This document shows positions 1-64,000 of a stretch of 64,000 nt of DNA, piece after piece. The translations under genes and the position numbers were made by a program. Below the pieces are notes generated by a model. The model saw only the letters and a list, made by a program, of their open reading frames with translations, searched no databases and was not told the origin of the DNA. Origin of the DNA: an uncultured Actinomycetota bacterium (GTDB lineage Bacteria > Actinomycetota > Actinomycetes > JAFAQI01); assembly GCA_963770565.1 (NCBI GenBank), contig CAVYQE010000002.1, forward strand, positions 576,001 to 640,000, given 5' to 3'. The first letter of the stretch is position 1. The number at the start of each line of letters is the position of its first letter.

Positions 1-77
1 TCGACATCCCGTACGTGAAGGCGAACATGTTGCCGGTAAAGGACGGTCCGCGACAAGGCGGCCCATTGCTGTGCTGA
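1..77 (+). CDS. 3' end of an unknown gene entering the window
   Basis: Open frame from nt 3, DIPYVKANMLPVKDGPRQGGPLLC, ending at TGA 75-77 and convergent with the next ORF. Confidence 0.4.
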   Translation, partial: DIPYVKANMLPVKDGPRQGGPLLC

Positions 78-85
78 GCCGCCAG

Positions 86-271
86 CTACTGCACCGCGCG
101 ACTCGAGTCCGGTCGTTCGGACGCGATGATGCCGGTGCTGTCCGGGCCGTTCGGCGCGGTCAGGTCGATCAACAGCGAGAGTGGAACACCTGCGGCGAGT
201 AGTCGCATCGCGACGCTCTGCCGCGACCTTGGCCCACTCGGCTCACTCACATCATTCGTATCGAGCGGCAT
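86..271 (-). CDS. small hypothetical protein
   Basis: MPLDT...RLLAAGVPLSLLIDL..P.GPDS; follows rmlC on the same strand; start uncertain (271 or 301). Confidence 0.55.
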   Translation of the reverse strand: MPLDTNDVSEPSGPRSRQSVAMRLLAAGVPLSLLIDLTAPNGPDSTGIIASERPDSSRAVQ

Positions 272-340
272 CCGGGTGATCGAAACGGCCGTACGGCGCA
301 ACGCCGCTGCGGCGACCGAGTGACGTTGTCCGCCGATCGG

Positions 341-940
341 CTAACGAAGGTCGTCGTACCTGGCCAGACATGCTTCGTAGCGCGGCAACATGCCCACCTT
401 GATCGCCTGTTCGAGGGTTGGCGCTTCGCGATCCTTGTCCGACATCAACAGCTCGTCGACGGGTCCGGGTAGCGGCAGCCCGAGAGCGGGATCTGCAGGG
501 GAAATGGCGTGCTCCGCGGCGGGGTCGTACGCCGTCGACACCAGGTACGTCGCCGAGCTCCCGTCCTGCAAGCTGCACAGGACGTGCCCAAGACCCTCGG
601 AGATGAACACTGCCTGGCGGTGAACGCTGTCGAGGTGAACCGTGTCCACTGCCCCGAACGTCGGAGACCCGACCCGGAGGTCGACGACGATGTCGAGGAA
701 GGCGCCGACCGGGCAATAGACGTACTTCGCCTGCCCGGGCGGGACATCGGCGAAGTGCACACCCCGCACCACTCCCGCGCGGGACACCGAGTGGTTGGCC
801 TGGATGATGTCGAACTGTCGGCCGCTGGCCGCGGCCAGCAGATCGGCGCGAAACCACTCGGCGAACGACCCCCGGTCGTCCGCATGCGCCGTCGGCGAGC
901 AGACCCACGCGCCCGGGATCGAGAGCGGCTCGACCTTCAT
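341..940 (-). CDS. rmlC: dTDP-4-dehydrorhamnose 3,5-epimerase
   Basis: [28 protein letters not shown] and GLGH motifs; overlaps the rmlA stop. Confidence 0.95.
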
Positions 941-1818
941 CGGACCCGATCGTCGCCGGCCGACACCAACGACAGCAGGTAGTCGCCGTACCCGCTCTTG
1001 GCCAGTGCGTGGCCGTGGGCGCGGAGCTCGTCGTCGGTGAGCCAGCCGTTGCGCCAGGCGATCTCCTCCGGACAGCCGATCTTGAGGCCCTGCCGCTCCT
1101 CGACCACCCGTACGAACTCCGACGCCTGGACGAGGCTCGCGAACGTTCCGGTGTCGAGCCAGGCGGTGCCCCGCGGAAGCACGCTGACGTGCAGCCGCCC
1201 TTGCCGAAGGTAAGCGTCGTTCACGGCCGTGATCTCGATCTCGCCGCGTGCGCTCGGCTTCAGAGAGCCGGCGATCTCCACGACGTCGGCCGAATAGAAG
1301 TAGAGCCCGGGGACGGCGTATGAGCTCCGGGGCTGCTGAGGCTTCTCCTCGATCGAGACCACCTGGCCTTGCGGGTCGAACTCGACCACGCCGTAGTCCG
1401 ACGGCGTCGCGACCTGGTAGGCGAAGATGTGGCCGCCGTCCAGACCGGCCAGCCTGGCGAGCTGCGAGCCGAGGCCCGATCCGTAGAAGATGTTGTCCCC
1501 GAGGACCAGCGCGACCGGCTCGGTTCCGATGAAGTCCGCACCGATCGTGAACGCCTGCGCCAACCCCTTCGGCTCGGGTTGCACGGCGTAGGTCACCTCG
1601 ATGCCGAAGTCCGAGCCGTCGCGCAGCAGCCGCCGGAACTGCTCGGCGTCCTCCGGCGTGGTGATGACGAGGACCTCCCGGATGCCGGCCATCATCAGCG
1701 TCGCAAGCGGGTAATAGACCATCGGCTTGTCATAGACCGGGAGCAGCTGCTTCGACAGCGCCCGGGTGATCGGCCAGAGCCGTGAGCCGGTGCCACCGGC
1801 GAGAACGATCCCTTTCAT
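937..1818 (-). CDS. rmlA: glucose-1-phosphate thymidylyltransferase
   Basis: [47 protein letters not shown]; true start is ATG 1818 inside the 631-aa ORF. Confidence 0.97.
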
Positions 1819-1863
1819 CAGACGATGACCGTATCCAAGTCCGGCGTCACATACCCTTTCGAC

Positions 1864-2844
1864 GTGCGACTTCTCGTCACTGGCGGCGCCGGTTTCATCG
1901 GGTCGCACTTCGTGCGGGCCCTGCTTGCCGACGACTACCCGGCTTATCGCGGCGCCGGGGTGACCGTCTACGACAAGCTGACGTACGCCGGCAACCTGGC
2001 CAATCTCGCGTCCGTCGCCGACAATCCGCGCTTCACCTTCGTCAAGGGCGACATCCTCGACTCGGGGCTGCTCGACGAGGTGCTTCCCGGCCACGATGCG
2101 GTGCTGAACTTCGCGGCCGAGTCCCACGTCGACCGGTCGATCGCCGGTGCCGCGGACTTCGTCACGACCAACGTGGTCGGCGTCCAGACCCTGCTCGATG
2201 CCTGCTTGCGCGCGGGCACTCCCCGGGTGCTTCAGGTCTCGACCGACGAGGTCTACGGCTCGATCGCCTCGGGGGCGTTCCGCGAGTCCGACCGACTCGA
2301 GCCCAATTCGCCGTACTCGGCGGCGAAAGCCGGCGGTGACCTGATCGCCCGCTCCTACGTCGTGACCCACGCGCTTGATGTCGTGATCACTCGCTGCACG
2401 AACAACTACGGGCCGTACCAGTTCCCCGAAAAGGTCATCCCGCTGTTCGTCACCAACCTGCTCGACGGGCTGTCCGTGCCGTTGTACGGCGACGGGCTCA
2501 ACATCCGCGACTGGCTGCACGTCGACGACCACTGCCGGGGCATCGCTCTCGTGCTCGAAGGTGGCCGCACCGGCGAGACCTACAACATCGCCGGCGGAGT
2601 CGAGCTGACCAACCGCGAGCTGACCGAGCGGCTCCTCACCGCCTGCGACCGGGACTGGTCGTCGGTGGAGCCGGTCGAGGACCGCAAGGGCCACGATCGC
2701 CGTTACTCCCTGGACGACACGAAGCTGCACGAAGAGCTGGGCTACTCGCCACGGACGAACTTCGACGCCGGGCTGGCCGCCACCGTGCAGTGGTACCGCG
2801 ACAACGAGGCGTGGTGGCGTCCGCTCAAACACGTGGTCTCGTGA
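1864..2844 (+). CDS. rmlB: dTDP-glucose 4,6-dehydratase
   Basis: [40 protein letters not shown]; GTG 1864 is the likely start (alternative ATG 1825). Confidence 0.96.
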
Positions 2845-3698
2845 CCCGCTGGCTGGTTACCGGGGCCGGTGGGCAGCTCGGCACCGACGTCATGGCGGTG
2901 CTCGGTGCTCAGGAAGCGGATGCACGCGGTTTCGACCGAGCCACCTTCGACATCGCCGACCCTGACGCGGTCGAGGTGACGCTTTCGGCCGTGGCGCCCA
3001 CCGTCGTCGTCAACTGCGCGGCCTACACGGCGGTCGACGCTGCGGAGGCCGACGAGTCCGCTGCCACCGTGGTAAACGGCGAGGCGCCGGGCAACCTGGC
3101 CCGGTGGTGCGCGGCACATCGGGCGCGCTTCATCCAGGTCTCAACCGACTACGTTTTCGCGGGCGATGCCACGATGCCGTACGAGGTCGACCACCCGACC
3201 GATCCGGGCTCGGCGTATGGCCGGTCGAAACTGGCTGGCGAACGAGCCACTGTCGCCGCCGGCGGTGACGCGCACGTCGTACGGACCGCCTGGGTGTACG
3301 GCGCCACCGGCTCGAACTTCGTGAAGACGATCGCGCGGCTCGCGCGCGAGCAGGAAACGCTTCGCGTCGTCGACGACCAGATCGGCTCGCCCACCTGGTC
3401 CTACCAGTTGGCGGCCGCACTGGTCGCGCTCGGCCTCGCCCCGGTCGAGCCCGGGATCTGGCACTGCTCCGGCGCGGGCCAGACCTCGTGGTACGGCCTG
3501 GCCGGTGCGATCTTCAGTGAGCTCGGGCTCGATCCGGCCCGGATCACGCCCACGACCACCGCCGAGTTTCCCCGGCGCGCGCCGCGGCCGGCGTACTCGG
3601 TGCTGTCCAACCGCAAGTGGCTGGCGGCCGGGCTTCCCGGACTGCCGCCATGGCGCGACGCCCTCCACGAAGCGCTCGCCAGCGGCCTGACCGGCTGA
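2841..3698 (+). CDS. rmlD: dTDP-4-dehydrorhamnose reductase
   Basis: [50 protein letters not shown]; GTGA overlap with rmlB. Confidence 0.95.
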
Positions 3699-3728
3699 CC
3701 GACCGGCCCGGCTGACCGACCCCACCAA

Positions 3729-3933
3729 TGGCCCATGGGTGGGGCGATAGCCACACCGGTAGCCCATGAGGTGGGGCGATAGCCACACCGGTGGCCCATA
3801 GGTGGGGCGATAGCCACACCGGTGGCCCATAGCGTGGGGCGATAGCCACACCGGTGGCCCATAGCGTGGGGCGATAGCCACACCGGTGGCCCATGCGTGG
3901 GGCGATAGCCACACCGGTGGCCCATGCGTGGGG
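3729..3933. repeat. tandem array of 31-32 bp units (6 full plus partial ends) between convergent genes
   Basis: Core GTGGGGCGATAGCCACACCGGT at 3739, 3771, 3802, 3834, 3866, 3897, partial at 3928; linkers near-identical. Confidence 0.95.
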
Positions 3934-3954
3934 TTCGGCCCGGGGGCGGGTGAG

Positions 3955-5469
3955 CTAGTAGGCGCCGTCGTTGCGAACGATGGCGAACAGCGTCTTCCAG
4001 ATGATCATCGCGTCGAGCGCGAACGACCAGTTCTCCACGTAGTAGAGATCAAGCCGGACGCTGTCGTCCCAACTCAGGTTGGACCGGCCGGACACCTGCC
4101 ACAGCCCGGTGATTCCGGGCCGGACCAGCAGCCGGCGGGCCACCTCGGTGCCGTACTGTGCGACCTCGCCCGGCAGCGGTGGGCGCGGCCCGACCAAGGC
4201 CATGTCGCCCCGGACGACGTTCCAAAGCTGGGGCACTTCGTCGAGCGACCACTTGCGCAGCAGCCGACCCACCCGCGTGACGCGTGGGTCCTCGCGGATC
4301 TTGAACAGCAGCCCATCGGCCAGCTCGTTCTGCTCGCGCAATGAGTCGAGCAACGACTCCGCATCGGCCCGCATCGTCCGGATCTTGTAGACGGTGAACT
4401 CCCGGCCGTTCTTCCCGACCCTGGTCTGGCGGAACAACGGCGCACCGTGGCTGTCGATCCGCACGATGATCGCCAGCATGATCAACAGCGGCAGCACGAG
4501 CAGGAACGCCGCGGTCGCGCACAGCCACTCGACGGTCGCCTTCAGCAGCTGGCGCGGGCCGGACAGCTCCGGCTCCTCGACGTGCAGAAGGGGCAGGCCG
4601 GCCACCGGGCGAACGCTGATCCGCGGCCCGGCCACGTCGAGCAGCGCGGGCGCGGCGATCAAGGAGACGCCGGTGCTCTCGAGCTCCCACGACAGCCGCC
4701 GCAACACCGCAGGCGACATGCCCGGCCCGGAGGCGACGGCGACCGTGTCTGCACCGGCCTCGGCCACTGCAGTCAGCACCTGGGTCAACGAGCCAAGCAC
4801 CGGAAGGTCTGGGACGACGAGCGCCTCGCTCGAGGTCGGCATGCACGCGCCCACGAGGGTGTATCCAACGTACGGGTCGTGGCTGAGCTGATCGGCGAGG
4901 TCACGAATCCCCTCGACGCCCCCGACCACGAGCACCCGGTGCATATAGCCGCCTTTGCGCCGTCGGGCATGCAGCCAACGGCGCTGGGCGTACCGGCCGA
5001 AGAGGAGCAAGGCGGTGCCGACCGGAAGCGCGATCGCGACGTAGCCCCGGGCCAGGTCGATCTTGAAGGTGTAGGCGACCACTGCCAGCACCGCCATCAG
5101 GCGAAGTGACGCACCGCTCACCCGCTTGAACTCGTCGGCACCGGTGCCGAGGAAGGGCATCTCATAGGCGCGCGCAATCACCAGCGCGCCGATCCAGACC
5201 GGTACGAGCAGCACTGAGAGCATCGGATAGGACAGACCACTCACGTGGTCATCGGCACTGCCAAACCGGACGTACAACGCAAGCAGCATGCTGCCGAGAA
5301 TGATGAGGAAATCGACCGCAACGACCATCGCGAGATAACGGCGCTGCCAGATGTCGACCGGCCGCTGTCGCTCACCAGTCTCACGTTGGAGCAGGTTCCG
5401 AACAGCGGGGGTCAAATCGGGCGCGGCCGAGCCGCTTTCGGCAGCCAGCGTCACGCGTTGTCCCCACAT
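3955..5469 (-). CDS. priming polyprenyl-phosphate glycosylphosphotransferase (WcaJ/WbaP family)
   Basis: N-terminal TM helices, Rossmann-like middle, C-terminal KIRTM..DPRVTRVG..SLDEVPQLWNV..GDMALVGPRP..PGITGLWQVSGR..DLYYVENWS. Confidence 0.93.
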   Translation of the reverse strand: MWGQRVTLAAESGSAAPDLTPAVRNLLQRETGERQRPVDIWQRRYLAMVVAVDFLIILGSMLLALYVRFGSADDHVSGLSYPMLSVLLVPVWIGALVIARAYEMPFLGTGADEFKRVSGASLRLMAVLAVVAYTFKIDLARGYVAIALPVGTALLLFGRYAQRRWLHARRRKGGYMHRVLVVGGVEGIRDLADQLSHDPYVGYTLVGACMPTSSEALVVPDLPVLGSLTQVLTAVAEAGADTVAVASGPGMSPAVLRRLSWELESTGVSLIAAPALLDVAGPRISVRPVAGLPLLHVEEPELSGPRQLLKATVEWLCATAAFLLVLPLLIMLAIIVRIDSHGAPLFRQTRVGKNGREFTVYKIRTMRADAESLLDSLREQNELADGLLFKIREDPRVTRVGRLLRKWSLDEVPQLWNVVRGDMALVGPRPPLPGEVAQYGTEVARRLLVRPGITGLWQVSGRSNLSWDDSVRLDLYYVENWSFALDAMIIWKTLFAIVRNDGAY

Positions 5470-5624
5470 TCTCAAAGGAGCCGCTCCAGGTTAGGGCGCG
5501 TTCAATCGCCTGTCAGCCCCTATCCCAAGCCGGGCCTTGACCACGCCCGTGCGCGCGGGGTCGCGGCGACGTCCGGGACAGGTTTCCGTTCGGTAAATGC
5601 ATCGGCATTCCGGCGCGGAAGGCT

Positions 5625-5815
5625 TAGGCTTCCCCCACACGAGAAAGGAGGTGGTCCACACTTTGAGTACACGTTGGACTCGTGAGGTGACCGTCCGCTA
5701 GACGCCGTCTTCGGACTCGTTGTGAGACAAGCTCGGACGCACGGCGTCCGGCAAATCCCTCGACGGTTACTGCGCCCCCGGGCAGCCGGCCCGTCCAGCC
5801 GGCAACCGCGCTCAC
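5625..5815 (+). ncRNA. putative structured small RNA carrying a micro-ORF
   Basis: TAGGCT -10 at 5625-5630, AAAGGAGGT at 5644-5652, micro-ORF, 8-bp helix 5701-5708/5741-5748, and a multibranch 3' domain with C-rich loops. Confidence 0.45.
5663..5701 (+). CDS. putative 12-aa micropeptide MSTRWTREVTVR
   Basis: TTG...TAG, 11 nt downstream of a perfect AGGAGG Shine-Dalgarno. Confidence 0.4.
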   Translation: MSTRWTREVTVR

Positions 5816-5835
5816 ACAGTGAGCGACCGGTTAAT

Positions 5836-5962
5836 GCCCGGGGGCACTTTCATGGGCGGCACTTCAATGTGCAGAGCCCGGGGGCACTTTCACGGGCGGC
5901 ACTTCAATGTGTTGAGCCCGCGGGCAGTCTCATGTGCGGCGCTTCGATGTCCAAAGCCCGGG
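5836..5962. repeat. tandem repeat, 3 x 40 bp
   Basis: GCCCGGGGGCACTTTCAYGGGCGGCACTTCAATGTG.... at 5836 and 5876, degenerate copy at 5916. Confidence 0.9.
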
Positions 5963-5966
5963 CTGC

Positions 5967-7238
5967 CTACTTCAGCGAGAGCCAGGTGGCCACGTCGACG
6001 ACGCCGGTCGCCGTGAGCTTGTGCGCCTGCTGCCAGGCGATGACCGCGGCCTTGGTTGCCGCGCCGAAACCGCCGTCGACGGTCAGCGATGCGCCGCGCC
6101 GGTTGAGGTCGAGCTGGAGTTGGGTCACCGTGAAGCCCTGGTCGCCCAACTTGACCGGCAGCGCCAGTCCGGCCACCGGGCGGACCACCTGGGGCAGCAG
6201 GTCGGTCGTCCACATCGGCACGACCTGGACGTTCTCGCCGGTCTGGGGGGAGTCGAGCAGGTCGCCCCCGCCGACATACATCGCCACGTGGTAGGCCGTC
6301 GAGGGCTTGCTGACATCGCTGGCGTAGAAGAGCAGGTCGCCTTGCTGGGCCTCGTTCAAGGGCACCAGCTTGCCGGCGCCGGCGTACTGTTCGGCCGCCG
6401 TCCGCGGGATGGTCAGCCCGGCATGCAGGTACGACGTCATCTGCAGGCCTGAGCAGTCGTAGCCCTTCGGGCCGGTGCCACCCCAGATGTAGGGCTTGCC
6501 GAGCTGCTTGTGGGCGAAGGCCATCGCCTGCAACGCGACCGGGTTCTTGGTCGTGCCGGGTCGCTTCACCAGCTCGGCCGCGAGCGTCACGACCTTCTTG
6601 CGAATCCTCGCCTGGGCGCGCGCGTCCGCGGTCTGGCTCGGCAGGATCGAGCTCGCGGTCGAGCACTCCGGCGTACCGAACAACGTGAGTGCCTTCCACG
6701 TCGCCGGCGAGGTGATGCCGGTCACCGGCAGGCGCGCCGCCTTCTGGACCATCTCGACCGCGTCGGTGGTCGGGCCGCCGAAGACCCCGTTGACCGCGGT
6801 GCCGACCATTCGCTGCAAGACCTCGACCGCAAGACCCTCCGCGCCGGTGGACAGCCGCGCGCAGGTCAACCGGACGCCGGTGCCGAGCACCCGCGACCCG
6901 CAGGCCGCCTCGGCGGTCGTAGCCGGCAACGCCGCCCAGGTCGCTGCATCAACCGCGCCGGTCGCCGGCAGCGAGTGCGCCCGCTGCCAGGCCTGCAATG
7001 CCTTGACGGTGCCCTTGCCGAAGTTGCCGTTGACCGGGTGGCCGATCGCGGTCTGAATCGATCGCACCGCGGCTCCGGTCGCACCCTGGCCGAGCACCGC
7101 GCAGGTGGTGACGGGCGCCTTCCGCGAGCCCGCGGCGTGCGCTACGGGCGACGCAACCACCGCGGTCAGCGCCAGGGCGAGCGTTGTCGCTGCCACGCCG
7201 AGCCGGAGCATCCGCGGTCTGAGCACGCATGACCGCAC
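5967..7238 (-). CDS. secreted NlpC/P60 peptidoglycan endopeptidase with multiple peptidoglycan-binding domains
   Basis: Signal peptide; PG_binding_1-like repeats (G.FG..T..AV..WQ..H.L..TG.VD.ATW); GKPYIWGG..DCSGL and HVAMY catalytic motifs; GGAGG RBS. Confidence 0.92.
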   Translation of the reverse strand: MRSCVLRPRMLRLGVAATTLALALTAVVASPVAHAAGSRKAPVTTCAVLGQGATGAAVRSIQTAIGHPVNGNFGKGTVKALQAWQRAHSLPATGAVDAATWAALPATTAEAACGSRVLGTGVRLTCARLSTGAEGLAVEVLQRMVGTAVNGVFGGPTTDAVEMVQKAARLPVTGITSPATWKALTLFGTPECSTASSILPSQTADARAQARIRKKVVTLAAELVKRPGTTKNPVALQAMAFAHKQLGKPYIWGGTGPKGYDCSGLQMTSYLHAGLTIPRTAAEQYAGAGKLVPLNEAQQGDLLFYASDVSKPSTAYHVAMYVGGGDLLDSPQTGENVQVVPMWTTDLLPQVVRPVAGLALPVKLGDQGFTVTQLQLDLNRRGASLTVDGGFGAATKAAVIAWQQAHKLTATGVVDVATWLSLK

Positions 7239-7368
7239 GTCACACCTCCGTCAGGGGCCTCGCTGTCAACTTCCGCTATCAGCAGTTTCGGCACAGCCCC
7301 CCGGGGGCCTTGAACCCGCTAACCGCATCAATCCGGGCAATCCAGGCTCACCCCGCTGCATCTGAGGC

Positions 7369-7665
7369 TCAGCCGACGTGGTGACCGATCACTGACCGCC
7401 ATTCCGCGCGGGTCGGCTCGGGGACTCCGGCCTGGCCCAGCGCCGGGCCGAGCCGCTGCGCCATGAAGGCCTCCTGCGAGGCCTGGGAGTCCCAGATCTC
7501 GAAGACGATCAAGGCGTTGTCCTCGGTCACGGCGCCGGTGTGCGCCAGCAGGCCGGGCGGCCAGTCACCCTCGTTCGTGGTCGGATCGATCCCTAGCAAG
7601 GCGTTGACGGCGTTGTACTGCTCCTCGTTGACGCCGTCGAACTCCAAGATCAATGCACTGGACAC
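7369..7665 (-). CDS. small hypothetical protein, possible dimeric alpha-beta barrel (ABM-like)
   Basis: EEQYNAVN..PPGLLAH..IVFEIWDSQASQEAFM pattern; GTG start after GGGAGG. Confidence 0.7.
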   Translation of the reverse strand: MSSALILEFDGVNEEQYNAVNALLGIDPTTNEGDWPPGLLAHTGAVTEDNALIVFEIWDSQASQEAFMAQRLGPALGQAGVPEPTRAEWRSVIGHHVG

Positions 7666-7815
7666 GTCGGATCCTCCCCGCAGTTCCATTGATGGGCGGC
7701 ACGAGCCGTCGCCTGTCGGCCGACCGGTTGGATGCGGCCGAGGCTTGCACACTCACCCCGACCGGACAAGAGGGCAGCGGTGCCACGTCGGCGAGGCCCC
7801 TGCGGCGCGACCGTT

Positions 7816-8340
7816 TCAGTCGGTACTGCGGTCAAGCGCCGCGGCGAGATGCGGCACCAAGCCGGTGTCGCCGGCGGCCAGGTCGATCGCATACATGAGC
7901 TTCCCGGCGCGTACGGCGTACAACCGCCGATCGGCGGTGATCGGCGGGGCGCTCGGGGTTCGGGCCACGACGTCGCTGACCAGCTCGACCTGCGGGCCGG
8001 CCGGCCCCGCTTTGAGCGCTCCGATCAGGACCTCGGTCACCCCGCTCGGGCGGGTCACGACCAGCTCAACCGAGATCGAGCCGTCCTCGGCCGGCGGCTG
8101 CGGGCGCCACCACCCGGACTCCGAGTGCAGCCAGCTGCCGTCGTCGACCGTGACGAGGTGCGAGGTGTAGGCCAGCCAGGACGAGCCGTCGTCGTGGATC
8201 CGGAGCACTTCGGCGTACGGATAGTCCGGGCCGTCGCCGCCCGGCACCGCGCCGACTCCCTCACCGCGCCAGGTGCCGATCAGGAAGTCGAGGGCCCTGG
8301 CGGGGTCGGCGGGGGTCATCGCGGCAACCTCATCGCTCAC
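7816..8340 (-). CDS. nitrobindin / FABP-like protein (DUF1794)
   Basis: LIGTWRGEG, HSESGWWR, RLY, C-terminal PHL..LDR; synteny with sseC/sulfurtransferase as for Mtb Rv0813c. Confidence 0.85.
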   Translation of the reverse strand: MSDEVAAMTPADPARALDFLIGTWRGEGVGAVPGGDGPDYPYAEVLRIHDDGSSWLAYTSHLVTVDDGSWLHSESGWWRPQPPAEDGSISVELVVTRPSGVTEVLIGALKAGPAGPQVELVSDVVARTPSAPPITADRRLYAVRAGKLMYAIDLAAGDTGLVPHLAAALDRSTD

Positions 8341-9472
8341 CGAGCAGCAGCCGGCTGATGATCATCTTCTGGATCTCCGACGTGCCGCCGCCGATCGAGC
8401 CGAGCTTGGCGTCCCGCAGTGCTCGCTCGACTCCGAAGTCGCGCAAGTAGCCGTAGCCGCCGTGGATCTGGATCGCGTCGAGCGCGTTCTGAACGCTCAT
8501 CTCCCCGACCAGGTATTTCGCGATCGAGGCTTCCATCTGGTGCTCGGCACCGGTCTGCTTGAGGTACGCCGCGCGGTAGACCGCGGTGCGGCAGGCCTCG
8601 AGGCGGACCTTCATCTCGGCCAGCTTGTGCGCGATCGCCTGGAACGACGCGATCGGCCGGCCGAACTGCTTGCGGTCCTTGGCATAGGCGACCGAGGCGT
8701 CGAGCGTGCTCTGCATCCCGCCGAGCGCCCCGCCCATCATCACGGTGCGCTCCCAGTCGAAGCACTCGAAGGCGATCTGCCACAACGCCGCGCCCTCGGC
8801 GCCGAGCAGCGCATCGCCGGGCACCCGGCAGTCGACCAACGCGATCTCGGCGGTGGGCGAGGACCGGCAGCCCATCTTGTCGAGCTCGCGGCCGACCTGG
8901 AACCCGGGATTGCCGGTGTCGACGATGAACGCGCTCGCACCCTTGTCACCCGTCTTGGCCAGCACCGTGCAGACGTCGGCGATCGGTCCGTTGGTGATGA
9001 AGATCTTGGTGCCGTTGAGGACCCAGTTGTCACCATCGGGTACGGCCGTCGTGAGCAGGCCGCCGGCGTCGGAGCCGGCCTCGGGCTCGGTCGAAGCCCA
9101 GGCCCCGATCATCGAGCCGTCGGTGAGTCCGGGCAGCCAGCGACGCTTCTGTTCCTCGGTGCCGTGCAGCCAGATCGGCACGGAACCGATCACCCAATGC
9201 GCGCCGAGCGAGAGGTTGAAACCACCGTCATGGCCGGCCTCGCCGATCGCCTCGTTGGCGATCAGGCAGTCCATGATCGAGGCGCCGGCGCCGCCGTACT
9301 CCTCGGGGATCGGCAGCCCGGCGAGGCCCTGCGCGGCGAAGGACTTCCAGACCTCGGGGTCCCATCGGCCGTCCCGGTCGCGATCCGCGGCGCCGGGAGC
9401 GACCGTGGCCGCCGCCCAGTCGTAGACGCTGCGTCGGAACGCCTTCTGCTCGTCGGTGAGGGAGAAGTCCAC
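8330..9472 (-). CDS. acyl-CoA dehydrogenase
   Basis: MDFSLTDEQ start, TEPEAGSD, NGTKIFITN, KMGCR, RKQFGRPI, QIHGGYGY, GGGTSEIQ. Confidence 0.95.
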   Translation of the reverse strand: MDFSLTDEQKAFRRSVYDWAAATVAPGAADRDRDGRWDPEVWKSFAAQGLAGLPIPEEYGGAGASIMDCLIANEAIGEAGHDGGFNLSLGAHWVIGSVPIWLHGTEEQKRRWLPGLTDGSMIGAWASTEPEAGSDAGGLLTTAVPDGDNWVLNGTKIFITNGPIADVCTVLAKTGDKGASAFIVDTGNPGFQVGRELDKMGCRSSPTAEIALVDCRVPGDALLGAEGAALWQIAFECFDWERTVMMGGALGGMQSTLDASVAYAKDRKQFGRPIASFQAIAHKLAEMKVRLEACRTAVYRAAYLKQTGAEHQMEASIAKYLVGEMSVQNALDAIQIHGGYGYLRDFGVERALRDAKLGSIGGGTSEIQKMIISRLLLGER

Positions 9473-9514
9473 AAAGGCAGTGTGCCAGCCAGGTCGCGGG
9501 CTACCCTCCGGGCC

Positions 9515-10501
9515 ATGTCTCAGATCACCCTCGACGTGGCCGAGCGAGCGCGGCTCGACCAGGTCCTGGTCGGCCTCGCAGGTCCGGACGGGTTGGCCGG
9601 ATCGGACGGCGATGTGTACGTCGACGAGGAGGGCACTCCGCTCGCCCGGCGGGACGCGGTGGCGATCATGCCGCTTCAGCCACCGTCGTGGCGTCGCCCG
9701 GACGAGGTCAACAGCTCGCGGTCGGTCGTCGTCGCGACCGACGGGCGTCTCCCGATCGCAGCACTGCCCGACGGCGCGTTGTTGCTGCTCGCCTCCGCGG
9801 GGGTGCGACTCGACGACGCCCGGCACATCGCGTGGGCACAGCGTTGGTCGGCGACGGCGTCGGAGGTGGTGACCGTCCCGATCCCCCCGACCGAGGCCGA
9901 CGCGCGTGCCGCCGAGCTCGCCGCGGCGTACTCGTCGGGCCCGCTCGTCGACGTCGAGACCGAGCCGCAGGCCATCGGCGACGGCCGGACCGTGCTGCTC
10001 ACCGGCCTGTCCGGCTCCGGCAAGTCGACCATCGCGCGCGCCCTGGTCAAGCGGCTGGCGGCCGACCGTAGCGTCACGTTGCTCGACGGCGATGTCGTGC
10101 GCACCCACCTCTCGCGCGGTCTCGGCTTCTCGCGCGAAGACCGCGACCTCAACATTCGCCGGATCGGCTGGGTCGCAGCCGAGGTCACCAAGCACGGCGG
10201 TCTCGCCGTATGTGCCCCGATCGCGCCATACGACGAGACCCGGCAGTGGGTCCGCCGGACCGTCGAGGCGGCCGGCGGGCCCGGGTCGTTCGTACTGGTG
10301 TGGATCTCGACGCCGCTCGAGGAGTGCGAGCGCCGCGACGTGAAGGGCCTCTACGCGAAGGCCCGGGCGGGCGAGATCACCGGCTTCACCGGCATCGACG
10401 ACCCCTACGAGCCGCCGCTCGATGCCACCCTGACGATCGACACGACCGTCGTCTCACTGAGCGACGCGGTCAACCAGATCGCCGCCCTGATCCCCCACTA
10501 A
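9515..10501 (+). CDS. cysC: adenylyl-sulfate kinase with an N-terminal extension
   Basis: TGLSGSGKST P-loop, LLDGDVVR, LGFSREDRDLNI, RDVKGLYAKARAGEI.FTGIDDPYE; ATG 9515. Confidence 0.92.
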   Translation: MSQITLDVAERARLDQVLVGLAGPDGLAGSDGDVYVDEEGTPLARRDAVAIMPLQPPSWRRPDEVNSSRSVVVATDGRLPIAALPDGALLLLASAGVRLDDARHIAWAQRWSATASEVVTVPIPPTEADARAAELAAAYSSGPLVDVETEPQAIGDGRTVLLTGLSGSGKSTIARALVKRLAADRSVTLLDGDVVRTHLSRGLGFSREDRDLNIRRIGWVAAEVTKHGGLAVCAPIAPYDETRQWVRRTVEAAGGPGSFVLVWISTPLEECERRDVKGLYAKARAGEITGFTGIDDPYEPPLDATLTIDTTVVSLSDAVNQIAALIPH

Positions 10502-10504
10502 CCG

Positions 10505-10593
10505 TCCCAAGCAATGTCACATTGCCCAGCCGAATCGGGGGGTGCTGTCACATTGCCCCCCACTTCGTGGGGGCAATGTGACATTGCTTGGGA
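10505..10593. repeat. palindromic REP/MITE-like element, copy 1
   Basis: 23-bp perfect terminal inverted repeats (TCCCAAGCAATGTCACATTGCCC) plus an internal third unit; lies between convergent genes. Confidence 0.85.
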
Positions 10594-10598
10594 GCGAG

Positions 10599-11357
<759 letters not shown>

Positions 11358-11386
11358 CGTCGCGCTCCGAGCCGGGCCGGGCAGCA

Positions 11387-11475
11387 GAGCCGGCGTTGCG
11401 GTCGCGAAGGAGGCGTGGGTCGAGTCCAGCGAAGCGACTCGGCCCCAGCCGACGTAGCGATCGCAACGCCGGCTC
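11387..11475. repeat. long intergenic hairpin (REP-like)
   Basis: 19-bp arms 11387-11405/11457-11475 with one mismatch, plus inner stem GAGTC/GACTC. Confidence 0.7.
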
Positions 11476-11495
11476 CGCCCGACACCTGGATCAAG

Positions 11496-12737
11496 TCAGA
11501 GCACCATTGCGGCGCCGACGGTGGCGCCGCTCGCCTCGTCGATGATCAGGAACGAGCCGGTGGTGCGATTGCGCCGATACTCGTCGACGAACAACGGCTG
11601 CGTGGTACGAAGCCGGATCCGCCCGATCTCGTTGAGCGACAACGTCTCAGCCGTCTCGTCACGATGCAAGGTGTTCACGTCGATCCGGTAGTCGATGGCA
11701 CGGACCTGCGCGCGAGCGGACCGCGTCGTGTGCTTCACGGCGTACATGCCCCGCACCCGCAACGGCTCGTCGGTCAGCCAGCACACCATCGCGTCGACGT
11801 CCTGGCTCGACCGCGGCTGGTTGTGCGGCCGGCAGATCATGTCGCCGCGTGAGATGTCGATGTCGTCGGCCAGCCGCACGGTCACCGACATCGGCGGAAA
11901 GGCTTCGTCGATCGGTCCGTCGGCGGTGTCGATCGACTCGATCGTCGAGCGAAGTCCGCTCGGCAGCACGATCACGTCGTCGCCCGGCTTCAGCACCCCG
12001 CCGGCGACCAGCCCGGCGTACCCGCGGTAGTCGGGGTGGGCGGAGGACTGCGGCCGGATGACGTACTGCACCGGGAACCGTACGTCGATCAGGTTGCGGT
12101 CACTCGCGATGTAGACGTCCTCGAGGTGGTGCAGCAGTGAGGAACCCTCGTACCACGGCATGTTCTCCGAGCGGTGTACGACGTTGTCGCCGTGCAACGC
12201 GCTGATCGGGACGAAGGACAGGTCCGAGACGTCGAGCTTGGTCGCAAACGACCGGAACTCGTCCTTGATCCGGTTGAACACGCCCTCGTCGTAGTCGACC
12301 AGGTCCATCTTGTTGACACACAGCACGAGGTGCGGCACCCGCAGCAGAGACGCGAGGAACGCGTGCCGTCGGGACTGCTCGACGATGCCCTTCCGGGCGT
12401 CGATCAACACCAGCGCGAGGCTTGCCGTCGAAGCGCCGGTGACCATGTTGCGGGTGTACTGCACGTGGCCCGGAGTGTCGGCGATGATGAACGACCGCTT
12501 GGGGGTCGCGAAGTAGCGATACGCGACGTCGATCGTGATGCCCTGCTCGCGCTCGGCCCGGAGACCGTCGGTGAGGAGCGCCAGGTTGACGTGCTCGTCC
12601 CCGCGGTCGCGCGACGTGCGCTCGACCGCCTCGAGCTGGTCCTCGAAGATCGACTTGGTGTCGTAGAGCAACCGTCCGATCAAGGTCGACTTGCCGTCGT
12701 CGACACTGCCCGCGGTCGCGAACCTGAGTAGCTCCAC
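11496..12737 (-). CDS. cysN: sulfate adenylyltransferase subunit 1 (GTPase)
   Basis: LLRFATAGSVDDGKSTLIGRLL, EREQGITID, DTPGH, NKMD; no fused APS kinase. Confidence 0.96.
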   Translation of the reverse strand: MELLRFATAGSVDDGKSTLIGRLLYDTKSIFEDQLEAVERTSRDRGDEHVNLALLTDGLRAEREQGITIDVAYRYFATPKRSFIIADTPGHVQYTRNMVTGASTASLALVLIDARKGIVEQSRRHAFLASLLRVPHLVLCVNKMDLVDYDEGVFNRIKDEFRSFATKLDVSDLSFVPISALHGDNVVHRSENMPWYEGSSLLHHLEDVYIASDRNLIDVRFPVQYVIRPQSSAHPDYRGYAGLVAGGVLKPGDDVIVLPSGLRSTIESIDTADGPIDEAFPPMSVTVRLADDIDISRGDMICRPHNQPRSSQDVDAMVCWLTDEPLRVRGMYAVKHTTRSARAQVRAIDYRIDVNTLHRDETAETLSLNEIGRIRLRTTQPLFVDEYRRNRTTGSFLIIDEASGATVGAAMVL

Positions 12738-12739
12738 GG

Positions 12740-13651
12740 TTAGAAGTACCCCTCGCGCTTGCGGTCTTCCATCGCGGCTTCGCTCAACCGGTCGTCCGCG
12801 CGCGTTGCCCCGCGCTCGGTGATCCGGGTGGCGGCCACCTCGGCGATGACGTCGGCGTACGTCGCAGCGGTGGACTCGACCGCGCCGGTGATCGGGATGT
12901 CGCCGACCGTGCGGTATCGCACGGACAGGGTCACGATCTCTTCGCTCTCCCGCGGCGTGGTGAAGTCGCTGACCGGCAGCCACATCCCGTCACGCAGGAA
13001 CACCTCGCGCTCGTGCGCGAAGTAGATGCTCGGCAGCGCGACGTTCTCGGCCGAGAGATAGCCCCAGATATCGAGCTCGGTCCAGTTGGACAGCGGGAAG
13101 ATCCGGATGTGCTCGCCCTTGTGGTGCCGGCCGTTGTAGAGCGACCACAGCTCGGGCCGCTGGTTCTTCGGATCCCACTGACCAAACTCGTCACGGAAGC
13201 TGTAGACCCGCTCTTTGGCCCTGGCCTTCTCCTCGTCGCGGCGCGCTCCGCCGAAGACCGCGTCGAACTGGCCCTCGGTGATCGCGTCGAGCAAGGTCAC
13301 CGTCTGCAGCGGGTTGCGGACACCATCGGGTCGCTCGCGCACCCGACCGGCCTTGATCGAGTCCTCGACCTTGGCGACGACCAGCCGGAGCCCGAGCCGC
13401 TCGACCGTGCTGTCACGGAAGGCGAGCACCTCTGGGAAGTTGTGGCCGGTGTCGACGTGCATGACCGGGAACGGGATCGGCGCCGGCCAGAAGGCCTTGG
13501 CCGCGACGTGAAGCATGACGACCGAGTCCTTCCCCCCGCTGAACAGCAGCACGGGGCGCTCGAACTCCGCCGCGACCTCACGAAAGATGTGGATCGATTC
13601 GGATTCGAGCGCCTGCAGCGAGCTCAGCTCGTAAGTCTGGGGTGCCGTCAT
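12740..13651 (-). CDS. cysD: sulfate adenylyltransferase subunit 2
   Basis: LFSGGKDS, GGARRDEEKARAKER, QWDPKNQRPELW, MEDRKREGYF. Confidence 0.97.
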   Translation of the reverse strand: MTAPQTYELSSLQALESESIHIFREVAAEFERPVLLFSGGKDSVVMLHVAAKAFWPAPIPFPVMHVDTGHNFPEVLAFRDSTVERLGLRLVVAKVEDSIKAGRVRERPDGVRNPLQTVTLLDAITEGQFDAVFGGARRDEEKARAKERVYSFRDEFGQWDPKNQRPELWSLYNGRHHKGEHIRIFPLSNWTELDIWGYLSAENVALPSIYFAHEREVFLRDGMWLPVSDFTTPRESEEIVTLSVRYRTVGDIPITGAVESTAATYADVIAEVAATRITERGATRADDRLSEAAMEDRKREGYF

Positions 13652-13752
13652 AGGCCTTACAGAGTAGATCGAATGCGGATCAGGCGCGGCGAACTGCGCA
13701 AACCGTCAGCACTCGTTCATGGCCGACTTCGACCAAAGGCTAGGTTTTCGGC

Positions 13753-14529
13753 ATGGATCTCAACGGAACCTCGGCTGTCGTCACTGGCGGCGCCTCCGGC
13801 CTCGGCGCGGCGACCGCGCGCCTGCTCGCGGGTCAGGGCGTCGGTGTTGTCGTCGCCGACGTCCAGGACGCGAAAGGCGAGGCGCTGGCCGCCGAGATCG
13901 GCGGGGTGTTCGTCCACACCGACGTGACGGACACCGGCACGATCATCGCCGCAGTCGACACCGCGGCCGGGATGGCCCCGCTGCGCTCGCTGGTGTGCTG
14001 TGCGGGCATCGGCTGGCCCGAGCGGACCGTCGGCAAGGACGGCGAGTACGCATCGGCGCACAACCTCGACGCCTACAAGAAGGTGATCGCGATCAACCTG
14101 GTCGGCACGTTCGACTGCGTCCGGATCGCGGCGACCGCGATCGGGCGCACCACCGCCGGCGACGACGGGCAGCGCGGCGCGATCGTGTTGACCGCCTCGG
14201 TCGCCGCCGAGGACGGCCAGATCGGTCAGGCGGCGTACTCCTCGTCGAAGGGCGGCGTGGTCGGGATGACGCTCCCGGTGGCCCGCGACCTGTCGGTGAT
14301 CGGGGTCCGGGTCAACACGATCCTGCCCGGGTTGATCGACACGCCGATCTACGGCGAAGGTCCGGCCTCGGAGGAGTTCAAGGCCAAGCTCGGCACCGCG
14401 GTGCTGTTCCCCAAGCGGCTCGGGCACGCCGCGGAGTACGCCTCGCTGGCGCTGGAAATGCTGCGCAACGACTACTTCAACGCCGAGACCGTCCGGCTCG
14501 ACGCCGGCATCCGGATGCAGCCGCGTTGA
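13753..14529 (+). CDS. SDR oxidoreductase (3-hydroxyacyl-CoA dehydrogenase type 2-like)
   Basis: TGGASGLG, ASVAAEDGQIGQAAYSSSKGG, RLDAGIRM. Confidence 0.92.
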   Translation: MDLNGTSAVVTGGASGLGAATARLLAGQGVGVVVADVQDAKGEALAAEIGGVFVHTDVTDTGTIIAAVDTAAGMAPLRSLVCCAGIGWPERTVGKDGEYASAHNLDAYKKVIAINLVGTFDCVRIAATAIGRTTAGDDGQRGAIVLTASVAAEDGQIGQAAYSSSKGGVVGMTLPVARDLSVIGVRVNTILPGLIDTPIYGEGPASEEFKAKLGTAVLFPKRLGHAAEYASLALEMLRNDYFNAETVRLDAGIRMQPR

Positions 14530-14556
14530 GCGCGACCGCACCATCAGCCGTGGCAG

Positions 14557-14639
14557 CCCGAACCCTCCGTGTCCCTGCTGCGACGGCGTTACGACCGGGG
14601 TCTTGGGCCATTGCCGGCAAGAAGCACGAAGGGCTCGGG
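14557..14639. terminator. imperfect inverted repeat between convergent genes
   Basis: CCCGAACCCTCCGTG (14557-14571) / CACGAAGGGCTCGGG (14625-14639). Confidence 0.5.
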
Positions 14640-14647
14640 GGCCTTGG

Positions 14648-14947
14648 CTAGACAGTCAGGCGAAGCTCGTTGACCTCGCCCTCACCGACCTCGGTCGATG
14701 CATCAGTTCCGCCATGGCCGCCGCCGGGGACGAGACGGACCGTCCAGTTGCCCGGGCGCGCGTAGAACCGGAACTGGCCGGTCGCTGAGGTGACCACCTC
14801 GGCGGTGAACTCCCCACCGGAGTCCAGCAGCCGCACGTAGCCACCCGCGACCGGCTGCTCGCCGGCGTACACGAGCCCTTGGATGACGGTCGCGCCGGTC
14901 GGGATGCCCTCGCGGTCGATCGTTGCCTGGTCAGGTGATCCGCACAC
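14648..14947 (-). CDS. sseC: DUF1416 / SseC family protein
   Basis: MCG start, YVRLLDSGGEFTAEV..SATGQFRFYA.PG.WT; directly follows the sulfurtransferase. Confidence 0.88.
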   Translation of the reverse strand: MCGSPDQATIDREGIPTGATVIQGLVYAGEQPVAGGYVRLLDSGGEFTAEVVTSATGQFRFYARPGNWTVRLVPGGGHGGTDASTEVGEGEVNELRLTV

Positions 14948-14949
14948 GC

Positions 14950-15786
14950 TCAGACGTCCTTCTCGATCGGGACTCCGACGAGCGAACCGTACTCGGTCCA
15001 CGACCCGTCGTAGTTCTTGACGTTGGGCTGGCCGAGCAGCTCGTGCAGCACGAACCAGGTGTGTGCGCTGCGCTCGCCGATCCGGCAGTAGGCGATGGTG
15101 TCCTTGCCGTTGAGGTCGACTCCTGCCTCCGAGTAGAGCGTGGTCAGCTCGTCGTCGTCGCGGAAGGTGCCGTCCTCGTTGGCCGCCTTGCTCCACGGGA
15201 TGTTGGCCGCGGTCGGGATGTGGCCGGCCCGCTGCGACTGCTCCTGCGGCAGGTGCGCCGGCGCGAGCAGCTTGCCGGAGAACTCGTCCGGCGAGCGGAC
15301 GTCGACCAGGTTCTTCACGCCGATCGCGGCGATGACCTCGTCGCGGAAGGCCCGGATGTCGTTGTTCGGGGCTTGCGCGGTGTAGCTGGTCGCGGCCCGG
15401 TTCGGGGTCTCCTCGACCAGCTCGCGGCTGTCGAGCTCCCACTTCTTGCGCCCGCCGTCGAGCAGCTTGACGTCCTGGTGGCCGTAGAGCTTGAAGTACC
15501 AGTACGCGTACGCCGCGAACCAGTTGTTGTTGCCGCCGTACAGCACGACCGTGTCATCGTTGCCGATGCCGCGCGAGGACAGCAGCGCCTCGAACTGCTC
15601 CTTGCTCACGAAGTCGCGGCGGACCTGGTCCTGCAGGTCGGCCTTCCAGTCCAGCCGGACCGCGCCCTTGATGTGGTTCTTGTCGTACGCCGCGGTGTCC
15701 TCGTCGACCTCGACGAGGACGACGTTCGGATCGTCGAGGTGTGCCTCGACCCAATCGGCGTCGACAAGTACGTCGCTTCGAGCCAT
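14950..15786 (-). CDS. thiosulfate sulfurtransferase (tandem rhodanese, CysA2-like)
   Basis: LVEVDED, YGGNNNWFAAY, YCRIGERS active site, NYDGSWTEYG. Confidence 0.96.
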   Translation of the reverse strand: MARSDVLVDADWVEAHLDDPNVVLVEVDEDTAAYDKNHIKGAVRLDWKADLQDQVRRDFVSKEQFEALLSSRGIGNDDTVVLYGGNNNWFAAYAYWYFKLYGHQDVKLLDGGRKKWELDSRELVEETPNRAATSYTAQAPNNDIRAFRDEVIAAIGVKNLVDVRSPDEFSGKLLAPAHLPQEQSQRAGHIPTAANIPWSKAANEDGTFRDDDELTTLYSEAGVDLNGKDTIAYCRIGERSAHTWFVLHELLGQPNVKNYDGSWTEYGSLVGVPIEKDV

Positions 15787-15939
15787 TTGTGGTTCTCTCC
15801 TTGCAAATTGTGGGGTGCCATTGCCGGACTCCGCCGGGTCAACAACAAAGAATCTGAGCGGGGAAACTCCTGAACGTTCGTGCGGTTGCCGGCCGCGGAC
15901 GCGCGATGGCTGCCGGTCAGGCAGCCTCGGCCTAGCGGG

Positions 15940-16038
15940 TCAGGACCGACACAGACAGGTGGCCACGCGGCACAGGTCGACCGCGCGCCGGCTCCACAGC
16001 GCGGGGTCAGCCCACGTCGCGCTCGAGGAGATGATCAC
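15940..16038 (-). CDS. leaderless Cys-rich leader peptide (Ms5788A-like), 32 aa
   Basis: MIISSSATWADPALWSRRAVDLCRVATCLCRS with the RRAVDLCRV motif; TAGTGT -10 box (16050-16045) 6 nt before the GTG. Confidence 0.85.
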   Translation of the reverse strand: MIISSSATWADPALWSRRAVDLCRVATCLCRS

Positions 16039-16120
16039 CGGCCAACACTACGCAACCGCCGTCTCGAGCCGCAACCGCGCGAGCCACTGCTGGGCGGCGA
16101 TCGGAATGGGGCCGTGCGAT

Positions 16121-16145
16121 GATTAGTTGCGTAGGCTAAGTAATC
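16121..16145. promoter_or_regulatory. imperfect palindromic operator upstream of the MFS gene
   Basis: GATTAGTTGCGTAGGCTAAGTAATC, an AT-rich dyad containing a TAGGCT -10-like hexamer. Confidence 0.45.
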
Positions 16146-16179
16146 GCGCTCGACGGCGCCCCGATCCGGAAGGCCGACC

Positions 16180-17976
16180 ATGCCCACCGCGCCCGCGACC
16201 TCCTCGGCACCCGAGGCCATGGGCATCGCCTACAAGTGGATCGCGCTGTCGAACACCACGCTCGGTGTACTGATGGTGACCATCAACACCTCGATCCTGC
16301 TCATCGCCCTGCCGGACATCTTCCGGGGGATCAAGCTCGACCCGCTCGCACCGAGCAACACGCCGTACTTCCTGTGGATCCTGACCGGGTTCCTGCTGGT
16401 CACCAGCGTGCTCGTCGTGAGCCTCGGCCGGATCGGCGACATCTACGGACGAGTCCGGATGTTCAACCTCGGGTTCGCGATCTTCACCTCGTTCTCCCTG
16501 TTGCTGGCGATCACCTGGCTGACCGGTGCCCACGGCGCACTCTGGATCGTGCTGATGCGGCTCGGCCAGGGCGTCGGCGGCGCCTTCCTCTACGCCAACT
16601 CGAGCGCGATCCTGACCGACGCCTTCCCGGAGAACGAGCGCGGGCTGGCGCTTGGCATCAACGGCGTGGCCGCGGTCGGCGGCGCTTTTCTCGGCCTGAT
16701 CCTCGGCGGCTTGCTGGCTCCGATCGAGTGGCGCCTGGTATTCGTCCTGTCCGTCCCGCTTGGCCTGTTCGGCACGGTCTGGTCGTATCTCAAACTGCGC
16801 GACAACGGCGTCCGTACGCCGAGCCGGATCGACTGGGCCGGCAACACGTTGTTCGCGCTCGGCCTGGTCGGCGTACTCACCGGGATCGTGTATGGCCTGC
16901 AGCCCTACGGCGGGCACACGATGGGCTGGACCAAGCCGTTCGTGCTGATCTGCCTGTTCGGCGGGGTCGCGGTCATCGGGCTGTTCGTCGTGGTCGAGAC
17001 CCGAGCCGCCGACCCGATGTTCCGGCTGCACCTGTTTCGGATCCGGGCCTTCACGATGGGCAACCTCACCGCCCTGTGCGCGTCGCTCGCGCGCGGCGGG
17101 CTGATGTTCATCCTGATCATCTGGCTGCAGGGCATCTGGCTGCCCGAGCATGGCTACAGCTTCGAACGCACGCCGCTGTGGGCCGGCATCTACATGATCC
17201 CGCTCACCGTCGGCTTCCTGATCTCCGGACCGCTCTCCGGCCGGCTCGCCGACCGGTTCGGCGCCCGGCCGTTTGCGACCGCCGGAGTGGCGCTGTCCGG
17301 AACGGTCTTCTTGCTGTTCAACCTGCTGCCGATGAACTTCGACTACGTGTGGTTCGCCACGCTGGTGCTGCTCGTCGGCCTCGCGCTCGGTCTGTTCCAC
17401 GCGCCCAACACCGCCAACGTCATGAACTCACTGCCCGCGGACCAGCGCGGCGCCGGCGCAGGCATGCTCAACACCTTCCAGAACAGCGCGCAGGTGCTTT
17501 CGATCGGCGTGTTCTTCACGGTCATCACGCTCGGGCTGGCGGCCCGGCTGCCCAGCGCCCTCGACCACGGCCTCGTGGCGCAGGGGGTGCCGGCTGCGCA
17601 GGCCCACTCGATCGCGACGCTGCCCCCGATCGGATCGCTGTTCGCCGCCTTCCTCGGCTTCAATCCGATCAAGCAGCTCCTGCCGTCCGCCTCCGCGGCC
17701 CACGTGTCGGCCGCCCACTACCGGTTCCTCACCGGGCGCGGGTTCTTCCCGCGCCTGATCGCCGGACCGTTCGGGCACGGGCTGCACCTGGCCTTCTTCA
17801 TGGCCGCCGCGGTCTGCTTCCTCGGGGCGATCTTCTCCGCGCTCCGCGGTGGCCAGAAAGCTGCCCCGCTCGGCCGCACCCGGGCCGAGTCGATGGAGCG
17901 CGGGATGGCCGGTGCCGGCGAGGTCGCGATGGCGGAGTCCGGAGCCGGCACGGACGGCGCGGTCATCACCCGCTGA
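16180..17976 (+). CDS. MFS transporter (DHA2 type, about 14 TM)
   Basis: GRIGDIYGR motif A, RLGQGVGGA, second-half GRLADRFGAR. Confidence 0.93.
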   Translation: MPTAPATSSAPEAMGIAYKWIALSNTTLGVLMVTINTSILLIALPDIFRGIKLDPLAPSNTPYFLWILTGFLLVTSVLVVSLGRIGDIYGRVRMFNLGFAIFTSFSLLLAITWLTGAHGALWIVLMRLGQGVGGAFLYANSSAILTDAFPENERGLALGINGVAAVGGAFLGLILGGLLAPIEWRLVFVLSVPLGLFGTVWSYLKLRDNGVRTPSRIDWAGNTLFALGLVGVLTGIVYGLQPYGGHTMGWTKPFVLICLFGGVAVIGLFVVVETRAADPMFRLHLFRIRAFTMGNLTALCASLARGGLMFILIIWLQGIWLPEHGYSFERTPLWAGIYMIPLTVGFLISGPLSGRLADRFGARPFATAGVALSGTVFLLFNLLPMNFDYVWFATLVLLVGLALGLFHAPNTANVMNSLPADQRGAGAGMLNTFQNSAQVLSIGVFFTVITLGLAARLPSALDHGLVAQGVPAAQAHSIATLPPIGSLFAAFLGFNPIKQLLPSASAAHVSAAHYRFLTGRGFFPRLIAGPFGHGLHLAFFMAAAVCFLGAIFSALRGGQKAAPLGRTRAESMERGMAGAGEVAMAESGAGTDGAVITR

Positions 17977-18063
17977 GGCATGGCCCGCCGCCGATTGGCG
18001 GACAACACCGCCGCCAGCCGCGCCAAGCGCGGGTCCGATCCGTAACTTTGTCGGTACGCGGGT

Positions 18064-18088
18064 CAACCTCCCCGCTCGGTCAAGCGTT
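18064..18088 (+). promoter_or_regulatory. ECF-type promoter CAAC-N17-CGTT, probably autoregulatory
   Basis: CAAC 18064-18067 and CGTT 18085-18088 directly upstream of an ECF sigma gene. Confidence 0.6.
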
Positions 18089-18100
18089 AATCAGGGGACG

Positions 18101-18607
18101 GTGCACGTCGTGAGCTTCGACGAAGCAACGACTACCGCCCCTGCCGAACCGAGCTTCGAGGAGGTCTTTCCCGTGCTGATCCGCGACGCCTATCGCGTCG
18201 CGTACCGGCTGCTCGGCGACCAGGGCGAGGCCGAGGACGTGGCCCAGGAAGCCTGCGCCCGCGCCTACAGCAGGTGGGCGAGCGTGCGCGATCACGCCGA
18301 GCCATGGTGCGTCCGGGTCGCGAGCAATCTCGCGCTCGACCTGCTCCGGGCCAGGACCCGGGCAGTCCGGCGCAACGAGCGGCTGCGGGCTGCCGATCCC
18401 GCGCCGACCGCCGGGCTCGAGGACAGGTTGGACCTGTACGCCGCGCTGTCGCATCTGCCCCGCCGCCAGCGCGAGACGGTCGTCCTGCGCTACCTCGGCG
18501 ACCTGTCCGAAGCGCAGACGGCGGACCTGATCGGCTGCTCGGTCGGATCGGTCAAGACCCACGCGAGCCGAGGGCTCGCCGCGCTGAAGGAGGTGCTCGC
18601 CCGATGA
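18101..18607 (+). CDS. ECF RNA polymerase sigma factor (SigE family)
   Basis: AEDVAQEA region 2; LPRRQRETVVLRY..DLSEAQTA.LIGCSVGSVKTH region 4; start 18101 or 18110. Confidence 0.92.
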   Translation: MHVVSFDEATTTAPAEPSFEEVFPVLIRDAYRVAYRLLGDQGEAEDVAQEACARAYSRWASVRDHAEPWCVRVASNLALDLLRARTRAVRRNERLRAADPAPTAGLEDRLDLYAALSHLPRRQRETVVLRYLGDLSEAQTADLIGCSVGSVKTHASRGLAALKEVLAR

Positions 18608-19203
18608 CCTTCGACGACCCCGGCGAGGATCCCTTCGGCCACCTCGACGACCCGGCTCCGCCCATGCACGGCGCGGAGGCACTCACCCACGTGGTCGCCC
18701 GCGGTCAGCAGATCCGGCGTCGGCGCCGTACCGCCTACTCCGCGAGCACCGCGCTGATCGTGGTCGCCATCGCCGGCGCCGCGGTCGGGGTGGCTCGGGG
18801 CGGCGCGCACAACAGCCAGACCATCTCCACCCTCAAGTCCGGGACCCCGTCGGTGACGGCGTCGGAACTGTCATCGACGCCGACACGCTCGCATTCTTCG
18901 GGCCCGGGTGGCGGCGTAACCACCACGACCGGGCCGATCCAGCATCAGCACAGCCTGACCACCAGCCCGAACCCGACCACGACGCCGACCTGCAGCTCGA
19001 CACCGACCGCGGCGCCCGGTAGCCCCGCGGCGGGCGTCACCGCCAACGCGGTCGGCAAGCCGAAGAGCGGTACGTCGCTCTCACCGATCCCCACGCCGAC
19101 CCCGACCTGCATCCCGCCGTCCGGGGCGCCGACGCCGAGCACCTCAGTGAGCGCGACCCCTACCTCGACACCCAGCGACCTCGGCTCAGATCCCGCACCT
19201 TGA
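18604..19203 (+). CDS. putative anti-sigma membrane protein with Ser/Thr/Pro-rich tail
   Basis: ATGA overlap with the sigma gene; RG..IRRRRR followed by a single TM helix and a low-complexity tail. Confidence 0.75.
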   Translation: MTFDDPGEDPFGHLDDPAPPMHGAEALTHVVARGQQIRRRRRTAYSASTALIVVAIAGAAVGVARGGAHNSQTISTLKSGTPSVTASELSSTPTRSHSSGPGGGVTTTTGPIQHQHSLTTSPNPTTTPTCSSTPTAAPGSPAAGVTANAVGKPKSGTSLSPIPTPTPTCIPPSGAPTPSTSVSATPTSTPSDLGSDPAP

Positions 19204-19231
19204 CATCGCCACCAGCCAACTACACAGCCGG

Positions 19232-19966
19232 TCAGGCCGGTCGCGCCCCGAGCACGATGTTGCCAGCGGTCCCCGTCACCGTGACGCCGACCGTCGAGAA
19301 CGTGACCGAATTCAGGCTGACCCGAAACGGCAGCCCGCGCAGTGGAAGTACCACCTTCCACGATCGGAGGGTGCTTCGAAGTAGCGCTGCCCCGACCGCA
19401 ACCGGCGATGACGGTGCCCGCTGGAGCCGACTGACGCCGAGCCTGACCTCGTTGCCGGACAGCGACAAGGCCGCGACTCCTTGCAGGACGGCGGTCTTCT
19501 TGCCGACCCGCAGTCGGTCCACCACCGTTGCTTGCGTGCCACCCGCCGCCCGAATCGAGATCCGCTGACCCACCGGGCTGTGCGTGCTCAGGTAGGTATT
19601 GACCTCGGCGATCGACACGAGTGCCGTGGCGCTGACCCGGTCGACCGGCACCAGCGAAACGGACCCCCGCAGCACCTTGCTGAACCGAATGTGTACGCCG
19701 TGCAGGCTTGCGGTCAGGCTCGAAACGGTCAGGCCGTTGACCACCACGTCATTCGCCTTGACCGTAATGTTCGAATATTTGCCGCTGATGGCCTGAGTGA
19801 GGAACGGAAACCCGCCGATCGACGCGTCCGGACGACCGTCGAGGTGTTCGTCGGTTTGCAACTTGCCGGCCAACACGTGCGCTGCCACGATCGCGCCGAG
19901 CCGGTCGGCCGCCACCAACACTGCGAGCAGGAAGATCAGAACCGCGATCAGGAACCGGCGAAACAC
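19232..19966 (-). CDS. lmeA: LmeA / DUF2993 family protein
   Basis: N-terminal TM, ADR, IGGFPFLTQ; synteny with glnR-mshD. Confidence 0.75.
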   Translation of the reverse strand: MFRRFLIAVLIFLLAVLVAADRLGAIVAAHVLAGKLQTDEHLDGRPDASIGGFPFLTQAISGKYSNITVKANDVVVNGLTVSSLTASLHGVHIRFSKVLRGSVSLVPVDRVSATALVSIAEVNTYLSTHSPVGQRISIRAAGGTQATVVDRLRVGKKTAVLQGVAALSLSGNEVRLGVSRLQRAPSSPVAVGAALLRSTLRSWKVVLPLRGLPFRVSLNSVTFSTVGVTVTGTAGNIVLGARPA

Positions 19967-19973
19967 TGGGTCA

Positions 19974-20228
19974 CTAGCCTCCCGCGAAGGGCGGTAGCAC
20001 CTCGACAGTGCCTCCGGCGGACAGCTCGACGCCCGCGTGATCGCGACCGCCCACCGGCGCTTCGTCCACGATGAACGAGCACCGTGCGAGGACTCTACTC
20101 AGCGCCTCGTCGTGACGCAGCCGAATCGAGTCAAGAGCTTCAGACAAGGTGCGGGCGTCGTACGGCTCCTCGGCAACGCCGGCCGCCTCGCGGGCCGCGG
20201 CCCAATACCGAACAACCCCCTCGGGCAT
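19974..20228 (-). CDS. MoaD/ThiS family sulfur carrier
   Basis: RYWAAAREAAG, C-terminal VLPPFAGG. Confidence 0.9.
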   Translation of the reverse strand: MPEGVVRYWAAAREAAGVAEEPYDARTLSEALDSIRLRHDEALSRVLARCSFIVDEAPVGGRDHAGVELSAGGTVEVLPPFAGG

Positions 20229-20231
20229 CGG

Positions 20232-21023
20232 CTACCGACCCGGGCCGCGAGCGAGCAACTCGGGAAGGTGCCGGCCGATCCGATCGAGCAGCTCCGGGGT
20301 GGCCGCACTTTCGGCGTGGCCGAATCCCTCGACCAGCCACAGCTCCTTGGGCTCACGGGCGGCGTCGTACAACGCCTGGGGATGGTCGACCGGGAAGTAG
20401 TGGTCGCGGTCACCGTGAATGAGCAGCAACGGAATCGGGCTGATCCGCGGGACAACGTCGCTCGGAGACTCCGGCGGCGCCTGCGGATCCCAGCCGATCG
20501 GGGAGATCCGCGTGCGCAACGCCCGACGCGCGATCAACCGGCCGAGGCGGGTTTCGATCGCCCAATGCACCCGGCGCATCGGCGTCGTGTCGCGGTAGTA
20601 CCACCGGGACGGCCCGGACACGCTGATGACCGCGTCGACCCCACCGTGCAGCGCGGCGTGCCGGAGCACCACCGTGGCACCCATCGACCACCCGCAGGTG
20701 ACGACCGACCGATAACCCAGCCGGCGCGCCGCCGCCACCGCGGCGTCGAGGTCGAGGACCTCACGATGCCCGAGCGTCGACTGCCCGGTGGAACGCCCAT
20801 GACCGCGGAAGTCAAAAGCGATGACGCCGGCGTAGCGGGATAGGGCGGCGACGATGCTACGGATCCCGGGCCGGTCAAGGGATTGGGTGAACCCGTGCGC
20901 CACCACGACCACGGTGTCCCGCACCGGGTCGGGCCCTTCGACGTGAACTGCCTCCAGCCGTTCGCCGTCAGCGGTGTGCAGCGCGAGCCGATCCCAGGTC
21001 GGCGACAGCGGGGCCGAGGACAC
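20232..21023 (-). CDS. alpha/beta hydrolase
   Basis: AHGF, DFRGHG, GWSMG nucleophile elbow, HGDRD, GFGHAE. Confidence 0.9.
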   Translation of the reverse strand: MSSAPLSPTWDRLALHTADGERLEAVHVEGPDPVRDTVVVVAHGFTQSLDRPGIRSIVAALSRYAGVIAFDFRGHGRSTGQSTLGHREVLDLDAAVAAARRLGYRSVVTCGWSMGATVVLRHAALHGGVDAVISVSGPSRWYYRDTTPMRRVHWAIETRLGRLIARRALRTRISPIGWDPQAPPESPSDVVPRISPIPLLLIHGDRDHYFPVDHPQALYDAAREPKELWLVEGFGHAESAATPELLDRIGRHLPELLARGPGR

Positions 21024-21174
21024 TCGGCTATCCTCGCCTAGTCGGGCCCGGGCAGCGCCGCCCCCCGTGGGATTGGCGCCTCGCCGGGCCATTTCTTTTC
21101 GCGCCAGTCGCGACACGGTGCCGGCACGTTCACGGGCCGCAGCCCAGCCGGCCGGGAAATGAAAGGATCACGCC

Positions 21175-21963
21175 GTGGCGAGCTTGGTGCTCTTGACCGG
21201 TGCCTCTGGTGCCTCGACGGACGTGTTGCCCAACCTCGCATTGCTTCCGCACGTCATCCGGGTGCTGCCGCTCGACGTCGCGCCGCTGCTTGATGCGCCG
21301 CCGAGCGACGTCATCCTGATCGACGCGCGCCGCGATCTCGCCGCCGCCCGCCAGACCTGCCGGGTGCTTCGTACCACTGGCGCCGATGCTCCCCTGCTCG
21401 CGGTGGTGACCGAAGGCGGGCTGGCCGCGGTCGCCGCCGACTGGGGCTTCGACGACGTCCTGCTCGACAACGCCGGACCCGCCGAGATCGAGGCCCGGCT
21501 GCGAATCGCCATCGGTCGCGCAACCGCGAGCCGCGAGTCGTCACCGGTAACCAGTGCGGAGATCCGCTCAGGTGACCTGAGCATCGACGAGGCGACGTAC
21601 CAGGCGAGGCTGGGCAACCGTGGTCTGGACCTGACCTTCAAGGAGTTCGAGCTGCTGAAGTTTCTCGCCCAGCATCCGGGCCGAGTTTTCAGCCGGGCGC
21701 AGCTGCTGCAAGAGGTCTGGGGATACGACTACTTCGGCGGCACCCGCACGGTCGACGTACACGTCCGGCGACTGCGCGCCAAGCTCGGCCCCGACCGTGA
21801 GGCGCTGATCGGCACGGTCCGCAACGTCGGCTACAAGTTCGTCGTTCAACCATTGACAGCACTGCCGATGACGCCGGACACCGCCGATGCGGCTGCGGAT
21901 GCTGACAACCCAGCGGTCGACACGCCATCCGCCGCATCCGCGGATGCACAGGCGATGCGGTAG
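21175..21963 (+). CDS. glnR: orphan OmpR-family response regulator GlnR
   Basis: Atypical receiver, [51 protein letters not shown]; next to mshD as for Rv0818/Rv0819. Confidence 0.85.
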
Positions 21964-21973
21964 ACCAACTGTT

Positions 21974-22858
21974 GTGTCGGCCGGCCGAATCGAGTGGCAA
22001 CCGTCGCTCTCGGCCGCGCAGATCGACGAAGTCCTGGCCCTGATCGCCCGGGTCACCGAGCTCGAGGGCCGCAAGCCGGTATCCGAACGCGTGGTCTTAC
22101 AGGTCCGGCACAACGGTGCGGCCGACACCCGGCATGGACTCCTGCGGTCGGACCGCGAGTTGGTCGGCTACGCGCAGCTCAACGTCCCCGAGTCGGTGGC
22201 CGAGCTCGCCGCCGTCGACTCCGTCGCGATCCGCGCTCTGGTCGATGGGCTCGTCGCCGAATCCGGCCGGGAGCTTCGAGTCTGGGCTCACGGGCAGTCC
22301 GCCGCGAGTGCGCCGGTCCTTCGCGATCTCGGCTTCGCGCCGCAACGTGTCCTGTTCCAAATGCGCCGATCGCTGACCGAGCCAACCCTTAGCGACCCGG
22401 CCTGGCCGAACGGCGTGACCGTCCGCACCTTCGTCGTGGACCAGGACGAAGCGGCCTGGCTCGCGGTCAACAGCGCGGCGTTCGCCGATCACCCCGAGCA
22501 GTCGAACTGGTCGATCGACGACATTCGCGCCCGCGAGAAGCAGCCCTGGTTCGACCCGGCCGGATTCTTTCTCGCCGAACGCGCGGGCGAGCTCGTCGGC
22601 TTCCACTGGACCAAGGTGCACAAGCCCGCCGGCGACGACCATGAACCGGTCGGCGAGGTCTATGTCGTCGGGGTCGCGCCGTCCATGCAGGGCCAGCACC
22701 TCGGCTCGGCCCTCACGCTGATCGGGTTGATCCATCTGCGCGACCTCGGGCTGCATACCGTGAAGCTGTACGTCGACGAGTCCAACCAGGCCGCGGTCAG
22801 GGTCTACGAACGGCTCGGCTTCGCCCGGTGGGACGTCGACATCTGCTTCCAGCGCTAG
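21974..22858 (+). CDS. mshD: mycothiol synthase
   Basis: Tandem GNAT; [46 protein letters not shown]. Confidence 0.95.
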
Positions 22859-22865
22859 ACCGGCC

Positions 22866-22915
22866 AAGCAATGTCACATTGCCTAGCCAAATCCGGGGGT
22901 CGAGTCACAGTGCTT
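22866..22915. repeat. palindromic REP/MITE-like element, copy 2 (short form)
   Basis: AAGCAATGTCACATTGCC...GTCACAGTGCTT between convergent genes. Confidence 0.75.
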
Positions 22916-23342
22916 AGGACTTGCGGCGGAGCCGGTCGGCCCAGCGCCGCTGGCTCGGCGCTGTGATCGACGCACTCGGTGCACTCGACGTACTCGGGCT
23001 CGGGATCGACGACTGAGGCGCATCGGTCGGATGTGCGGGTGGCGGCGGAGTGGGCGGTGCGTCGTAGTCAGTGGCCGCGATGATCTTCACGATCGCGTCC
23101 GCATCGAGGTCGTCGCTGTCCGGAATCTGAGGCACGAAGCCGACCAGTACGCCGTCCCGTAGCACCATCGCCTCGAGACCAGCCGCACCGTCGTTGTCCC
23201 AGATCGCCTCGCGGCCATCGGGGATCACGATCCGGACGCCCACGTTGTAGACCCCGGCACGGCGATTGACGTGCGCGAAGATCGAACGGGCCCGCAACTG
23301 CTCGACGACATCGACCGCGATCGCCTCTTCCATGGCAACCAC
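22914..23342 (-). CDS. hypothetical protein
   Basis: Globular-looking N-terminus ([27 protein letters not shown]) with a Pro/Ser tail. Confidence 0.75.
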
Positions 23343-23369
23343 GCTATGTCGTCGCGATGTGAAGACCCC

Positions 23370-24383
23370 TCAGATTCGCCAGGTCAGGTAGTCGGGAGAT
23401 TCCTCCGTACCCCGCCGGATCCGTTCCATGTCGACCGCCACCATTTGCCGGATGACATCGGCGAGCGGCGTCTGTGCGGCCCAGCCGAGCTCATGTCGGG
23501 CCCGGGACGGATCGCCCAACAACTGCTCCGAGTCGGCCGGGCGGGCGATGGCCGGGTCTTCCTGCACGTGGGCCCACGGATCGTCGATACCGGCGCAACC
23601 GAACGCGGTCGTGACGAAGTCGCGCAGCGACGTCGCGGTCCCGGTTGCGACCACAAAGTCCTGCGCGGTCGGCTGCTGGAGCATCAGCCACATCGCGCGC
23701 ACGTAGTCCGACGCCGCGCCCCAGTCGCGTCGTACGTCGAGGGTCCCCAGCCTGAGCTCCGTGCGCAGGCCGGCCGAGATCTCGGCGGCGGCGCGGGTGA
23801 TCTTGCGGGTGACGAACTGCGGGCGCCGCAGAGGGCTCTCGTGGTTGAACAAGATTCCGTTGCAGGCGAACAGGTCGTACTCGGTCCGGAACCGCACGGT
23901 GCTGTCGTGCGCGATCCGCTTCGCATAGCCGTACGGGCTCTGCGGCGCGCGCGGCGAGCCCTCACTCAGTGGCTGCGACTGGCCCGGCCCGAAGATCTCC
24001 GCACTCGACGCCTGAAAGAACCGCGGGGCCTGGCCGCATTCGTCGCGATAGCGAACCAGGATCTCGAGGAGCCGCCCCACCGACGTCCCATTGACCTCGC
24101 CCACCTCGCGCGCGTCGTCCCACGACGAACCGACCGAGCTCAGCGCGGCGAGGTTGTAGACCTCGTTCGGCCGGACCGCGAACACCAACCGGCGCATCTC
24201 GGCCGCGTCGCGGATGTCGACCTCGACCACATCGACCCCATGCAGGTACGGCGCGAACTGGGTCGCGGCGTCGCTGCCGGGTGGCACCGTGCCGGTGATC
24301 CGGTAGCCCTGGCCGCCGAGGAATTGGGCCAGGTAGATCCCGTCCTGACCGGCGATGCCCGTAATGAGCGCATCCCTGTCCAC
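23370..24383 (-). CDS. GDP-mannose 4,6-dehydratase-like protein (divergent paralogue)
   Basis: [47 protein letters not shown]. Confidence 0.88.
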
Positions 24384-24431
24384 GCGCGCAGACACTACAG
24401 TCTCTGCGGACGAGCCACCGAGAGGGATGAG

Positions 24432-25442
24432 ATGCCGAAGCGGGCCCTGATCACCGGAATCACCGGTCAGGACGGCTCGTACCTTGCCGAGCTGCTGCTC
24501 GACAAGGGGTACGAGGTGCACGGCATCATCCGGCGTGCGTCGACCTTCAACACCCACCGGATCGACCATCTGTACGTCGACGCGCACGACCCGAGCGCTC
24601 GGCTGTTCCTGCATTTCGGCGATCTCACCGACGGCACCCGGCTGGTCACGCTGCTGACCAAGGTGCAACCGGACGAGGTCTACCACCTGGCCGCGCAGAC
24701 CCACGTGCGGGTGTCGTTCGACGAGCCGGAGTACACCGGGCTGACCACCGGGCTCGGCACCACTCGGCTGCTCGAGGCCATCCGCGCGACCGGTCTCGCG
24801 ACCCGCTTCTATCAAGCGTCGTCGTCGGAGATGTTCGGCGCGGCGCCCCCGCCGCAGGACGAGTCGACCCCGTTCCACCCTCGATCGCCGTACGGCGTTG
24901 CCAAGGTCTACTCGTACTGGATGGCCCGCAACTACCGCGAGGCCTACGGGTTGTTCGCGTGCAACGGCATCCTGTTCAACCACGAGTCTCCGCGGCGTGG
25001 GGGCACCTTCGTCACCCGCAAGATCACCCGCGCGGTCGCCGCGATCGCGGCCGGCGAGCAGGAGCACCTCTACCTCGGCAACCTCGACGCGATCCGGGAT
25101 TGGGGCTACGCCCCCGAGTACGTCGAAGCCATGTGGCAGATGCTCCAGCAGGACGAACCGTCCGACTACGTCGTCGCGACCGGTGCGCCGTACTCAGTGC
25201 GCGATTTCGTGCAGTACGCCTTCGACCATGCCGGACTCGATTGGCAGCGGCACGTGCGATTCGACGAGCGCTACCTGAGACCGGCCGAGGCCGACGCCCT
25301 CGTCGGTGACGCGAGCAAGGCGGCCACCGAGCTCGGCTGGAAGCCCTCCGTGTTGACGCCCGATTTGGCCCGGATCATGGTCGACGCGGACCGCGCGATG
25401 CTCGAGGCGCCCGCGAACCCGGCAGAGCAGCCGCGCACGTAG
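24432..25442 (+). CDS. gmd: GDP-mannose 4,6-dehydratase
   Basis: [62 protein letters not shown]. Confidence 0.96.
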
Positions 25443-25458
25443 GGACCTGCGACACCGA

Positions 25459-25644
25459 TCAGGTGCAGGCGCGGCAACGGCCGAGCGCGATCCGCGACCG
25501 CTCGCTCAATGCCATCTCGCGGTGGCAGACCGAGCAGACGAAGAACTCCTCCGGCTCCTCGTGCTGGCCGCGGCTGACCTTGGTCAGCGCGGCCGCGCGA
25601 GCGCGCTGAAGACGCTCGCGGGCGGAACCGCTAGTCGTAGCCAT
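25459..25644 (-). CDS. small putative zinc-binding protein
   Basis: CSVC-x15-CRAC at the C-terminus; downstream of marR on the same strand. Confidence 0.55.
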   Translation of the reverse strand: MATTSGSARERLQRARAAALTKVSRGQHEEPEEFFVCSVCHREMALSERSRIALGRCRACT

Positions 25645-25776
25645 GACCACCATCTACTCGGACCGGGTACTCGCACCGCAGAGTCGGACGAATCTAGGCA
25701 ATTCATCGACACCGAACTTGAACGGATGCTGACCCGTTCGGACCGCCCGGGCCCGTCCAGTGGGCGCAGCAGGTCC

Positions 25777-26310
25777 TCAGCCGTCTGGCGCCGCGCACGG
25801 CCCCGGACCGCGGTCGGCCTTCATCCGGCCGTACCCCGGGTGCACGCCACGAGTGAGGCCCTGATCGTCGGCGATCCGGTGCAACAGGTCGGAGAGCTCC
25901 TGCCGCTCAGCGCCGGTCAGCGTCGCCAACAGATCGCGCTCGGCCTGCCGACCCACCGCCGACAGCTCGTCCAACATCTGCTCACCGGCGTCGCTCAGAT
26001 ACAGCAAGTGGACCCGGCGATCCCGGTCGTCGCGCCGGCGCTGCACCAACCCCCGCGACTCGAGCTCGTCGATGAATCCGACCATCCGGCTCGCCGGTAC
26101 GCCGAACTCGTCGGCGATCGCCTGCTGGCTCCGGCCGGGAGACTCGTCGACCGCCCGCAGTACGCCGACCTGTGGAGGGGTCAGGCCGGTCGGTTGGATC
26201 CGCTGGGCATAGGTGAAGGCAGAATGGGCACCTAGCTGAGAGAGCAGGAACCCGACGCCGATCACCGGCGGCCGGGCGGAGCGTGCCTGAGGGCTGCCAC
26301 GGTCCGCCAT
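25777..26310 (-). CDS. MarR family regulator
   Basis: GLTPPQ..VL, SQQAIA, IDELE.RGLV.R..D..DRRV; divergent from the MMPL gene. Confidence 0.92.
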   Translation of the reverse strand: MADRGSPQARSARPPVIGVGFLLSQLGAHSAFTYAQRIQPTGLTPPQVGVLRAVDESPGRSQQAIADEFGVPASRMVGFIDELESRGLVQRRRDDRDRRVHLLYLSDAGEQMLDELSAVGRQAERDLLATLTGAERQELSDLLHRIADDQGLTRGVHPGYGRMKADRGPGPCAAPDG

Positions 26311-26413
26311 GGCAAGATAATACTCTTTGCCAAATCATTCGTCATGTGAAAGGTTCTCGATTGGAACGAATCTGGCAGTATGAGACGACCGGCGGGAAGG
26401 AAGGGCCGAGGGT

Positions 26414-28576
26414 ATGAGTGCAGGGTCGAACGGCGGGTCGCGGACCATGATCGGTCGCGTCGCAGAGTTCGTGTTGACCCATCGTCGCTGGGTGATGATC
26501 GGCTGGCTGGTGGTGTTCCTCGCCGGCGGCGCCGCCGCTTCGAAGGTCTCCAGCCGGCTGTCGGTCGACTTCTCGCTTCCTGGCCAGCCCGGCTACGAGA
26601 CCGCGAAGCAGCTCACCACGGTCTACGGGCCCAACGCGACGATCGGGTTCACCAGCATCGGCGTGCTGACTCCGCCGGCCGGGCACAACGCTGCCCAGGA
26701 AGGCGCGGCACTGACCCGCGCCGCGAGCGCGATCGAGTCTGCGCTGCCCGGCACTCGGGTCGTTGATTACGCCAACACGCACGACCAGCGCTTCATCGGG
26801 TCCAACCAGCGCACGACGGTGGCCCTGATCTTCAGCCCGCAGCCGGTGTCATTCTCGTCAGACCCGACTCCGGCCCTGAAGCACGCGCTCGCGACCGCAT
26901 TGCCCGGCTGGCAGACCGGGATCACCGGGCTTGAACAGCTCTCAGCCGGCGGCGATACGAACGGGCCGGGCGTGTTGGCCGAGACGCTGATCGGTGGAGC
27001 CGGTGCGCTGATCGTGCTGGCCTTCGTGTTCGCGTCGCTGCTCGCATTCGTGCCACTGCTGATCGCCGCGGTCTCGATCCTGACGACTTTCCTCGTCGTA
27101 CTCGGTTTGACCACGATCACCGAGGTGTCGTTCATCGTCGAGTTCCTCGTGGCCCTGGTTGGCCTCGGGCTGGCGATCGACTACAGCCTGTTGCTCGTCA
27201 CCCGCTGGCGCGAAGAACGCGAGCGCGGCCTGTCCAACCACGACGCGGTGGTGCGCGCAGCCGAGACCGCGGGTCGCACGGTCGCGGTCTCCGGCGTCAC
27301 GGTGGCGATCGGCTTGTTCGCGTTGATCGTGCTGCCGGTGCCAGGACTGCGAAGCGTCGGCATCGGCGGCGTCTTGATCCCGCTGATCTCGACCACGGTC
27401 GTCCTGACCCTGCTGCCGGCCCTGCTGGGCGGCATCGGGCCACGCGCCGACTGGCCACGGATCCGGCACGAAGCGAACGCGAGCCGCGCGTGGACCCGCT
27501 GGGCCAACCTGGTCGTGAAGCAACGCTGGCTCGGTGCCGGCGTGGCGGTCGTCCTCCTCGCCCTGCTGCTGAGTCCGATCTTCGGGCTCAAGGTCGGCGA
27601 GACGAGCGTCTCGGCTCTGGCTCAGAACGGCTCGGCGCACGACGTCTACACCCAGATGACGAGCCAAGGGATCAGTCCCGGGATCCTCACGCCGCTCGAC
27701 GTGTTCACCACGTCACGTGCCGCGCCCGCGGCGCTCAAGGCCACCGGCCGGGCGAGCGGGGTCAGCACCGCCACGCTGCCCGACGGGCCGACCGGCTCGC
27801 GGCGCGGCTATGCCGACATCATCGCGATCCCTGACGTCGTGACCGTCAACAGCAAGACCCTCGCGCCGGTACGCAGCGTGCAGGCGAACGTGAAGGGCAT
27901 CCCCGGCGTGATCGGGGTCGCCGGTGCGGGCCCGGTTCAACAGGACTACATCCACGCGGTCTACGGTCACTTCCCGCTGATGTTCACGTTGATCGCGCTC
28001 GCCACCTTGATCCTGCTGATGCGCGCGTTCCGCTCCTTCGTGCTCGCCGTGAAGGCGGTCATTCTCAACCTGGTGTCGATGGGTGCGACCTTCGGCCTGC
28101 TGACGTTCTTCTGGCAGGAGGGCCACGGCTCGACCGCGCTGTTCGGCGTACCGGCAACCGGCGCGATCACGTTCTGGATCCCGCTGATGGTCTTCGCGTT
28201 CCTGTTCGGCCTCTCGATGGACTACGAGGTCTTCATCCTGAGCCGGATCCGCGAGGAGTACGACGGCGCACCCGCGAACGGCACTCAGGTCGCGGTGGTC
28301 CGAGGTCTCGGCCGGACCGGCCGGCTGGTGACGAGCGCGGCGCTCATCCTGTTCCTGGCGTTCGCGTCGCTTGCCTCGGGCCCGGACACCGACGTCAAGG
28401 TGCTGGCGACCGGCCTCGGGGTCGGCATCCTGCTCGACGCGACCATCGTCCGGGCCATGCTGGTGCCGGCGTTGATGGCCCTGATGGGCCGCTGGAACTG
28501 GTGGCTGCCGGACTCCTTCGCGCGGGTGCTGCGAGTCGCGCCCACATCGAGGCCGGCGGCGACGGTCACCACCTAG
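26414..28576 (+). CDS. MMPL/RND family transporter
   Basis: GLAIDYSLLLVTRWREE, GLSMDYEVFILSRIREEY, DATIVR.LVPA..NWW. Confidence 0.95.
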   Translation: MSAGSNGGSRTMIGRVAEFVLTHRRWVMIGWLVVFLAGGAAASKVSSRLSVDFSLPGQPGYETAKQLTTVYGPNATIGFTSIGVLTPPAGHNAAQEGAALTRAASAIESALPGTRVVDYANTHDQRFIGSNQRTTVALIFSPQPVSFSSDPTPALKHALATALPGWQTGITGLEQLSAGGDTNGPGVLAETLIGGAGALIVLAFVFASLLAFVPLLIAAVSILTTFLVVLGLTTITEVSFIVEFLVALVGLGLAIDYSLLLVTRWREERERGLSNHDAVVRAAETAGRTVAVSGVTVAIGLFALIVLPVPGLRSVGIGGVLIPLISTTVVLTLLPALLGGIGPRADWPRIRHEANASRAWTRWANLVVKQRWLGAGVAVVLLALLLSPIFGLKVGETSVSALAQNGSAHDVYTQMTSQGISPGILTPLDVFTTSRAAPAALKATGRASGVSTATLPDGPTGSRRGYADIIAIPDVVTVNSKTLAPVRSVQANVKGIPGVIGVAGAGPVQQDYIHAVYGHFPLMFTLIALATLILLMRAFRSFVLAVKAVILNLVSMGATFGLLTFFWQEGHGSTALFGVPATGAITFWIPLMVFAFLFGLSMDYEVFILSRIREEYDGAPANGTQVAVVRGLGRTGRLVTSAALILFLAFASLASGPDTDVKVLATGLGVGILLDATIVRAMLVPALMALMGRWNWWLPDSFARVLRVAPTSRPAATVTT

Positions 28577-29586
28577 CGCAACGCGTAGTGCCGAACGCCG
28601 TCGCGAACCGAGCGGGTTACCCGGCCCTGGGCCAGCAACAGGTCCAGGTGCGCGCCGCTCTCGCACACCGCGAGGAACTGGTTGAACACGTCGAGGTCGG
28701 CGAACGTACGCGCATGCCGGGTCCAGGTGACCGCGGCGGCGACCGCAGCCGCGGTGTCGGCGCCCCAGCCGAGCGCGGCCGCCATCGTCTCGAGCCGCAA
28801 CCGATGATGTTCGACCAGCTCGTCCACCCGGTCGTGCACGCTCGAGGTGACCGGCCCGTGCGCAGGCAGGAGCATCGCATCGGGTCGGGCCCGGACGATC
28901 GCCAATGAAGCCAGGAAAGCTCCGAGCGGGTTCTCGGCCAGCGCGGGCTCGAATCCGATCGACGGGGTGATCGTCGGCAGCACATGATCGCCGGCGAACA
29001 GCAGGGCGCCCGGGGTGTCGAAGAAGACGACGTGCCCTCGGGTGTGCCCGGGCGTCTCGACCACCTCGAGCGACCGGGTGCCCGCGATCACCACCTCGTT
29101 CGGGGTGAACCAGTCGTCGGGTAGCTCCCAGTCGCTCAGGTCGATCCGGCCATGGTGCTGCGCCATCCGGTCGGCGACATCACCCGCACCGAGCTCGCGG
29201 AGATAGGCGATCTGCTCCTGGGCGATCGCCCGGCCAGGGCGCATGGTGGTCTCGAGGGACCAGCGTTCCTCCGCGCCGAGCGTGACACGAGTGCCGAACT
29301 CGCGGCGAAGATGGACCGCCTGGCTGTAGTGATCGCGATGCATGTGCGTGACGAGAAAGCGCCGGACGTCGGCGAAGCCCACACCCAGCTCGCGAAGACC
29401 GGCCTGCAGTTGTTCCTTGCCGTCCGGGATCGCCCACCCGGAGTCGATCAGGATCGGACCATCGCTTCCGGTGATGGCGTACACGTTGACCGCACGCAGG
29501 CCGTCGTTCGGGAGTGGCAACGGGATCCGGTGCACGCCGGGCGCGACCTCGTAGACACCCGGAGTGGTCCAGTCGGTCTTCGTCAC
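28573..29586 (-). CDS. MBL-fold metallo-hydrolase
   Basis: THMHRDH, PGHTRGH, GDH, PAHG. Confidence 0.92.
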   Translation of the reverse strand: MTKTDWTTPGVYEVAPGVHRIPLPLPNDGLRAVNVYAITGSDGPILIDSGWAIPDGKEQLQAGLRELGVGFADVRRFLVTHMHRDHYSQAVHLRREFGTRVTLGAEERWSLETTMRPGRAIAQEQIAYLRELGAGDVADRMAQHHGRIDLSDWELPDDWFTPNEVVIAGTRSLEVVETPGHTRGHVVFFDTPGALLFAGDHVLPTITPSIGFEPALAENPLGAFLASLAIVRARPDAMLLPAHGPVTSSVHDRVDELVEHHRLRLETMAAALGWGADTAAAVAAAVTWTRHARTFADLDVFNQFLAVCESGAHLDLLLAQGRVTRSVRDGVRHYALR

Positions 29587-29624
29587 TCGACCTGTTTACA
29601 CGCCCGGGTCTGTTTCCCTCGAGA

Positions 29625-30773
29625 TCAGACCGGGGGTGTCACGAACCGGGTGGCCGCAAACCCGTGGGCCTGGGTGCGCGGCAGCACCACCCGATAGCGG
29701 ACCGGCCGCGAAGCCGGCACCGGCACCGCGAACAACGCATCGCCCGACCCGTCAAGCTGCATGGTGGCGACACCGACCCAGCCGGTCCTCCCCCGGCGCT
29801 GCAACATTACGACGTCCCCCTGCTGCCCGCCCTCGGTCGTGATCGACGCGTCGTACGACGAACCCTGCACGGACAGCGTCGCCGACACCGTCGGCATGAC
29901 GACGACGAGGACCGGCGCGCTGCGAACGCCTTGACCGGCGAGCAGCCGCAACCGCACCGAGTGGGTCAGGTCGGCGGCGGTCAGGTCGACCGAGCCGTCG
30001 GAACCGGTGAGACCCATGTCGATCTGGCTCAGGGTGCTCTGTCCGGTCAGCCGTTCCATCAGCCAGATCCGGTGCCCGGCAATCGGCTCGCCGGTCGAGG
30101 TCGCCAGCCGTCCCAAGACGGTGACCGAACCGTCGACCGGCACGCTCGACGCCGACAGCGTGATCGTGATCGATCCCAGCAGCGGGGGCGTGAGGGTCGG
30201 CGTCGGCGTCGGCGTCGGGGTGGGGGTCGGGCTGGTCGACGGCGGCGGCGAGGAGGCCGCACTCGACGGCGAACTGCTCGGCGACGTGCTCGGCTTGCCG
30301 CTGCCGTGCCGCTGGCTGGACGGCTTCGCCTTCGGGGTCGGGGTCGGGGTCGGGGTGGGCGTCGGCGCGACTACCACCGCCGGCGTACTCGGCTGACCGG
30401 CAGCCTGCTGGCCGCCCGGGGTCGGCGACGAGCCGTGATGTCCCTTGGCGGTGTGCTTGTGATGGGCTGGGCTGGGCGCGGGGATGCCGGCCCAGCCACC
30501 GACGTCGTTGAACACCCGCTGCACCGTCGACGGCAGCGCGGCGGTGTACGCCGCGGCCACCCCGCCGGAGAACGCGATCGCGATCGCCAGGGCCGAGCCG
30601 CCGACGCCGAGGCGCCCGGCGAACCGGCGCCGGGACCGGGTCGGGACCGCCGCGCGGAACGCGGCCAACGCTCCCGCCTCGCCGGCCAGCTCGTCGGCGG
30701 TCGCGGGCGCGGTCAGTGCCTGAACGACCGGGTCGTCCCGCCAGGCGGTCAGGTCATCCTTGCGACGACGCAC
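29625..30773 (-). CDS. putative anti-sigma factor: TM helix, Pro/Thr linker and Ig-like domains
   Basis: ALTAPATADELAGE..ALAAFR N-terminus, TM, PT repeats, beta-rich C-terminus; abuts the ECF sigma gene. Confidence 0.78.
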   Translation of the reverse strand: MRRRKDDLTAWRDDPVVQALTAPATADELAGEAGALAAFRAAVPTRSRRRFAGRLGVGGSALAIAIAFSGGVAAAYTAALPSTVQRVFNDVGGWAGIPAPSPAHHKHTAKGHHGSSPTPGGQQAAGQPSTPAVVVAPTPTPTPTPTPKAKPSSQRHGSGKPSTSPSSSPSSAASSPPPSTSPTPTPTPTPTPTLTPPLLGSITITLSASSVPVDGSVTVLGRLATSTGEPIAGHRIWLMERLTGQSTLSQIDMGLTGSDGSVDLTAADLTHSVRLRLLAGQGVRSAPVLVVVMPTVSATLSVQGSSYDASITTEGGQQGDVVMLQRRGRTGWVGVATMQLDGSGDALFAVPVPASRPVRYRVVLPRTQAHGFAATRFVTPPV

Positions 30774-31322
30774 TCAGACCACCTCCGCCGGTTGGACGCG
30801 CGGATCACGGGACAACGCCCGCAGCCCTCGGTGGACACTGACCCGGACCGCACCTGGTGACTTCCCCACAATGCCTGCGACGGTTGCAACGTCCAAGCCG
30901 GCGATGACCCGGAGTGCGACCAGCTCGGCCTGCTCCGACGGCAGCGAGTTGACCAGGGCGAGCGCCTGCTCGGTGGAGATCCGGTCCATCGCGACCGACT
31001 CGGCCGAGGCGACCAGCTGCGGCTTGCCCGCGTTGCCGACGTCTGCGATCGGGACGACCGGGCGGGCCGCCTTCGACCTGGCGGCATCGATCGCCCGGTT
31101 GCGGGCAACGGTGAACAGCCAAGCCCGGAAGCCGTCGGCGGTGCCGATGAAGCTCGGCAGGTCGCGCACGATCTGGAGCCAGGTCTCGGCTGCGACGTCC
31201 TCACAGCCGTCGCCGTTGTGCACCCGCAGATAGCGCAGCAGGCGCGGCTGCAAGGTTCGCCACAACTCCAAGAAGCCCGACTCGTCGCCGGCCCGGGCCC
31301 GCGCAAGGGCGTCGTCCAGCAC
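30774..31322 (-). CDS. ECF RNA polymerase sigma factor
   Basis: GDESGF.ELW, EDVAAETW, FRAWLFTVARNRAID, LP.EQAE.VALR, PGAVRV.VHRGL; GTG 31322 is the inferred start. Confidence 0.9.
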   Translation of the reverse strand: MLDDALARARAGDESGFLELWRTLQPRLLRYLRVHNGDGCEDVAAETWLQIVRDLPSFIGTADGFRAWLFTVARNRAIDAARSKAARPVVPIADVGNAGKPQLVASAESVAMDRISTEQALALVNSLPSEQAELVALRVIAGLDVATVAGIVGKSPGAVRVSVHRGLRALSRDPRVQPAEVV

Positions 31323-31360
31323 CCCGTCGACCTGGCTCGGAGAAGAGCCAGGTCGACGGG
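31323..31360. promoter_or_regulatory. perfect 16-bp stem-loop abutting the sigma start codon
   Basis: CCCGTCGACCTGGCTC-GGAGAA-GAGCCAGGTCGACGGG. Confidence 0.75.
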
Positions 31361-31435
31361 TGCGCGACGTGAGGTCCGATTCGATCCGAACCGTCCCCTT
31401 CCCATGACCTCGTCGAGCCGGACCATTTGCCTCTC

Positions 31436-32428
31436 TTAGGAAACGGTGACAGTAACGATGCCGCTCTGGCAACCGTCGTAGATCGGACCACCCGCAAAGA
31501 CCAACTGATAGTCCTCGGACACGCTCGGCGCGGGCTCGTCGAAGGCGACCGCGCCGTTCTTGTCAGCGCGCTGAGTTGCCACCGCGGTCCAGGTCGTCGT
31601 ACCGCTCGGCCGTTCCTGCAGGGTGACCTTGCGGTGCGCGAGGCCTTGCCCGCCGCCGCGCAGGTCACCGGTGATGAGCTCGTCTCCGGTCTTGCGAACG
31701 ACTCTGGCCCGGATCGACAGTGAACTCGGCAGCAGCACGTGCACGGTCGCGATCGCGCTGCGGGCGCCGTTGTCGGTCTCGGTCTTCTTGAACACCAGGC
31801 TGTAGTGCGTGGTGACCGCGGGAGTCACGATAAAGCCGACGCTGCCGTCCGCTGCCGTGATGCCGGTGCCGAGCTTCATCCAGCCGTGGTTGCCGTGCCG
31901 GCCGAGCAGTCCAACGGTCTGACCCGCGAGCGGCGAGCCATTGAGGCTCAGCACCCCGGAGACCGTGTCCGAGTCACCCGGCTGGATCGAGCCGGCGCTC
32001 AACGCGATCGTCAACGACGTGGTGTTGCGCACTCGTACGACGGCGATGGCGCTACGCGAGGCCTGCTGGAACTTGTTGCCGGCAAACGCGAGGACGTAGC
32101 GGGTGGTGACCGATGGGCTGACCTGGAAACCGACGCCGCCGTGCGCCCCGGTGCGGTGCACCGCCTCCTTGGTCCAAGCGGTGCTGCCCTGCGGCTTGTC
32201 GAGCAGGACGATGCGGTGGCCGGCGACATGGCCGTCGCGAGCCTGGAGCACGCCGCTGATCAGGTCGCCGCCACCGGGGTTGATGCTGCCGTGGGCGACG
32301 CGGATCGACAGCGAGGTATGCGCCTTGGGCGAAGCGGATGCTGCCCCCGCAACCAGCACCACACCACTGAACGCAGCAACGGCGACCGCCATTGCCGCCG
32401 CCGTTCGGCGAGGAAGGGTCATCGTCAT
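31436..32428 (-). CDS. secreted protein with three tandem Ig-like repeats of about 95 aa
   Basis: Signal peptide; repeats of TSLSI...ISG.L...G..V.L...W.....T...G.V.F...P..T..Y.L.F. Confidence 0.85.
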   Translation of the reverse strand: MTMTLPRRTAAAMAVAVAAFSGVVLVAGAASASPKAHTSLSIRVAHGSINPGGGDLISGVLQARDGHVAGHRIVLLDKPQGSTAWTKEAVHRTGAHGGVGFQVSPSVTTRYVLAFAGNKFQQASRSAIAVVRVRNTTSLTIALSAGSIQPGDSDTVSGVLSLNGSPLAGQTVGLLGRHGNHGWMKLGTGITAADGSVGFIVTPAVTTHYSLVFKKTETDNGARSAIATVHVLLPSSLSIRARVVRKTGDELITGDLRGGGQGLAHRKVTLQERPSGTTTWTAVATQRADKNGAVAFDEPAPSVSEDYQLVFAGGPIYDGCQSGIVTVTVS

Positions 32429-32483
32429 CGGGTTCCCTTTCTTGGACATGCCCCGCAGGGCCGGATCGTGCATCACCAGAGAC

Positions 32484-32510
32484 AGCGGATCGGCCCGCCG
32501 ATCTGTTACA
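32484..32510 (-). promoter_or_regulatory. candidate ECF promoter TGTAAC-N17-CGCT
   Basis: Minus strand TGTAAC (32510-32505), 17 nt, CGCT (32487-32484), upstream of the secreted-protein gene. Confidence 0.5.
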
Positions 32511-32573
32511 CCGCGCTCGGGGCACGCTCATCGGTGCCGTAGCGTCATTGCCCGTGACGACGGGATCGGACCG

Positions 32574-33104
32574 GTGACGCTGACCTTCCGCGATGCGACC
32601 CTCGACGACGTCGCGGCCGTTGTTGCGCTCGTGCAGTCGGCCTACCGGGGCGAAGCGAGCCGGGCCGGCTGGACGACCGAAGCGGATCTGCTCGACGGCC
32701 AGCGCACCGACCCCGACGACGTGCGCGCGATCATCGACTCGCCGGATTCCAGGATGTTGCTGGGGATGGACGGCGACGCCGGCATCGTTGCCTGCTGCCG
32801 GGTGGAACGCAAAGCGGGCGGCTTGTGTCATTTCGGCATGTTTGCGGTCACGCCGACCCGCCAAGCGGGCGGAATCGGCCGCGACATGCTCGCCGAGGCC
32901 GAGCGGATCGCCGCGGAGGACTACAGCGCCGACACGATGGAGATGACCGTCATCACGCAGCGCAAGGAGCTGATTGCGTGGTACGAGCGTCGTGGCTACA
33001 CCGCGACGGGCGAGAGCCGGCCGTTCCCCCACCTCGACGAGCGGTTCGGGCAGCCGCGTCGCACTGATCTCGCGTTCGACGTGCTCGTCAAGCCGCTGGC
33101 TTGA
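32574..33104 (+). CDS. GNAT N-acetyltransferase
   Basis: SAYRG..GWTTEA, FAVTP..QAGGIG, LIAWYERRGY. Confidence 0.9.
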   Translation: MTLTFRDATLDDVAAVVALVQSAYRGEASRAGWTTEADLLDGQRTDPDDVRAIIDSPDSRMLLGMDGDAGIVACCRVERKAGGLCHFGMFAVTPTRQAGGIGRDMLAEAERIAAEDYSADTMEMTVITQRKELIAWYERRGYTATGESRPFPHLDERFGQPRRTDLAFDVLVKPLA

Positions 33105-34123
33105 CCAATCCGGCCGGCTCAGAAGATCGCCAAGTACGCTCACCGCGCATGAGCAGCCCGTCGCCGAGCAACTGCGGCTTTGCGGTCGGCGACAGCGACG
33201 TGATGGCGGTCATGCTCGAGCGACGCCGGGCCGGCACAAAACCCGGGTGTCATGACGACGGCAAGCGAGTGGCCCTCGTGATCGAGGGCGGTGGCATGCG
33301 CGGGGTGTACGTCGGCGGGATGGCGCGCGCTCTCGGCGCGCTCGGGCTACGCGACAGCCTCGACGAGATCTTCGCGGTCTCGGCCGGCGCCTTCACCGGC
33401 ACCGGCCTGGTCTGCCGGCGTACCGACCATCTGGCCAGGGCCTACTACGACGACCTCGCGGTCGGCGCGTTCGTCGACTTCGGGCGCATGCTGGCCGGCC
33501 GCGGACCGCTGGTGTCGCTCGATTTCCTCCTCGACACCGTGATGATCGACAAGCACGGCTTCGAGTGGGCGCCTCTGCTCGAGAGCGACCTTCCGCTGCA
33601 TCCGGTGGCCACCGCGCTCGACACGCTGTCGGCGAGCGTGCTGAGCGGCCTGCACACCGCGGACGACTGGCGGCAGGCACTGCTCGCGTCGGCCCGGATC
33701 CCGTATTGGGCCGGCCCGCCGATCGAGCTGCACGGGCGACGCTGGGTCGACGGCTTCGTCACCGACCCGCTTCCGGTCGCCCGCGCGGTCGACGGTGGCG
33801 CCACCCATGTCCTTGCCCTGCTCGCCCGGGCGCCGGAGGAACGGCTCTCTCCGTCGAGCCGGGTCTCGCCGCCGATGCGCGCCCACCTCAACAACCTCGC
33901 GCCCGGCCTGGCATCGGCGATGACGCAGCGCAGTCGCCACCACCAGGACGCGACCGCCTTGATCGCCGGGCTGGTCCGTCGGGGCAGCGGGCGAATCATG
34001 GGCCTGCGGCCGCTGCGCGGCCACGGGATCCGGTCACTGACCAGCAACGTCGCGCGGCTCAAGCTCGGCGGCGACTCCGGCGAGGCCGCCGTACACCGAG
34101 CCGTCGCCCTCGCCACCCCCTAA
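33101..34123 (+). CDS. patatin-like phospholipase
   Basis: EGGGMRG, AVSAG nucleophile, ASARIP, VDG; start may be 33149. Confidence 0.85.
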   Translation: MTNPAGSEDRQVRSPRMSSPSPSNCGFAVGDSDVMAVMLERRRAGTKPGCHDDGKRVALVIEGGGMRGVYVGGMARALGALGLRDSLDEIFAVSAGAFTGTGLVCRRTDHLARAYYDDLAVGAFVDFGRMLAGRGPLVSLDFLLDTVMIDKHGFEWAPLLESDLPLHPVATALDTLSASVLSGLHTADDWRQALLASARIPYWAGPPIELHGRRWVDGFVTDPLPVARAVDGGATHVLALLARAPEERLSPSSRVSPPMRAHLNNLAPGLASAMTQRSRHHQDATALIAGLVRRGSGRIMGLRPLRGHGIRSLTSNVARLKLGGDSGEAAVHRAVALATP

Positions 34124-34202
34124 GCAATGTGACATTGCCCCCGCGTTCTCAGGGGTGGAGTCACATTGCCCCCACGAAGTGCGGGGCGATGTGACATTGC
34201 TT
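34122..34202. repeat. palindromic REP/MITE-like element, copy 3
   Basis: AAGCAATGTGACATTGCCC...GGGCGATGTGACATTGCTT, 81 bp like the core of copy 1; lies between convergent genes. Confidence 0.85.
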
Positions 34203-34214
34203 CGACAACGGGGG

Positions 34215-34721
34215 TCAGCCGCGCGGGACGGTGAAGCTGGTCAGGGTGGCGCCGCCGATGGCCAGCTCCGACCACGGGACCGGTACGTCGAAACAGGCGA
34301 TCCCGCTGGTCTGGAACGCGCGCGCGACCGCGTGGCTGGCCGCCTCGTCGCCTTCTCCATCGTCGAGGCCGCGCGCGAACTCGCCCATCGACGGGTTGTG
34401 CCCGATCAGCGCGAGGGTGCCGATCTCATCCGGGGTTTCGTGCACGATCGCGAGCAGCCCGCCCACGGTGTTGACGTAGATCCGGTGGTCGGCCACCAGC
34501 TCCGGGGTCTGCGCGAGCTCGCCGCTGATCACGTCCCAGGTCTGCCTGGTGCGGGTCGAGGTCGAGACGACGACCCGATCCGGGATCACCGCGGCCGCCG
34601 CCAGCCAGCGAGCCGCTGCGGCCGCATCGACCAAGCCGCGATCGGACAGCGGCCGTCCATGGTCCATCTCGCCGGCGACCGCCTTGGAATGCCGGATCAA
34701 CACCAGCCGTCGTGCCGTCAT
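34215..34721 (-). CDS. SixA-like histidine phosphatase
   Basis: LIRHSKA, DHGRPL, RTRQT, GHNP. Confidence 0.88.
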   Translation of the reverse strand: MTARRLVLIRHSKAVAGEMDHGRPLSDRGLVDAAAAARWLAAAAVIPDRVVVSTSTRTRQTWDVISGELAQTPELVADHRIYVNTVGGLLAIVHETPDEIGTLALIGHNPSMGEFARGLDDGEGDEAASHAVARAFQTSGIACFDVPVPWSELAIGGATLTSFTVPRG

Positions 34722-35779
34722 CCGACCAGCCCTTCCAGCACCGCACAGACCAAGCCGCCCATCGCGGTCAGGTCGTAACCACCTTCCTGGACTGCGACGC
34801 AGGGCGCAACGCCTGCGAGCAGCGCACCGCCGCGGCGGAAGCCGTCGAGGGTGACCTGAAGCGGGCTCTCCGGATCGACCGCGGCCGCATCGACGCCGAG
34901 CGAGAGCACGATCGCATCCGGCCCGAAGCGTTCCACCGCGGCGCGGATCTCGGCCACCGCCGCCAACCAGTGGTCGTCACCGGTGCCGGGCGCGAGCGGC
35001 ACGTTCATCGTCGTCCCTTCACCCTGGCCACGACCGCGTTCGTCGGCAAAGCCCAGATAGTGCGGGAACCAGCCGGCGCCCGGGTCGACGTGCAGCGAGG
35101 CGTAGTAGACGTCGGCCCGGTCGTAGAACACCGACTGTGTGCCGTTGCCGTGGTGCGCGTCGATGTCGACGACCGCGACCCGGGTCGCGCCGCCCTGGAG
35201 CAGGGCCTCGGCCGCAACCGCTGCGTTGTTCAGGTAGCACGACCCGCCGAAGCCGTCCCGGGTCGCGTGATGGCCCGGCGGGCGACACAACCCGTACGCC
35301 ACTTCGGCGCCGGCCGTGACAAGCCGGGCCGCGGTCACCGCGACGTCGACGGCGGCGCGGGCGGCCTCCCAGGTGCCCGGGCCGATCAGGGTCATCGTGT
35401 CGTAGCAGTAGCGCCCGGCGCGGGCGTGCGCCGCGGCCGGCTCGCGGGCCGGCAAGCCGTCGAGCATCGCCGCGGTCGGGAAGACGTACGGCACTACCCG
35501 GTTCTGCCCCGGGTCGTCGGGGAAGCCGGCGGCCACCCACCGGTCCCATGCGCCCGCCAGATAGCCGAGCAGCTCGACGCTGTGCACCCGCTGCAACAAC
35601 GCGTCATCGCAACGCTCGGCGACGACCTGCTCGGCTCCTGCGGCAGCGGTCGCGGCCCGCACCACCTCGACCCGCTCGGGCAGCTCGGTGCCCGGTGTCC
35701 GTACGCCGACCCAGATCTCGGCGTCCGGCAGGTGCCGCAGGCAGTCGTCACTGCTCACGACCGGAACCGGCAAGGTCAT
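34718..35779 (-). CDS. histone deacetylase family amidohydrolase (acetylpolyamine amidohydrolase-like)
   Basis: RPPGHH, GSCYLNNAA, DIDAHHGNGTQ, SLGVD, QEGGY. Confidence 0.92.
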   Translation of the reverse strand: MTLPVPVVSSDDCLRHLPDAEIWVGVRTPGTELPERVEVVRAATAAAGAEQVVAERCDDALLQRVHSVELLGYLAGAWDRWVAAGFPDDPGQNRVVPYVFPTAAMLDGLPAREPAAAHARAGRYCYDTMTLIGPGTWEAARAAVDVAVTAARLVTAGAEVAYGLCRPPGHHATRDGFGGSCYLNNAAVAAEALLQGGATRVAVVDIDAHHGNGTQSVFYDRADVYYASLHVDPGAGWFPHYLGFADERGRGQGEGTTMNVPLAPGTGDDHWLAAVAEIRAAVERFGPDAIVLSLGVDAAAVDPESPLQVTLDGFRRGGALLAGVAPCVAVQEGGYDLTAMGGLVCAVLEGLVG

Positions 35780-35802
35780 GGTCAACGACCCCTTCTGACG
35801 GC

Positions 35803-36900
35803 ATGCTGGGCGGCGTGCGTGTTGCTGACTTGGGAATCAGTATCGGCCAGCTCCCCACCGGCCCGACGAACTCGGTGCTCGATGTGCCGAACGTCGGGTT
35901 CGGTCACGCCACGATCTGGCGCGACGACCCGGACCCGCCGGACGGCGACGGCACTGCCCGCACCGGCGTGACCGTGCTGGATCTCGGCGGCAACGCCTTC
36001 ACCGCACCGATCCCGGCCGGGGCCGCGGTCTTGAACGGCTGCGGGGAGTGCACCGGGATCACGCCGATCAACGAGTGCGGCGCGATCGAGACCCCGATCT
36101 TCCTCACCTCGACGATGCAGCTGGGTCGGGTGTACGACGCGGCGATCGAGATCCTGGTCGGCGAGGAGCCCGAGATCGGCGTCGTCGACGTCACCATTCC
36201 GGTCGTCGCCGAGTGCGACGACAGCTTCCTGTCCGACCCCCGCCGGGTGCGGGTCACGGTCGACGACGTCCGGGCGGCGCTCGTCCAGGCCCGAGCCTCG
36301 GCCGGTGGCACGGCGTTTGCCGAGGGCGCGGTGGGCTCCGGCACCGGGATGAGCGCGCTGGGCTACAAAGGTGGCATTGGCACCGCCTCGCGGGTACTAC
36401 CGGACGGTCACACGGTCGGCGTGCTCACGATGACGAACTTCGGCGATCGGCACCGGTTGACCGTGGGCGGTGTGCCGGTCGGTCGGCTGCTCCCCGATCC
36501 GGGCGACAGCGGGCCGCCTCGGCCGCCGGGCTCGTGCATCGTGGTCGTCGTCACCGACGCGCCGATCGACCCCGACGGGTGCGAGCGGCTGGCGCGCCGC
36601 GCCGGTCTCGGACTGGCCCGGGTCGGCAGCACCGCCTCCAACGGCTCGGGTGAAATCTTCCTCGCCGCCGCGACCGGCCTCCGTGCCCCGCGCGGCGCCC
36701 CGCCGGCCGGGATCCCGTTGACCGGTCGCACCCTGGACCCGTATTTCGAAGCGGTCGTCGACACCACCGAGGAGGCCGCACTCAACAGCCTGCTCGCGGC
36801 AACCACGGTCGTCGGGCGGGAGGGAAACACCTCACACGGATTGCCGTTCGACGACGTACGACGGCTTGTCGCTGCCGCCCAGCCGGGTGCGCATGGCTGA
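35803..36900 (+). CDS. DmpA / P1 family (S58) aminopeptidase
   Basis: ARTGVT, PVVAECDD, EGAVGSGTG, KGGIGTASR, G-S-C autoproteolytic site, NGSGE. Confidence 0.9.
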   Translation: MLGGVRVADLGISIGQLPTGPTNSVLDVPNVGFGHATIWRDDPDPPDGDGTARTGVTVLDLGGNAFTAPIPAGAAVLNGCGECTGITPINECGAIETPIFLTSTMQLGRVYDAAIEILVGEEPEIGVVDVTIPVVAECDDSFLSDPRRVRVTVDDVRAALVQARASAGGTAFAEGAVGSGTGMSALGYKGGIGTASRVLPDGHTVGVLTMTNFGDRHRLTVGGVPVGRLLPDPGDSGPPRPPGSCIVVVVTDAPIDPDGCERLARRAGLGLARVGSTASNGSGEIFLAAATGLRAPRGAPPAGIPLTGRTLDPYFEAVVDTTEEAALNSLLAATTVVGREGNTSHGLPFDDVRRLVAAAQPGAHG

Positions 36901-38821
36901 GGGTCGAACCGAGTCGGCCTGGATCCCGATGGGCGACGGCGCCCGGCTCGCCGCGACCTTCTACCTACCGGCCGGCGACGCGCCCGCGGCGGCGATCCTC
37001 GAGGCGCTGCCTTATCGCAAGGACGATCTCACCGCCGGATACCGACCCGAATACGTCCGGCTGCGGGACGACTATGCGTACGCCGTTGTGCGGGTCGACG
37101 TGCGAGGCACCGGGTCGTCGAACGGAATCGCCACCGACGAATACCCGGCGCAGGAGCAGCGCGACTTGTCCGAGGCGATCGCGTGGATCGCCGAGCAACC
37201 GTGGTGCTCCGGCGCGGTCGGCATGTATGGCACGTCCTACAGCGGCTTCAACTCGCTGCACCTGGCGGCGGTTCGCCCGCCCGCGCTGAAGGCGATCATC
37301 GCGATCTACGCCAGTGACGACCGCTACACCGACGACGTCCATTACATGGGTGGCCTGTTGCGGGTGCTCGACCTCGTGGACTACCCGACGTACATGGTCG
37401 CGATGAACGCGCTGCCGCCGGTGCCCGCGACGGCCGGCCACACCTGGCGCGACCAGTGGCTCGAGCGAATCGAACGGACCGAGCCTTGGCTCCTGCGGTG
37501 GCTGGAGGAGCAGCGCGACGGCGACTACTGGCGGCAGGGCTCGGTCCGGCCGGCGTACGACCGGATCCAGGCGGCGACGATGCTGGTCGGCGGCTGGGCG
37601 GACGGCTATCGCAACAACACCTTCCGGACCATCGAGGCGCTCGCGGCGGCCGGCGTCCCGCATCGGTTGCTGCTCGGTCCGTGGAGCCACGCCGCGACGA
37701 ATACCGCGCTGCCCGGGCCGCGGATCGACCTGGTGCCCGAGATGGTCCGCTGGTGGGACCGCTGGCTGCGCGATGCCGACAACGGGATCGACGACGAGCC
37801 GCCGATCACCGTCTTCGCCCGGCGGTCGAGCCCGCCCGAGCCCGATCTCGACGAGGTGGCCGGACATTGGCGGAACGAGCCGGGCTGGCCACTCTCGCGT
37901 GCGCGCGCCGACGTGCGCCCGCTCGGCACCGGCCTCGTGACCCACCGGGTGATCCCGGACACCGGCACCGCAGCGTGGATCTCCTGCGCCGGGCACCTGC
38001 CCTGGGGCCAACCCGGCGACCAGCGCCGGGACGACGCGCAGTCCCTGACCTGGGAGTGGCCGGCCGACGATCTCGAGATCCTCGGCCACCCCCGGCTCGC
38101 CGCTCGGGTCGGTGCCGACACTCCGGTGGCGACCCTCGCGGTCCGGCTCTGCGACGTCTTCCCGGACGGCCGCTCGACCCTGATCACCCGCGGCGTGCTC
38201 AACCTGACCCGGCGCGACAGCCTCGAGCACCCGCAACCCCTTCCGGTCGGCGAGCTCGTCGACGTCGAGGTCGAGCTGGAAGCGACCTCGTGGACCTTCG
38301 ATCCCGGACATCGCCTGCGCCTCGCGGTCAGCGGCACCGACTGGCCCAACACCAGCGCGCCGCCCGCGCCGGTCACGCTCACCTTCGATCTCGACGGCTG
38401 CGCGCTGCACCTGCCACGGCTGGACGGCCGGTCGCCCTGCGATCCTCCCCAACTCGTGCCGAGCACTGACGAGCCGCACGAGCCGACCGACGTCGTCTGG
38501 TCGGTGCAGCACGACGTCCTTCGTCGTGAGACCGCCTGCGTCGTCGAGCACGGATCGACGTACGACGAGGCCGGCGTGACCTGCACGGAGCACTACACCG
38601 GCCGGGTCAGCGTCGACACCCGGACCTTCGCGCAACAGATCGAGGCAACCGCGAGCTTCCGGCTGGTCTGGCCCGAGGCAACCGTGAGCAGCCGGGCCGA
38701 GCTGCGGGTCACCGCGACCGCGACCGATTTCGAGGTCGATCTCACCCTGACCTGTCTCGACGGCGAGGACGTCGCCGCGAAGCGGGAATGGCACCGCGTG
38801 ATTCCGCGGGACCTCGGATGA
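36893..38821 (+). CDS. CocE/NonD family hydrolase
   Basis: PYRKDD, DVRGTGSS, GTSYSG, GWADGY, GPWSH. Confidence 0.92.
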   Translation: MAEGRTESAWIPMGDGARLAATFYLPAGDAPAAAILEALPYRKDDLTAGYRPEYVRLRDDYAYAVVRVDVRGTGSSNGIATDEYPAQEQRDLSEAIAWIAEQPWCSGAVGMYGTSYSGFNSLHLAAVRPPALKAIIAIYASDDRYTDDVHYMGGLLRVLDLVDYPTYMVAMNALPPVPATAGHTWRDQWLERIERTEPWLLRWLEEQRDGDYWRQGSVRPAYDRIQAATMLVGGWADGYRNNTFRTIEALAAAGVPHRLLLGPWSHAATNTALPGPRIDLVPEMVRWWDRWLRDADNGIDDEPPITVFARRSSPPEPDLDEVAGHWRNEPGWPLSRARADVRPLGTGLVTHRVIPDTGTAAWISCAGHLPWGQPGDQRRDDAQSLTWEWPADDLEILGHPRLAARVGADTPVATLAVRLCDVFPDGRSTLITRGVLNLTRRDSLEHPQPLPVGELVDVEVELEATSWTFDPGHRLRLAVSGTDWPNTSAPPAPVTLTFDLDGCALHLPRLDGRSPCDPPQLVPSTDEPHEPTDVVWSVQHDVLRRETACVVEHGSTYDEAGVTCTEHYTGRVSVDTRTFAQQIEATASFRLVWPEATVSSRAELRVTATATDFEVDLTLTCLDGEDVAAKREWHRVIPRDLG

Positions 38822-38840
38822 GCCGGGCGGTGATGGCGCC

Positions 38841-39449
38841 TTGGCGGTGAGGCAGGCGGTCAGCGTCCGCCGCGAGGAGATCCTGCGCGCGGCGGTCGAG
38901 CAGATCACCGAGCGCGGCTTCAGCAACACCCGCGTTGTCGATGTCGCCAAAGCGCTGAACGTCAGCACGGCGCTCGTCTTCTACCACTTCGAGTCGAAGG
39001 ACCGGTTGCTCTCGGAGGCCTTCAGCTATGCCGCCGAGCGCGACTTGGAGCAGCTCGACCGGATCAGGTCGTCACGCACCTCAGCGGTACGACGGCTCAG
39101 CCGGATCCTCGGGTTGTACGGGCCGGGCAGCGCGCCGACCCAGGCCTGGCCGCTGTGGATCGATGCCTGGGCCGCCGCGTTGCGGGTGCCCGAGCTGCAG
39201 GTCGTCTCGCGCCGCCTCGACGTGCACTGGAAGGACATCGTCGCCGCGGTGATCGCCGAAGGGGCCGCATCCGGCGAGTTCATCTGCGCGGATCCGGTCG
39301 GCGCCGCGTGGCGGATTATCGCGGTTGTCGACGGGCTGGCGATCCAGTCCACCGTGCACGCCGGCCTGATCGCCCGACCCACGATGATGCGCTGGATCCG
39401 CCAGGTCGCGGCGGCCGAGCTAGGGATCGCCGAGGAAACCCTGCGCTGA
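38841..39449 (+). CDS. TetR family regulator
   Basis: N-terminal HTH (DVAKALNVSTALVFYHF.SK) with a BetI-like C-terminus. Confidence 0.92.
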   Translation: MAVRQAVSVRREEILRAAVEQITERGFSNTRVVDVAKALNVSTALVFYHFESKDRLLSEAFSYAAERDLEQLDRIRSSRTSAVRRLSRILGLYGPGSAPTQAWPLWIDAWAAALRVPELQVVSRRLDVHWKDIVAAVIAEGAASGEFICADPVGAAWRIIAVVDGLAIQSTVHAGLIARPTMMRWIRQVAAAELGIAEETLR

Positions 39450-39461
39450 GAGTTGCGGCGG

Positions 39462-40634
39462 TCAGACCAGCCAGCTCGGCGGAAAATCGGGGTCGGTCAT
39501 CGCTACCCGGTCGAGACCGAATGCGCCGATGTCGCTCGTCGTGGTGCCGTCGACCGCGAGGTCGGCGAGGATCCGCCCGAACGTCGGCGTGAACTTGAAC
39601 CCGTGCCCGGCGCCCAGACCGACGATCACCTCCGGATGGTCGGACAGCGCGCCCATGACGAAGTCGCGATCCGGGGTGAGGGTGTAGAGGCAGGTCACGG
39701 TTCGCAGCACCCGCTCGGCGCTGCCGGGAAAGGTCCGGCCCATGAAGTCGGTCAGCTGCCGCAGGTTGGCCGGCTCCGCCTCGAAGTTGCGGGCGGTCGC
39801 GGTCGTGATCGCGCCACCGACGTCCTGGCCGGCCTTGACCTCGGCTGCGCCGTACGTCGGAAACCCGTAGAAGCTCGGCTCGTCCATCCAGATCCACACC
39901 GGGAACCGGCCGGGCGCGAACGCTTCCGCATCGTCGGGCTCGAAGTAGGTGACCTGTTCCTGGGTGACGGTCAGCGGGAGAGCTGCGCCGAGGCCGGCGA
40001 GGACATCGTTTGTCCACGCATCGGCGGTGACGACGACCCGGCTGCAGCGCAACGGCCCTGAGTCGGTCTCGATCTCGACGCCGTCGGGACCGGCCCCGAC
40101 CACCCGGGCCGAGACCCCGGACCGCAACTCGGCTCCGTTCCGGGCCGCGAGCCGCTGCAGCGTGGACACCGTCCGCGCGGCATGCACGATGCCGGTGTCG
40201 GCCTGGTAGATCGCCTGGCCACCCGCCGGCAGGCGCACCCGCGGCCAGCGATCCGTGACCTGTGCCGGGGTGAGCACTTCAAACGGAACGTCGCAGGCAG
40301 CCAGGCTGTCGACGTAGTCGGCCATCGGGATCGCCGGATCCGGCGGGAACAGGTCGATCCCGCCGGTGATCGTGACCAGCGGCTCGCCCGCGGCTGCGGA
40401 CAGCAGGCTCCAGTCGTCGTACGCCTCGCCGGCCAGTTGGACGTAGGCCGGGGTGTGGTAGCTGCGGCGCAGGATTCGCGACGTGTCGTGCGACGCCCCA
40501 CGATGGTGACCGAGTTCGAACTGCTCGAAGCCCACGACTTGCTGCCCTCGGGCGGCGAGCTCGTACGCGGTCGCGCTGCCGAGAGCGCCGAGACCGATCA
40601 CGGCGAAGTCGACGTCGTACTCGGCCGGGCTCAT
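39462..40634 (-). CDS. solA: N-methyl-L-tryptophan / monomeric sarcosine oxidase family
   Basis: GLGALG, GASHDTSRI, TCLYTLTPD (covalent FAD Cys), GHGFKF. Confidence 0.85.
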   Translation of the reverse strand: MSPAEYDVDFAVIGLGALGSATAYELAARGQQVVGFEQFELGHHRGASHDTSRILRRSYHTPAYVQLAGEAYDDWSLLSAAAGEPLVTITGGIDLFPPDPAIPMADYVDSLAACDVPFEVLTPAQVTDRWPRVRLPAGGQAIYQADTGIVHAARTVSTLQRLAARNGAELRSGVSARVVGAGPDGVEIETDSGPLRCSRVVVTADAWTNDVLAGLGAALPLTVTQEQVTYFEPDDAEAFAPGRFPVWIWMDEPSFYGFPTYGAAEVKAGQDVGGAITTATARNFEAEPANLRQLTDFMGRTFPGSAERVLRTVTCLYTLTPDRDFVMGALSDHPEVIVGLGAGHGFKFTPTFGRILADLAVDGTTTSDIGAFGLDRVAMTDPDFPPSWLV

Positions 40635-41752
40635 TCCGCCAGCGCCGCTGGGTCGAGGCGCGAGAGCAACCAGCGCCTGATGTCGAGGCTCTCGTCCTCC
40701 ATTGGAGCGAACCAGCCCTGCACATAGCCGCGAGACGACATGCCGCGCTGCACCGACTCGCACACCGTCCAGTCCTGCCGGTTGACGACGTCCCAGAAGT
40801 CGGCCGCGTCCGACGGGTCGAAGCCGGGTCTGTCGACCTCGTCCGCGGCGAAGAGCAGGTCGCAGTCGATCCGGGTCCGGTCGGTCGCGACCGGGCGCAA
40901 CGTGAAGGCCGCCACATGATCCGCCGACAGCGACAACATGAGGTTCGGATAGACCAACTCGCCCTTGTGACGCACCCGCTCGTCGTCGTCGAGGCCGGGG
41001 AACGGCGCCCGGTCCGACGTACCCGTCGCGGTGAACGTCCAGGCGCCGTCTCGATGCGGGATGCCGTTCTCCCACTCCAGGTTCTGGCCGCCGTGCGCGA
41101 AGGCCGGCACCAGCCGGCACAGTTCAGGATGCACGCCTGCACAGTGGTAGCACTCGTTGTAGTTCTCGCAGATCAGCTTCCAGTTGGCCGCGACGTCGTA
41201 CTGCAAGCGACGACCGAGCTTCAGCTCGGCGAGCGGGTAGCGCGCCAACCGCTGCGCCACCGGGCCGATCTGATCCGCGAGCGGGGTCGCCGAGTCCGGG
41301 GTCAGATGGACGAAGACGAAACCGCCCCAGACGTCGACACCGACCGACCGCAAGCCGAACTCCTCCGGCGCGAAGTCGTCGACGTCCTCGGTGTGTGGCG
41401 CGCGCAGGAGCCGGCCATCGAGGTCGTAGGTCCACGAGTGGTACGGGCAGCGGATCGCCTTGGCCGCACAGGTCGACGGCACCGGGTCGTCGGGGCCGGC
41501 GAGGAACAGCTGCGAGCCGCGGTGCCGGCAGACGTTGTAGTGGCCGACCAATCGTCCCTGCGACGTCCGTACGACGAGCACGCTCTCGCCGAGCACATCG
41601 ATCACGGCGACCCGACCTGGCTGATCGACACCGAGCTCATCGAGACGCCCGACACAGTTCCATTCGCGCGCGAGCACCCGGTCGACCTCGACGCCGTACG
41701 CCGCCGGGTCGACGTAGTGCTCCTTGCTCAGCGCGGGCTGCAGGCTGGCCAT
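40631..41752 (-). CDS. Rieske non-heme iron oxygenase alpha subunit (GbcA/Stc2-like)
   Basis: CRHRG...CPYH Rieske ligands, NWK..ENYNECYHC...HP, QD..CE. Confidence 0.92.
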   Translation of the reverse strand: MASLQPALSKEHYVDPAAYGVEVDRVLAREWNCVGRLDELGVDQPGRVAVIDVLGESVLVVRTSQGRLVGHYNVCRHRGSQLFLAGPDDPVPSTCAAKAIRCPYHSWTYDLDGRLLRAPHTEDVDDFAPEEFGLRSVGVDVWGGFVFVHLTPDSATPLADQIGPVAQRLARYPLAELKLGRRLQYDVAANWKLICENYNECYHCAGVHPELCRLVPAFAHGGQNLEWENGIPHRDGAWTFTATGTSDRAPFPGLDDDERVRHKGELVYPNLMLSLSADHVAAFTLRPVATDRTRIDCDLLFAADEVDRPGFDPSDAADFWDVVNRQDWTVCESVQRGMSSRGYVQGWFAPMEDESLDIRRWLLSRLDPAALAE

Positions 41753-41769
41753 GACTCAGTGTCCCGCGG

Positions 41770-43407
41770 CTACCTGAGGTGCAGCTTCTCGCGGGTGTTC
41801 GCGCGGCGGCGATCCTTGCGGATCTGCCTGACCACGTTGTGGCCCGGGATGCCGGTCACGCCGCCACCGCCATGGGTCGCCGAGCCGGCTTGGTAGAGCC
41901 CGCGCACCGGGGTGCGCAGATCGGCGTAACCGGCGGCCGGCCGGGTGTGGAACAGCTGCGCGGACGACAGCTCGCCGTGGAAGATGTTGCCGCCGATCAG
42001 GTTGTATTCGTGCTCCATCTGGTACGGCCCGATCACCTGCCGATGCAGGATCGAGTCGGTGAAGCCGGGCGCGACCGCTTCCATCCGCGCGACCACCCGG
42101 TCGGCGTGCGCGTCGAGGTCGTCGAGGTGCGGCTCCGCCGACCACTCGTGCGGCACCCACTGCGTGAACATCGACATCACGTGCTTGCCCTCGGGTGCGA
42201 GCGAGTCGTCGAAGACCGACGGGATGCAGATGTCGGCGAACGGCTTGCTGCTCGGCCGGCCCGCGACCGCTTCCTGGTAAGCGTTTTCGACGTCCTCGAG
42301 CGACTCGGCGAGCACGATCGTGCCGCCGTGGATCTGCGGGTCGTAGTCGGGGTGGCTGGCGAAGACCGGCAGCCGGTCGAGGGCCAGGTTGACCTTCACC
42401 GTGCCCGACCGCGACTTCCATCGCTCGATGTCGCTCACGAAGTCGGCCGGCAGCGCCTCGCGGTCGATCAGCCGGAGGAACGAGATCGCCGGGTGCGTGG
42501 TCGTGACCACGATCGGCGCGTCGAGCTCCTCGCCGCCCTCGAGCACGACACCGGTCACCGCGCCGCTTCGGGTGCAGATCTTGGTGACCGGGGCCGACGT
42601 CCGGACCTCGGCGCCGAACGACCGAGCGGCGGCCGCGAGGGCCGTGCTCACGCCGCCCATCCCGCCGCGTGGGAAGCCCCACGCCCCGACCTGGCCGCCG
42701 CCGATGTCACCGATGTGGTGGTGCGCCATGACGTACGCCGTGCCGGCCGAGCGAGGGCCGGCCCAGGTGCCGATCACGCCGCTGACCGACAGCACGCCCT
42801 TGACCGGATCCGAGGTGAAGTAGTCCTCGAGCAGGTCGGCGATGCTCATCGTGAACAGCCGGGTGGCCTCGACCGCGCGCCGGGTGTCGATACCGCGCAC
42901 ATGCTTGAGCAGCTTGAGCTGCTCGAGCAGATCCTGCGGCTTGCGCGACCCGAGCCTCGGCGGGATCTCGTCGAGCAGCGGCGCGAGCACGCTGGCGAGG
43001 TCGTCGAGCCAGGCGTCGTAGCGGCGCATCGCCTCCGCGTCGGACTTCGAGATCTCGGCCACCTTCTCGTACCTGGTCGACCGGTCGTCGGGCAGCTGGA
43101 GGTAGCCGCCCTCGGCGCGAGGCGCGAAATACGGCCCTTGGGGGAACACGTGGTAGCCGTGACGTTCGAGGTTCAGGTCGCTGACCAGCCGCGGTGGCAG
43201 CAGGCTGACGACGTAGGACAGCGAGGTCACATTGAAGTCCGGTCCGAATGGCTGCTCGGTCACGGCGGCGCCGCCGACGACGTGGCGTGCCTCGCAGACC
43301 ACCGTCCGCAGGCCGTCCCGCGCCAGGTATGCCGCCGCGACCAGCCCGTTGTGACCGCCGCCGACGACGATGGCGTCATAGCTGTTGGGACCGGAACGCT
43401 CTGGCAC
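41770..43407 (-). CDS. phytoene dehydrogenase-like FAD oxidoreductase
   Basis: GGGHNGL, VGGAAVTE, GGMG, GGNIFHG, GGGVTGIPG; AGGAGG before GTG 43407. Confidence 0.92.
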   Translation of the reverse strand: MPERSGPNSYDAIVVGGGHNGLVAAAYLARDGLRTVVCEARHVVGGAAVTEQPFGPDFNVTSLSYVVSLLPPRLVSDLNLERHGYHVFPQGPYFAPRAEGGYLQLPDDRSTRYEKVAEISKSDAEAMRRYDAWLDDLASVLAPLLDEIPPRLGSRKPQDLLEQLKLLKHVRGIDTRRAVEATRLFTMSIADLLEDYFTSDPVKGVLSVSGVIGTWAGPRSAGTAYVMAHHHIGDIGGGQVGAWGFPRGGMGGVSTALAAAARSFGAEVRTSAPVTKICTRSGAVTGVVLEGGEELDAPIVVTTTHPAISFLRLIDREALPADFVSDIERWKSRSGTVKVNLALDRLPVFASHPDYDPQIHGGTIVLAESLEDVENAYQEAVAGRPSSKPFADICIPSVFDDSLAPEGKHVMSMFTQWVPHEWSAEPHLDDLDAHADRVVARMEAVAPGFTDSILHRQVIGPYQMEHEYNLIGGNIFHGELSSAQLFHTRPAAGYADLRTPVRGLYQAGSATHGGGGVTGIPGHNVVRQIRKDRRRANTREKLHLR

Positions 43408-43429
43408 GGACAACCTCCTGATCGACGCT

Positions 43430-43453
43430 CTTACTGACTCGCTAGTCAGTAAG
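43430..43453. promoter_or_regulatory. palindromic operator (TetR-like)
   Basis: CTTACTGACT-CGCT-AGTCAGTAAG, perfect 10-bp arms just upstream of the operon RBS. Confidence 0.75.
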
Positions 43454-43610
43454 GATGCCCCGACCGGCCAAAGAAGGAAAGCCGGTCGCCGGACCGGCGC
43501 GCGCGGGTGCGGCCGCGATCGTCCGCGGATGAACGGTCAAGTGTGTCCGGTTTCATGACGATAGTGCCCCTTGATAACCATTCTGGTGACACCGCACGGC
43601 GAGGGGAACG

Positions 43611-44705
43611 ATGTCGGCATCAGCGTGCGCGCTCGGTCACCCGCTCCTCGAATCGCAGCTGCTCTGCCCCGAGTGCGGCCTCGGCCGGCTCCCGTCGGCC
43701 CCCGAACCGCTCGGCACCGCGGCCGCCGACGCGCCCACCCCGGCTCCGGAAGCCGCGCAACCCGCGTCGGCGCCGGAAGCCGCGCCGTACACACCACCCC
43801 CGGCGGCCGCGCCGTACGCGCCACCTCCGGCGGCCATGCAGCTCACGCCACCTTCGGCGGCCACCCGGTACCCACCCCCGTCGGAAGCGGCCCAGTACAC
43901 GCCCGCGCCTGAGCAGCTGCACTACGCGGCAGCCGCCACCGCACCGAGCACGCACTGGGGGCAACCCGCGCTCCCAGCACCGCCGGTGGGCTCGCCGTAC
44001 GGGCATCCCGGCTTCGGCGGACCCGGGTACGCGGGGCCCCCGGTCGGCTACGGCGCTCCGTCGCCTCAGCGTTCGCGGGTGTGGATCGTCGTCGCGGGCG
44101 TCGCCGCCGCCGTCGTGCTAATCGCGGGCGGTGCCGTCTGGTGGACCCACCGCTCGGTCGGGTCCGCGACCGGGAAGGTCCAGGCCGACGGGTCCACCGT
44201 GGTGAACTCGCGCGGGGTCTCGATCACTGCGCCGGCCGGGTGGACGGTCGTGTCGACCACCGCATCAGCACTGGCCAAGGCCGGCGAGTCCGTGGCCCAG
44301 TCGAACCCCCAGCTGGCGGCCGCGATGCAGGGAGTGGCCCACAACAACGACCTGCGATTCTTCGCCTACGGCGCGACGACTCCCGACGGGTTCACGAGCA
44401 ACGCCAACGTGCTGGTCACCAAGACGCCGCTCCCAGTGAGCGCCGCGGCTGCCGCCACGGCCGCCGACCTGGAGAAGGCCGGCGCCAAGCACGTCCACGA
44501 CTCGGGAGTGACCGCCGGTGGCACCGACGCCGTGGAGCTGACGTATCAGCTGCCGCTGCGGCTCACCAACGGCAGCGAGCTCACCATCAACGCCACCCAG
44601 GTCTTCGAGTCCAACGGATCGGAAATCGGCATCCTGACGGTCGGGAGCACTTCGACGGCGGATGGTGGGACCTCGGCCTTGATCAACAGCTTCCGGCTGA
44701 CCTAG
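43611..44705 (+). CDS. membrane protein: zinc-ribbon-like N-terminus, Pro-rich linker, TM and extracellular domain
   Basis: CALGH...CPECG, proline-rich repeats, TM WIVVAGVAAAVVLIAGG. Confidence 0.8.
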   Translation: MSASACALGHPLLESQLLCPECGLGRLPSAPEPLGTAAADAPTPAPEAAQPASAPEAAPYTPPPAAAPYAPPPAAMQLTPPSAATRYPPPSEAAQYTPAPEQLHYAAAATAPSTHWGQPALPAPPVGSPYGHPGFGGPGYAGPPVGYGAPSPQRSRVWIVVAGVAAAVVLIAGGAVWWTHRSVGSATGKVQADGSTVVNSRGVSITAPAGWTVVSTTASALAKAGESVAQSNPQLAAAMQGVAHNNDLRFFAYGATTPDGFTSNANVLVTKTPLPVSAAAAATAADLEKAGAKHVHDSGVTAGGTDAVELTYQLPLRLTNGSELTINATQVFESNGSEIGILTVGSTSTADGGTSALINSFRLT

Positions 44706-44775
44706 CGGTACCAGCAAACGACCGGCGAGCCGCCCGTCATGGCTCCCGGATCGGGCCGGGTACTAGGTTGCCTGG

Positions 44776-46875
44776 ATGAGCGAAGGATCGGAGCCGGCGC
44801 AGCCGCCGGTCGCGAGGCAGGAGCCATCCACCCGCGAACTGCATGGCGTCACGACCACTGATGACTTCGCCTGGATGGGCGCCGACCAGGCCGGACTGCT
44901 CGCCTACCTGCAGGCAGAGCGGCGCTACTACGACGCGATCACGGCTCACAGCGCCCCCCTTCGAGACACCTTGTTCGGCGAGATGTCCCAGCGTGTGCCG
45001 GAGGATGACTCGTCAGTCAGCTCATTGCATGGTGCCTGGTTGTACTACACCCGAACAGTCGAGGCAAAGCAGTATCCACAACTGCTTCGCCACGCTCCCG
45101 GCACCCTGCAGACGGCCGCGGACGTCCTGCTCGATCTCAACGAGCTGGCAGCGGGATCGGACTACCTCGCGGTCGGCGTCCGCGAGGTCAGCCCGGACGG
45201 CACCCTGCTCGCCTACTCCGTCGACACCGACGGCGACGAGGTCTACGAGCTGCGGATCCGCGACCTGACAACGGGCGCGGACCTCGATGACCGGATCCCC
45301 CGCAGCTACTACGGCTGCGCCTGGAGCGCCGACTCGACCGCCGTGCTGTACGTCGTCCACGACCAGGCCTACCGCCCGTTCCAGGTGATGCGGCACCGGA
45401 TCGGGCAGCCGGCGAGGGACGACGTACTCGTGTTCGAGGACCCGGACGAGCGCTTCGACGTGATGCTCCACGCGACCAGGTCGGGGGAGTTCGCGGTCAT
45501 CAGCACCGACAACCGCGACACCTCCGAGATCTGGCTGCTTCGCACCACCGACGTCGACGCCCCTCCCACCGTCGTCGCGACCCGGCGCCCCGGGATCGAA
45601 TACTCGGTCGACCACGTGCCCGGCGCCGACGAGGGCGACCTCTACATCGTGACCAACGACGAGGCAGCCGAGTTCCGGCTGATGCGGGCACCGGTGCACA
45701 CACCGGGCCGGGAGCACTGGGTCGAAGCGCTGGGCGAGAACCCGGCGGAGCGACTCGTGACGGTTGATGCGCTCAGTGGCCACCTGGTGCTGACCCTGCG
45801 CCGCGACGGAATGCAGGTGTTGCGCGTGCTGGACCTGGCGACCGGAGCGGTCCGGGACGAGCCGGCCCAGGTCCCGGCCGGCACGATCACGCTAAGCGCC
45901 AACGACGAGGAGAACGAACCGGTCCGCGACGAATACACCGCCACCGCGGTGACGGCCGTAATCGAGTCACTCATCGAACCGCCGAGCTGGTGGTCGATCG
46001 ACCTGGCGACCGGGAATCGCACGCTGCTGAAGACCCAACCGGTGCCGGGCTACACCAGTTCCGACTATCGCACCGCACGGATCCACGCGGTCGCCGATGA
46101 CGGCGTCGAGGTGCCGGTCACGATTGCCTACCGGGCGGACACGCCGCGGGACGGCACCGCGCCCTGCATGCTCTACGGGTACGGCGCCTATGAGGCCGTG
46201 ATCGACCCGACGTACGACCCGAAGTTCGCCAGCTTGCTCGACCGCGGGCTGGTCTACGGAATCGCGCACATCCGTGGCGGCGGCGAGGGCGGCCGCAACT
46301 GGTGGCAACAAGGCCGGCTGCGCAACAAGCGCACGACCTTCACCGACTTCATCACGGCCGCCGAGATGCTGGCCAAAGAAGGCTGGGTCGACCCGGACCG
46401 GATCGCGACCCGCGGCGCGTCGGCGGGCGGGCTGCTGCAGGGCGCGGTCTACTCGATCGCGCCGAACCGCTGGCGCGCGGTGGTCGCCGAGGTGCCGTTC
46501 GTCGACGTCGTCACCACGATGCTCGACCCGTCGACGCCGCTGACGATCAACGAATGGGACGAGTGGGGAGACCCGCGCAATCCTGAGGACTTCGAATACA
46601 TGCTGTCGTACTCGCCCTACGACAACGTGCCGCTCGGCCCGAGACCCAGCCTGCTGGCGACCGGCAGTTTGCACGACCCGCGGGTGATGATCCGCGAGCC
46701 GGCGAAATGGGTCGCAAAGCTGCGCGCGACGGCGACCGACGACAGCGTCGTACTCTTCCGGCCCGCGCTCGGGAGCGCCTCGCACGGCGGGCCGTCCGGC
46801 CGTTACGACCGGCTGCGCTACCAGGCGGAGGTCCTGGCGTTCGTGCTCGAAGCACTCGAGGCAACCGGAGCCTGA
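44776..46875 (+). CDS. ptrB: oligopeptidase B (S9A)
   Basis: YGYGAY, HIRGGGE, GASAGG, VPFVDV, EWDEWG, DPRV, HGG.SGRY. Confidence 0.92.
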   Translation: MSEGSEPAQPPVARQEPSTRELHGVTTTDDFAWMGADQAGLLAYLQAERRYYDAITAHSAPLRDTLFGEMSQRVPEDDSSVSSLHGAWLYYTRTVEAKQYPQLLRHAPGTLQTAADVLLDLNELAAGSDYLAVGVREVSPDGTLLAYSVDTDGDEVYELRIRDLTTGADLDDRIPRSYYGCAWSADSTAVLYVVHDQAYRPFQVMRHRIGQPARDDVLVFEDPDERFDVMLHATRSGEFAVISTDNRDTSEIWLLRTTDVDAPPTVVATRRPGIEYSVDHVPGADEGDLYIVTNDEAAEFRLMRAPVHTPGREHWVEALGENPAERLVTVDALSGHLVLTLRRDGMQVLRVLDLATGAVRDEPAQVPAGTITLSANDEENEPVRDEYTATAVTAVIESLIEPPSWWSIDLATGNRTLLKTQPVPGYTSSDYRTARIHAVADDGVEVPVTIAYRADTPRDGTAPCMLYGYGAYEAVIDPTYDPKFASLLDRGLVYGIAHIRGGGEGGRNWWQQGRLRNKRTTFTDFITAAEMLAKEGWVDPDRIATRGASAGGLLQGAVYSIAPNRWRAVVAEVPFVDVVTTMLDPSTPLTINEWDEWGDPRNPEDFEYMLSYSPYDNVPLGPRPSLLATGSLHDPRVMIREPAKWVAKLRATATDDSVVLFRPALGSASHGGPSGRYDRLRYQAEVLAFVLEALEATGA

Positions 46876-46901
46876 GGCTCCGGCTCGCTAACGTTTCCGT
46901 C

Positions 46902-47663
46902 GTGGGAGTTCTTGACGAGGTCGACCTGACGCTGCGCCTATCCAGCGAGGAAGAAGCGGCGCGGCTCACCGAAGCGCAACGGCGACTGCTCGAGTTGCGG
47001 TTGATCTGCGGCGGCCTCTACGGCGACGCACACAAGTTGGGCCCGCCGGTCTGCGTCGTCTTCGAAGGCTGGGACGCGGGCGGCAAGGGCGGGTGCATCA
47101 AGCGGCTGGTCGCGCCGCTCGACCCGCGGCATGTGCGAGTCGCCGAGTTCGCGGCTCCGACGTACGACGAGAAGCGGCATCACTTCCTCTGGCGGTTCTG
47201 GCCGGCACTGCCGGGGTGGGGCGGCATGGCGGTCTTCGACCGGTCCTGGTACGGCCGGGTGCTGGTCGAGCGGGTCGAGCACTTCGCGTCGGATCACCAA
47301 TGGCAACGGGCGTACGGCGAGATCAACGAGTTCGAACACACCTTGTGCGAGGAAGGCACGGTGCTCGTCAAGTTCTGGCTGCATCTGTCGGAGGACGAGC
47401 AGCTCAAGCGCTTCGAGTCACGGCAGAACGATCCGCTTCGGCGGTGGAAGCTCACCGACGAGGACTGGCGCAACCGCAAGAAGCGGCACTCCTACGAGAA
47501 GGCGGTGGAGGACATGGTCGCGAAGACCTCAACCGACCGGGCGCCGTGGACCATCGTCGAGGCGGAAAACAAGCGCTGGGCCAGGGTCAAAGTGCTCGAC
47601 ACCGTGGTTGCCGCGATGGAGGCGGGCATGAAGGCTCAGGGGCTGAACGTTCCGCACCACTAG
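46902..47663 (+). CDS. ppk2: polyphosphate kinase 2 family protein
   Basis: FEGWDAGGKG Walker A, FDRSWY, WKLTDEDW. Confidence 0.88.
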   Translation: MGVLDEVDLTLRLSSEEEAARLTEAQRRLLELRLICGGLYGDAHKLGPPVCVVFEGWDAGGKGGCIKRLVAPLDPRHVRVAEFAAPTYDEKRHHFLWRFWPALPGWGGMAVFDRSWYGRVLVERVEHFASDHQWQRAYGEINEFEHTLCEEGTVLVKFWLHLSEDEQLKRFESRQNDPLRRWKLTDEDWRNRKKRHSYEKAVEDMVAKTSTDRAPWTIVEAENKRWARVKVLDTVVAAMEAGMKAQGLNVPHH

Positions 47664-47899
47664 GTCGTGGGCGATGAGTGCAGGTGTCGCGTAGTCGACA
47701 TCAGGAACTCGGCCAGGGCCGCGGCCGGGCGAGTCGGCCTGAGGACGAGATCGCCGGTGCAGTTGGGGCAGCGTCCGCCCAGCTCGGTCTCGACACAGTT
47801 CGCGCAGAACGTGCACTCGAAGGTGCAGATTCGGGCATCCGGCGACCCGTTCGGCAAGTCGCGGTCGCACCACTCGCAGTTCGGCCGGATCTCCAACAT
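47660..47899 (-). CDS. DUF1272 family protein
   Basis: MLEIRPNCE.CD.DL...ICTFECTFC..C...CPNC.G.L..RP.R. Confidence 0.9.
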   Translation of the reverse strand: MLEIRPNCEWCDRDLPNGSPDARICTFECTFCANCVETELGGRCPNCTGDLVLRPTRPAAALAEFLMSTTRHLHSSPTT

Positions 47900-47916
47900 C
47901 GCGCCATCCTCCCCGA

Positions 47917-48300
47917 TCAGCTGTCCGCGATCTCGACGAGGTAGGAGACGAACACCAGCGAGTCGGGCTCGGCCTCCCAGCCGTCCGCCCGGTCCGCATG
48001 CGACAGGACCGCCGTACCGGGAACCGGATAGCGGGTGTTGTCCTGTTGCCCGGTGCGCGGCGCGAACTCGCAGTGCACGGTCTGGATCGCGGTTACCCGG
48101 CCGACGACGGCCGGACCGTCTTCTGGCAGCTCGCCGTGGTGCTCCTCGGCGTGCGTAATCGACTGGGCGAGCTCGTCACCGAGCACCGAGCGGGCAAAGT
48201 CGCGATCGATCTCGCGCAGCATCCAGGCGACCTGGGACCCGACCTCGAACGACTCGCCGCAGCACTGCATCTGCCACGAGTCAACCCACACCGTCGGCAC
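47917..48300 (-). CDS. hypothetical protein (DUF6578-like)
   Basis: VWVDSWQMQCCG.F.VG..V.W, EEHH; GTG 48300. Confidence 0.75.
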   Translation of the reverse strand: MPTVWVDSWQMQCCGESFEVGSQVAWMLREIDRDFARSVLGDELAQSITHAEEHHGELPEDGPAVVGRVTAIQTVHCEFAPRTGQQDNTRYPVPGTAVLSHADRADGWEAEPDSLVFVSYLVEIADS

Positions 48301-48328
48301 CCCGCCATTGTCGACCCAGACGGCTGGA

Positions 48329-48397
48329 CGTTGTTGATCATGGCGAAGAGAGCGCCTGTCGTCGCGATTTCGACGCGCTTTGCCATGATCAACAACG
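48329..48397. repeat. inverted repeat / REP-like hairpin
   Basis: CGTTGTTGATCATGGCGAAG ... CTTTGCCATGATCAACAACG, 20-bp arms with one mismatch. Confidence 0.8.
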
Positions 48398-48407
48398 AAA
48401 TAGCGGG

Positions 48408-49188
48408 TTAGAGCGGCGTGACGTACGCGCCGCTGATGCCGCCGTCGACGAGGAAGGTCGACGCGGTGATGAACGACGAGTCGTCGCTGGCCAGGAAGGT
48501 CACCGCGGCGGCGATCTCCTCCGGCTCGGCGAAGCGACCCATCGGGACGTGCACCAGCCGCCGAGCGGCCCGCTCGGGGTCCTTGGCGAACAGCTCCTTG
48601 CAGCAGCGGCGTGTTGACCGGGCCCGGGCACAGCGCGTTGACCCGGATGCCCTCGCGGGCGAACTGCACGCCCAGCTCCCGGCTCATCGCCAGCACGCCG
48701 CCCTTGCTCGCGGTGTAGGAGATCTGCGACGTCGCCGAGCCCAGCACCGCGACGAACGACGCGGTGTTGATGATCGAGCCGCCGCCGTGCGCGCGCATGT
48801 GCTCGATCGCGTACTTGCAGCACAGGTAGACCGAGGTCAGGTTGACCTCCTGCACCCGGCGCCAGGCGTCGATGCCCGGTGGTCAGGATCGAGTCGTCGT
48901 CGGGCGGCGAGATGCCGGCGTTGTTGAACGCGACGTCGAGCCCGCCGAAGGTCTCGACCGCGGTCGGCGAACAGCGCCGCGCACGTCGTCCTCGGACGTG
49001 ACGTCGACCGCGACGAACAGGCCGCCGACCTCGTCCGCGGCGGCTTGCCCGGCTGCCGGCGTCGACGTCGGCGCAGACGACCTTGGCGCCCTCGGCGGCG
49101 AAGCGGCGGGCGGTCGCCAGGCCGATGCCGCTGCCCGCCCGGTGACGACGGCGACCTTGCCGGCCAGCCGGCCGGACCCTGCTGGCAT
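48408..49188 (-). CDS. SDR / 3-oxoacyl-ACP reductase-like protein (frameshifted, probably sequencing error)
   Basis: [34 protein letters not shown] split across frames. Confidence 0.85.
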
Positions 49189-49213
49189 GTCGTCGCTCCT
49201 TCGCACAGCTGAA

Positions 49214-50600
49214 TCAGGTGGTGGAGATGAAGACGTTCTTGGTCTCGGTGAACGCGAGCGGCGCGTCCGGGCCGAGCTCGCGGCCGAGGCCCGAGGACTT
49301 GAAGCCGCCGAACGGCGTCCAGTAGCGCACCGAGGAGTGCGAGTTGACCGACAGGTTGCCCGCCTCGATGCCGCGGCTGACCCGGATCGCCCGGCCGACG
49401 TCGCGGGTCCAGATCGAGCCGGACAGGCCGAACTCGCTGTCGTTGGCGATCCGGATCGCGTCGGCCTCGTCGTCGAACGGCACGACCGCGACGACCGGCC
49501 CGAAGATCTCCTCGTGCAGCGACGCGGTCGTGCCGGGTCGGTCGGCGCGAGGACGGTCGGCGGGAACCAGAACCCGGCGCCGTCCGGCGCGCTGCCGCGG
49601 AAGGCGACCTGGGCGTCGTCGGGCACGTACGACGGCGACGCGGTCGCGCTGGGCGGCGCTGATCAGCGGCCCCATCTCGGCCGTCTCGTCGGCCGGGTCG
49701 GTGACGACGACGCCGCGCACCGCGGGCTCGAAGCAGCTGCCATGAACTCGTCGTAGGCGCTGCGCTCGACCAGGATCCGCGAGCGCGCGCAGCAGTCCTG
49801 ACCGGCGTTGTCGAACACCGCGTACGGCGCGGTGGCGGCCGCCTGCTCGAGGTCGGCGTCGGCGAAGACGACGTTCGCGCTCTTGCCGCCGAGCTCCAGC
49901 GTCACCGGCTTGATCCGCGCCGCGCACCCGGCCATGACCTGCCGGCCGACCTCGGTCGAGCCGGTGAAGACGATCTTGGCGACGTCGGGAGGGTCGACGA
50001 AGCGCTGCCCGACGACGCTGCCCTTGCCGGGCAGGACCTGGAACACGTCTCGGCGGCAGGCCGGCCTCCAGCGCCAGCTCGGCGAGCCGGATCGCGGTCA
50101 GCGGCGTGAGCTCGGCCGGCTTGAGCACGACCGTGTTGCCGGCCGCGAGGGCCGGGCGCGAAGCCCCACGACGCGATCGGCATCGGGAAGTTCCACGGCA
50201 CGATCACGCCGACGACGCCGAGCGGCTCGTGGAACGTGACGTCGATGCCGTCGGCGACCGGGATCTGCTGGCCGATCAGCCGCTCCGGCGCGCCGGAGTA
50301 GTAGGCGATCACGTCGCGGACGTTGCCGGCCTCCCACCGCGCGTTGCCGATCGTGTGGCCGGAGTTGGCGACCTCGAGCTGGGCCAGGTGCTCGCGGTCG
50401 GCGTCGACGGCCTCGGCGAAGCGGCGCAGCAGCCGGGCCCGGTCGCCGGGCGACGACCTGCGCGCCACGTCGCGAAGGCCCTGCGGCGAGCGGGCGATCG
50501 CCGCGTCGGTGGCTGCGGCGTCGAGCAGCTCGACCGTGGTGACGACCTGCTCGGTCGCCGGGTTGATGACGTCGTACGTCGTGGTCACTGCAGCAGTCAT
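49214..50600 (-). CDS. aldehyde dehydrogenase (frameshifted)
   Basis: PWNFP, KPAELTP, FTGST, ELGGKS, NAGQDCCA, EEIFGPV, PFGGFKSSG split across frames. Confidence 0.9.
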
Positions 50601-50602
50601 CC

Positions 50603-51977
50603 CTACATGCGCTCGAAGCTGCGGACGCGCTCCCAGTCGGTGACCGCCGCGTCGAAGGCCGCGAGCTCGACTGCGGCGGCGTTGGCGTAGTGGTCGACGA
50701 CCTCGTCGCCGAACGCGCTCGCGGGCGATCGCGCTGGCGCTCCAGCAGCTCGCGCCGCCTCGCGCAGCGTGGTCGGCACGCGCGGCGCGTCGGCGGCGTA
50801 GGCGTTGCCGCCGAACGCCGGCTCGAGCGGCAGCTCGTGCTCGACGCCGTGCAGGCCGGCCGCGATCATCGCCGCGACCGCGAGGTAGGGGTTGACGTCG
50901 CCGCCCGGCACCCGGTTCTCGAACCGCAGGCTCGGCCCGTGGCCGACGACCCGCAGCGCGCAGGTGCGGTTGTCGAGGCCCCACATCGACCGCGGTCGGC
51001 GCGAACGAGCCGGGCTGATAGCGCTTGTAGGAGTTGATGTTCGGCGCGAAGAAGTAGCTCAGCTCGCGCAGCGCCGGCGAGCTGCCCGGCCAGGAAGTGC
51101 TCGAACAGCGGCGAGACGCCGCGCGGTCCGGTCGCCGGCGAAGACCGGCTCGCCGTCGGCGGTCGCGCAGCGACAGGTGGATGTGGCAGGAGTTGCCCTC
51201 GCGCTCGTTGTACTTCGCCATGAAGGTCAGCGCCGAGCCCGTGCTGGGCGGCGATCTCCTTGGCGCCGTTCTTGTAGATCACGTGGTTGTCGCAGGTGGT
51301 CAGCGCGTCGGCGTACTTGAAGGCGATCTCGTGCTGGCCGAGGTTGCACTCGCCCTTGGCCGACTCGACCTGCATGCCCGGCGTCGCGCATGCCGAGCCG
51401 GATCGCGCGCAGCAGCGGCTCGACCCGGCTGGTGCCCAGGATCGAGTAGTCGACGTTGTACTGGTTGGACGGCGTCAGGTCGCGGTAGCGCTTGTCCCAC
51501 GCCTGCCTCGTAGCTGTCGTCGAAGACGATGAACTCGAGCTCGGTGCCGACCATACGCGACCCAGCCGCGCTCGGCCAGCCGGTCGAGCTGGCGCCTGCA
51601 GGATCTGGCGCGGCGACTCGACGACCGGCGTGCCGTCGAGCCAGTGCACGTCGGCGAGCAGCATCGCGGTGCCCGGCTGCCACGGCACGCGGCGCAGCGT
51701 CGCCGAAGTCCGGCGCCATCACGAAGTCGCCGTAGCCGCGCTCCCACGACGAGATCGCGTAGCCGTCGACGGTGTTCATCTCGACGTCGACGGCGAGCAG
51801 GTAGTTGCAGCCCTCGGTGCCGTGCGCGCAGCGACGTCGTTCGAGGAAGTACTCCGCGTCGAAGCGCTTGCCCTGCAGCCGGCCCTGCATGTCGACGATG
51901 GCGAGGACGACGGTGTCGATCGCGCCGGTCGGCAACGTCGGCGCGCAGCTCGTCGACGGTCAGCGGTCCACCGGCAT
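50603..51977 (-). CDS. glnA4: glutamine synthetase-like gamma-glutamyl ligase, GlnA4 type (frameshifted)
   Basis: DMQGRLQGKR, EGCNYLLAVD, SWERGYGD, ESAKGECN.GQHE, EGNSCHIH, ENRVPGGDVNPY; gene order as in SCO1611-1615 and Rv2857c-2860c. Confidence 0.8.
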
Positions 51978-51997
51978 GGCCGTGCTCCCTCCACTAG

Positions 51998-52018
51998 AAG
52001 GTCTGCTGACCGTACCTT
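51998..52018. promoter_or_regulatory. 21-bp operator, copy 1 (upstream of glnA4)
   Basis: AAGGTCTGCTGACCGTACCTT dyad. Confidence 0.65.
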
Positions 52019-52052
52019 CTCGAGGGGTTCGGCGGGAACGGGGGTGATCAGC

Positions 52053-52793
52053 TCAGGAACGCCGCGCAGCAGTGCCGCGGTGCCGTCGACGTGCTCTTCC
52101 ATCTCGGCCCGCGCGCGGTCGGGCTGGCCGGCCAGGATCGCGTCCACGATCGCCGCGTGCTGCACGGTCGGAGTGCGCGATGTTGGCCGGGATGACGGGG
52201 ATCGCGCGCAGCAGCTCGGTCCAGCCGCATCTGGACGTCGGCGACGACGGCGGCGACCGACGCGCTGCCGCCGGCGGCGGCGATCGCCATGTGCAGGCGG
52301 CAGTCGGCGAGCCGGCGGGTCCCGGCGCGGCAGTCGGTCGCCTCGTCGCAGGCAGCGGTGCAGGCGTGGCCCGGTCGGCGGCGGACAGCGTCCGGGTGGC
52401 CGCCAGCGCGGCCGCGCCCGGCTCGACGATCCGGCGCAGGTCGAGGGTGTCGTTGAGCGACGGCGTGACCGGACTCGTCGATCCGCTCGGCCGCGCCGAC
52501 GGGCGCAGCAGCTTGGGCGAGACCACGAAGGTGCCACCGCCGCGTCCGCGCCGCGACTCGACCAGGCCGGCGTCGCGCAGCGCCTTGATCGCCTCGCGCA
52601 GCGTCACCCGGCTGACGCCGAACGTCTCGGCCAGCTCGCGCTCGGGCGGCAGCTGGTCGCCGCCGACCAGCACGCCGAGCCGGATGCCCTGCGCGCAGCC
52701 GCTCGACGGTGACCTCGAAGGCGTTGCGCACCGGCACCGGGGAGAAGACGGAGCGCGCCCACAGCGCCTCGACGTTGCCCGCTCGTCGGTCAT
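52053..52793 (-). CDS. GntR/FadR family regulator (frameshifted)
   Basis: LPPERELAETFGVSRVTLREAI..L...GLVESRRGRGGGTFV; FCD domain. Confidence 0.9.
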   Translation of the reverse strand: MTDERATSRRCGRAPSSPRCRCATPSRSPSSGCAQGIRLGVLVGGDQLPPERELAETFGVSRVTLREAIKALRDAGLVESRRGRGGGTFVVSPKLLRPSARPSGSTSPVTPSLNDTLDLRRIVEPGAAALAATRTLSAADRATPAPLPATRRPTAAPGPAGSPTAACTWRSPPPAAARRSPPSSPTSRCGWTELLRAIPVIPANIAHSDRAARGDRGRDPGRPARPRAGRDGRARRRHRGTAARRS

Positions 52794-53548
52794 CGCGCAC
52801 CTGCTGACGCGCGATCGCCGCCACGCGGCGCAGGCCGCACGAAGCCGGCGAACAGAGTGGCTGCGCCGTCGTAGACCTCGGGGTGCCACTGCACGCCGAC
52901 GGCCCAGGCGGGGCCGGCCACTTCGAACGCCTCGATGGTGCCGTCGTCGGCCCAGCCGGTGGCGGTCAGCCGCGCCGGGAGCTGGTCGACGGCCTGGTGG
53001 TGGTAGGTCGCGACGTCGGTGCGCGACCGAGCAGCTCGGCCGAGCCGGCTGTCCGCGGCCAGCGCGCACGCGTGGTGGCGGCCGTGCGCGCCGAGCGTCG
53101 GGCAGTGGCCGTCGTGGCCGACGACGTCGGGCAGGTGCTGGACGCAGCGTGCCGCCGAGCGCGACGTGAGCACCTGCATGCCGCGGCAGACGCCGAGCAG
53201 CGGCAGGCCCCGCTCGCAGCGCGGCGCGCGGTCAGCGCGATCTCCCAGGCGTCGCGGTCCGGGCGCGGCCGGCCCGGTGCGCTCGTGACGGTGCCGCGCC
53301 GTAGCGGCGTCGGGTCGACGTCGGCGCCTCCGGTCAGCACCAGGCCGTGCGACGCCGTCGAGCACCGCTGCCGCCGCGCCCGCCGGGTCGGCGTCGCGGC
53401 CGGCGGCAGCAGCAGCGGCGACGCCGCCGGCCGGCGTCGATCGCGTCGGCATAGCGTCGCCGGCAGCAGGTCCGCAGGCTCGTCCCACACCCCGAACGCG
53501 GCGCGCTCGCGGTAGGTCGTCAGCCCGATCCGCGGCGCCTGTCGTCAT
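52790..53548 (-). CDS. gamma-glutamyl-gamma-aminobutyrate hydrolase family, peptidase C26 (frameshifted)
   Basis: LTGGADVDP, GVCRGMQ, YHHQAV, GVQWHPE. Confidence 0.88.
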   Translation of the reverse strand: MTTGAADRADDLPRARRVRGVGRACGPAAGDAMPTRSTPAGGVAAAAAAGRDADPAGAAAAVLDGVARPGADRRRRRRPDAATARHRHERTGPAAPGPRRLGDRADRAPRCERGLPLLGVCRGMQVLTSRSAARCVQHLPDVVGHDGHCPTLGAHGRHHACALAADSRLGRAARSRTDVATYHHQAVDQLPARLTATGWADDGTIEAFEVAGPAWAVGVQWHPEVYDGAATLFAGFVRPAPRGGDRASAGAR

Positions 53549-56078
53549 CGGACGGCCGCACGTCGCTGCCTTCGCGTGGGCCGCACGTTCCACGCCGTCG
53601 AAGAGCGGCTCGCTCACGACCGCGCCCGGCACCCACTGTACCGAACAGGTCGATCTCGACCGCGCGTGCCCGGCGCGGCGTCGCGATCGCCAGGTAGGCG
53701 TAGGCGATCGAGCGGCCGACGGTGTAGCCGTAGCCGCCCGACGTCACCCGGCCGACGACCCGGTCCGTCGACGCGCACCGGCTCACTGCCGAGCACGACC
53801 CGTCGCGGATCGTCGAGCACGATGGCGCACAGCTGTGCGGTGCAGCCCTCGCTCTCTTGCGCCTGCGACCAGCGCGTCGCGGCCCTCGAAACCGCCGGGC
53901 TTGTCGAGCTTCACGCAGAACCCCAGCCCGGCCTCGTACGGCGTGGTCTCGGCGGTCAGGTCGGTGCCCCAGACCCGGTAGCCCTTCTCCAGCCGCATGC
54001 TCTCGATCGCGCGGTAGCCGCCGGCGACCAGGCCGAACTCGCTGCCCGCGGCCCACAGCTCGGACCACAGGCGCGGCGCCGTACTCCGACGACGCGTAGA
54101 GCTCCCAGCCGAGTTCGCCGACGAAGGTCACCCGCAGCGCGCGCACGGGGATGTCGGCCACCGTGATCTGCTGCGAGGTCATGAAGCCGGAAGGCCTCGT
54201 TGCTGAGGTCGGCCGACGTCAGGCCGGCCGCAGGATCTCGCGCGCGCTCGGCCCCCAGAGCGCGTAGCAGCAGTACAGGCCCGGTCACGTCGGCGATCCG
54301 CACATCGCGCATCGCGCCGCCGCGCCTGCTTGCGCAGCCAGGCCATGTCGTGCGTGCCGTACGCCGTGCCGGTCACGATCGAGGAAGACGTCGTCGCCGG
54401 TGCGCGTCACGGTGAAGTCCGCCTCGATGCCGCCGCGGCGGTTGAGCGCCTGGGTGTAGGTGACGTCGCCGATCTCCGCGCGCGACGCGGTTGTCGCAGG
54501 CCCAGTCGAGGAAGTCCGCCGCGTCCGGCCCGCTCACCTCGATCTTGGCGAACGACGACTCGTCGAACAAGCCGGCCGTCGTCCGGGTGGCCAGCGTGCT
54601 CGGCACCGGTCGCGGCCGACCAGTACGCGCCCGGCCCAGCCGTCCGGGCGCAGCCGGCGTCGTCGCCGGCGCGCGGCGTTGGCCTCGTAGTAGTCGACGC
54701 GCTCCCAGCCCGACTTCTCGCCGAACTCGCGCGCCGTGCGCGCGATGCCACTCGTACGCCGGGCTGGTCGCGCAGCGGGCGGCCGGCCTGCGCGCTGCAG
54801 CCCGGGATAGGGGATGTCGTAGTAGCGCTGGTAGCTCTCGATCGTGCGGGCCAGTGTGTAGCCCGGCGAGCGCCACTGCCGCCCGAACCGGTTGATGTCC
54901 ATGTGCCAGACGTCGAAGCTCGGGCTCGCCGGCCACGATCCACTCGGCCATCACCTTGCCGATGCCGCCGGCACCGGCGATGCCGTGCGCGCAGAAACCG
55001 GCCGCGACGAAGAACCCGGCGACCGTCGGTCTCGCCGAGGCAGAACTCGTTGTCGGGCGTGAAGGCCTCCGGCCCGTTGATGATCCGTGCGTACCCCGAT
55101 CTCGGCCATCGCCGGCACCCGGCGCTGGGAGTTCGGCGCGATCTCCTCGAACCGCGGCCAGTCCTCGGGCAGCAGCCGTCCGTTGAAGTCCGGCGGGATC
55201 GCGTCGAACGTGCGCTGCGGTCGCGGTGCAAGGCGCCGGGTCGCGCTCGTAGCCGCCCATCACCAGGCCGTCGACCTCCTGCCGGAAGTAGACGAGCAGG
55301 TCGGGATCGCGCAGGGTCGGCAGCGGCTTGTCGCGACGCGGCAGGAACGCCTCGGTGATCAGGTACTGGTGCGACATCGGCACCAGCGGGATCCGCACCC
55401 CGGCCAGCCGGCCGATCTCGGCGGCGAACATCCCCGCCGCAGTTGACGACGATCTCGCAGTCGATGTGGCCGCGGTCGGTGCTGCACGCCGGTGCACCCG
55501 GCCCGCCGGTGACGTCGATGCCGATCACCCGGGTGTGGGTGAAGATCCGGACTCCGTTGGCGCGCGCGCCGGCCGCGAGCGCGTAACACAGCTGCGACGG
55601 GTCGAGGTAGCCGTCCGACTCCAGGTAGGCCGCCCCGACGACGCCCTCGGTGTCGATCAAGCGGGAACCGCTCCGCCGCTTCGGCAACCGAGATCTCGTG
55701 CAGCGGCAGGTCATACGTGCGGGCCCAGCTGATCTGCCGGCGGATCTCCTCCAGCCGCTCCGGGCTGGAGGCCAGCTTGATGCCGCCGCTCTCGGTCCAG
55801 CCGACCGGCTGGTCGCCGGCCTGCAGCCGGCGGTAGAGCTCGACCGAGTACATGTTCATCCGGGTCAGCGTCGGGTCGGCCCGCAGCTGCCCGACGAGGC
55901 CGGCGGAGTGGAACGTCGAGCCGCTCGTCAGCTCGGCGCGATCGAGCACGACGACGTCGCGCTCGCCCAGTTCGGCGAGGTGGTAGGCGACGCTGGCGCC
56001 GCCTACCCCACCGCCGATGACCACGATCCGGGCCGCCTCAGGCAGCTCGCGTGGTGCGGTCACGGCGCGCATCATCAT
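53545..56078 (-). CDS. GcvT-family FAD-dependent N-demethylating dehydrogenase, dimethylglycine dehydrogenase-like (frameshifted)
   Basis: IGGGVGG, SGSTFHSAG, NGPEAFTPD, FGEKSGWER, TFVGELGWE, RLEKGYRVWG. Confidence 0.88.
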
Positions 56079-56100
56079 GGACCCTGCGATTCGCAAGTAA

Positions 56101-56121
56101 AAGGTCTGGGGGCTAGACCTT
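56101..56121. promoter_or_regulatory. 21-bp operator, copy 2 (divergent GcvT/kinase promoter)
   Basis: AAGGTCTGGGGGCTAGACCTT dyad, same length and arms as copy 1. Confidence 0.65.
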
Positions 56122-56242
56122 CCGGCCAGTAGGCCCTAGCATCCCATCCACCTCGGCCACGAGCGCGCGATTCATCCATTCGGCGCGCTGGTTCGAGCCT
56201 GCGCGGGACTGGGGAGGGACGTGACCGCTGCACGCTCGCCTC

Positions 56243-57210
56243 ATGACGCCTCCGAGCCCGTCCGATCGATCCCGCTGCCGACGACCAGTCGCGCCTCGCG
56301 CGCCACGGTCGCCCGGGTCTCCGGGCTGGCCGGCGAGGACGTTCACCGCTGATCTGCTGCCCGGTGGCCTCACCAACCGCAACTATCGGGTCACTGCCGC
56401 CAACGGGCGCCGCCTGGTGGTCCGGCTCTCCTCGCCGCAGTCCGCGTTGCTCGACGATCGATCGCGATGCCGAGCACGCCAACGCGGTGGCCGCGGCGTC
56501 GACCGGCGTCGCGCCGGCAGTGTTGGCCTACGCCCCGGACCTGGGCGCGCTGGCGATCGAATGGATCGAGGGCCACGACCTTCACCGCCGCCGATCTCGA
56601 CGACGACGCGACGCTCGCCAGGGTCGGCCGCGACCTGCCGCCGGCTGCACGCCGGGCCGCGGTTCGCGACCGACTTCGACATGTTCGACGGTGCAGCGGC
56701 GCTATCTCGATCTCGTGACGGCGCGCGGCTTCCGGCTGCCCGCGGACTACCTCGACTTCATGCCGATCGTGGCCAGCCGATGCGCGACGGCCCTCGGCGG
56801 TGCGCGCCGGGAGCCGACCGTGCCCTGCCACAACGATCTGCTCGCGGCCAACATCATGGCCAGCGGCGAGCAGCATGTGGTTCATCGACTACGAGTACTC
56901 CGGCAACGGCGATCCGTGCTTCGAGCTCGGCAACCTGTGCAGCGAGGCCGACCTCGGCACCGACCGGCTCGACCGAACTGGTCGCGGCCTACTACGGCTC
57001 GGCCACGCACCGGCAAGGTGGCGCGGGCCCGATTGCTCGGCTCTGATGTCCGAACTACGGCTGGACGCTGTGGGCTTGCAATCCAGGCGGCGACGAGTGA
57101 TCTCGACTTCGACTTCTGGGCCTGGGGCATGGAGAAGTACGAGCGAGCCGTCGCACGCTTCGCGGCATCCGGACCTGCAAGGCCTCATCACCGATGTCCA
57201 GCAACCGTGA
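56243..57210 (+). CDS. choline/ethanolamine kinase family phosphotransferase (frameshifted)
   Basis: GGLTNRNY, PCHNDLLAANI (Brenner motif), IDYEYSG..D..FELGN. Confidence 0.85.
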
Positions 57211-57230
57211 GCTAGAGGGGAAGAGCGTCC

Positions 57231-58817
57231 GTGACAGATCATCTCGCAGCTCGACGAAGACGAGCAACGACTCGCCGAACTCGGCTACAAGCAGGAGCTG
57301 AACCGCTCGTGGTCCGGCTTCTCGCAACTTCGCGATCTCGTTCTCGATCATCTCGATCCTGGCCGGTTGCTTCACCACGCTTCGGCGTCGGCTGGAACAA
57401 CGGCGGCCCGGCGGCGATCGCCTGGGGCTGGCCGATCATCGGCGGCTTCATCCTGGTCATCGGGTTCTGCATGTCCGAGCTGGTCTCGGCGTTCCCGACC
57501 TCGGGTGGGATCTACTGGTGGGCCTCGAAGCTCGGCGGCGCCAAGGCCGGCTACTACACCGGCTGGCTGAACCTGATCGGGCTGCTCGCGATCGTGGCCT
57601 CGGTCGCCTACGGCTGCGCGACCTTCTTCGACCTGACGTGTCGGCACGTTCAGCACGTCGTGGGCCAGCCACTACTCGCTGAACCGCGTGTTCATCGAGT
57701 TCATCGTGGTGCTGTTCCTCGCCGCGCTGATCAACATCTTCTCCAGCCACCTGCTGGCGATCCTCAACAACATCTCGGTGTGGTGGCACGTGTTCGGCGC
57801 GGCGGCGGTGGTCGCTGATCCTGATCTTCGTGCCCGGGCCACCACGCGAGCCTGTCACAGTGTTCACGCGACACGGTCAACAACACCGGCTTCTTCGGCG
57901 GGCAAGACGAGCGGCGTCGGGCTTCATCTTCTACGTGCTGCCGCTGGCTCGGCGATCCTCACCCAGTACACGATCACCGGGTACGACGCGTCGGCCCACC
58001 TGTCCGAGGAGACCAAGAGCGCCGCCAACTCGCGCGGCCAAGGGAATCTGGCGCTCGATCTTCTATTCGGCGATCGGCGGCTGGATCCTGCTGCTGTCCT
58101 TCCTGTTCGCGGTCCAGAACGAGGACAGGCGTCACCGGCGGCCGGCGGCGCGGTCGCTGAGATCTTCAGCCAGGCGCTCGGCACCAACTGGCGCGGCACC
58201 GTGCTGGTCATCTCGACCGCCGGGCAGTTCTTCTGCACCGTCGCCTGCATGACCAGCACGACCCGGATGCTGTTCGCCTTCAGCCGCGACGGCGCGGTCC
58301 CCGGCGGCAAGTACTGGTCGAACGCTCAACGCCAACCGGGTGCCGGTCTACGCGCGTCCTCGCGTCAGCCGTGATCGCGGTCATCCTGACGCTGCCGGCG
58401 CTGGTCAAGGTCGACATCGGCGGCGCGCCGGTCCCGGTCGCCTTCTTCGCGGTCGTCTCGATCGGCGTCATCGGGCTCTACGTGGCCTTCGCGATCCCGA
58501 TCTACTACCGCTGGAAGGCCGGCGACAGCTTCGAGGGCGGGCGAGTGGACGCTCGGCTCGAAGTACAAGTGGATGTGCATCGTGGCGCTCGATCGAGATC
58601 GTCGATTACCTCGATCATCGCGCTGCTGCCGACCTCCCTCGGCGGCGTCCCGTGGAACGACCGGCTTCGCCTGGAAGTACGTGAACTACACGATCCTCGT
58701 CGTGCCGGGCGCCCTGCTGATCCGCTGTGGATCTGCTGGCACCTGTCGGTGAAGAACTGGTTCACCGGCCCGAAGCACACGATCGATCTCCCGGAGCAGC
58801 CCGCCCCGGTGGACTGA
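57231..58817 (+). CDS. APC-family amino acid/amine permease (frameshifted)
   Basis: LAELGYKQEL.R, SAFPTSGGIYWWA, GYDASAHLSEET, FAFSRDGAVP. Confidence 0.88.
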
Positions 58818-58837
58818 GGGAGTCGCTCCACATAGTT

Positions 58838-58877
58838 CGTGAGGGGTTGCGCACAGCGACGTGCGCAACCCCTCACG
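58838..58877. terminator. perfect 17-bp stem-loop after the permease gene
   Basis: CGTGAGGGGTTGCGCAC-AGCGAC-GTGCGCAACCCCTCACG. Confidence 0.75.
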
Positions 58878-58926
58878 CATGTCCCGTCCCTTGACAGGGT
58901 CATCGGTTAGTGAGAACTTACCGTTC

Positions 58927-59274
58927 GTGGCGGCTTACCGAACGCAGGCACTCGAGGCGCTGGCCGACCCGACCCGCCGGTCGATCTTCGAGCTGCTGGG
59001 CGCGGGTGGCCGCTCGGTCGCGGAGATCACCCGCGACGTCCCGATCAGCCGGCCCGCGGTCTCCCAGCACCTGAAGGTGCTGAAGAACGCCCAGCTGGTG
59101 ACCGTCCGGCCGATCGGCACCCGTCGGATCTACTCGCTCGATCCGGCCGGGCTGGCCACGATCCGCGCCTACTTCGAGCAATTCTGGAGCCAGGCGCTGG
59201 CCGGCTTCGCCGCTGCGATCGATGCCGGGGAACCAGACCCCGGCGACCCGCCACGCACCAAGGAGGAGCCATGA
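58927..59274 (+). CDS. ArsR/SmtB family regulator
   Basis: ALADPTRR.I, ISRPAVSQHLKVL, GTRRIY; upstream dyad GGTTAG-N6-CTTACC. Confidence 0.92.
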   Translation: MAAYRTQALEALADPTRRSIFELLGAGGRSVAEITRDVPISRPAVSQHLKVLKNAQLVTVRPIGTRRIYSLDPAGLATIRAYFEQFWSQALAGFAAAIDAGEPDPGDPPRTKEEP

Positions 59275-59750
59275 CCGCACCGACCGGGAGCGACACGATC
59301 GTCCGGGTCGCCATCGAGGTGGCGACGACGCCGGAACGCGCCTTCGAGGTTTCCACCACGGGCTTCGATCGCTGGTGGAACCGCAACCATCACCTGCTCC
59401 CCGGCGCGCTCGCCGAGGTCGGGTTCGAGCCCTTCGTCGGAGGCCGGGTCTGGGAACGCAACGACGCCGGCGAGCGCTGCGAATGGGGGCGCGTCCTGGC
59501 CTGGGATCCGCCGCACAACGTCGCCTACTCCTGGCTGATCGGCACCGACTGGGCGGTGCCGGCCGCCGACGCACCCGGCAGCCAGGTGACGGTCACCTTC
59601 ACTCCGACCGGGACCGGCACCCGGGTCGAGCTCGTGCACGACCGGCTCGACGTCCACGGCGAAGGTTGGGAGTCGATCCGGGACGCGATCAGTCGCGAGG
59701 GCGGCTGGCCCGGCCTGCTGGCCCGCTTCGCCGGCGTCGCCCAGGCCTAA
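59271..59750 (+). CDS. SRPBCC/AHSA1 domain protein
   Basis: WGRVLAWDPP, V.VTF...GTRVELVH, GW..LL; coupled to the ArsR gene. Confidence 0.9.
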   Translation: MTAPTGSDTIVRVAIEVATTPERAFEVSTTGFDRWWNRNHHLLPGALAEVGFEPFVGGRVWERNDAGERCEWGRVLAWDPPHNVAYSWLIGTDWAVPAADAPGSQVTVTFTPTGTGTRVELVHDRLDVHGEGWESIRDAISREGGWPGLLARFAGVAQA

Positions 59751-61240
59751 GCCGGGACCCCCGCGGTCTCCGACTCGGACTCGACGTCGGCACCCGGACT
59801 TCGCGGCGTGGCCATGACCTGCTCCAGCAACGCGAGGATCAGTACCCCGCCGATCGCCAACAGCACCGAGCCGACCCGAAAGGCCAGCACATAGCCGTGG
59901 GTCACGGCGACCGCCGCGTTGGTGCCGTTCCGGATCTGCCCGGCCGCATGTCGCAGCCCGAGGGTGACCAGCACCGACAGCCCGAGCGCGCCACCGACCT
60001 GCTGCATCGCACTCTGGACACCCGAGGCCAGCGAGGAGTTCTGTCCCGTCACCTGATGCAAGGACGCGTTGCCGATCGCCGGGAAGCACAAGCCTGAGCC
60101 GAGGCCGAGCACGATCATGCCCGGCATCACGTTGGCGACGTACGTCGAATGAACGTCGATGCCGCTGGTGAGGAACATGCCGAGCGCGGAGAGGAAGAAG
60201 CCGCCGGCAAAGATCGGCTTGACCCCGAACCTCGGCATCAGCGTGGTGCCAAGGCCGATCCCGGCGCCGATGCTGAGGCCGAACGGCACGTAGCCGAGGC
60301 CGCCCTTCAGTGGCGAGTAGCCGAGCACGTGCTGCTCGAACAGCGTCAGCAGGAAGAAGTAACTGAAAAACGCCGACGAAAAGAACAGCGTGGTGAAGTT
60401 CGTGACCACCCGGGTGCGGTTCTCGAAGAACTCCAACGGGATCAACGGCGAGTCCGAGCGCGCCTCGATCCAGACCATCAGCGCGAGCAGGGCGAGGCCA
60501 CCAAGCAAGGGCAGCAGCACCCGGGCCGACCCCCACGGATGCGACGCGGCCTGCAGCAGGCCATCAACGACCGCGATCAGGCCGGCGGTGCCGGTGATCG
60601 CGCCGCCGTAGTCCGGCCGGGCCGAGTCGCGCACCATCCGGCTCTCGGCAACCAGGCGGGGCACCATGATCAGCGCGAACGCCGCGACCGGCAGGTTGAT
60701 GAAGAAGATCCATCGCCACGACGCCAGGTCGACGAGGACGCCGGAGATCACCGTGCCGGTCGTGCCGCCCAGCCCGGCGATGCCACCCCACATGCCGAGC
60801 GCCTTGATCCGCTCCCGCGGGTCCGGGAACAGCAGCGCGACCAGACCGAACGACGCGGGCGCGGCCAGCGCCTCACCGGCGCCCTGCACGAACCGCGACG
60901 CGACCAGCATGCCCGGATCGACCGCCGCCCCGGAGGTCGCCGATGCCACCGCAAACACCCCGACACCGAGCAGGAACAACCGCCGGCGGCCGAGAATGTC
61001 CGCAAGTCGCCCACCAAGCAGCAGCAGACCGCCGGCCATCAGCACGTAGCCGTTGACCACCCAGGCAAGCCCGGCTGCGGAGAAGCCGAGATCGTGCTGA
61101 ATCCGCGGTAGCGCGACGTTGACGACGGTGATGTCGAGCACGAGCATGAACTGCACCAGCCCGAGCACGCCGAGCGCCTTCCAGCGCCGGGGGTCGGGTC
61201 CGGTGTCGGGAAATTCGGACAAGACGCTCCAATCGGTCAC
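59747..61240 (-). CDS. MFS transporter (DHA2, EmrB/QacA type)
   Basis: LDITVVNVALP, GGRLADILGRR, WRWIFFINLP. Confidence 0.93.
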   Translation of the reverse strand: MTDWSVLSEFPDTGPDPRRWKALGVLGLVQFMLVLDITVVNVALPRIQHDLGFSAAGLAWVVNGYVLMAGGLLLLGGRLADILGRRRLFLLGVGVFAVASATSGAAVDPGMLVASRFVQGAGEALAAPASFGLVALLFPDPRERIKALGMWGGIAGLGGTTGTVISGVLVDLASWRWIFFINLPVAAFALIMVPRLVAESRMVRDSARPDYGGAITGTAGLIAVVDGLLQAASHPWGSARVLLPLLGGLALLALMVWIEARSDSPLIPLEFFENRTRVVTNFTTLFFSSAFFSYFFLLTLFEQHVLGYSPLKGGLGYVPFGLSIGAGIGLGTTLMPRFGVKPIFAGGFFLSALGMFLTSGIDVHSTYVANVMPGMIVLGLGSGLCFPAIGNASLHQVTGQNSSLASGVQSAMQQVGGALGLSVLVTLGLRHAAGQIRNGTNAAVAVTHGYVLAFRVGSVLLAIGGVLILALLEQVMATPRSPGADVESESETAGVPA

Positions 61241-61421
61241 TGCCCAGCCTGGCACACGCCGGTGACAAGTTTTTCTGGCGGACGGCCGCCCGAGCGGTGC
61301 GCACGCTCAATCAGCCGGGCGGCAGCGGTGCAGATTCTGCGATCAGCGGCATACCCGGGCTCGCGCCCGGGAATCAACGAAGTACGCCGCGATGTCGCGA
61401 CGCAGGTAAGGAGTGAGACCC

Positions 61422-62069
61422 ATGACCACACGAACAACGCACGCCGAGCGCCCGAGCACGATGACAATGGCCCGCCGCCGAGGAGTCGTCAGCGGCCTTC
61501 TGCTGATGCTGCTCGGCGCCTGGGGCGCCGTCGTCCCCTTCGTCGGTCACTCCTTCAGCTACGGCTTCACCCCTGACAACACCTGGACCTGGACCGCTGC
61601 ACGCGGCTGGCTCGAGGTGCTGCCCGGTGCGGCGACCTTCCTCGGCGGCGCGATTCTTACCGTCAGCGCGGATCGGGTGAGCGCCACCATCGCAGGCTGG
61701 CTCGCCGCCGCGGCCGGTGCGTGGTTCGTCATCGGCACGGTCATCGCGCCGGTGTGGAGCGCGGGGAACATCGGGGTGCCGGTGGGCAGCACCGACCATG
61801 CGGTCCTCGAGCGGATCGGGATGTTCGACGGTCTCGGCCTGGTGATCGTCCTGCTAGCCGCGATCGCTCTTGGCCGGGTCAGCGTGCTCGACCGCGCGGT
61901 CGTCGCGTCCGACCCGCTGGACACCGGCGCAGTGAACGTCGTCGAGCTGCCGCAATACCCGGTCGCGACATCGGCGACCGCACCGGCAACCACGTCGACC
62001 CGAACCTCGGCAACGGCGCCGCTGGTCGACGAGCCGATGCCGTCATCCCCCACCCCGCCGCGGACCTAG
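61422..62069 (+). CDS. hypothetical membrane protein (4 TM)
   Basis: LLGAWGAVVPFVG..F.YGFTPD..W, GAWFVIG; AAGGAG RBS. Confidence 0.8.
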   Translation: MTTRTTHAERPSTMTMARRRGVVSGLLLMLLGAWGAVVPFVGHSFSYGFTPDNTWTWTAARGWLEVLPGAATFLGGAILTVSADRVSATIAGWLAAAAGAWFVIGTVIAPVWSAGNIGVPVGSTDHAVLERIGMFDGLGLVIVLLAAIALGRVSVLDRAVVASDPLDTGAVNVVELPQYPVATSATAPATTSTRTSATAPLVDEPMPSSPTPPRT

Positions 62070-62105
62070 TGTCACTGGCCGTCCCGGCCGGATCAGCTTG
62101 AGACG

Positions 62106-64000
62106 TCAGACCTTGATGGACAACGCTCTCGTGACCGCCTGCTTGGGCGTCGAGGCATCCTCGGCCCGGACTGTGAACGGGTAGGTCCCGGCCTTGGTCG
62201 GCGTGCCGGTCAGCTTGCCGGACGCGGACAGCGCGATGCCCGGCGGCAGCTTGCCCTTGGCCAGCGCCCAAATGACCGGCGCGGTGCCACCGCTGTGAGC
62301 GAGGGTGACGGCGTACTTGTGGTGCAGCTTCCCGCTCGGCAGCGACGTGGTCGTGATCGACAGTGCACTGACCGTGGTGCCGGCAAGATTCGGGTCGCTG
62401 GTGCCGCCGGGCGAGCCGGTCACGCCCTGCGCTCCGTTGGACCCCGGATTGCCGTCCGTGCCCGCCGTCCCTCCGGTGCCGGCCAGCCCGGCGGCTCCGC
62501 CGCTGCCGCGGAACGCGCCAAGGCCACCGCTGCCGGCCTGCACCGAGTCCGTGCCGTACGTCGTCCCGGATCCGACGAAGACGTCGTGGGTCACCGCGAC
62601 CGCGCCGCCGGACGCCGATCCGCCGGGCGCCCCGTTGCCGCCGTTGCCGCCATCGCCGCCATCGCCACCGTCGCCGGGTGTCCCGGGCGGCTGGTCGGTG
62701 TCATCGGCATTCACGCCACCGGCGCCACCGTCGCCACCGCCACCGCCGTTGCCGCCCTGGCCCGCCGTGCCGCCCTGGCCCCCTGACCCACCGATCGCTT
62801 CGTTGCCGGTCAAGGTGGTCGCCTTGAGCGTGAGGCTGCCGGAGGAGTAGATCGCACCGCCCTGGCCCGGACCGCCGACCGCGGCCGCCCCTGAAGCACC
62901 AGCCCGATCGCCGGGGCCGCCGCTCCCGCCCGTCCCGCCTCCACCGCCGAGCCCGCCGTCGCCGACTCCGGCCGCACCCGATCCGCCGCTGCCGCCGTTC
63001 TGGCCGCCGAGCCCCGCGCCGCCGCCGCTGCCCGCCGGTCCGCCGTTCCCGCCGGCCCCCCCGACCACCTCGTTGCCGTCGAACGAGGTCGCCGTCACCG
63101 ACAGTGTTCCGGCGTTGTAGACCGCTCCGCCGCGGCCCGCCCCGCCGCGGCCTGCCGCACCGCCGTTGCCACCGGGCGAACCGGACTCGCCGGCACCACC
63201 GCCACCCCCGCTGCCACCCTCGCCGGGCGACCCGGTCGGCGGCGTACCCGTCCCGCCGGTGCCGCCGTTGCCGCCATGTCCGCCGTTGCCACCCGAGCCG
63301 CCATTGCCCCCGAGCCCACCGAAGGCGTCATTGTCCGAGAAGCTGTCGTGCGACAGCACGAGCGTGCCCGCGTTGTAGATCGCGCCGCCCTCGCCGGCCG
63401 CCGCGGCCCCGCCCGCCAGCCCGGTCCCGCCGGGTCCGGCGTCCCCGCCCGCGCCGGCCGCACCGCCGGTATTCGCCGGACCGGCCCCACCGTCGCCTCC
63501 ATCGCCACCGGTGCCGCCGCTGCCGCCGACCCCGCCGTCACCGCCGGTCACGCTGCAGCTGTCGAACTGGGAGTCGACGATCGTCACGGTTGCCTTCGCG
63601 GCGATCTGCAGGCAGCCGCCCCGGGCCACGTTGCCGGCCTTGCCGGTGGACAAGCCCGCGCCGCCCGGCTGACCGCCTCCGCCCGCCTTCGAGCCGGTGC
63701 CGTTCCCGCCGTCGGGTCCGTGCGGGCCGTCGACGCCCTGAGCGCCTGACACCCCGTCGTACCCGCCATTCTCGATCGCGACGTCCTTCAGGCTCAGGGT
63801 CGCGCCACCAGGTACGACGAACAGCCGCCGGAACGACGAGGACGTGTTGTTGGTGAACGCGATCTGGGCCGTGCCACCACCGGTGGTGATCGACTCCTTC
63901 TTCTTGGGGAACACGATCTGCTTGGTCAGCACGATCCGGCCCGTACAGACAATCTCGATCGCACCGCCTTTGGCGACCGCCGCGGCGAGCGCCGACCCCG
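62106..64000 (-). CDS. glycine-rich surface protein with a C-terminal Ig-like (He_PIG-type) domain; 5' end outside the window
   Basis: GGxGGxGG tracts alternating with GGAIYN.G.L motifs; ITTTSLP..Y...GG..P..W..G.LPPG.LS..G.L.GTPT; frame open to the window edge. Confidence 0.85.
   Translation of the reverse strand, partial: GSALAAAVAKGGAIEIVCTGRIVLTKQIVFPKKKESITTGGGTAQIAFTNNTSSSFRRLFVVPGGATLSLKDVAIENGGYDGVSGAQGVDGPHGPDGGNGTGSKAGGGGQPGGAGLSTGKAGNVARGGCLQIAAKATVTIVDSQFDSCSVTGGDGGVGGSGGTGGDGGDGGAGPANTGGAAGAGGDAGPGGTGLAGGAAAAGEGGAIYNAGTLVLSHDSFSDNDAFGGLGGNGGSGGNGGHGGNGGTGGTGTPPTGSPGEGGSGGGGGAGESGSPGGNGGAAGRGGAGRGGAVYNAGTLSVTATSFDGNEVVGGAGGNGGPAGSGGGAGLGGQNGGSGGSGAAGVGDGGLGGGGGTGGSGGPGDRAGASGAAAVGGPGQGGAIYSSGSLTLKATTLTGNEAIGGSGGQGGTAGQGGNGGGGGDGGAGGVNADDTDQPPGTPGDGGDGGDGGNGGNGAPGGSASGGAVAVTHDVFVGSGTTYGTDSVQAGSGGLGAFRGSGGAAGLAGTGGTAGTDGNPGSNGAQGVTGSPGGTSDPNLAGTTVSALSITTTSLPSGKLHHKYAVTLAHSGGTAPVIWALAKGKLPPGIALSASGKLTGTPTKAGTYPFTVRAEDASTPKQAVTRALSIKV

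What the first reader, a model, noticed from the sequence alone, without database searches (positions are those of the whole stretch)
5625..5815. Orphan structured transcript with a perfect SD and a 12-codon micro-ORF (candidate new sRNA/micropeptide)
Seen: this gap has no downstream + strand gene. It contains a TAGGCT -10 box, then AGAAAGGAGGTG (an unusually perfect anti-16S match), then TTG-AGT-ACA-CGT-TGG-ACT-CGT-GAG-GTG-ACC-GTC-CGC-TAG (MSTRWTREVTVR). Directly after the stop come a perfect helix GACGCCGT/ACGGCGTC and a 3' domain closed by CGGTT/AACCG. That domain holds two hairpins with C-rich loops (CTGC-gcccccgg-GCAG and CCGGC-ccgtcca-GCCGG). Most repeats in this window sit between convergent genes, and the 40-bp repeat just downstream fits that pattern only if this + strand unit is transcribed. 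Inference: a stand-alone dual-function RNA. It could be a ribosome-binding or SD-decoy RNA, a micropeptide mRNA, or an sRNA using C-loops against SD sequences. It matches no RNA family I can name.
Basis: partly seen in the sequence, partly recalled or inferred. Interest (0 to 1): 0.72.

Follow-up and report, generated by a model that had tools for sequence, protein, structure and literature searches.

The report
Known sRNA with conserved mini-ORF
This is a copy of Ms_IGR-5, a small RNA already catalogued in actinobacteria but of unknown function; its very long ribosome-binding site, its 12-codon reading frame and a pseudoknot are kept across the phylum, which suggests that it works by engaging ribosomes and not by making a useful peptide.

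Summary
The feature is real but not orphan. Window 5637-5853 (+) matches Rfam RF02471, Ms_IGR-5, at 94.7 bits against a cut-off of 45, over the full model. It is single-copy in this genome and was found in 30 of 41 relatives.

Comparative analysis shows:
- a conserved -10 box;
- a 15-16 nt complement to the 3' tail of 16S rRNA;
- an ORF that stays open, with an in-frame start and a fixed stop, in all 150 unique homologues counted;
- a covarying long-range helix that buries ORF codons 9-12;
- a pseudoknot between ORF codons 5-6 and a 3' hairpin loop, backed by three compensatory change types.

Only the Glu-Val codon pair (GAGGUG) was invariant in the Rfam-defined hits, so the peptide is unlikely to be the product that matters.

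Best reading (about 0.5): a stand-alone sRNA whose function needs ribosome binding and translation of the mini-ORF in cis.

I found no expression data for this organism. The searched papers call the family uncharacterized. This is a new member of a known family. The architecture is of moderate interest.

The parts
5625..5630 (+). -10 promoter box TAGGCT (TANNNT), 6 nt upstream of the inferred +1A at 5637
   Evidence: TANNNT starts 22 or 23 nt before GGAGG in 141 of 147 unique upstream sequences. The E. coli-type consensus scan found no promoter. A preprint places the M. smegmatis IGR-5 start at an A.
5637..5853 (+). sRNA, member of Rfam RF02471 (Ms_IGR-5)
   Evidence: cmscan 94.7 bits, cut-off 45, E 8.4e-22, model 1-184. 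Single copy in the genome. MFE z-score -5.58.
5642..5657 (+). Extended Shine-Dalgarno AGAAAGGAGGUGGUCC, complementary to the last 16 nt of the genome's own 16S rRNA gene (15 Watson-Crick pairs and 1 G.U)
   Evidence: Own 16S 3' end read. The 14-nt form occurs only twice in 4.43 Mb, here and antisense to the 16S gene. In the homologues, substitutions keep the pairing. Predicted duplex -25.3 kcal/mol against -8.7 for GGAGG alone.
5663..5701 (+). 12-codon mini-ORF, TTG..TAG, MSTRWTREVTVR; the start lies 11 nt after GGAGG
   Evidence: In-frame start, open frame and fixed stop in the homologues.
5675..5679 (+). Pseudoknot arm UGGAC (ORF codons 5-6), pairs with 5793-5797
   Evidence: The exact complement lies in a hairpin loop of the 3' domain in 119 of 122 sequences, against a background of 0.124. 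Compensatory types CGAC:GUCG, AGAC:GUCU and GGAU:AUCC.
5684..5690 (+). Internal SD-like GAGGUGA (codons 8-10); GAGGUG was invariant in the Rfam-defined hits
   Evidence: Predicted duplex with the 16S tail -11.3 kcal/mol. A role is inferred only.
5686..5695 (+). 5' arm of long-range helix P1' (ORF codons 9-11, GGUGACCGUC), pairs with 5762-5771
   Evidence: RNAalifold. 6 of 10 pairs show changes on both sides, and 95.2% of cells pair, in 95 sequences. Also in the single-sequence fold.
5697..5752 (+). P2 hairpin. P2a 5697-5699/5750-5752 takes in codon 12 and the U of the stop. P2b 5701-5708/5741-5748. The apex varies in length.
   Evidence: (helix 4: 7 of 7 pairs with changes on both sides).
5753..5761 (+). 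Conserved internal-loop linker AAAUCCCUC (family consensus GAAUCC)
   Evidence: Conserved in alignments A1 and A2 and, by my reading, in the phylum-level sequences. Role unknown.
5762..5771 (+). 3' arm of P1' (GACGGUUACU)
5774..5845 (+). 3' domain. P3 terminator-like stem 5774-5783/5836-5845 encloses P4 (5785-5790/5798-5803, loop CCGUCCA) and P5 (5804-5815/5819-5832).
   Evidence: Rfam alignment. P3 and P5 covariation. Fold. The simple terminator scan found none, because the U tract is poor.
5793..5797 (+). Pseudoknot arm GUCCA in the P4 apical loop
5836..5962 (+). 40-nt tandem repeat, 3.2 copies; the first unit begins with the 3' arm of P3
   Evidence: TRF. Only a self-hit in the genome. A sister genome has a 25-nt repeat at the same place.

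Best explanation
Window 5637-5853 (+) is an independently transcribed, single-copy member of the sRNA family Ms_IGR-5 (Rfam RF02471). I put membership at about 0.97.

Anatomy:
- The transcript starts about 5 nt before a 15-16 nt complement to the free 3' tail of 16S rRNA.
- A weak start codon (UUG) follows 11 nt after GGAGG. It lies in an A/U-rich stretch that is unpaired in the centroid fold.
- The 12-codon ORF then runs into structure. Codons 5-6 pair with the apical loop of the 3' hairpin P4, forming a pseudoknot.
- Codons 9-12 and the U of the stop codon sit in a long covarying helix (P1'/P2a).
- A GC-rich terminator-like stem ends the RNA.

Proposed mechanism (inferred, about 0.5): ribosome engagement is part of how the RNA works in cis. 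A 30S subunit docks on the extended SD and initiates. Translating the mini-ORF must open the pseudoknot and P1'. This couples the RNA's conformation, and probably its stability at the 5' end, to translation. The peptide itself is probably not the effector.

Shown: family membership, promoter conservation, the structure, the pseudoknot, the SD complementarity, and conservation of the frame, start and stop.

Inferred: that ribosomes bind and translate in this organism, and what follows from that.
For: Membership:
- 94.7 bits against a cut-off of 45, full model.
- One copy in the genome.
- 30 of 41 relatives and 45 of 151 phylum genomes match at E<=0.001; 23 of 151 are over the cut-off.

Own transcription unit:
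- -10 box at a fixed distance in 141 of 147 unique upstream sequences.
- Flanking proteins fall into 133 clusters out of 260, and the downstream gene lies on either strand, 58 against 67.

SD:
- In 45 unique Rfam-defined sequences, every position opposite a 16S C is G, and positions opposite U are only A or G. The pattern stops at the edges of the element.
- The 14-nt form is unique in the genome apart from the antisense strand of the 16S gene.
- Predicted duplex -25.3 kcal/mol.

ORF:
- ATG, GTG or TTG lies 6-14 nt after GGAGG in the ORF frame in 25 of 25, 15 of 24 (22 of 24 if CTG is counted) and 101 of 101 unique sequences. The other two frames have 0 to 7.
- The ORF frame is stop-free in 150 of 150 unique sequences, against 48 and 2 for the other frames.
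- Shuffling the variable part gives a mean of 45.4 sequences with an in-frame stop (sd 5.4, minimum 26 of 2000 shuffles). None is observed.
- The triplet at the stop position is TAG, TAA or TGA. TGG was not seen.
- ORF length is 12, 13, 14 or 15 codons.

The peptide is not conserved:
- Codons 2-4 vary at all three positions.
- Codons 10-11 covary with the linker.
- GAGGUG was the only invariant part in the Rfam-defined hits.

Structure:
- 93.1% of cells pair, against 84.2% in shuffles (0 of 500 reach it) and 28-39% when partners are slid.
- 16 of 25 pairs show changes on both sides.
- Pseudoknot complement found in 119 of 122, with three compensatory types.

Literature, passages read:
- MS_IGR-5 homologues carry ribosome footprints in M. 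abscessus and M. smegmatis (PMC4974804).
- The RNA is validated by RNA-seq in S. lividans (PMC8079986).
- It is an sRNA transcription unit in S. avermitilis (PMC8780764).
- It is NAD-capped at a +1A in M. smegmatis (bioRxiv 10.1101/2021.12.14.472595).
Against: - I have no expression or translation data for this organism.
- The start is not canonical everywhere. Of 24 unique phylum-level sequences, 7 have CTG and 2 (L163, L177) have no NTG at the start position.
- GGAGG-to-start spacing is 10-12 nt in the family. In this genome's long ORFs it peaks at 5-6 nt, by a rough count.
- The pseudoknot begins at +14 and P1' at +24 from the start codon, so the fold should hinder initiation and elongation.
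- From codon 5 on, nearly every nucleotide is also under RNA-level constraint. The Arg codon is CGU in 28 of 30 Rfam hits in a high-GC genome. Conservation of 'TREV' therefore says nothing for a peptide. The frame could in principle be a by-product of a few structural spacings, since there are only a handful of independent indel events.
- One homologue (L161) has GGUGG in the SD core.
- The authors of PMC4974804 themselves note that many non-coding RNAs show footprints.
- The homologues are related, so the counts overstate independence.
- 101 of the 150 unique sequences were found with a pattern that fixed the SD and the TREV codons.
Confidence: 0.5

Rival explanations
1. Purely non-coding sRNA. 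The RNA acts by base pairing or protein binding. The SD-like element, the NUG and the URR triplet are structural or recognition elements, and any translation is incidental.
For: All ORF nucleotides from codon 5 on are explained by the pseudoknot, P1' and P2a. With the CTG clade included, the start column reads NTG. No synonymous-substitution signature was seen except at the Thr wobble position. The family was named as an sRNA, and the authors of PMC4974804 treat such footprints as ambiguous.
Against: Codons 2-4 are hypervariable and rich in out-of-frame stops (71 and 58 of 124), yet none falls in frame. Shuffles give a mean of 45 sequences with an in-frame stop where 0 are seen. The stop position is only TAG, TAA or TGA, never TGG, and its A and G lie in an internal loop. 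Start-like triplets occur almost only in the ORF frame. The complement to the 16S tail follows the tail base by base.
Confidence: 0.2
2. Micropeptide mRNA. The 12-residue peptide (M-x-x-x-[W/R/G]-T-R-E-V-[T/A]-[V/A]-[R/S]) is the effector.
For: Start, frame and stop are kept. TREV is constant within the class sample (28 of 30 Rfam hits). Ribosome footprints are reported (PMC4974804).
Against: In the phylum sample only Glu-Val stays constant, and length varies from 12 to 15 residues. Residues 2-4 are free. Residues 10-11 change together with compensatory changes in the RNA partner strand. Arg stays CGU, which is an RNA-level pattern. A 217-nt structured RNA is far more than a 39-nt ORF needs.
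Confidence: 0.12
3. Ribosome decoy or sponge. The RNA captures the 16S 3' tail and parks 30S or 70S particles, lowering or reshaping translation capacity. This would be analogous to 6S/Ms1 RNA acting on RNA polymerase.
For: A 15-bp SD:anti-SD duplex at -25.3 kcal/mol is far beyond what initiation needs. The start is weak and placed late. The pseudoknot sits where the mRNA channel entrance of an initiating ribosome would be; that geometry is recalled and inferred. A second SD-like site lies 9 nt before the stop.
Against: It is a single-copy gene. I have no abundance data here. In the M. smegmatis preprint IGR-5 is not singled out as highly expressed, unlike Ms1 and IGR-2 (passages only). Titration would need copy numbers close to those of ribosomes.
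Confidence: 0.13
4. The signal belongs to the minus strand: either the 63-aa ORF at 5624-5815 (-), or a 5' leader or riboswitch of the sugar-transferase gene at 3955-5475 (-).
For: The ORF's coordinates almost coincide with the finding. Both neighbouring genes are on the minus strand.
Against: The ORF has no Pfam match. Its GC3 is 0.58, against 0.86 and 0.92 in the neighbours. Antisense open stretches occur in two different frames about equally often, 89 and 87 of 122. The Rfam match, the promoter and the covariation are all on the + strand. The sugar-transferase neighbour recurs in only 6 loci.
Confidence: 0.02

Closest known systems
Rfam RF02471, Ms_IGR-5 (Actinobacteria sRNA; M. smegmatis IGR-5 = ncMSMEG15794c)
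   Same: Full-length covariance-model match well above the cut-off. Same order of elements: SD-like 5' end, P2 hairpin, terminator stem enclosing the GUCCA hairpin. The Rfam consensus printed also reads as a 12-codon UUG..UAG frame.
   Different: The Rfam structure line pairs GGUGGU of the SD with ORF codons 10-11. My covariation analysis supports pairing of codons 9-11 with the downstream linker. In homologues with GGUGAU, the Rfam pairing loses a pair, by my reading. The pseudoknot is not in the structure line shown. This copy carries a 40-nt tandem repeat fused to its terminator.
Dual-function sRNAs (SgrS/SgrT, RNAIII/hld, SR1/SR1P); recalled, not tested
   Same: A structured regulatory RNA that also holds a short translated frame.
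   Different: In those RNAs the peptide is conserved and active and the ORF is longer. Here the peptide is not conserved and no target pairing is known.
5' stabiliser elements of Gram-positive mRNAs (STAB-SD of cryIIIA, ermC leader); recalled, not tested
   Same: A strong SD a few nucleotides from the 5' end. In those systems it binds ribosomes and shields the RNA from 5'-end-dependent decay.
   Different: No decay data exist here. This element is longer (15-16 nt) and is followed by a conserved start, frame and stop, and a pseudoknot.
6C RNA (RF01066)
   Same: An sRNA with GC-rich hairpins, conserved across actinobacteria.
   Different: No match to RF01066 at E up to 10. The supposed C-rich loops are a helix arm and a pseudoknot partner.
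Leader-peptide attenuators and regulatory uORFs
   Same: A short frame whose translation, not its product, matters, with translation remodelling downstream RNA structure.
   Different: There is no downstream co-oriented gene. The unit ends in its own terminator, and its neighbours vary.

Membership tests
Rfam RF02471 Ms_IGR-5 | Covariance-model score at or above the curated gathering score (45 bits) | tested here: met
   94.7 bits, E 8.4e-22; the same hit in the whole-genome search.
Rfam RF02471 Ms_IGR-5 | Full-length match with the family's helices (P2, terminator stem, inner GUCCA hairpin) | tested here: met
   Model positions 1-184, not truncated. The same helices appear in the single-sequence fold and in RNAalifold. 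The first Rfam helix is replaced by P1'.
Rfam RF02471 Ms_IGR-5 | Occurrence in Actinomycetota as a single intergenic gene | tested here: met
   One copy. Named hosts include Mycobacterium, Micromonospora, Amycolatopsis, Nocardioides and Cellulomonas. Two contigs labelled as other phyla also match (L050, L104).
Rfam RF02471 Ms_IGR-5 | Expressed as a small RNA | not testable with these tools
   No RNA holder was listed for this stretch. Expression is reported for homologues only.
Dual-function (coding) sRNA | The ORF is translated | tested here: inconclusive
   Sequence signatures favour it. There are no ribosome data for this organism. A footprint is reported for homologues.
Dual-function (coding) sRNA | Conserved, functional peptide | tested here: not met
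   Only Glu-Val was invariant in the Rfam-defined hits. Residues 2-4 are free. Residues 10-11 follow RNA covariation.
Dual-function (coding) sRNA | Base pairing with target mRNAs | not tested
   No target search was run.
6C RNA (RF01066) | Model match; two hairpins with C-rich apical loops | tested here: not met
   No RF01066 hit at E up to 10. See for what the 'loops' really are.
Leader peptide / attenuator | A regulated gene downstream on the same strand | tested here: not met
   The next gene is convergent here. The downstream strand is mixed, 58 + against 67 -.
5' stabiliser SD (STAB-SD type) | A strong SD close to the 5' end that prolongs RNA half-life through ribosome binding | not testable with these tools
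   The position is met by inference: +1 at about 5637 and SD from 5642. Half-life was not measured.

The most novel reading that the evidence does not exclude
Ms_IGR-5 is a ribosome-engaging riboregulator. It seizes the whole free 3' tail of 16S rRNA with a 15-nt complement. It then holds an initiating ribosome on a weak start codon in front of a pseudoknot. A second SD-like site lies 9 nt before the stop. The RNA would therefore act on ribosomes, by parking, marking or sensing a subpopulation, much as 6S/Ms1 RNA acts on RNA polymerase. That would make it a conserved regulator of translation capacity across Actinomycetota.
Probability: 0.13. Interest if true: 0.85.

Novelty: new member of a known kind. 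Interest (0 to 1): 0.48.

Why it matters
The RNA itself is catalogued, so the 'orphan' claim falls. The family is nevertheless one of the few sRNAs matched in genomes across Actinomycetota. It is reported from Mycobacterium and Streptomyces and was found here in other classes of the phylum. The papers I could search call it uncharacterized or merely list it.

The features assembled here give concrete, cheap experiments for a long-unexplained conserved RNA:
- a complement to the whole 16S tail that follows the tail base by base;
- a frame kept translatable while its peptide drifts;
- a pseudoknot and a helix that bury that frame.

If ribosome engagement is its function, this would be a kind of RNA-level control of, or by, translation that the papers I read do not describe for this phylum. 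The result also corrects the first helix of the Rfam model and adds a pseudoknot.

Tried and rejected
- RNA evidence: no RNA holder was listed for window 5480-5966. Read laying was not run, because the three listed runs held next to none of the words.
- Simple promoter and terminator scan: 0 promoters and 0 terminators. The scan uses E. coli-type rules. The -10 box was found by comparison instead.
- Founding paper (Li et al. 2013, PMC3527728): not held. I know it only from reference lists.
I modelled the 5' domain alone. P3, P4 and P5 therefore rest on Rfam, RNAalifold and my reading.
- Terminator regex and two automatic ways of picking the P4 loop: these mis-picked 15 and 26 of 122 sequences. 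They were replaced by the loop-context test.
- A bug counted the stop codon itself as an in-frame stop. It was corrected.
- Conserved synteny or a regulated neighbour: rejected.
- Dispersed repeat family: rejected.
- Antisense 63-aa ORF: rejected.
- P0 hairpin (GUCC 5654-5657 with GGAC 5676-5679, predicted): the 5' arm does not change where the ORF motif does (the L160 clade and L175). P0 is at best an alternative to the pseudoknot.
- Literature searches for a described function or an alias: searches found only listings.
- Supplementary tables were not consulted. Dataset S2 of PMC4974804 and Table S4 of PMC10454040 may hold footprint counts and coordinates that bear on translation.
Full report
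**1. What is at the site**

The gap 5476-5966 lies between two minus-strand genes:
- a Bac_transf sugar transferase at 3955-5475;
- an NlpC/P60 protein with peptidoglycan-binding repeats at 5967-7238.

- TAGGCT at 5625-5630;
- AGAAAGGAGGTG at 5642-5653;
- the frame TTG AGT ACA CGT TGG ACT CGT GAG GTG ACC GTC CGC TAG at 5663-5701;
- the helix GACGCCGT/ACGGCGTC at 5701-5708 / 5741-5748;
- the hairpin CCGGC-ccgtcca-GCCGG.

A 40-nt tandem repeat follows at 5836-5962.

**2. It is a known family**

A scan of 5300-6100 against Rfam gave RF02471, Ms_IGR-5, at 5637-5853 on the + strand. The score was 94.7 bits against a gathering score of 45, E 8.4e-22, over model positions 1-184. All other rows were far below their cut-offs. 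RF01066 (6C) was not among the 8 rows listed at E up to 10.
- The family has one copy in this 4.43-Mb, 11-contig genome.
- It was found over the cut-off in 30 of 41 relatives.
- In an even sample of the phylum, 45 of 151 genomes matched at E<=0.001 and 23 of 151 were over the cut-off.
Named hosts include Mycobacterium, Micromonospora, Amycolatopsis, Nocardioides, Cellulomonas, Blastococcus and Kineococcus. Two MAG contigs are labelled as other phyla (L050, L104).

The statement 'matches no RNA family' is therefore wrong.

**3. What the papers say**

I read passages only.
- The family is listed as an RNA-seq-validated sRNA in S. lividans (PMC8079986).
- It is an sRNA transcription unit in S. 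avermitilis (PMC8780764).
- In M. smegmatis, IGR-5 is ncMSMEG15794c (PMC10454040).
- A preprint finds IGR-5 NAD-capped, with a +1A start 30 nt upstream of the start first reported. It calls the RNA 'validated but yet uncharacterized' (10.1101/2021.12.14.472595).
- PMC4974804 reports 'significant ribosomal reads' on MS_IGR-5 homologues in M. abscessus and M. smegmatis. It cautions that many non-coding RNAs show footprints.
- The founding paper (Li et al. 2013) is not held.
- Searches for a function or an alias found nothing further.

**4. A stand-alone unit**
- In 147 unique upstream sequences, a TANNNT box starts 22 nt (106 sequences) or 23 nt (35 sequences) before GGAGG. In the window this is TAGGCT, 6 nt before the A at 5637 where the Rfam model begins.
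- Neighbouring genes are not conserved. 260 flanking proteins fall into 133 clusters, the largest with 17 members. The downstream gene is co-oriented in 58 loci and convergent in 67. Cluster representatives are unrelated enzymes and transporters.
- The E. coli-type promoter and terminator scan found nothing. I attribute this to promoters without a -35 box and a terminator with a poor U tract.

**5. The SD is a complement of the whole 16S tail**
- The genome's own 16S gene ends ...GGATCACCTCCTTTCT.
- Window 5642-5657 pairs with these 16 nt through 15 Watson-Crick pairs and one G.U.
- The 14-nt form RRRGGAGGTGRTCC occurs twice in the genome: here and on the antisense strand of the 16S gene.
- In 45 unique hits found through Rfam, every position opposite a 16S C is G (45 of 45). 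Positions opposite U are only A or G. The position opposite A is T. Positions opposite G are C, or U in 2 sequences. Just outside the element all four bases occur.
- This test assumes the same 16S tail in all these taxa. I checked it only for this genome. The regex that located the element fixed part of the core, but not the five positions upstream of GGAGG.
- One hit (L161) has GGUGG in the core and was not located by the regex.
- The predicted duplex is -25.3 kcal/mol, against -8.7 for GGAGG alone.

**6. The mini-ORF is kept translatable**

All 30 Rfam hits among the relatives carry a frame of 12 or 13 codons starting 10-12 nt after GGAGG. All 148 sequences with the strict anchor carry one of 12, 13 or 15 codons starting 7-13 nt after GGAGG.

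Among 124 unique SD-to-stop sequences:
- starts are TTG 65, ATG 40 and GTG 19;
- stops are TAG 116, TAA 6 and TGA 2;
- SD-to-start spacing is 10, 11, 12 or 13 nt (7 nt in two sequences), while start-to-anchor distance is 12, 15 or 21 nt;
- out-of-frame stop triplets occur in 86 and 124 of the 124 sequences, and none occurs in frame.

With the unpublished genomes excluded and the sets kept apart, ATG, GTG or TTG lies 6-14 nt after GGAGG in the ORF frame in:
- 25 of 25 class-level Rfam hits;
- 15 of 24 phylum-level Rfam hits, or 22 of 24 if CTG is counted;
- 101 of 101 pattern-defined sequences.

The other two frames have 0 to 7. In one search the stop triplet is TAG 135, TGA 8 and TAA 7, and the lengths are 12, 13, 14 and 15 codons.

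The ORF frame is stop-free in 150 of 150 unique sequences, against 48 and 2 for the other frames. Shuffling the variable part within each sequence gives a mean of 45.4 sequences with an in-frame stop (sd 5.4, minimum 26 in 2000 shuffles). None is observed.

Caveats:
- The sequences are related.
- The 101 pattern-defined sequences were selected with the SD and TREV codons fixed.
- Seven phylum-level sequences have CTG at the start position, and two (L163, L177) have no NTG there.

**7. The peptide is not what is conserved**
- Codons 2-4 vary at all three positions, with entropy 0.7-1.8 bits. Third positions are U-rich, which is atypical for this genome.
- In other classes the frame reads quite different residues, by my reading. 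Only GAG GTG stays.
- The Arg codon is CGT in 28 of 30 Rfam hits. In the phylum sample CGC also occurs.
- Codons 10-11 change together with their pairing partners.

**8. Structure**
- RNAalifold on 28 Rfam-delimited sequences predicted a long-range helix between ORF codons 9-11 and a conserved linker downstream of the P2 hairpin. It did not predict Rfam's first helix.
- I built a covariance model of the 5' domain and aligned 95 diverse loci.
- 93.1% of cells pair, against 84.2% in shuffles (0 of 500 reach the observed value) and 28-39% when partners are slid. 16 of 25 pairs show changes on both sides. For P1' this holds for 6 of 10 pairs, and for the P2b stem for 7 of 7. The alignment is fitted to the model, which favours the structure.
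- The window's own sequence folds into P1', P2, P3, P4 and P5. Its first 49 nt are unpaired in the centroid. MFE is -107 kcal/mol, z -5.58.
- P3 and P5 show compensatory changes.

**9. A pseudoknot**
- UGGAC in ORF codons 5-6 (5675-5679) is complementary to GUCCA in the P4 apical loop (5793-5797).
- In 119 of 122 sequences, the exact Watson-Crick complement of the ORF 4-mer lies inside a hairpin loop within the first 64 nt of the 3' domain. The background for random 4-mers is 0.124. Other ORF offsets give 4 to 38 of 122.
- Where the ORF motif differs, the loop differs to match: CGAC/UCGA with GUCG/UCGA (L160, L162, L166, L178), AGAC with GUCU (L175), and GGAU with AUCC (L159).
- L030 (GGGC) keeps the pairing through G.U. 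L104 pairs one position over. L151 has GUCC in a hairpin with an imperfect stem (my reading).
- The 5' copy of GUCC (5654-5657) stays unchanged in the L160 clade and in L175. The small hairpin P0 predicted is therefore not supported by covariation and may be an alternative state.

**10. Reading**

Taken together:
- the 5' end is built to bind the anti-SD tail;
- the start and the first codons sit in open, A/U-rich RNA;
- from +14 on, the frame is locked by a pseudoknot and a 10-bp helix;
- a second SD-like site (GAGGUGA, -11.3 kcal/mol) lies 9 nt before the stop.

GGAGG-to-start spacing is 11 nt here. The genome's rough modal spacing is 5-6 nt.

I infer that ribosome docking and translation of the frame are part of the RNA's mechanism in cis. 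They would open the pseudoknot and P1', and probably shield the 5' end. The peptide is a by-product.

My odds:
- this reading, about 0.5;
- purely non-coding RNA, 0.2;
- ribosome decoy, 0.13;
- functional micropeptide, 0.12;
- minus-strand explanations, 0.02. The antisense ORF has GC3 0.58 against 0.86 and 0.92 in the neighbours, no Pfam match and no consistent frame.

**11. Novelty and limits**

The RNA is a new member of a known family. The long complement to the 16S tail, the frame conservation, the corrected first helix and the pseudoknot are not mentioned in the passages I read. The searches found no other paper on the family.

Two earlier notes of this scan on other genomes reached similar conclusions. 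They are not independent evidence. I re-derived each point here.

No expression data exist for this organism. Supplementary tables were not consulted.

Counts include two unpublished genomes (L006, L013), and one search printed two more (L171, L179). No claim depends on them.

Noticed in passing
window 5836-5962: The 40-nt tandem repeat (3.2 copies) begins with the 3' arm of the sRNA's terminator stem and has no other copy in the genome. A same-genus genome has a 25-nt repeat (2.5 copies) at the corresponding place (L009 1457-1518). The terminator arm thus seems prone to local tandem duplication.
   Followed up: partly
L050 1777-1919 and L104 1860-1987: Two MAG contigs labelled Candidatus Polarisedimenticolia and Gemmatimonadota carry divergent members (71.8 and 46.5 bits with my 5'-domain model). 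They have 15-codon frames and U-rich terminators. This is either a wider range for the family or mis-binned contigs.
   Followed up: no
L164, L165, L167-L169, L172-L174, L176 (phylum-level hits): In one or two non-Actinomycetia lineages the start position holds CTG instead of TTG, ATG or GTG, while the frame (13-14 codons) and the stop are kept. This may be use of a CUG start behind a very strong SD, or loss of translation.
   Followed up: partly
window 5753-5761 and homologues: The internal-loop sequence GAAUCC, between P2a and the 3' arm of P1', is conserved in the class-level alignments and in the phylum-level sequences I read, with no pairing partner found. It may be a tertiary or protein contact.
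   Followed up: no
window 5967-7238 (-): The convergent neighbour is an NlpC/P60 peptidase with three PG_binding_1 repeats. The divergent neighbour (3955-5475, -) is a Bac_transf sugar transferase with a CoA_binding_3 domain. Each recurs next to the sRNA in only 6 loci, mostly genomes of the same genus.
   Followed up: partly
Rfam RF02471 consensus as printed: The first helix of the family's structure line (SD 3' part with ORF codons 10-11) competes with the better-supported P1'. It loses a pair in homologues that have GGUGAU. The curated model may need revision.
   Followed up: partly
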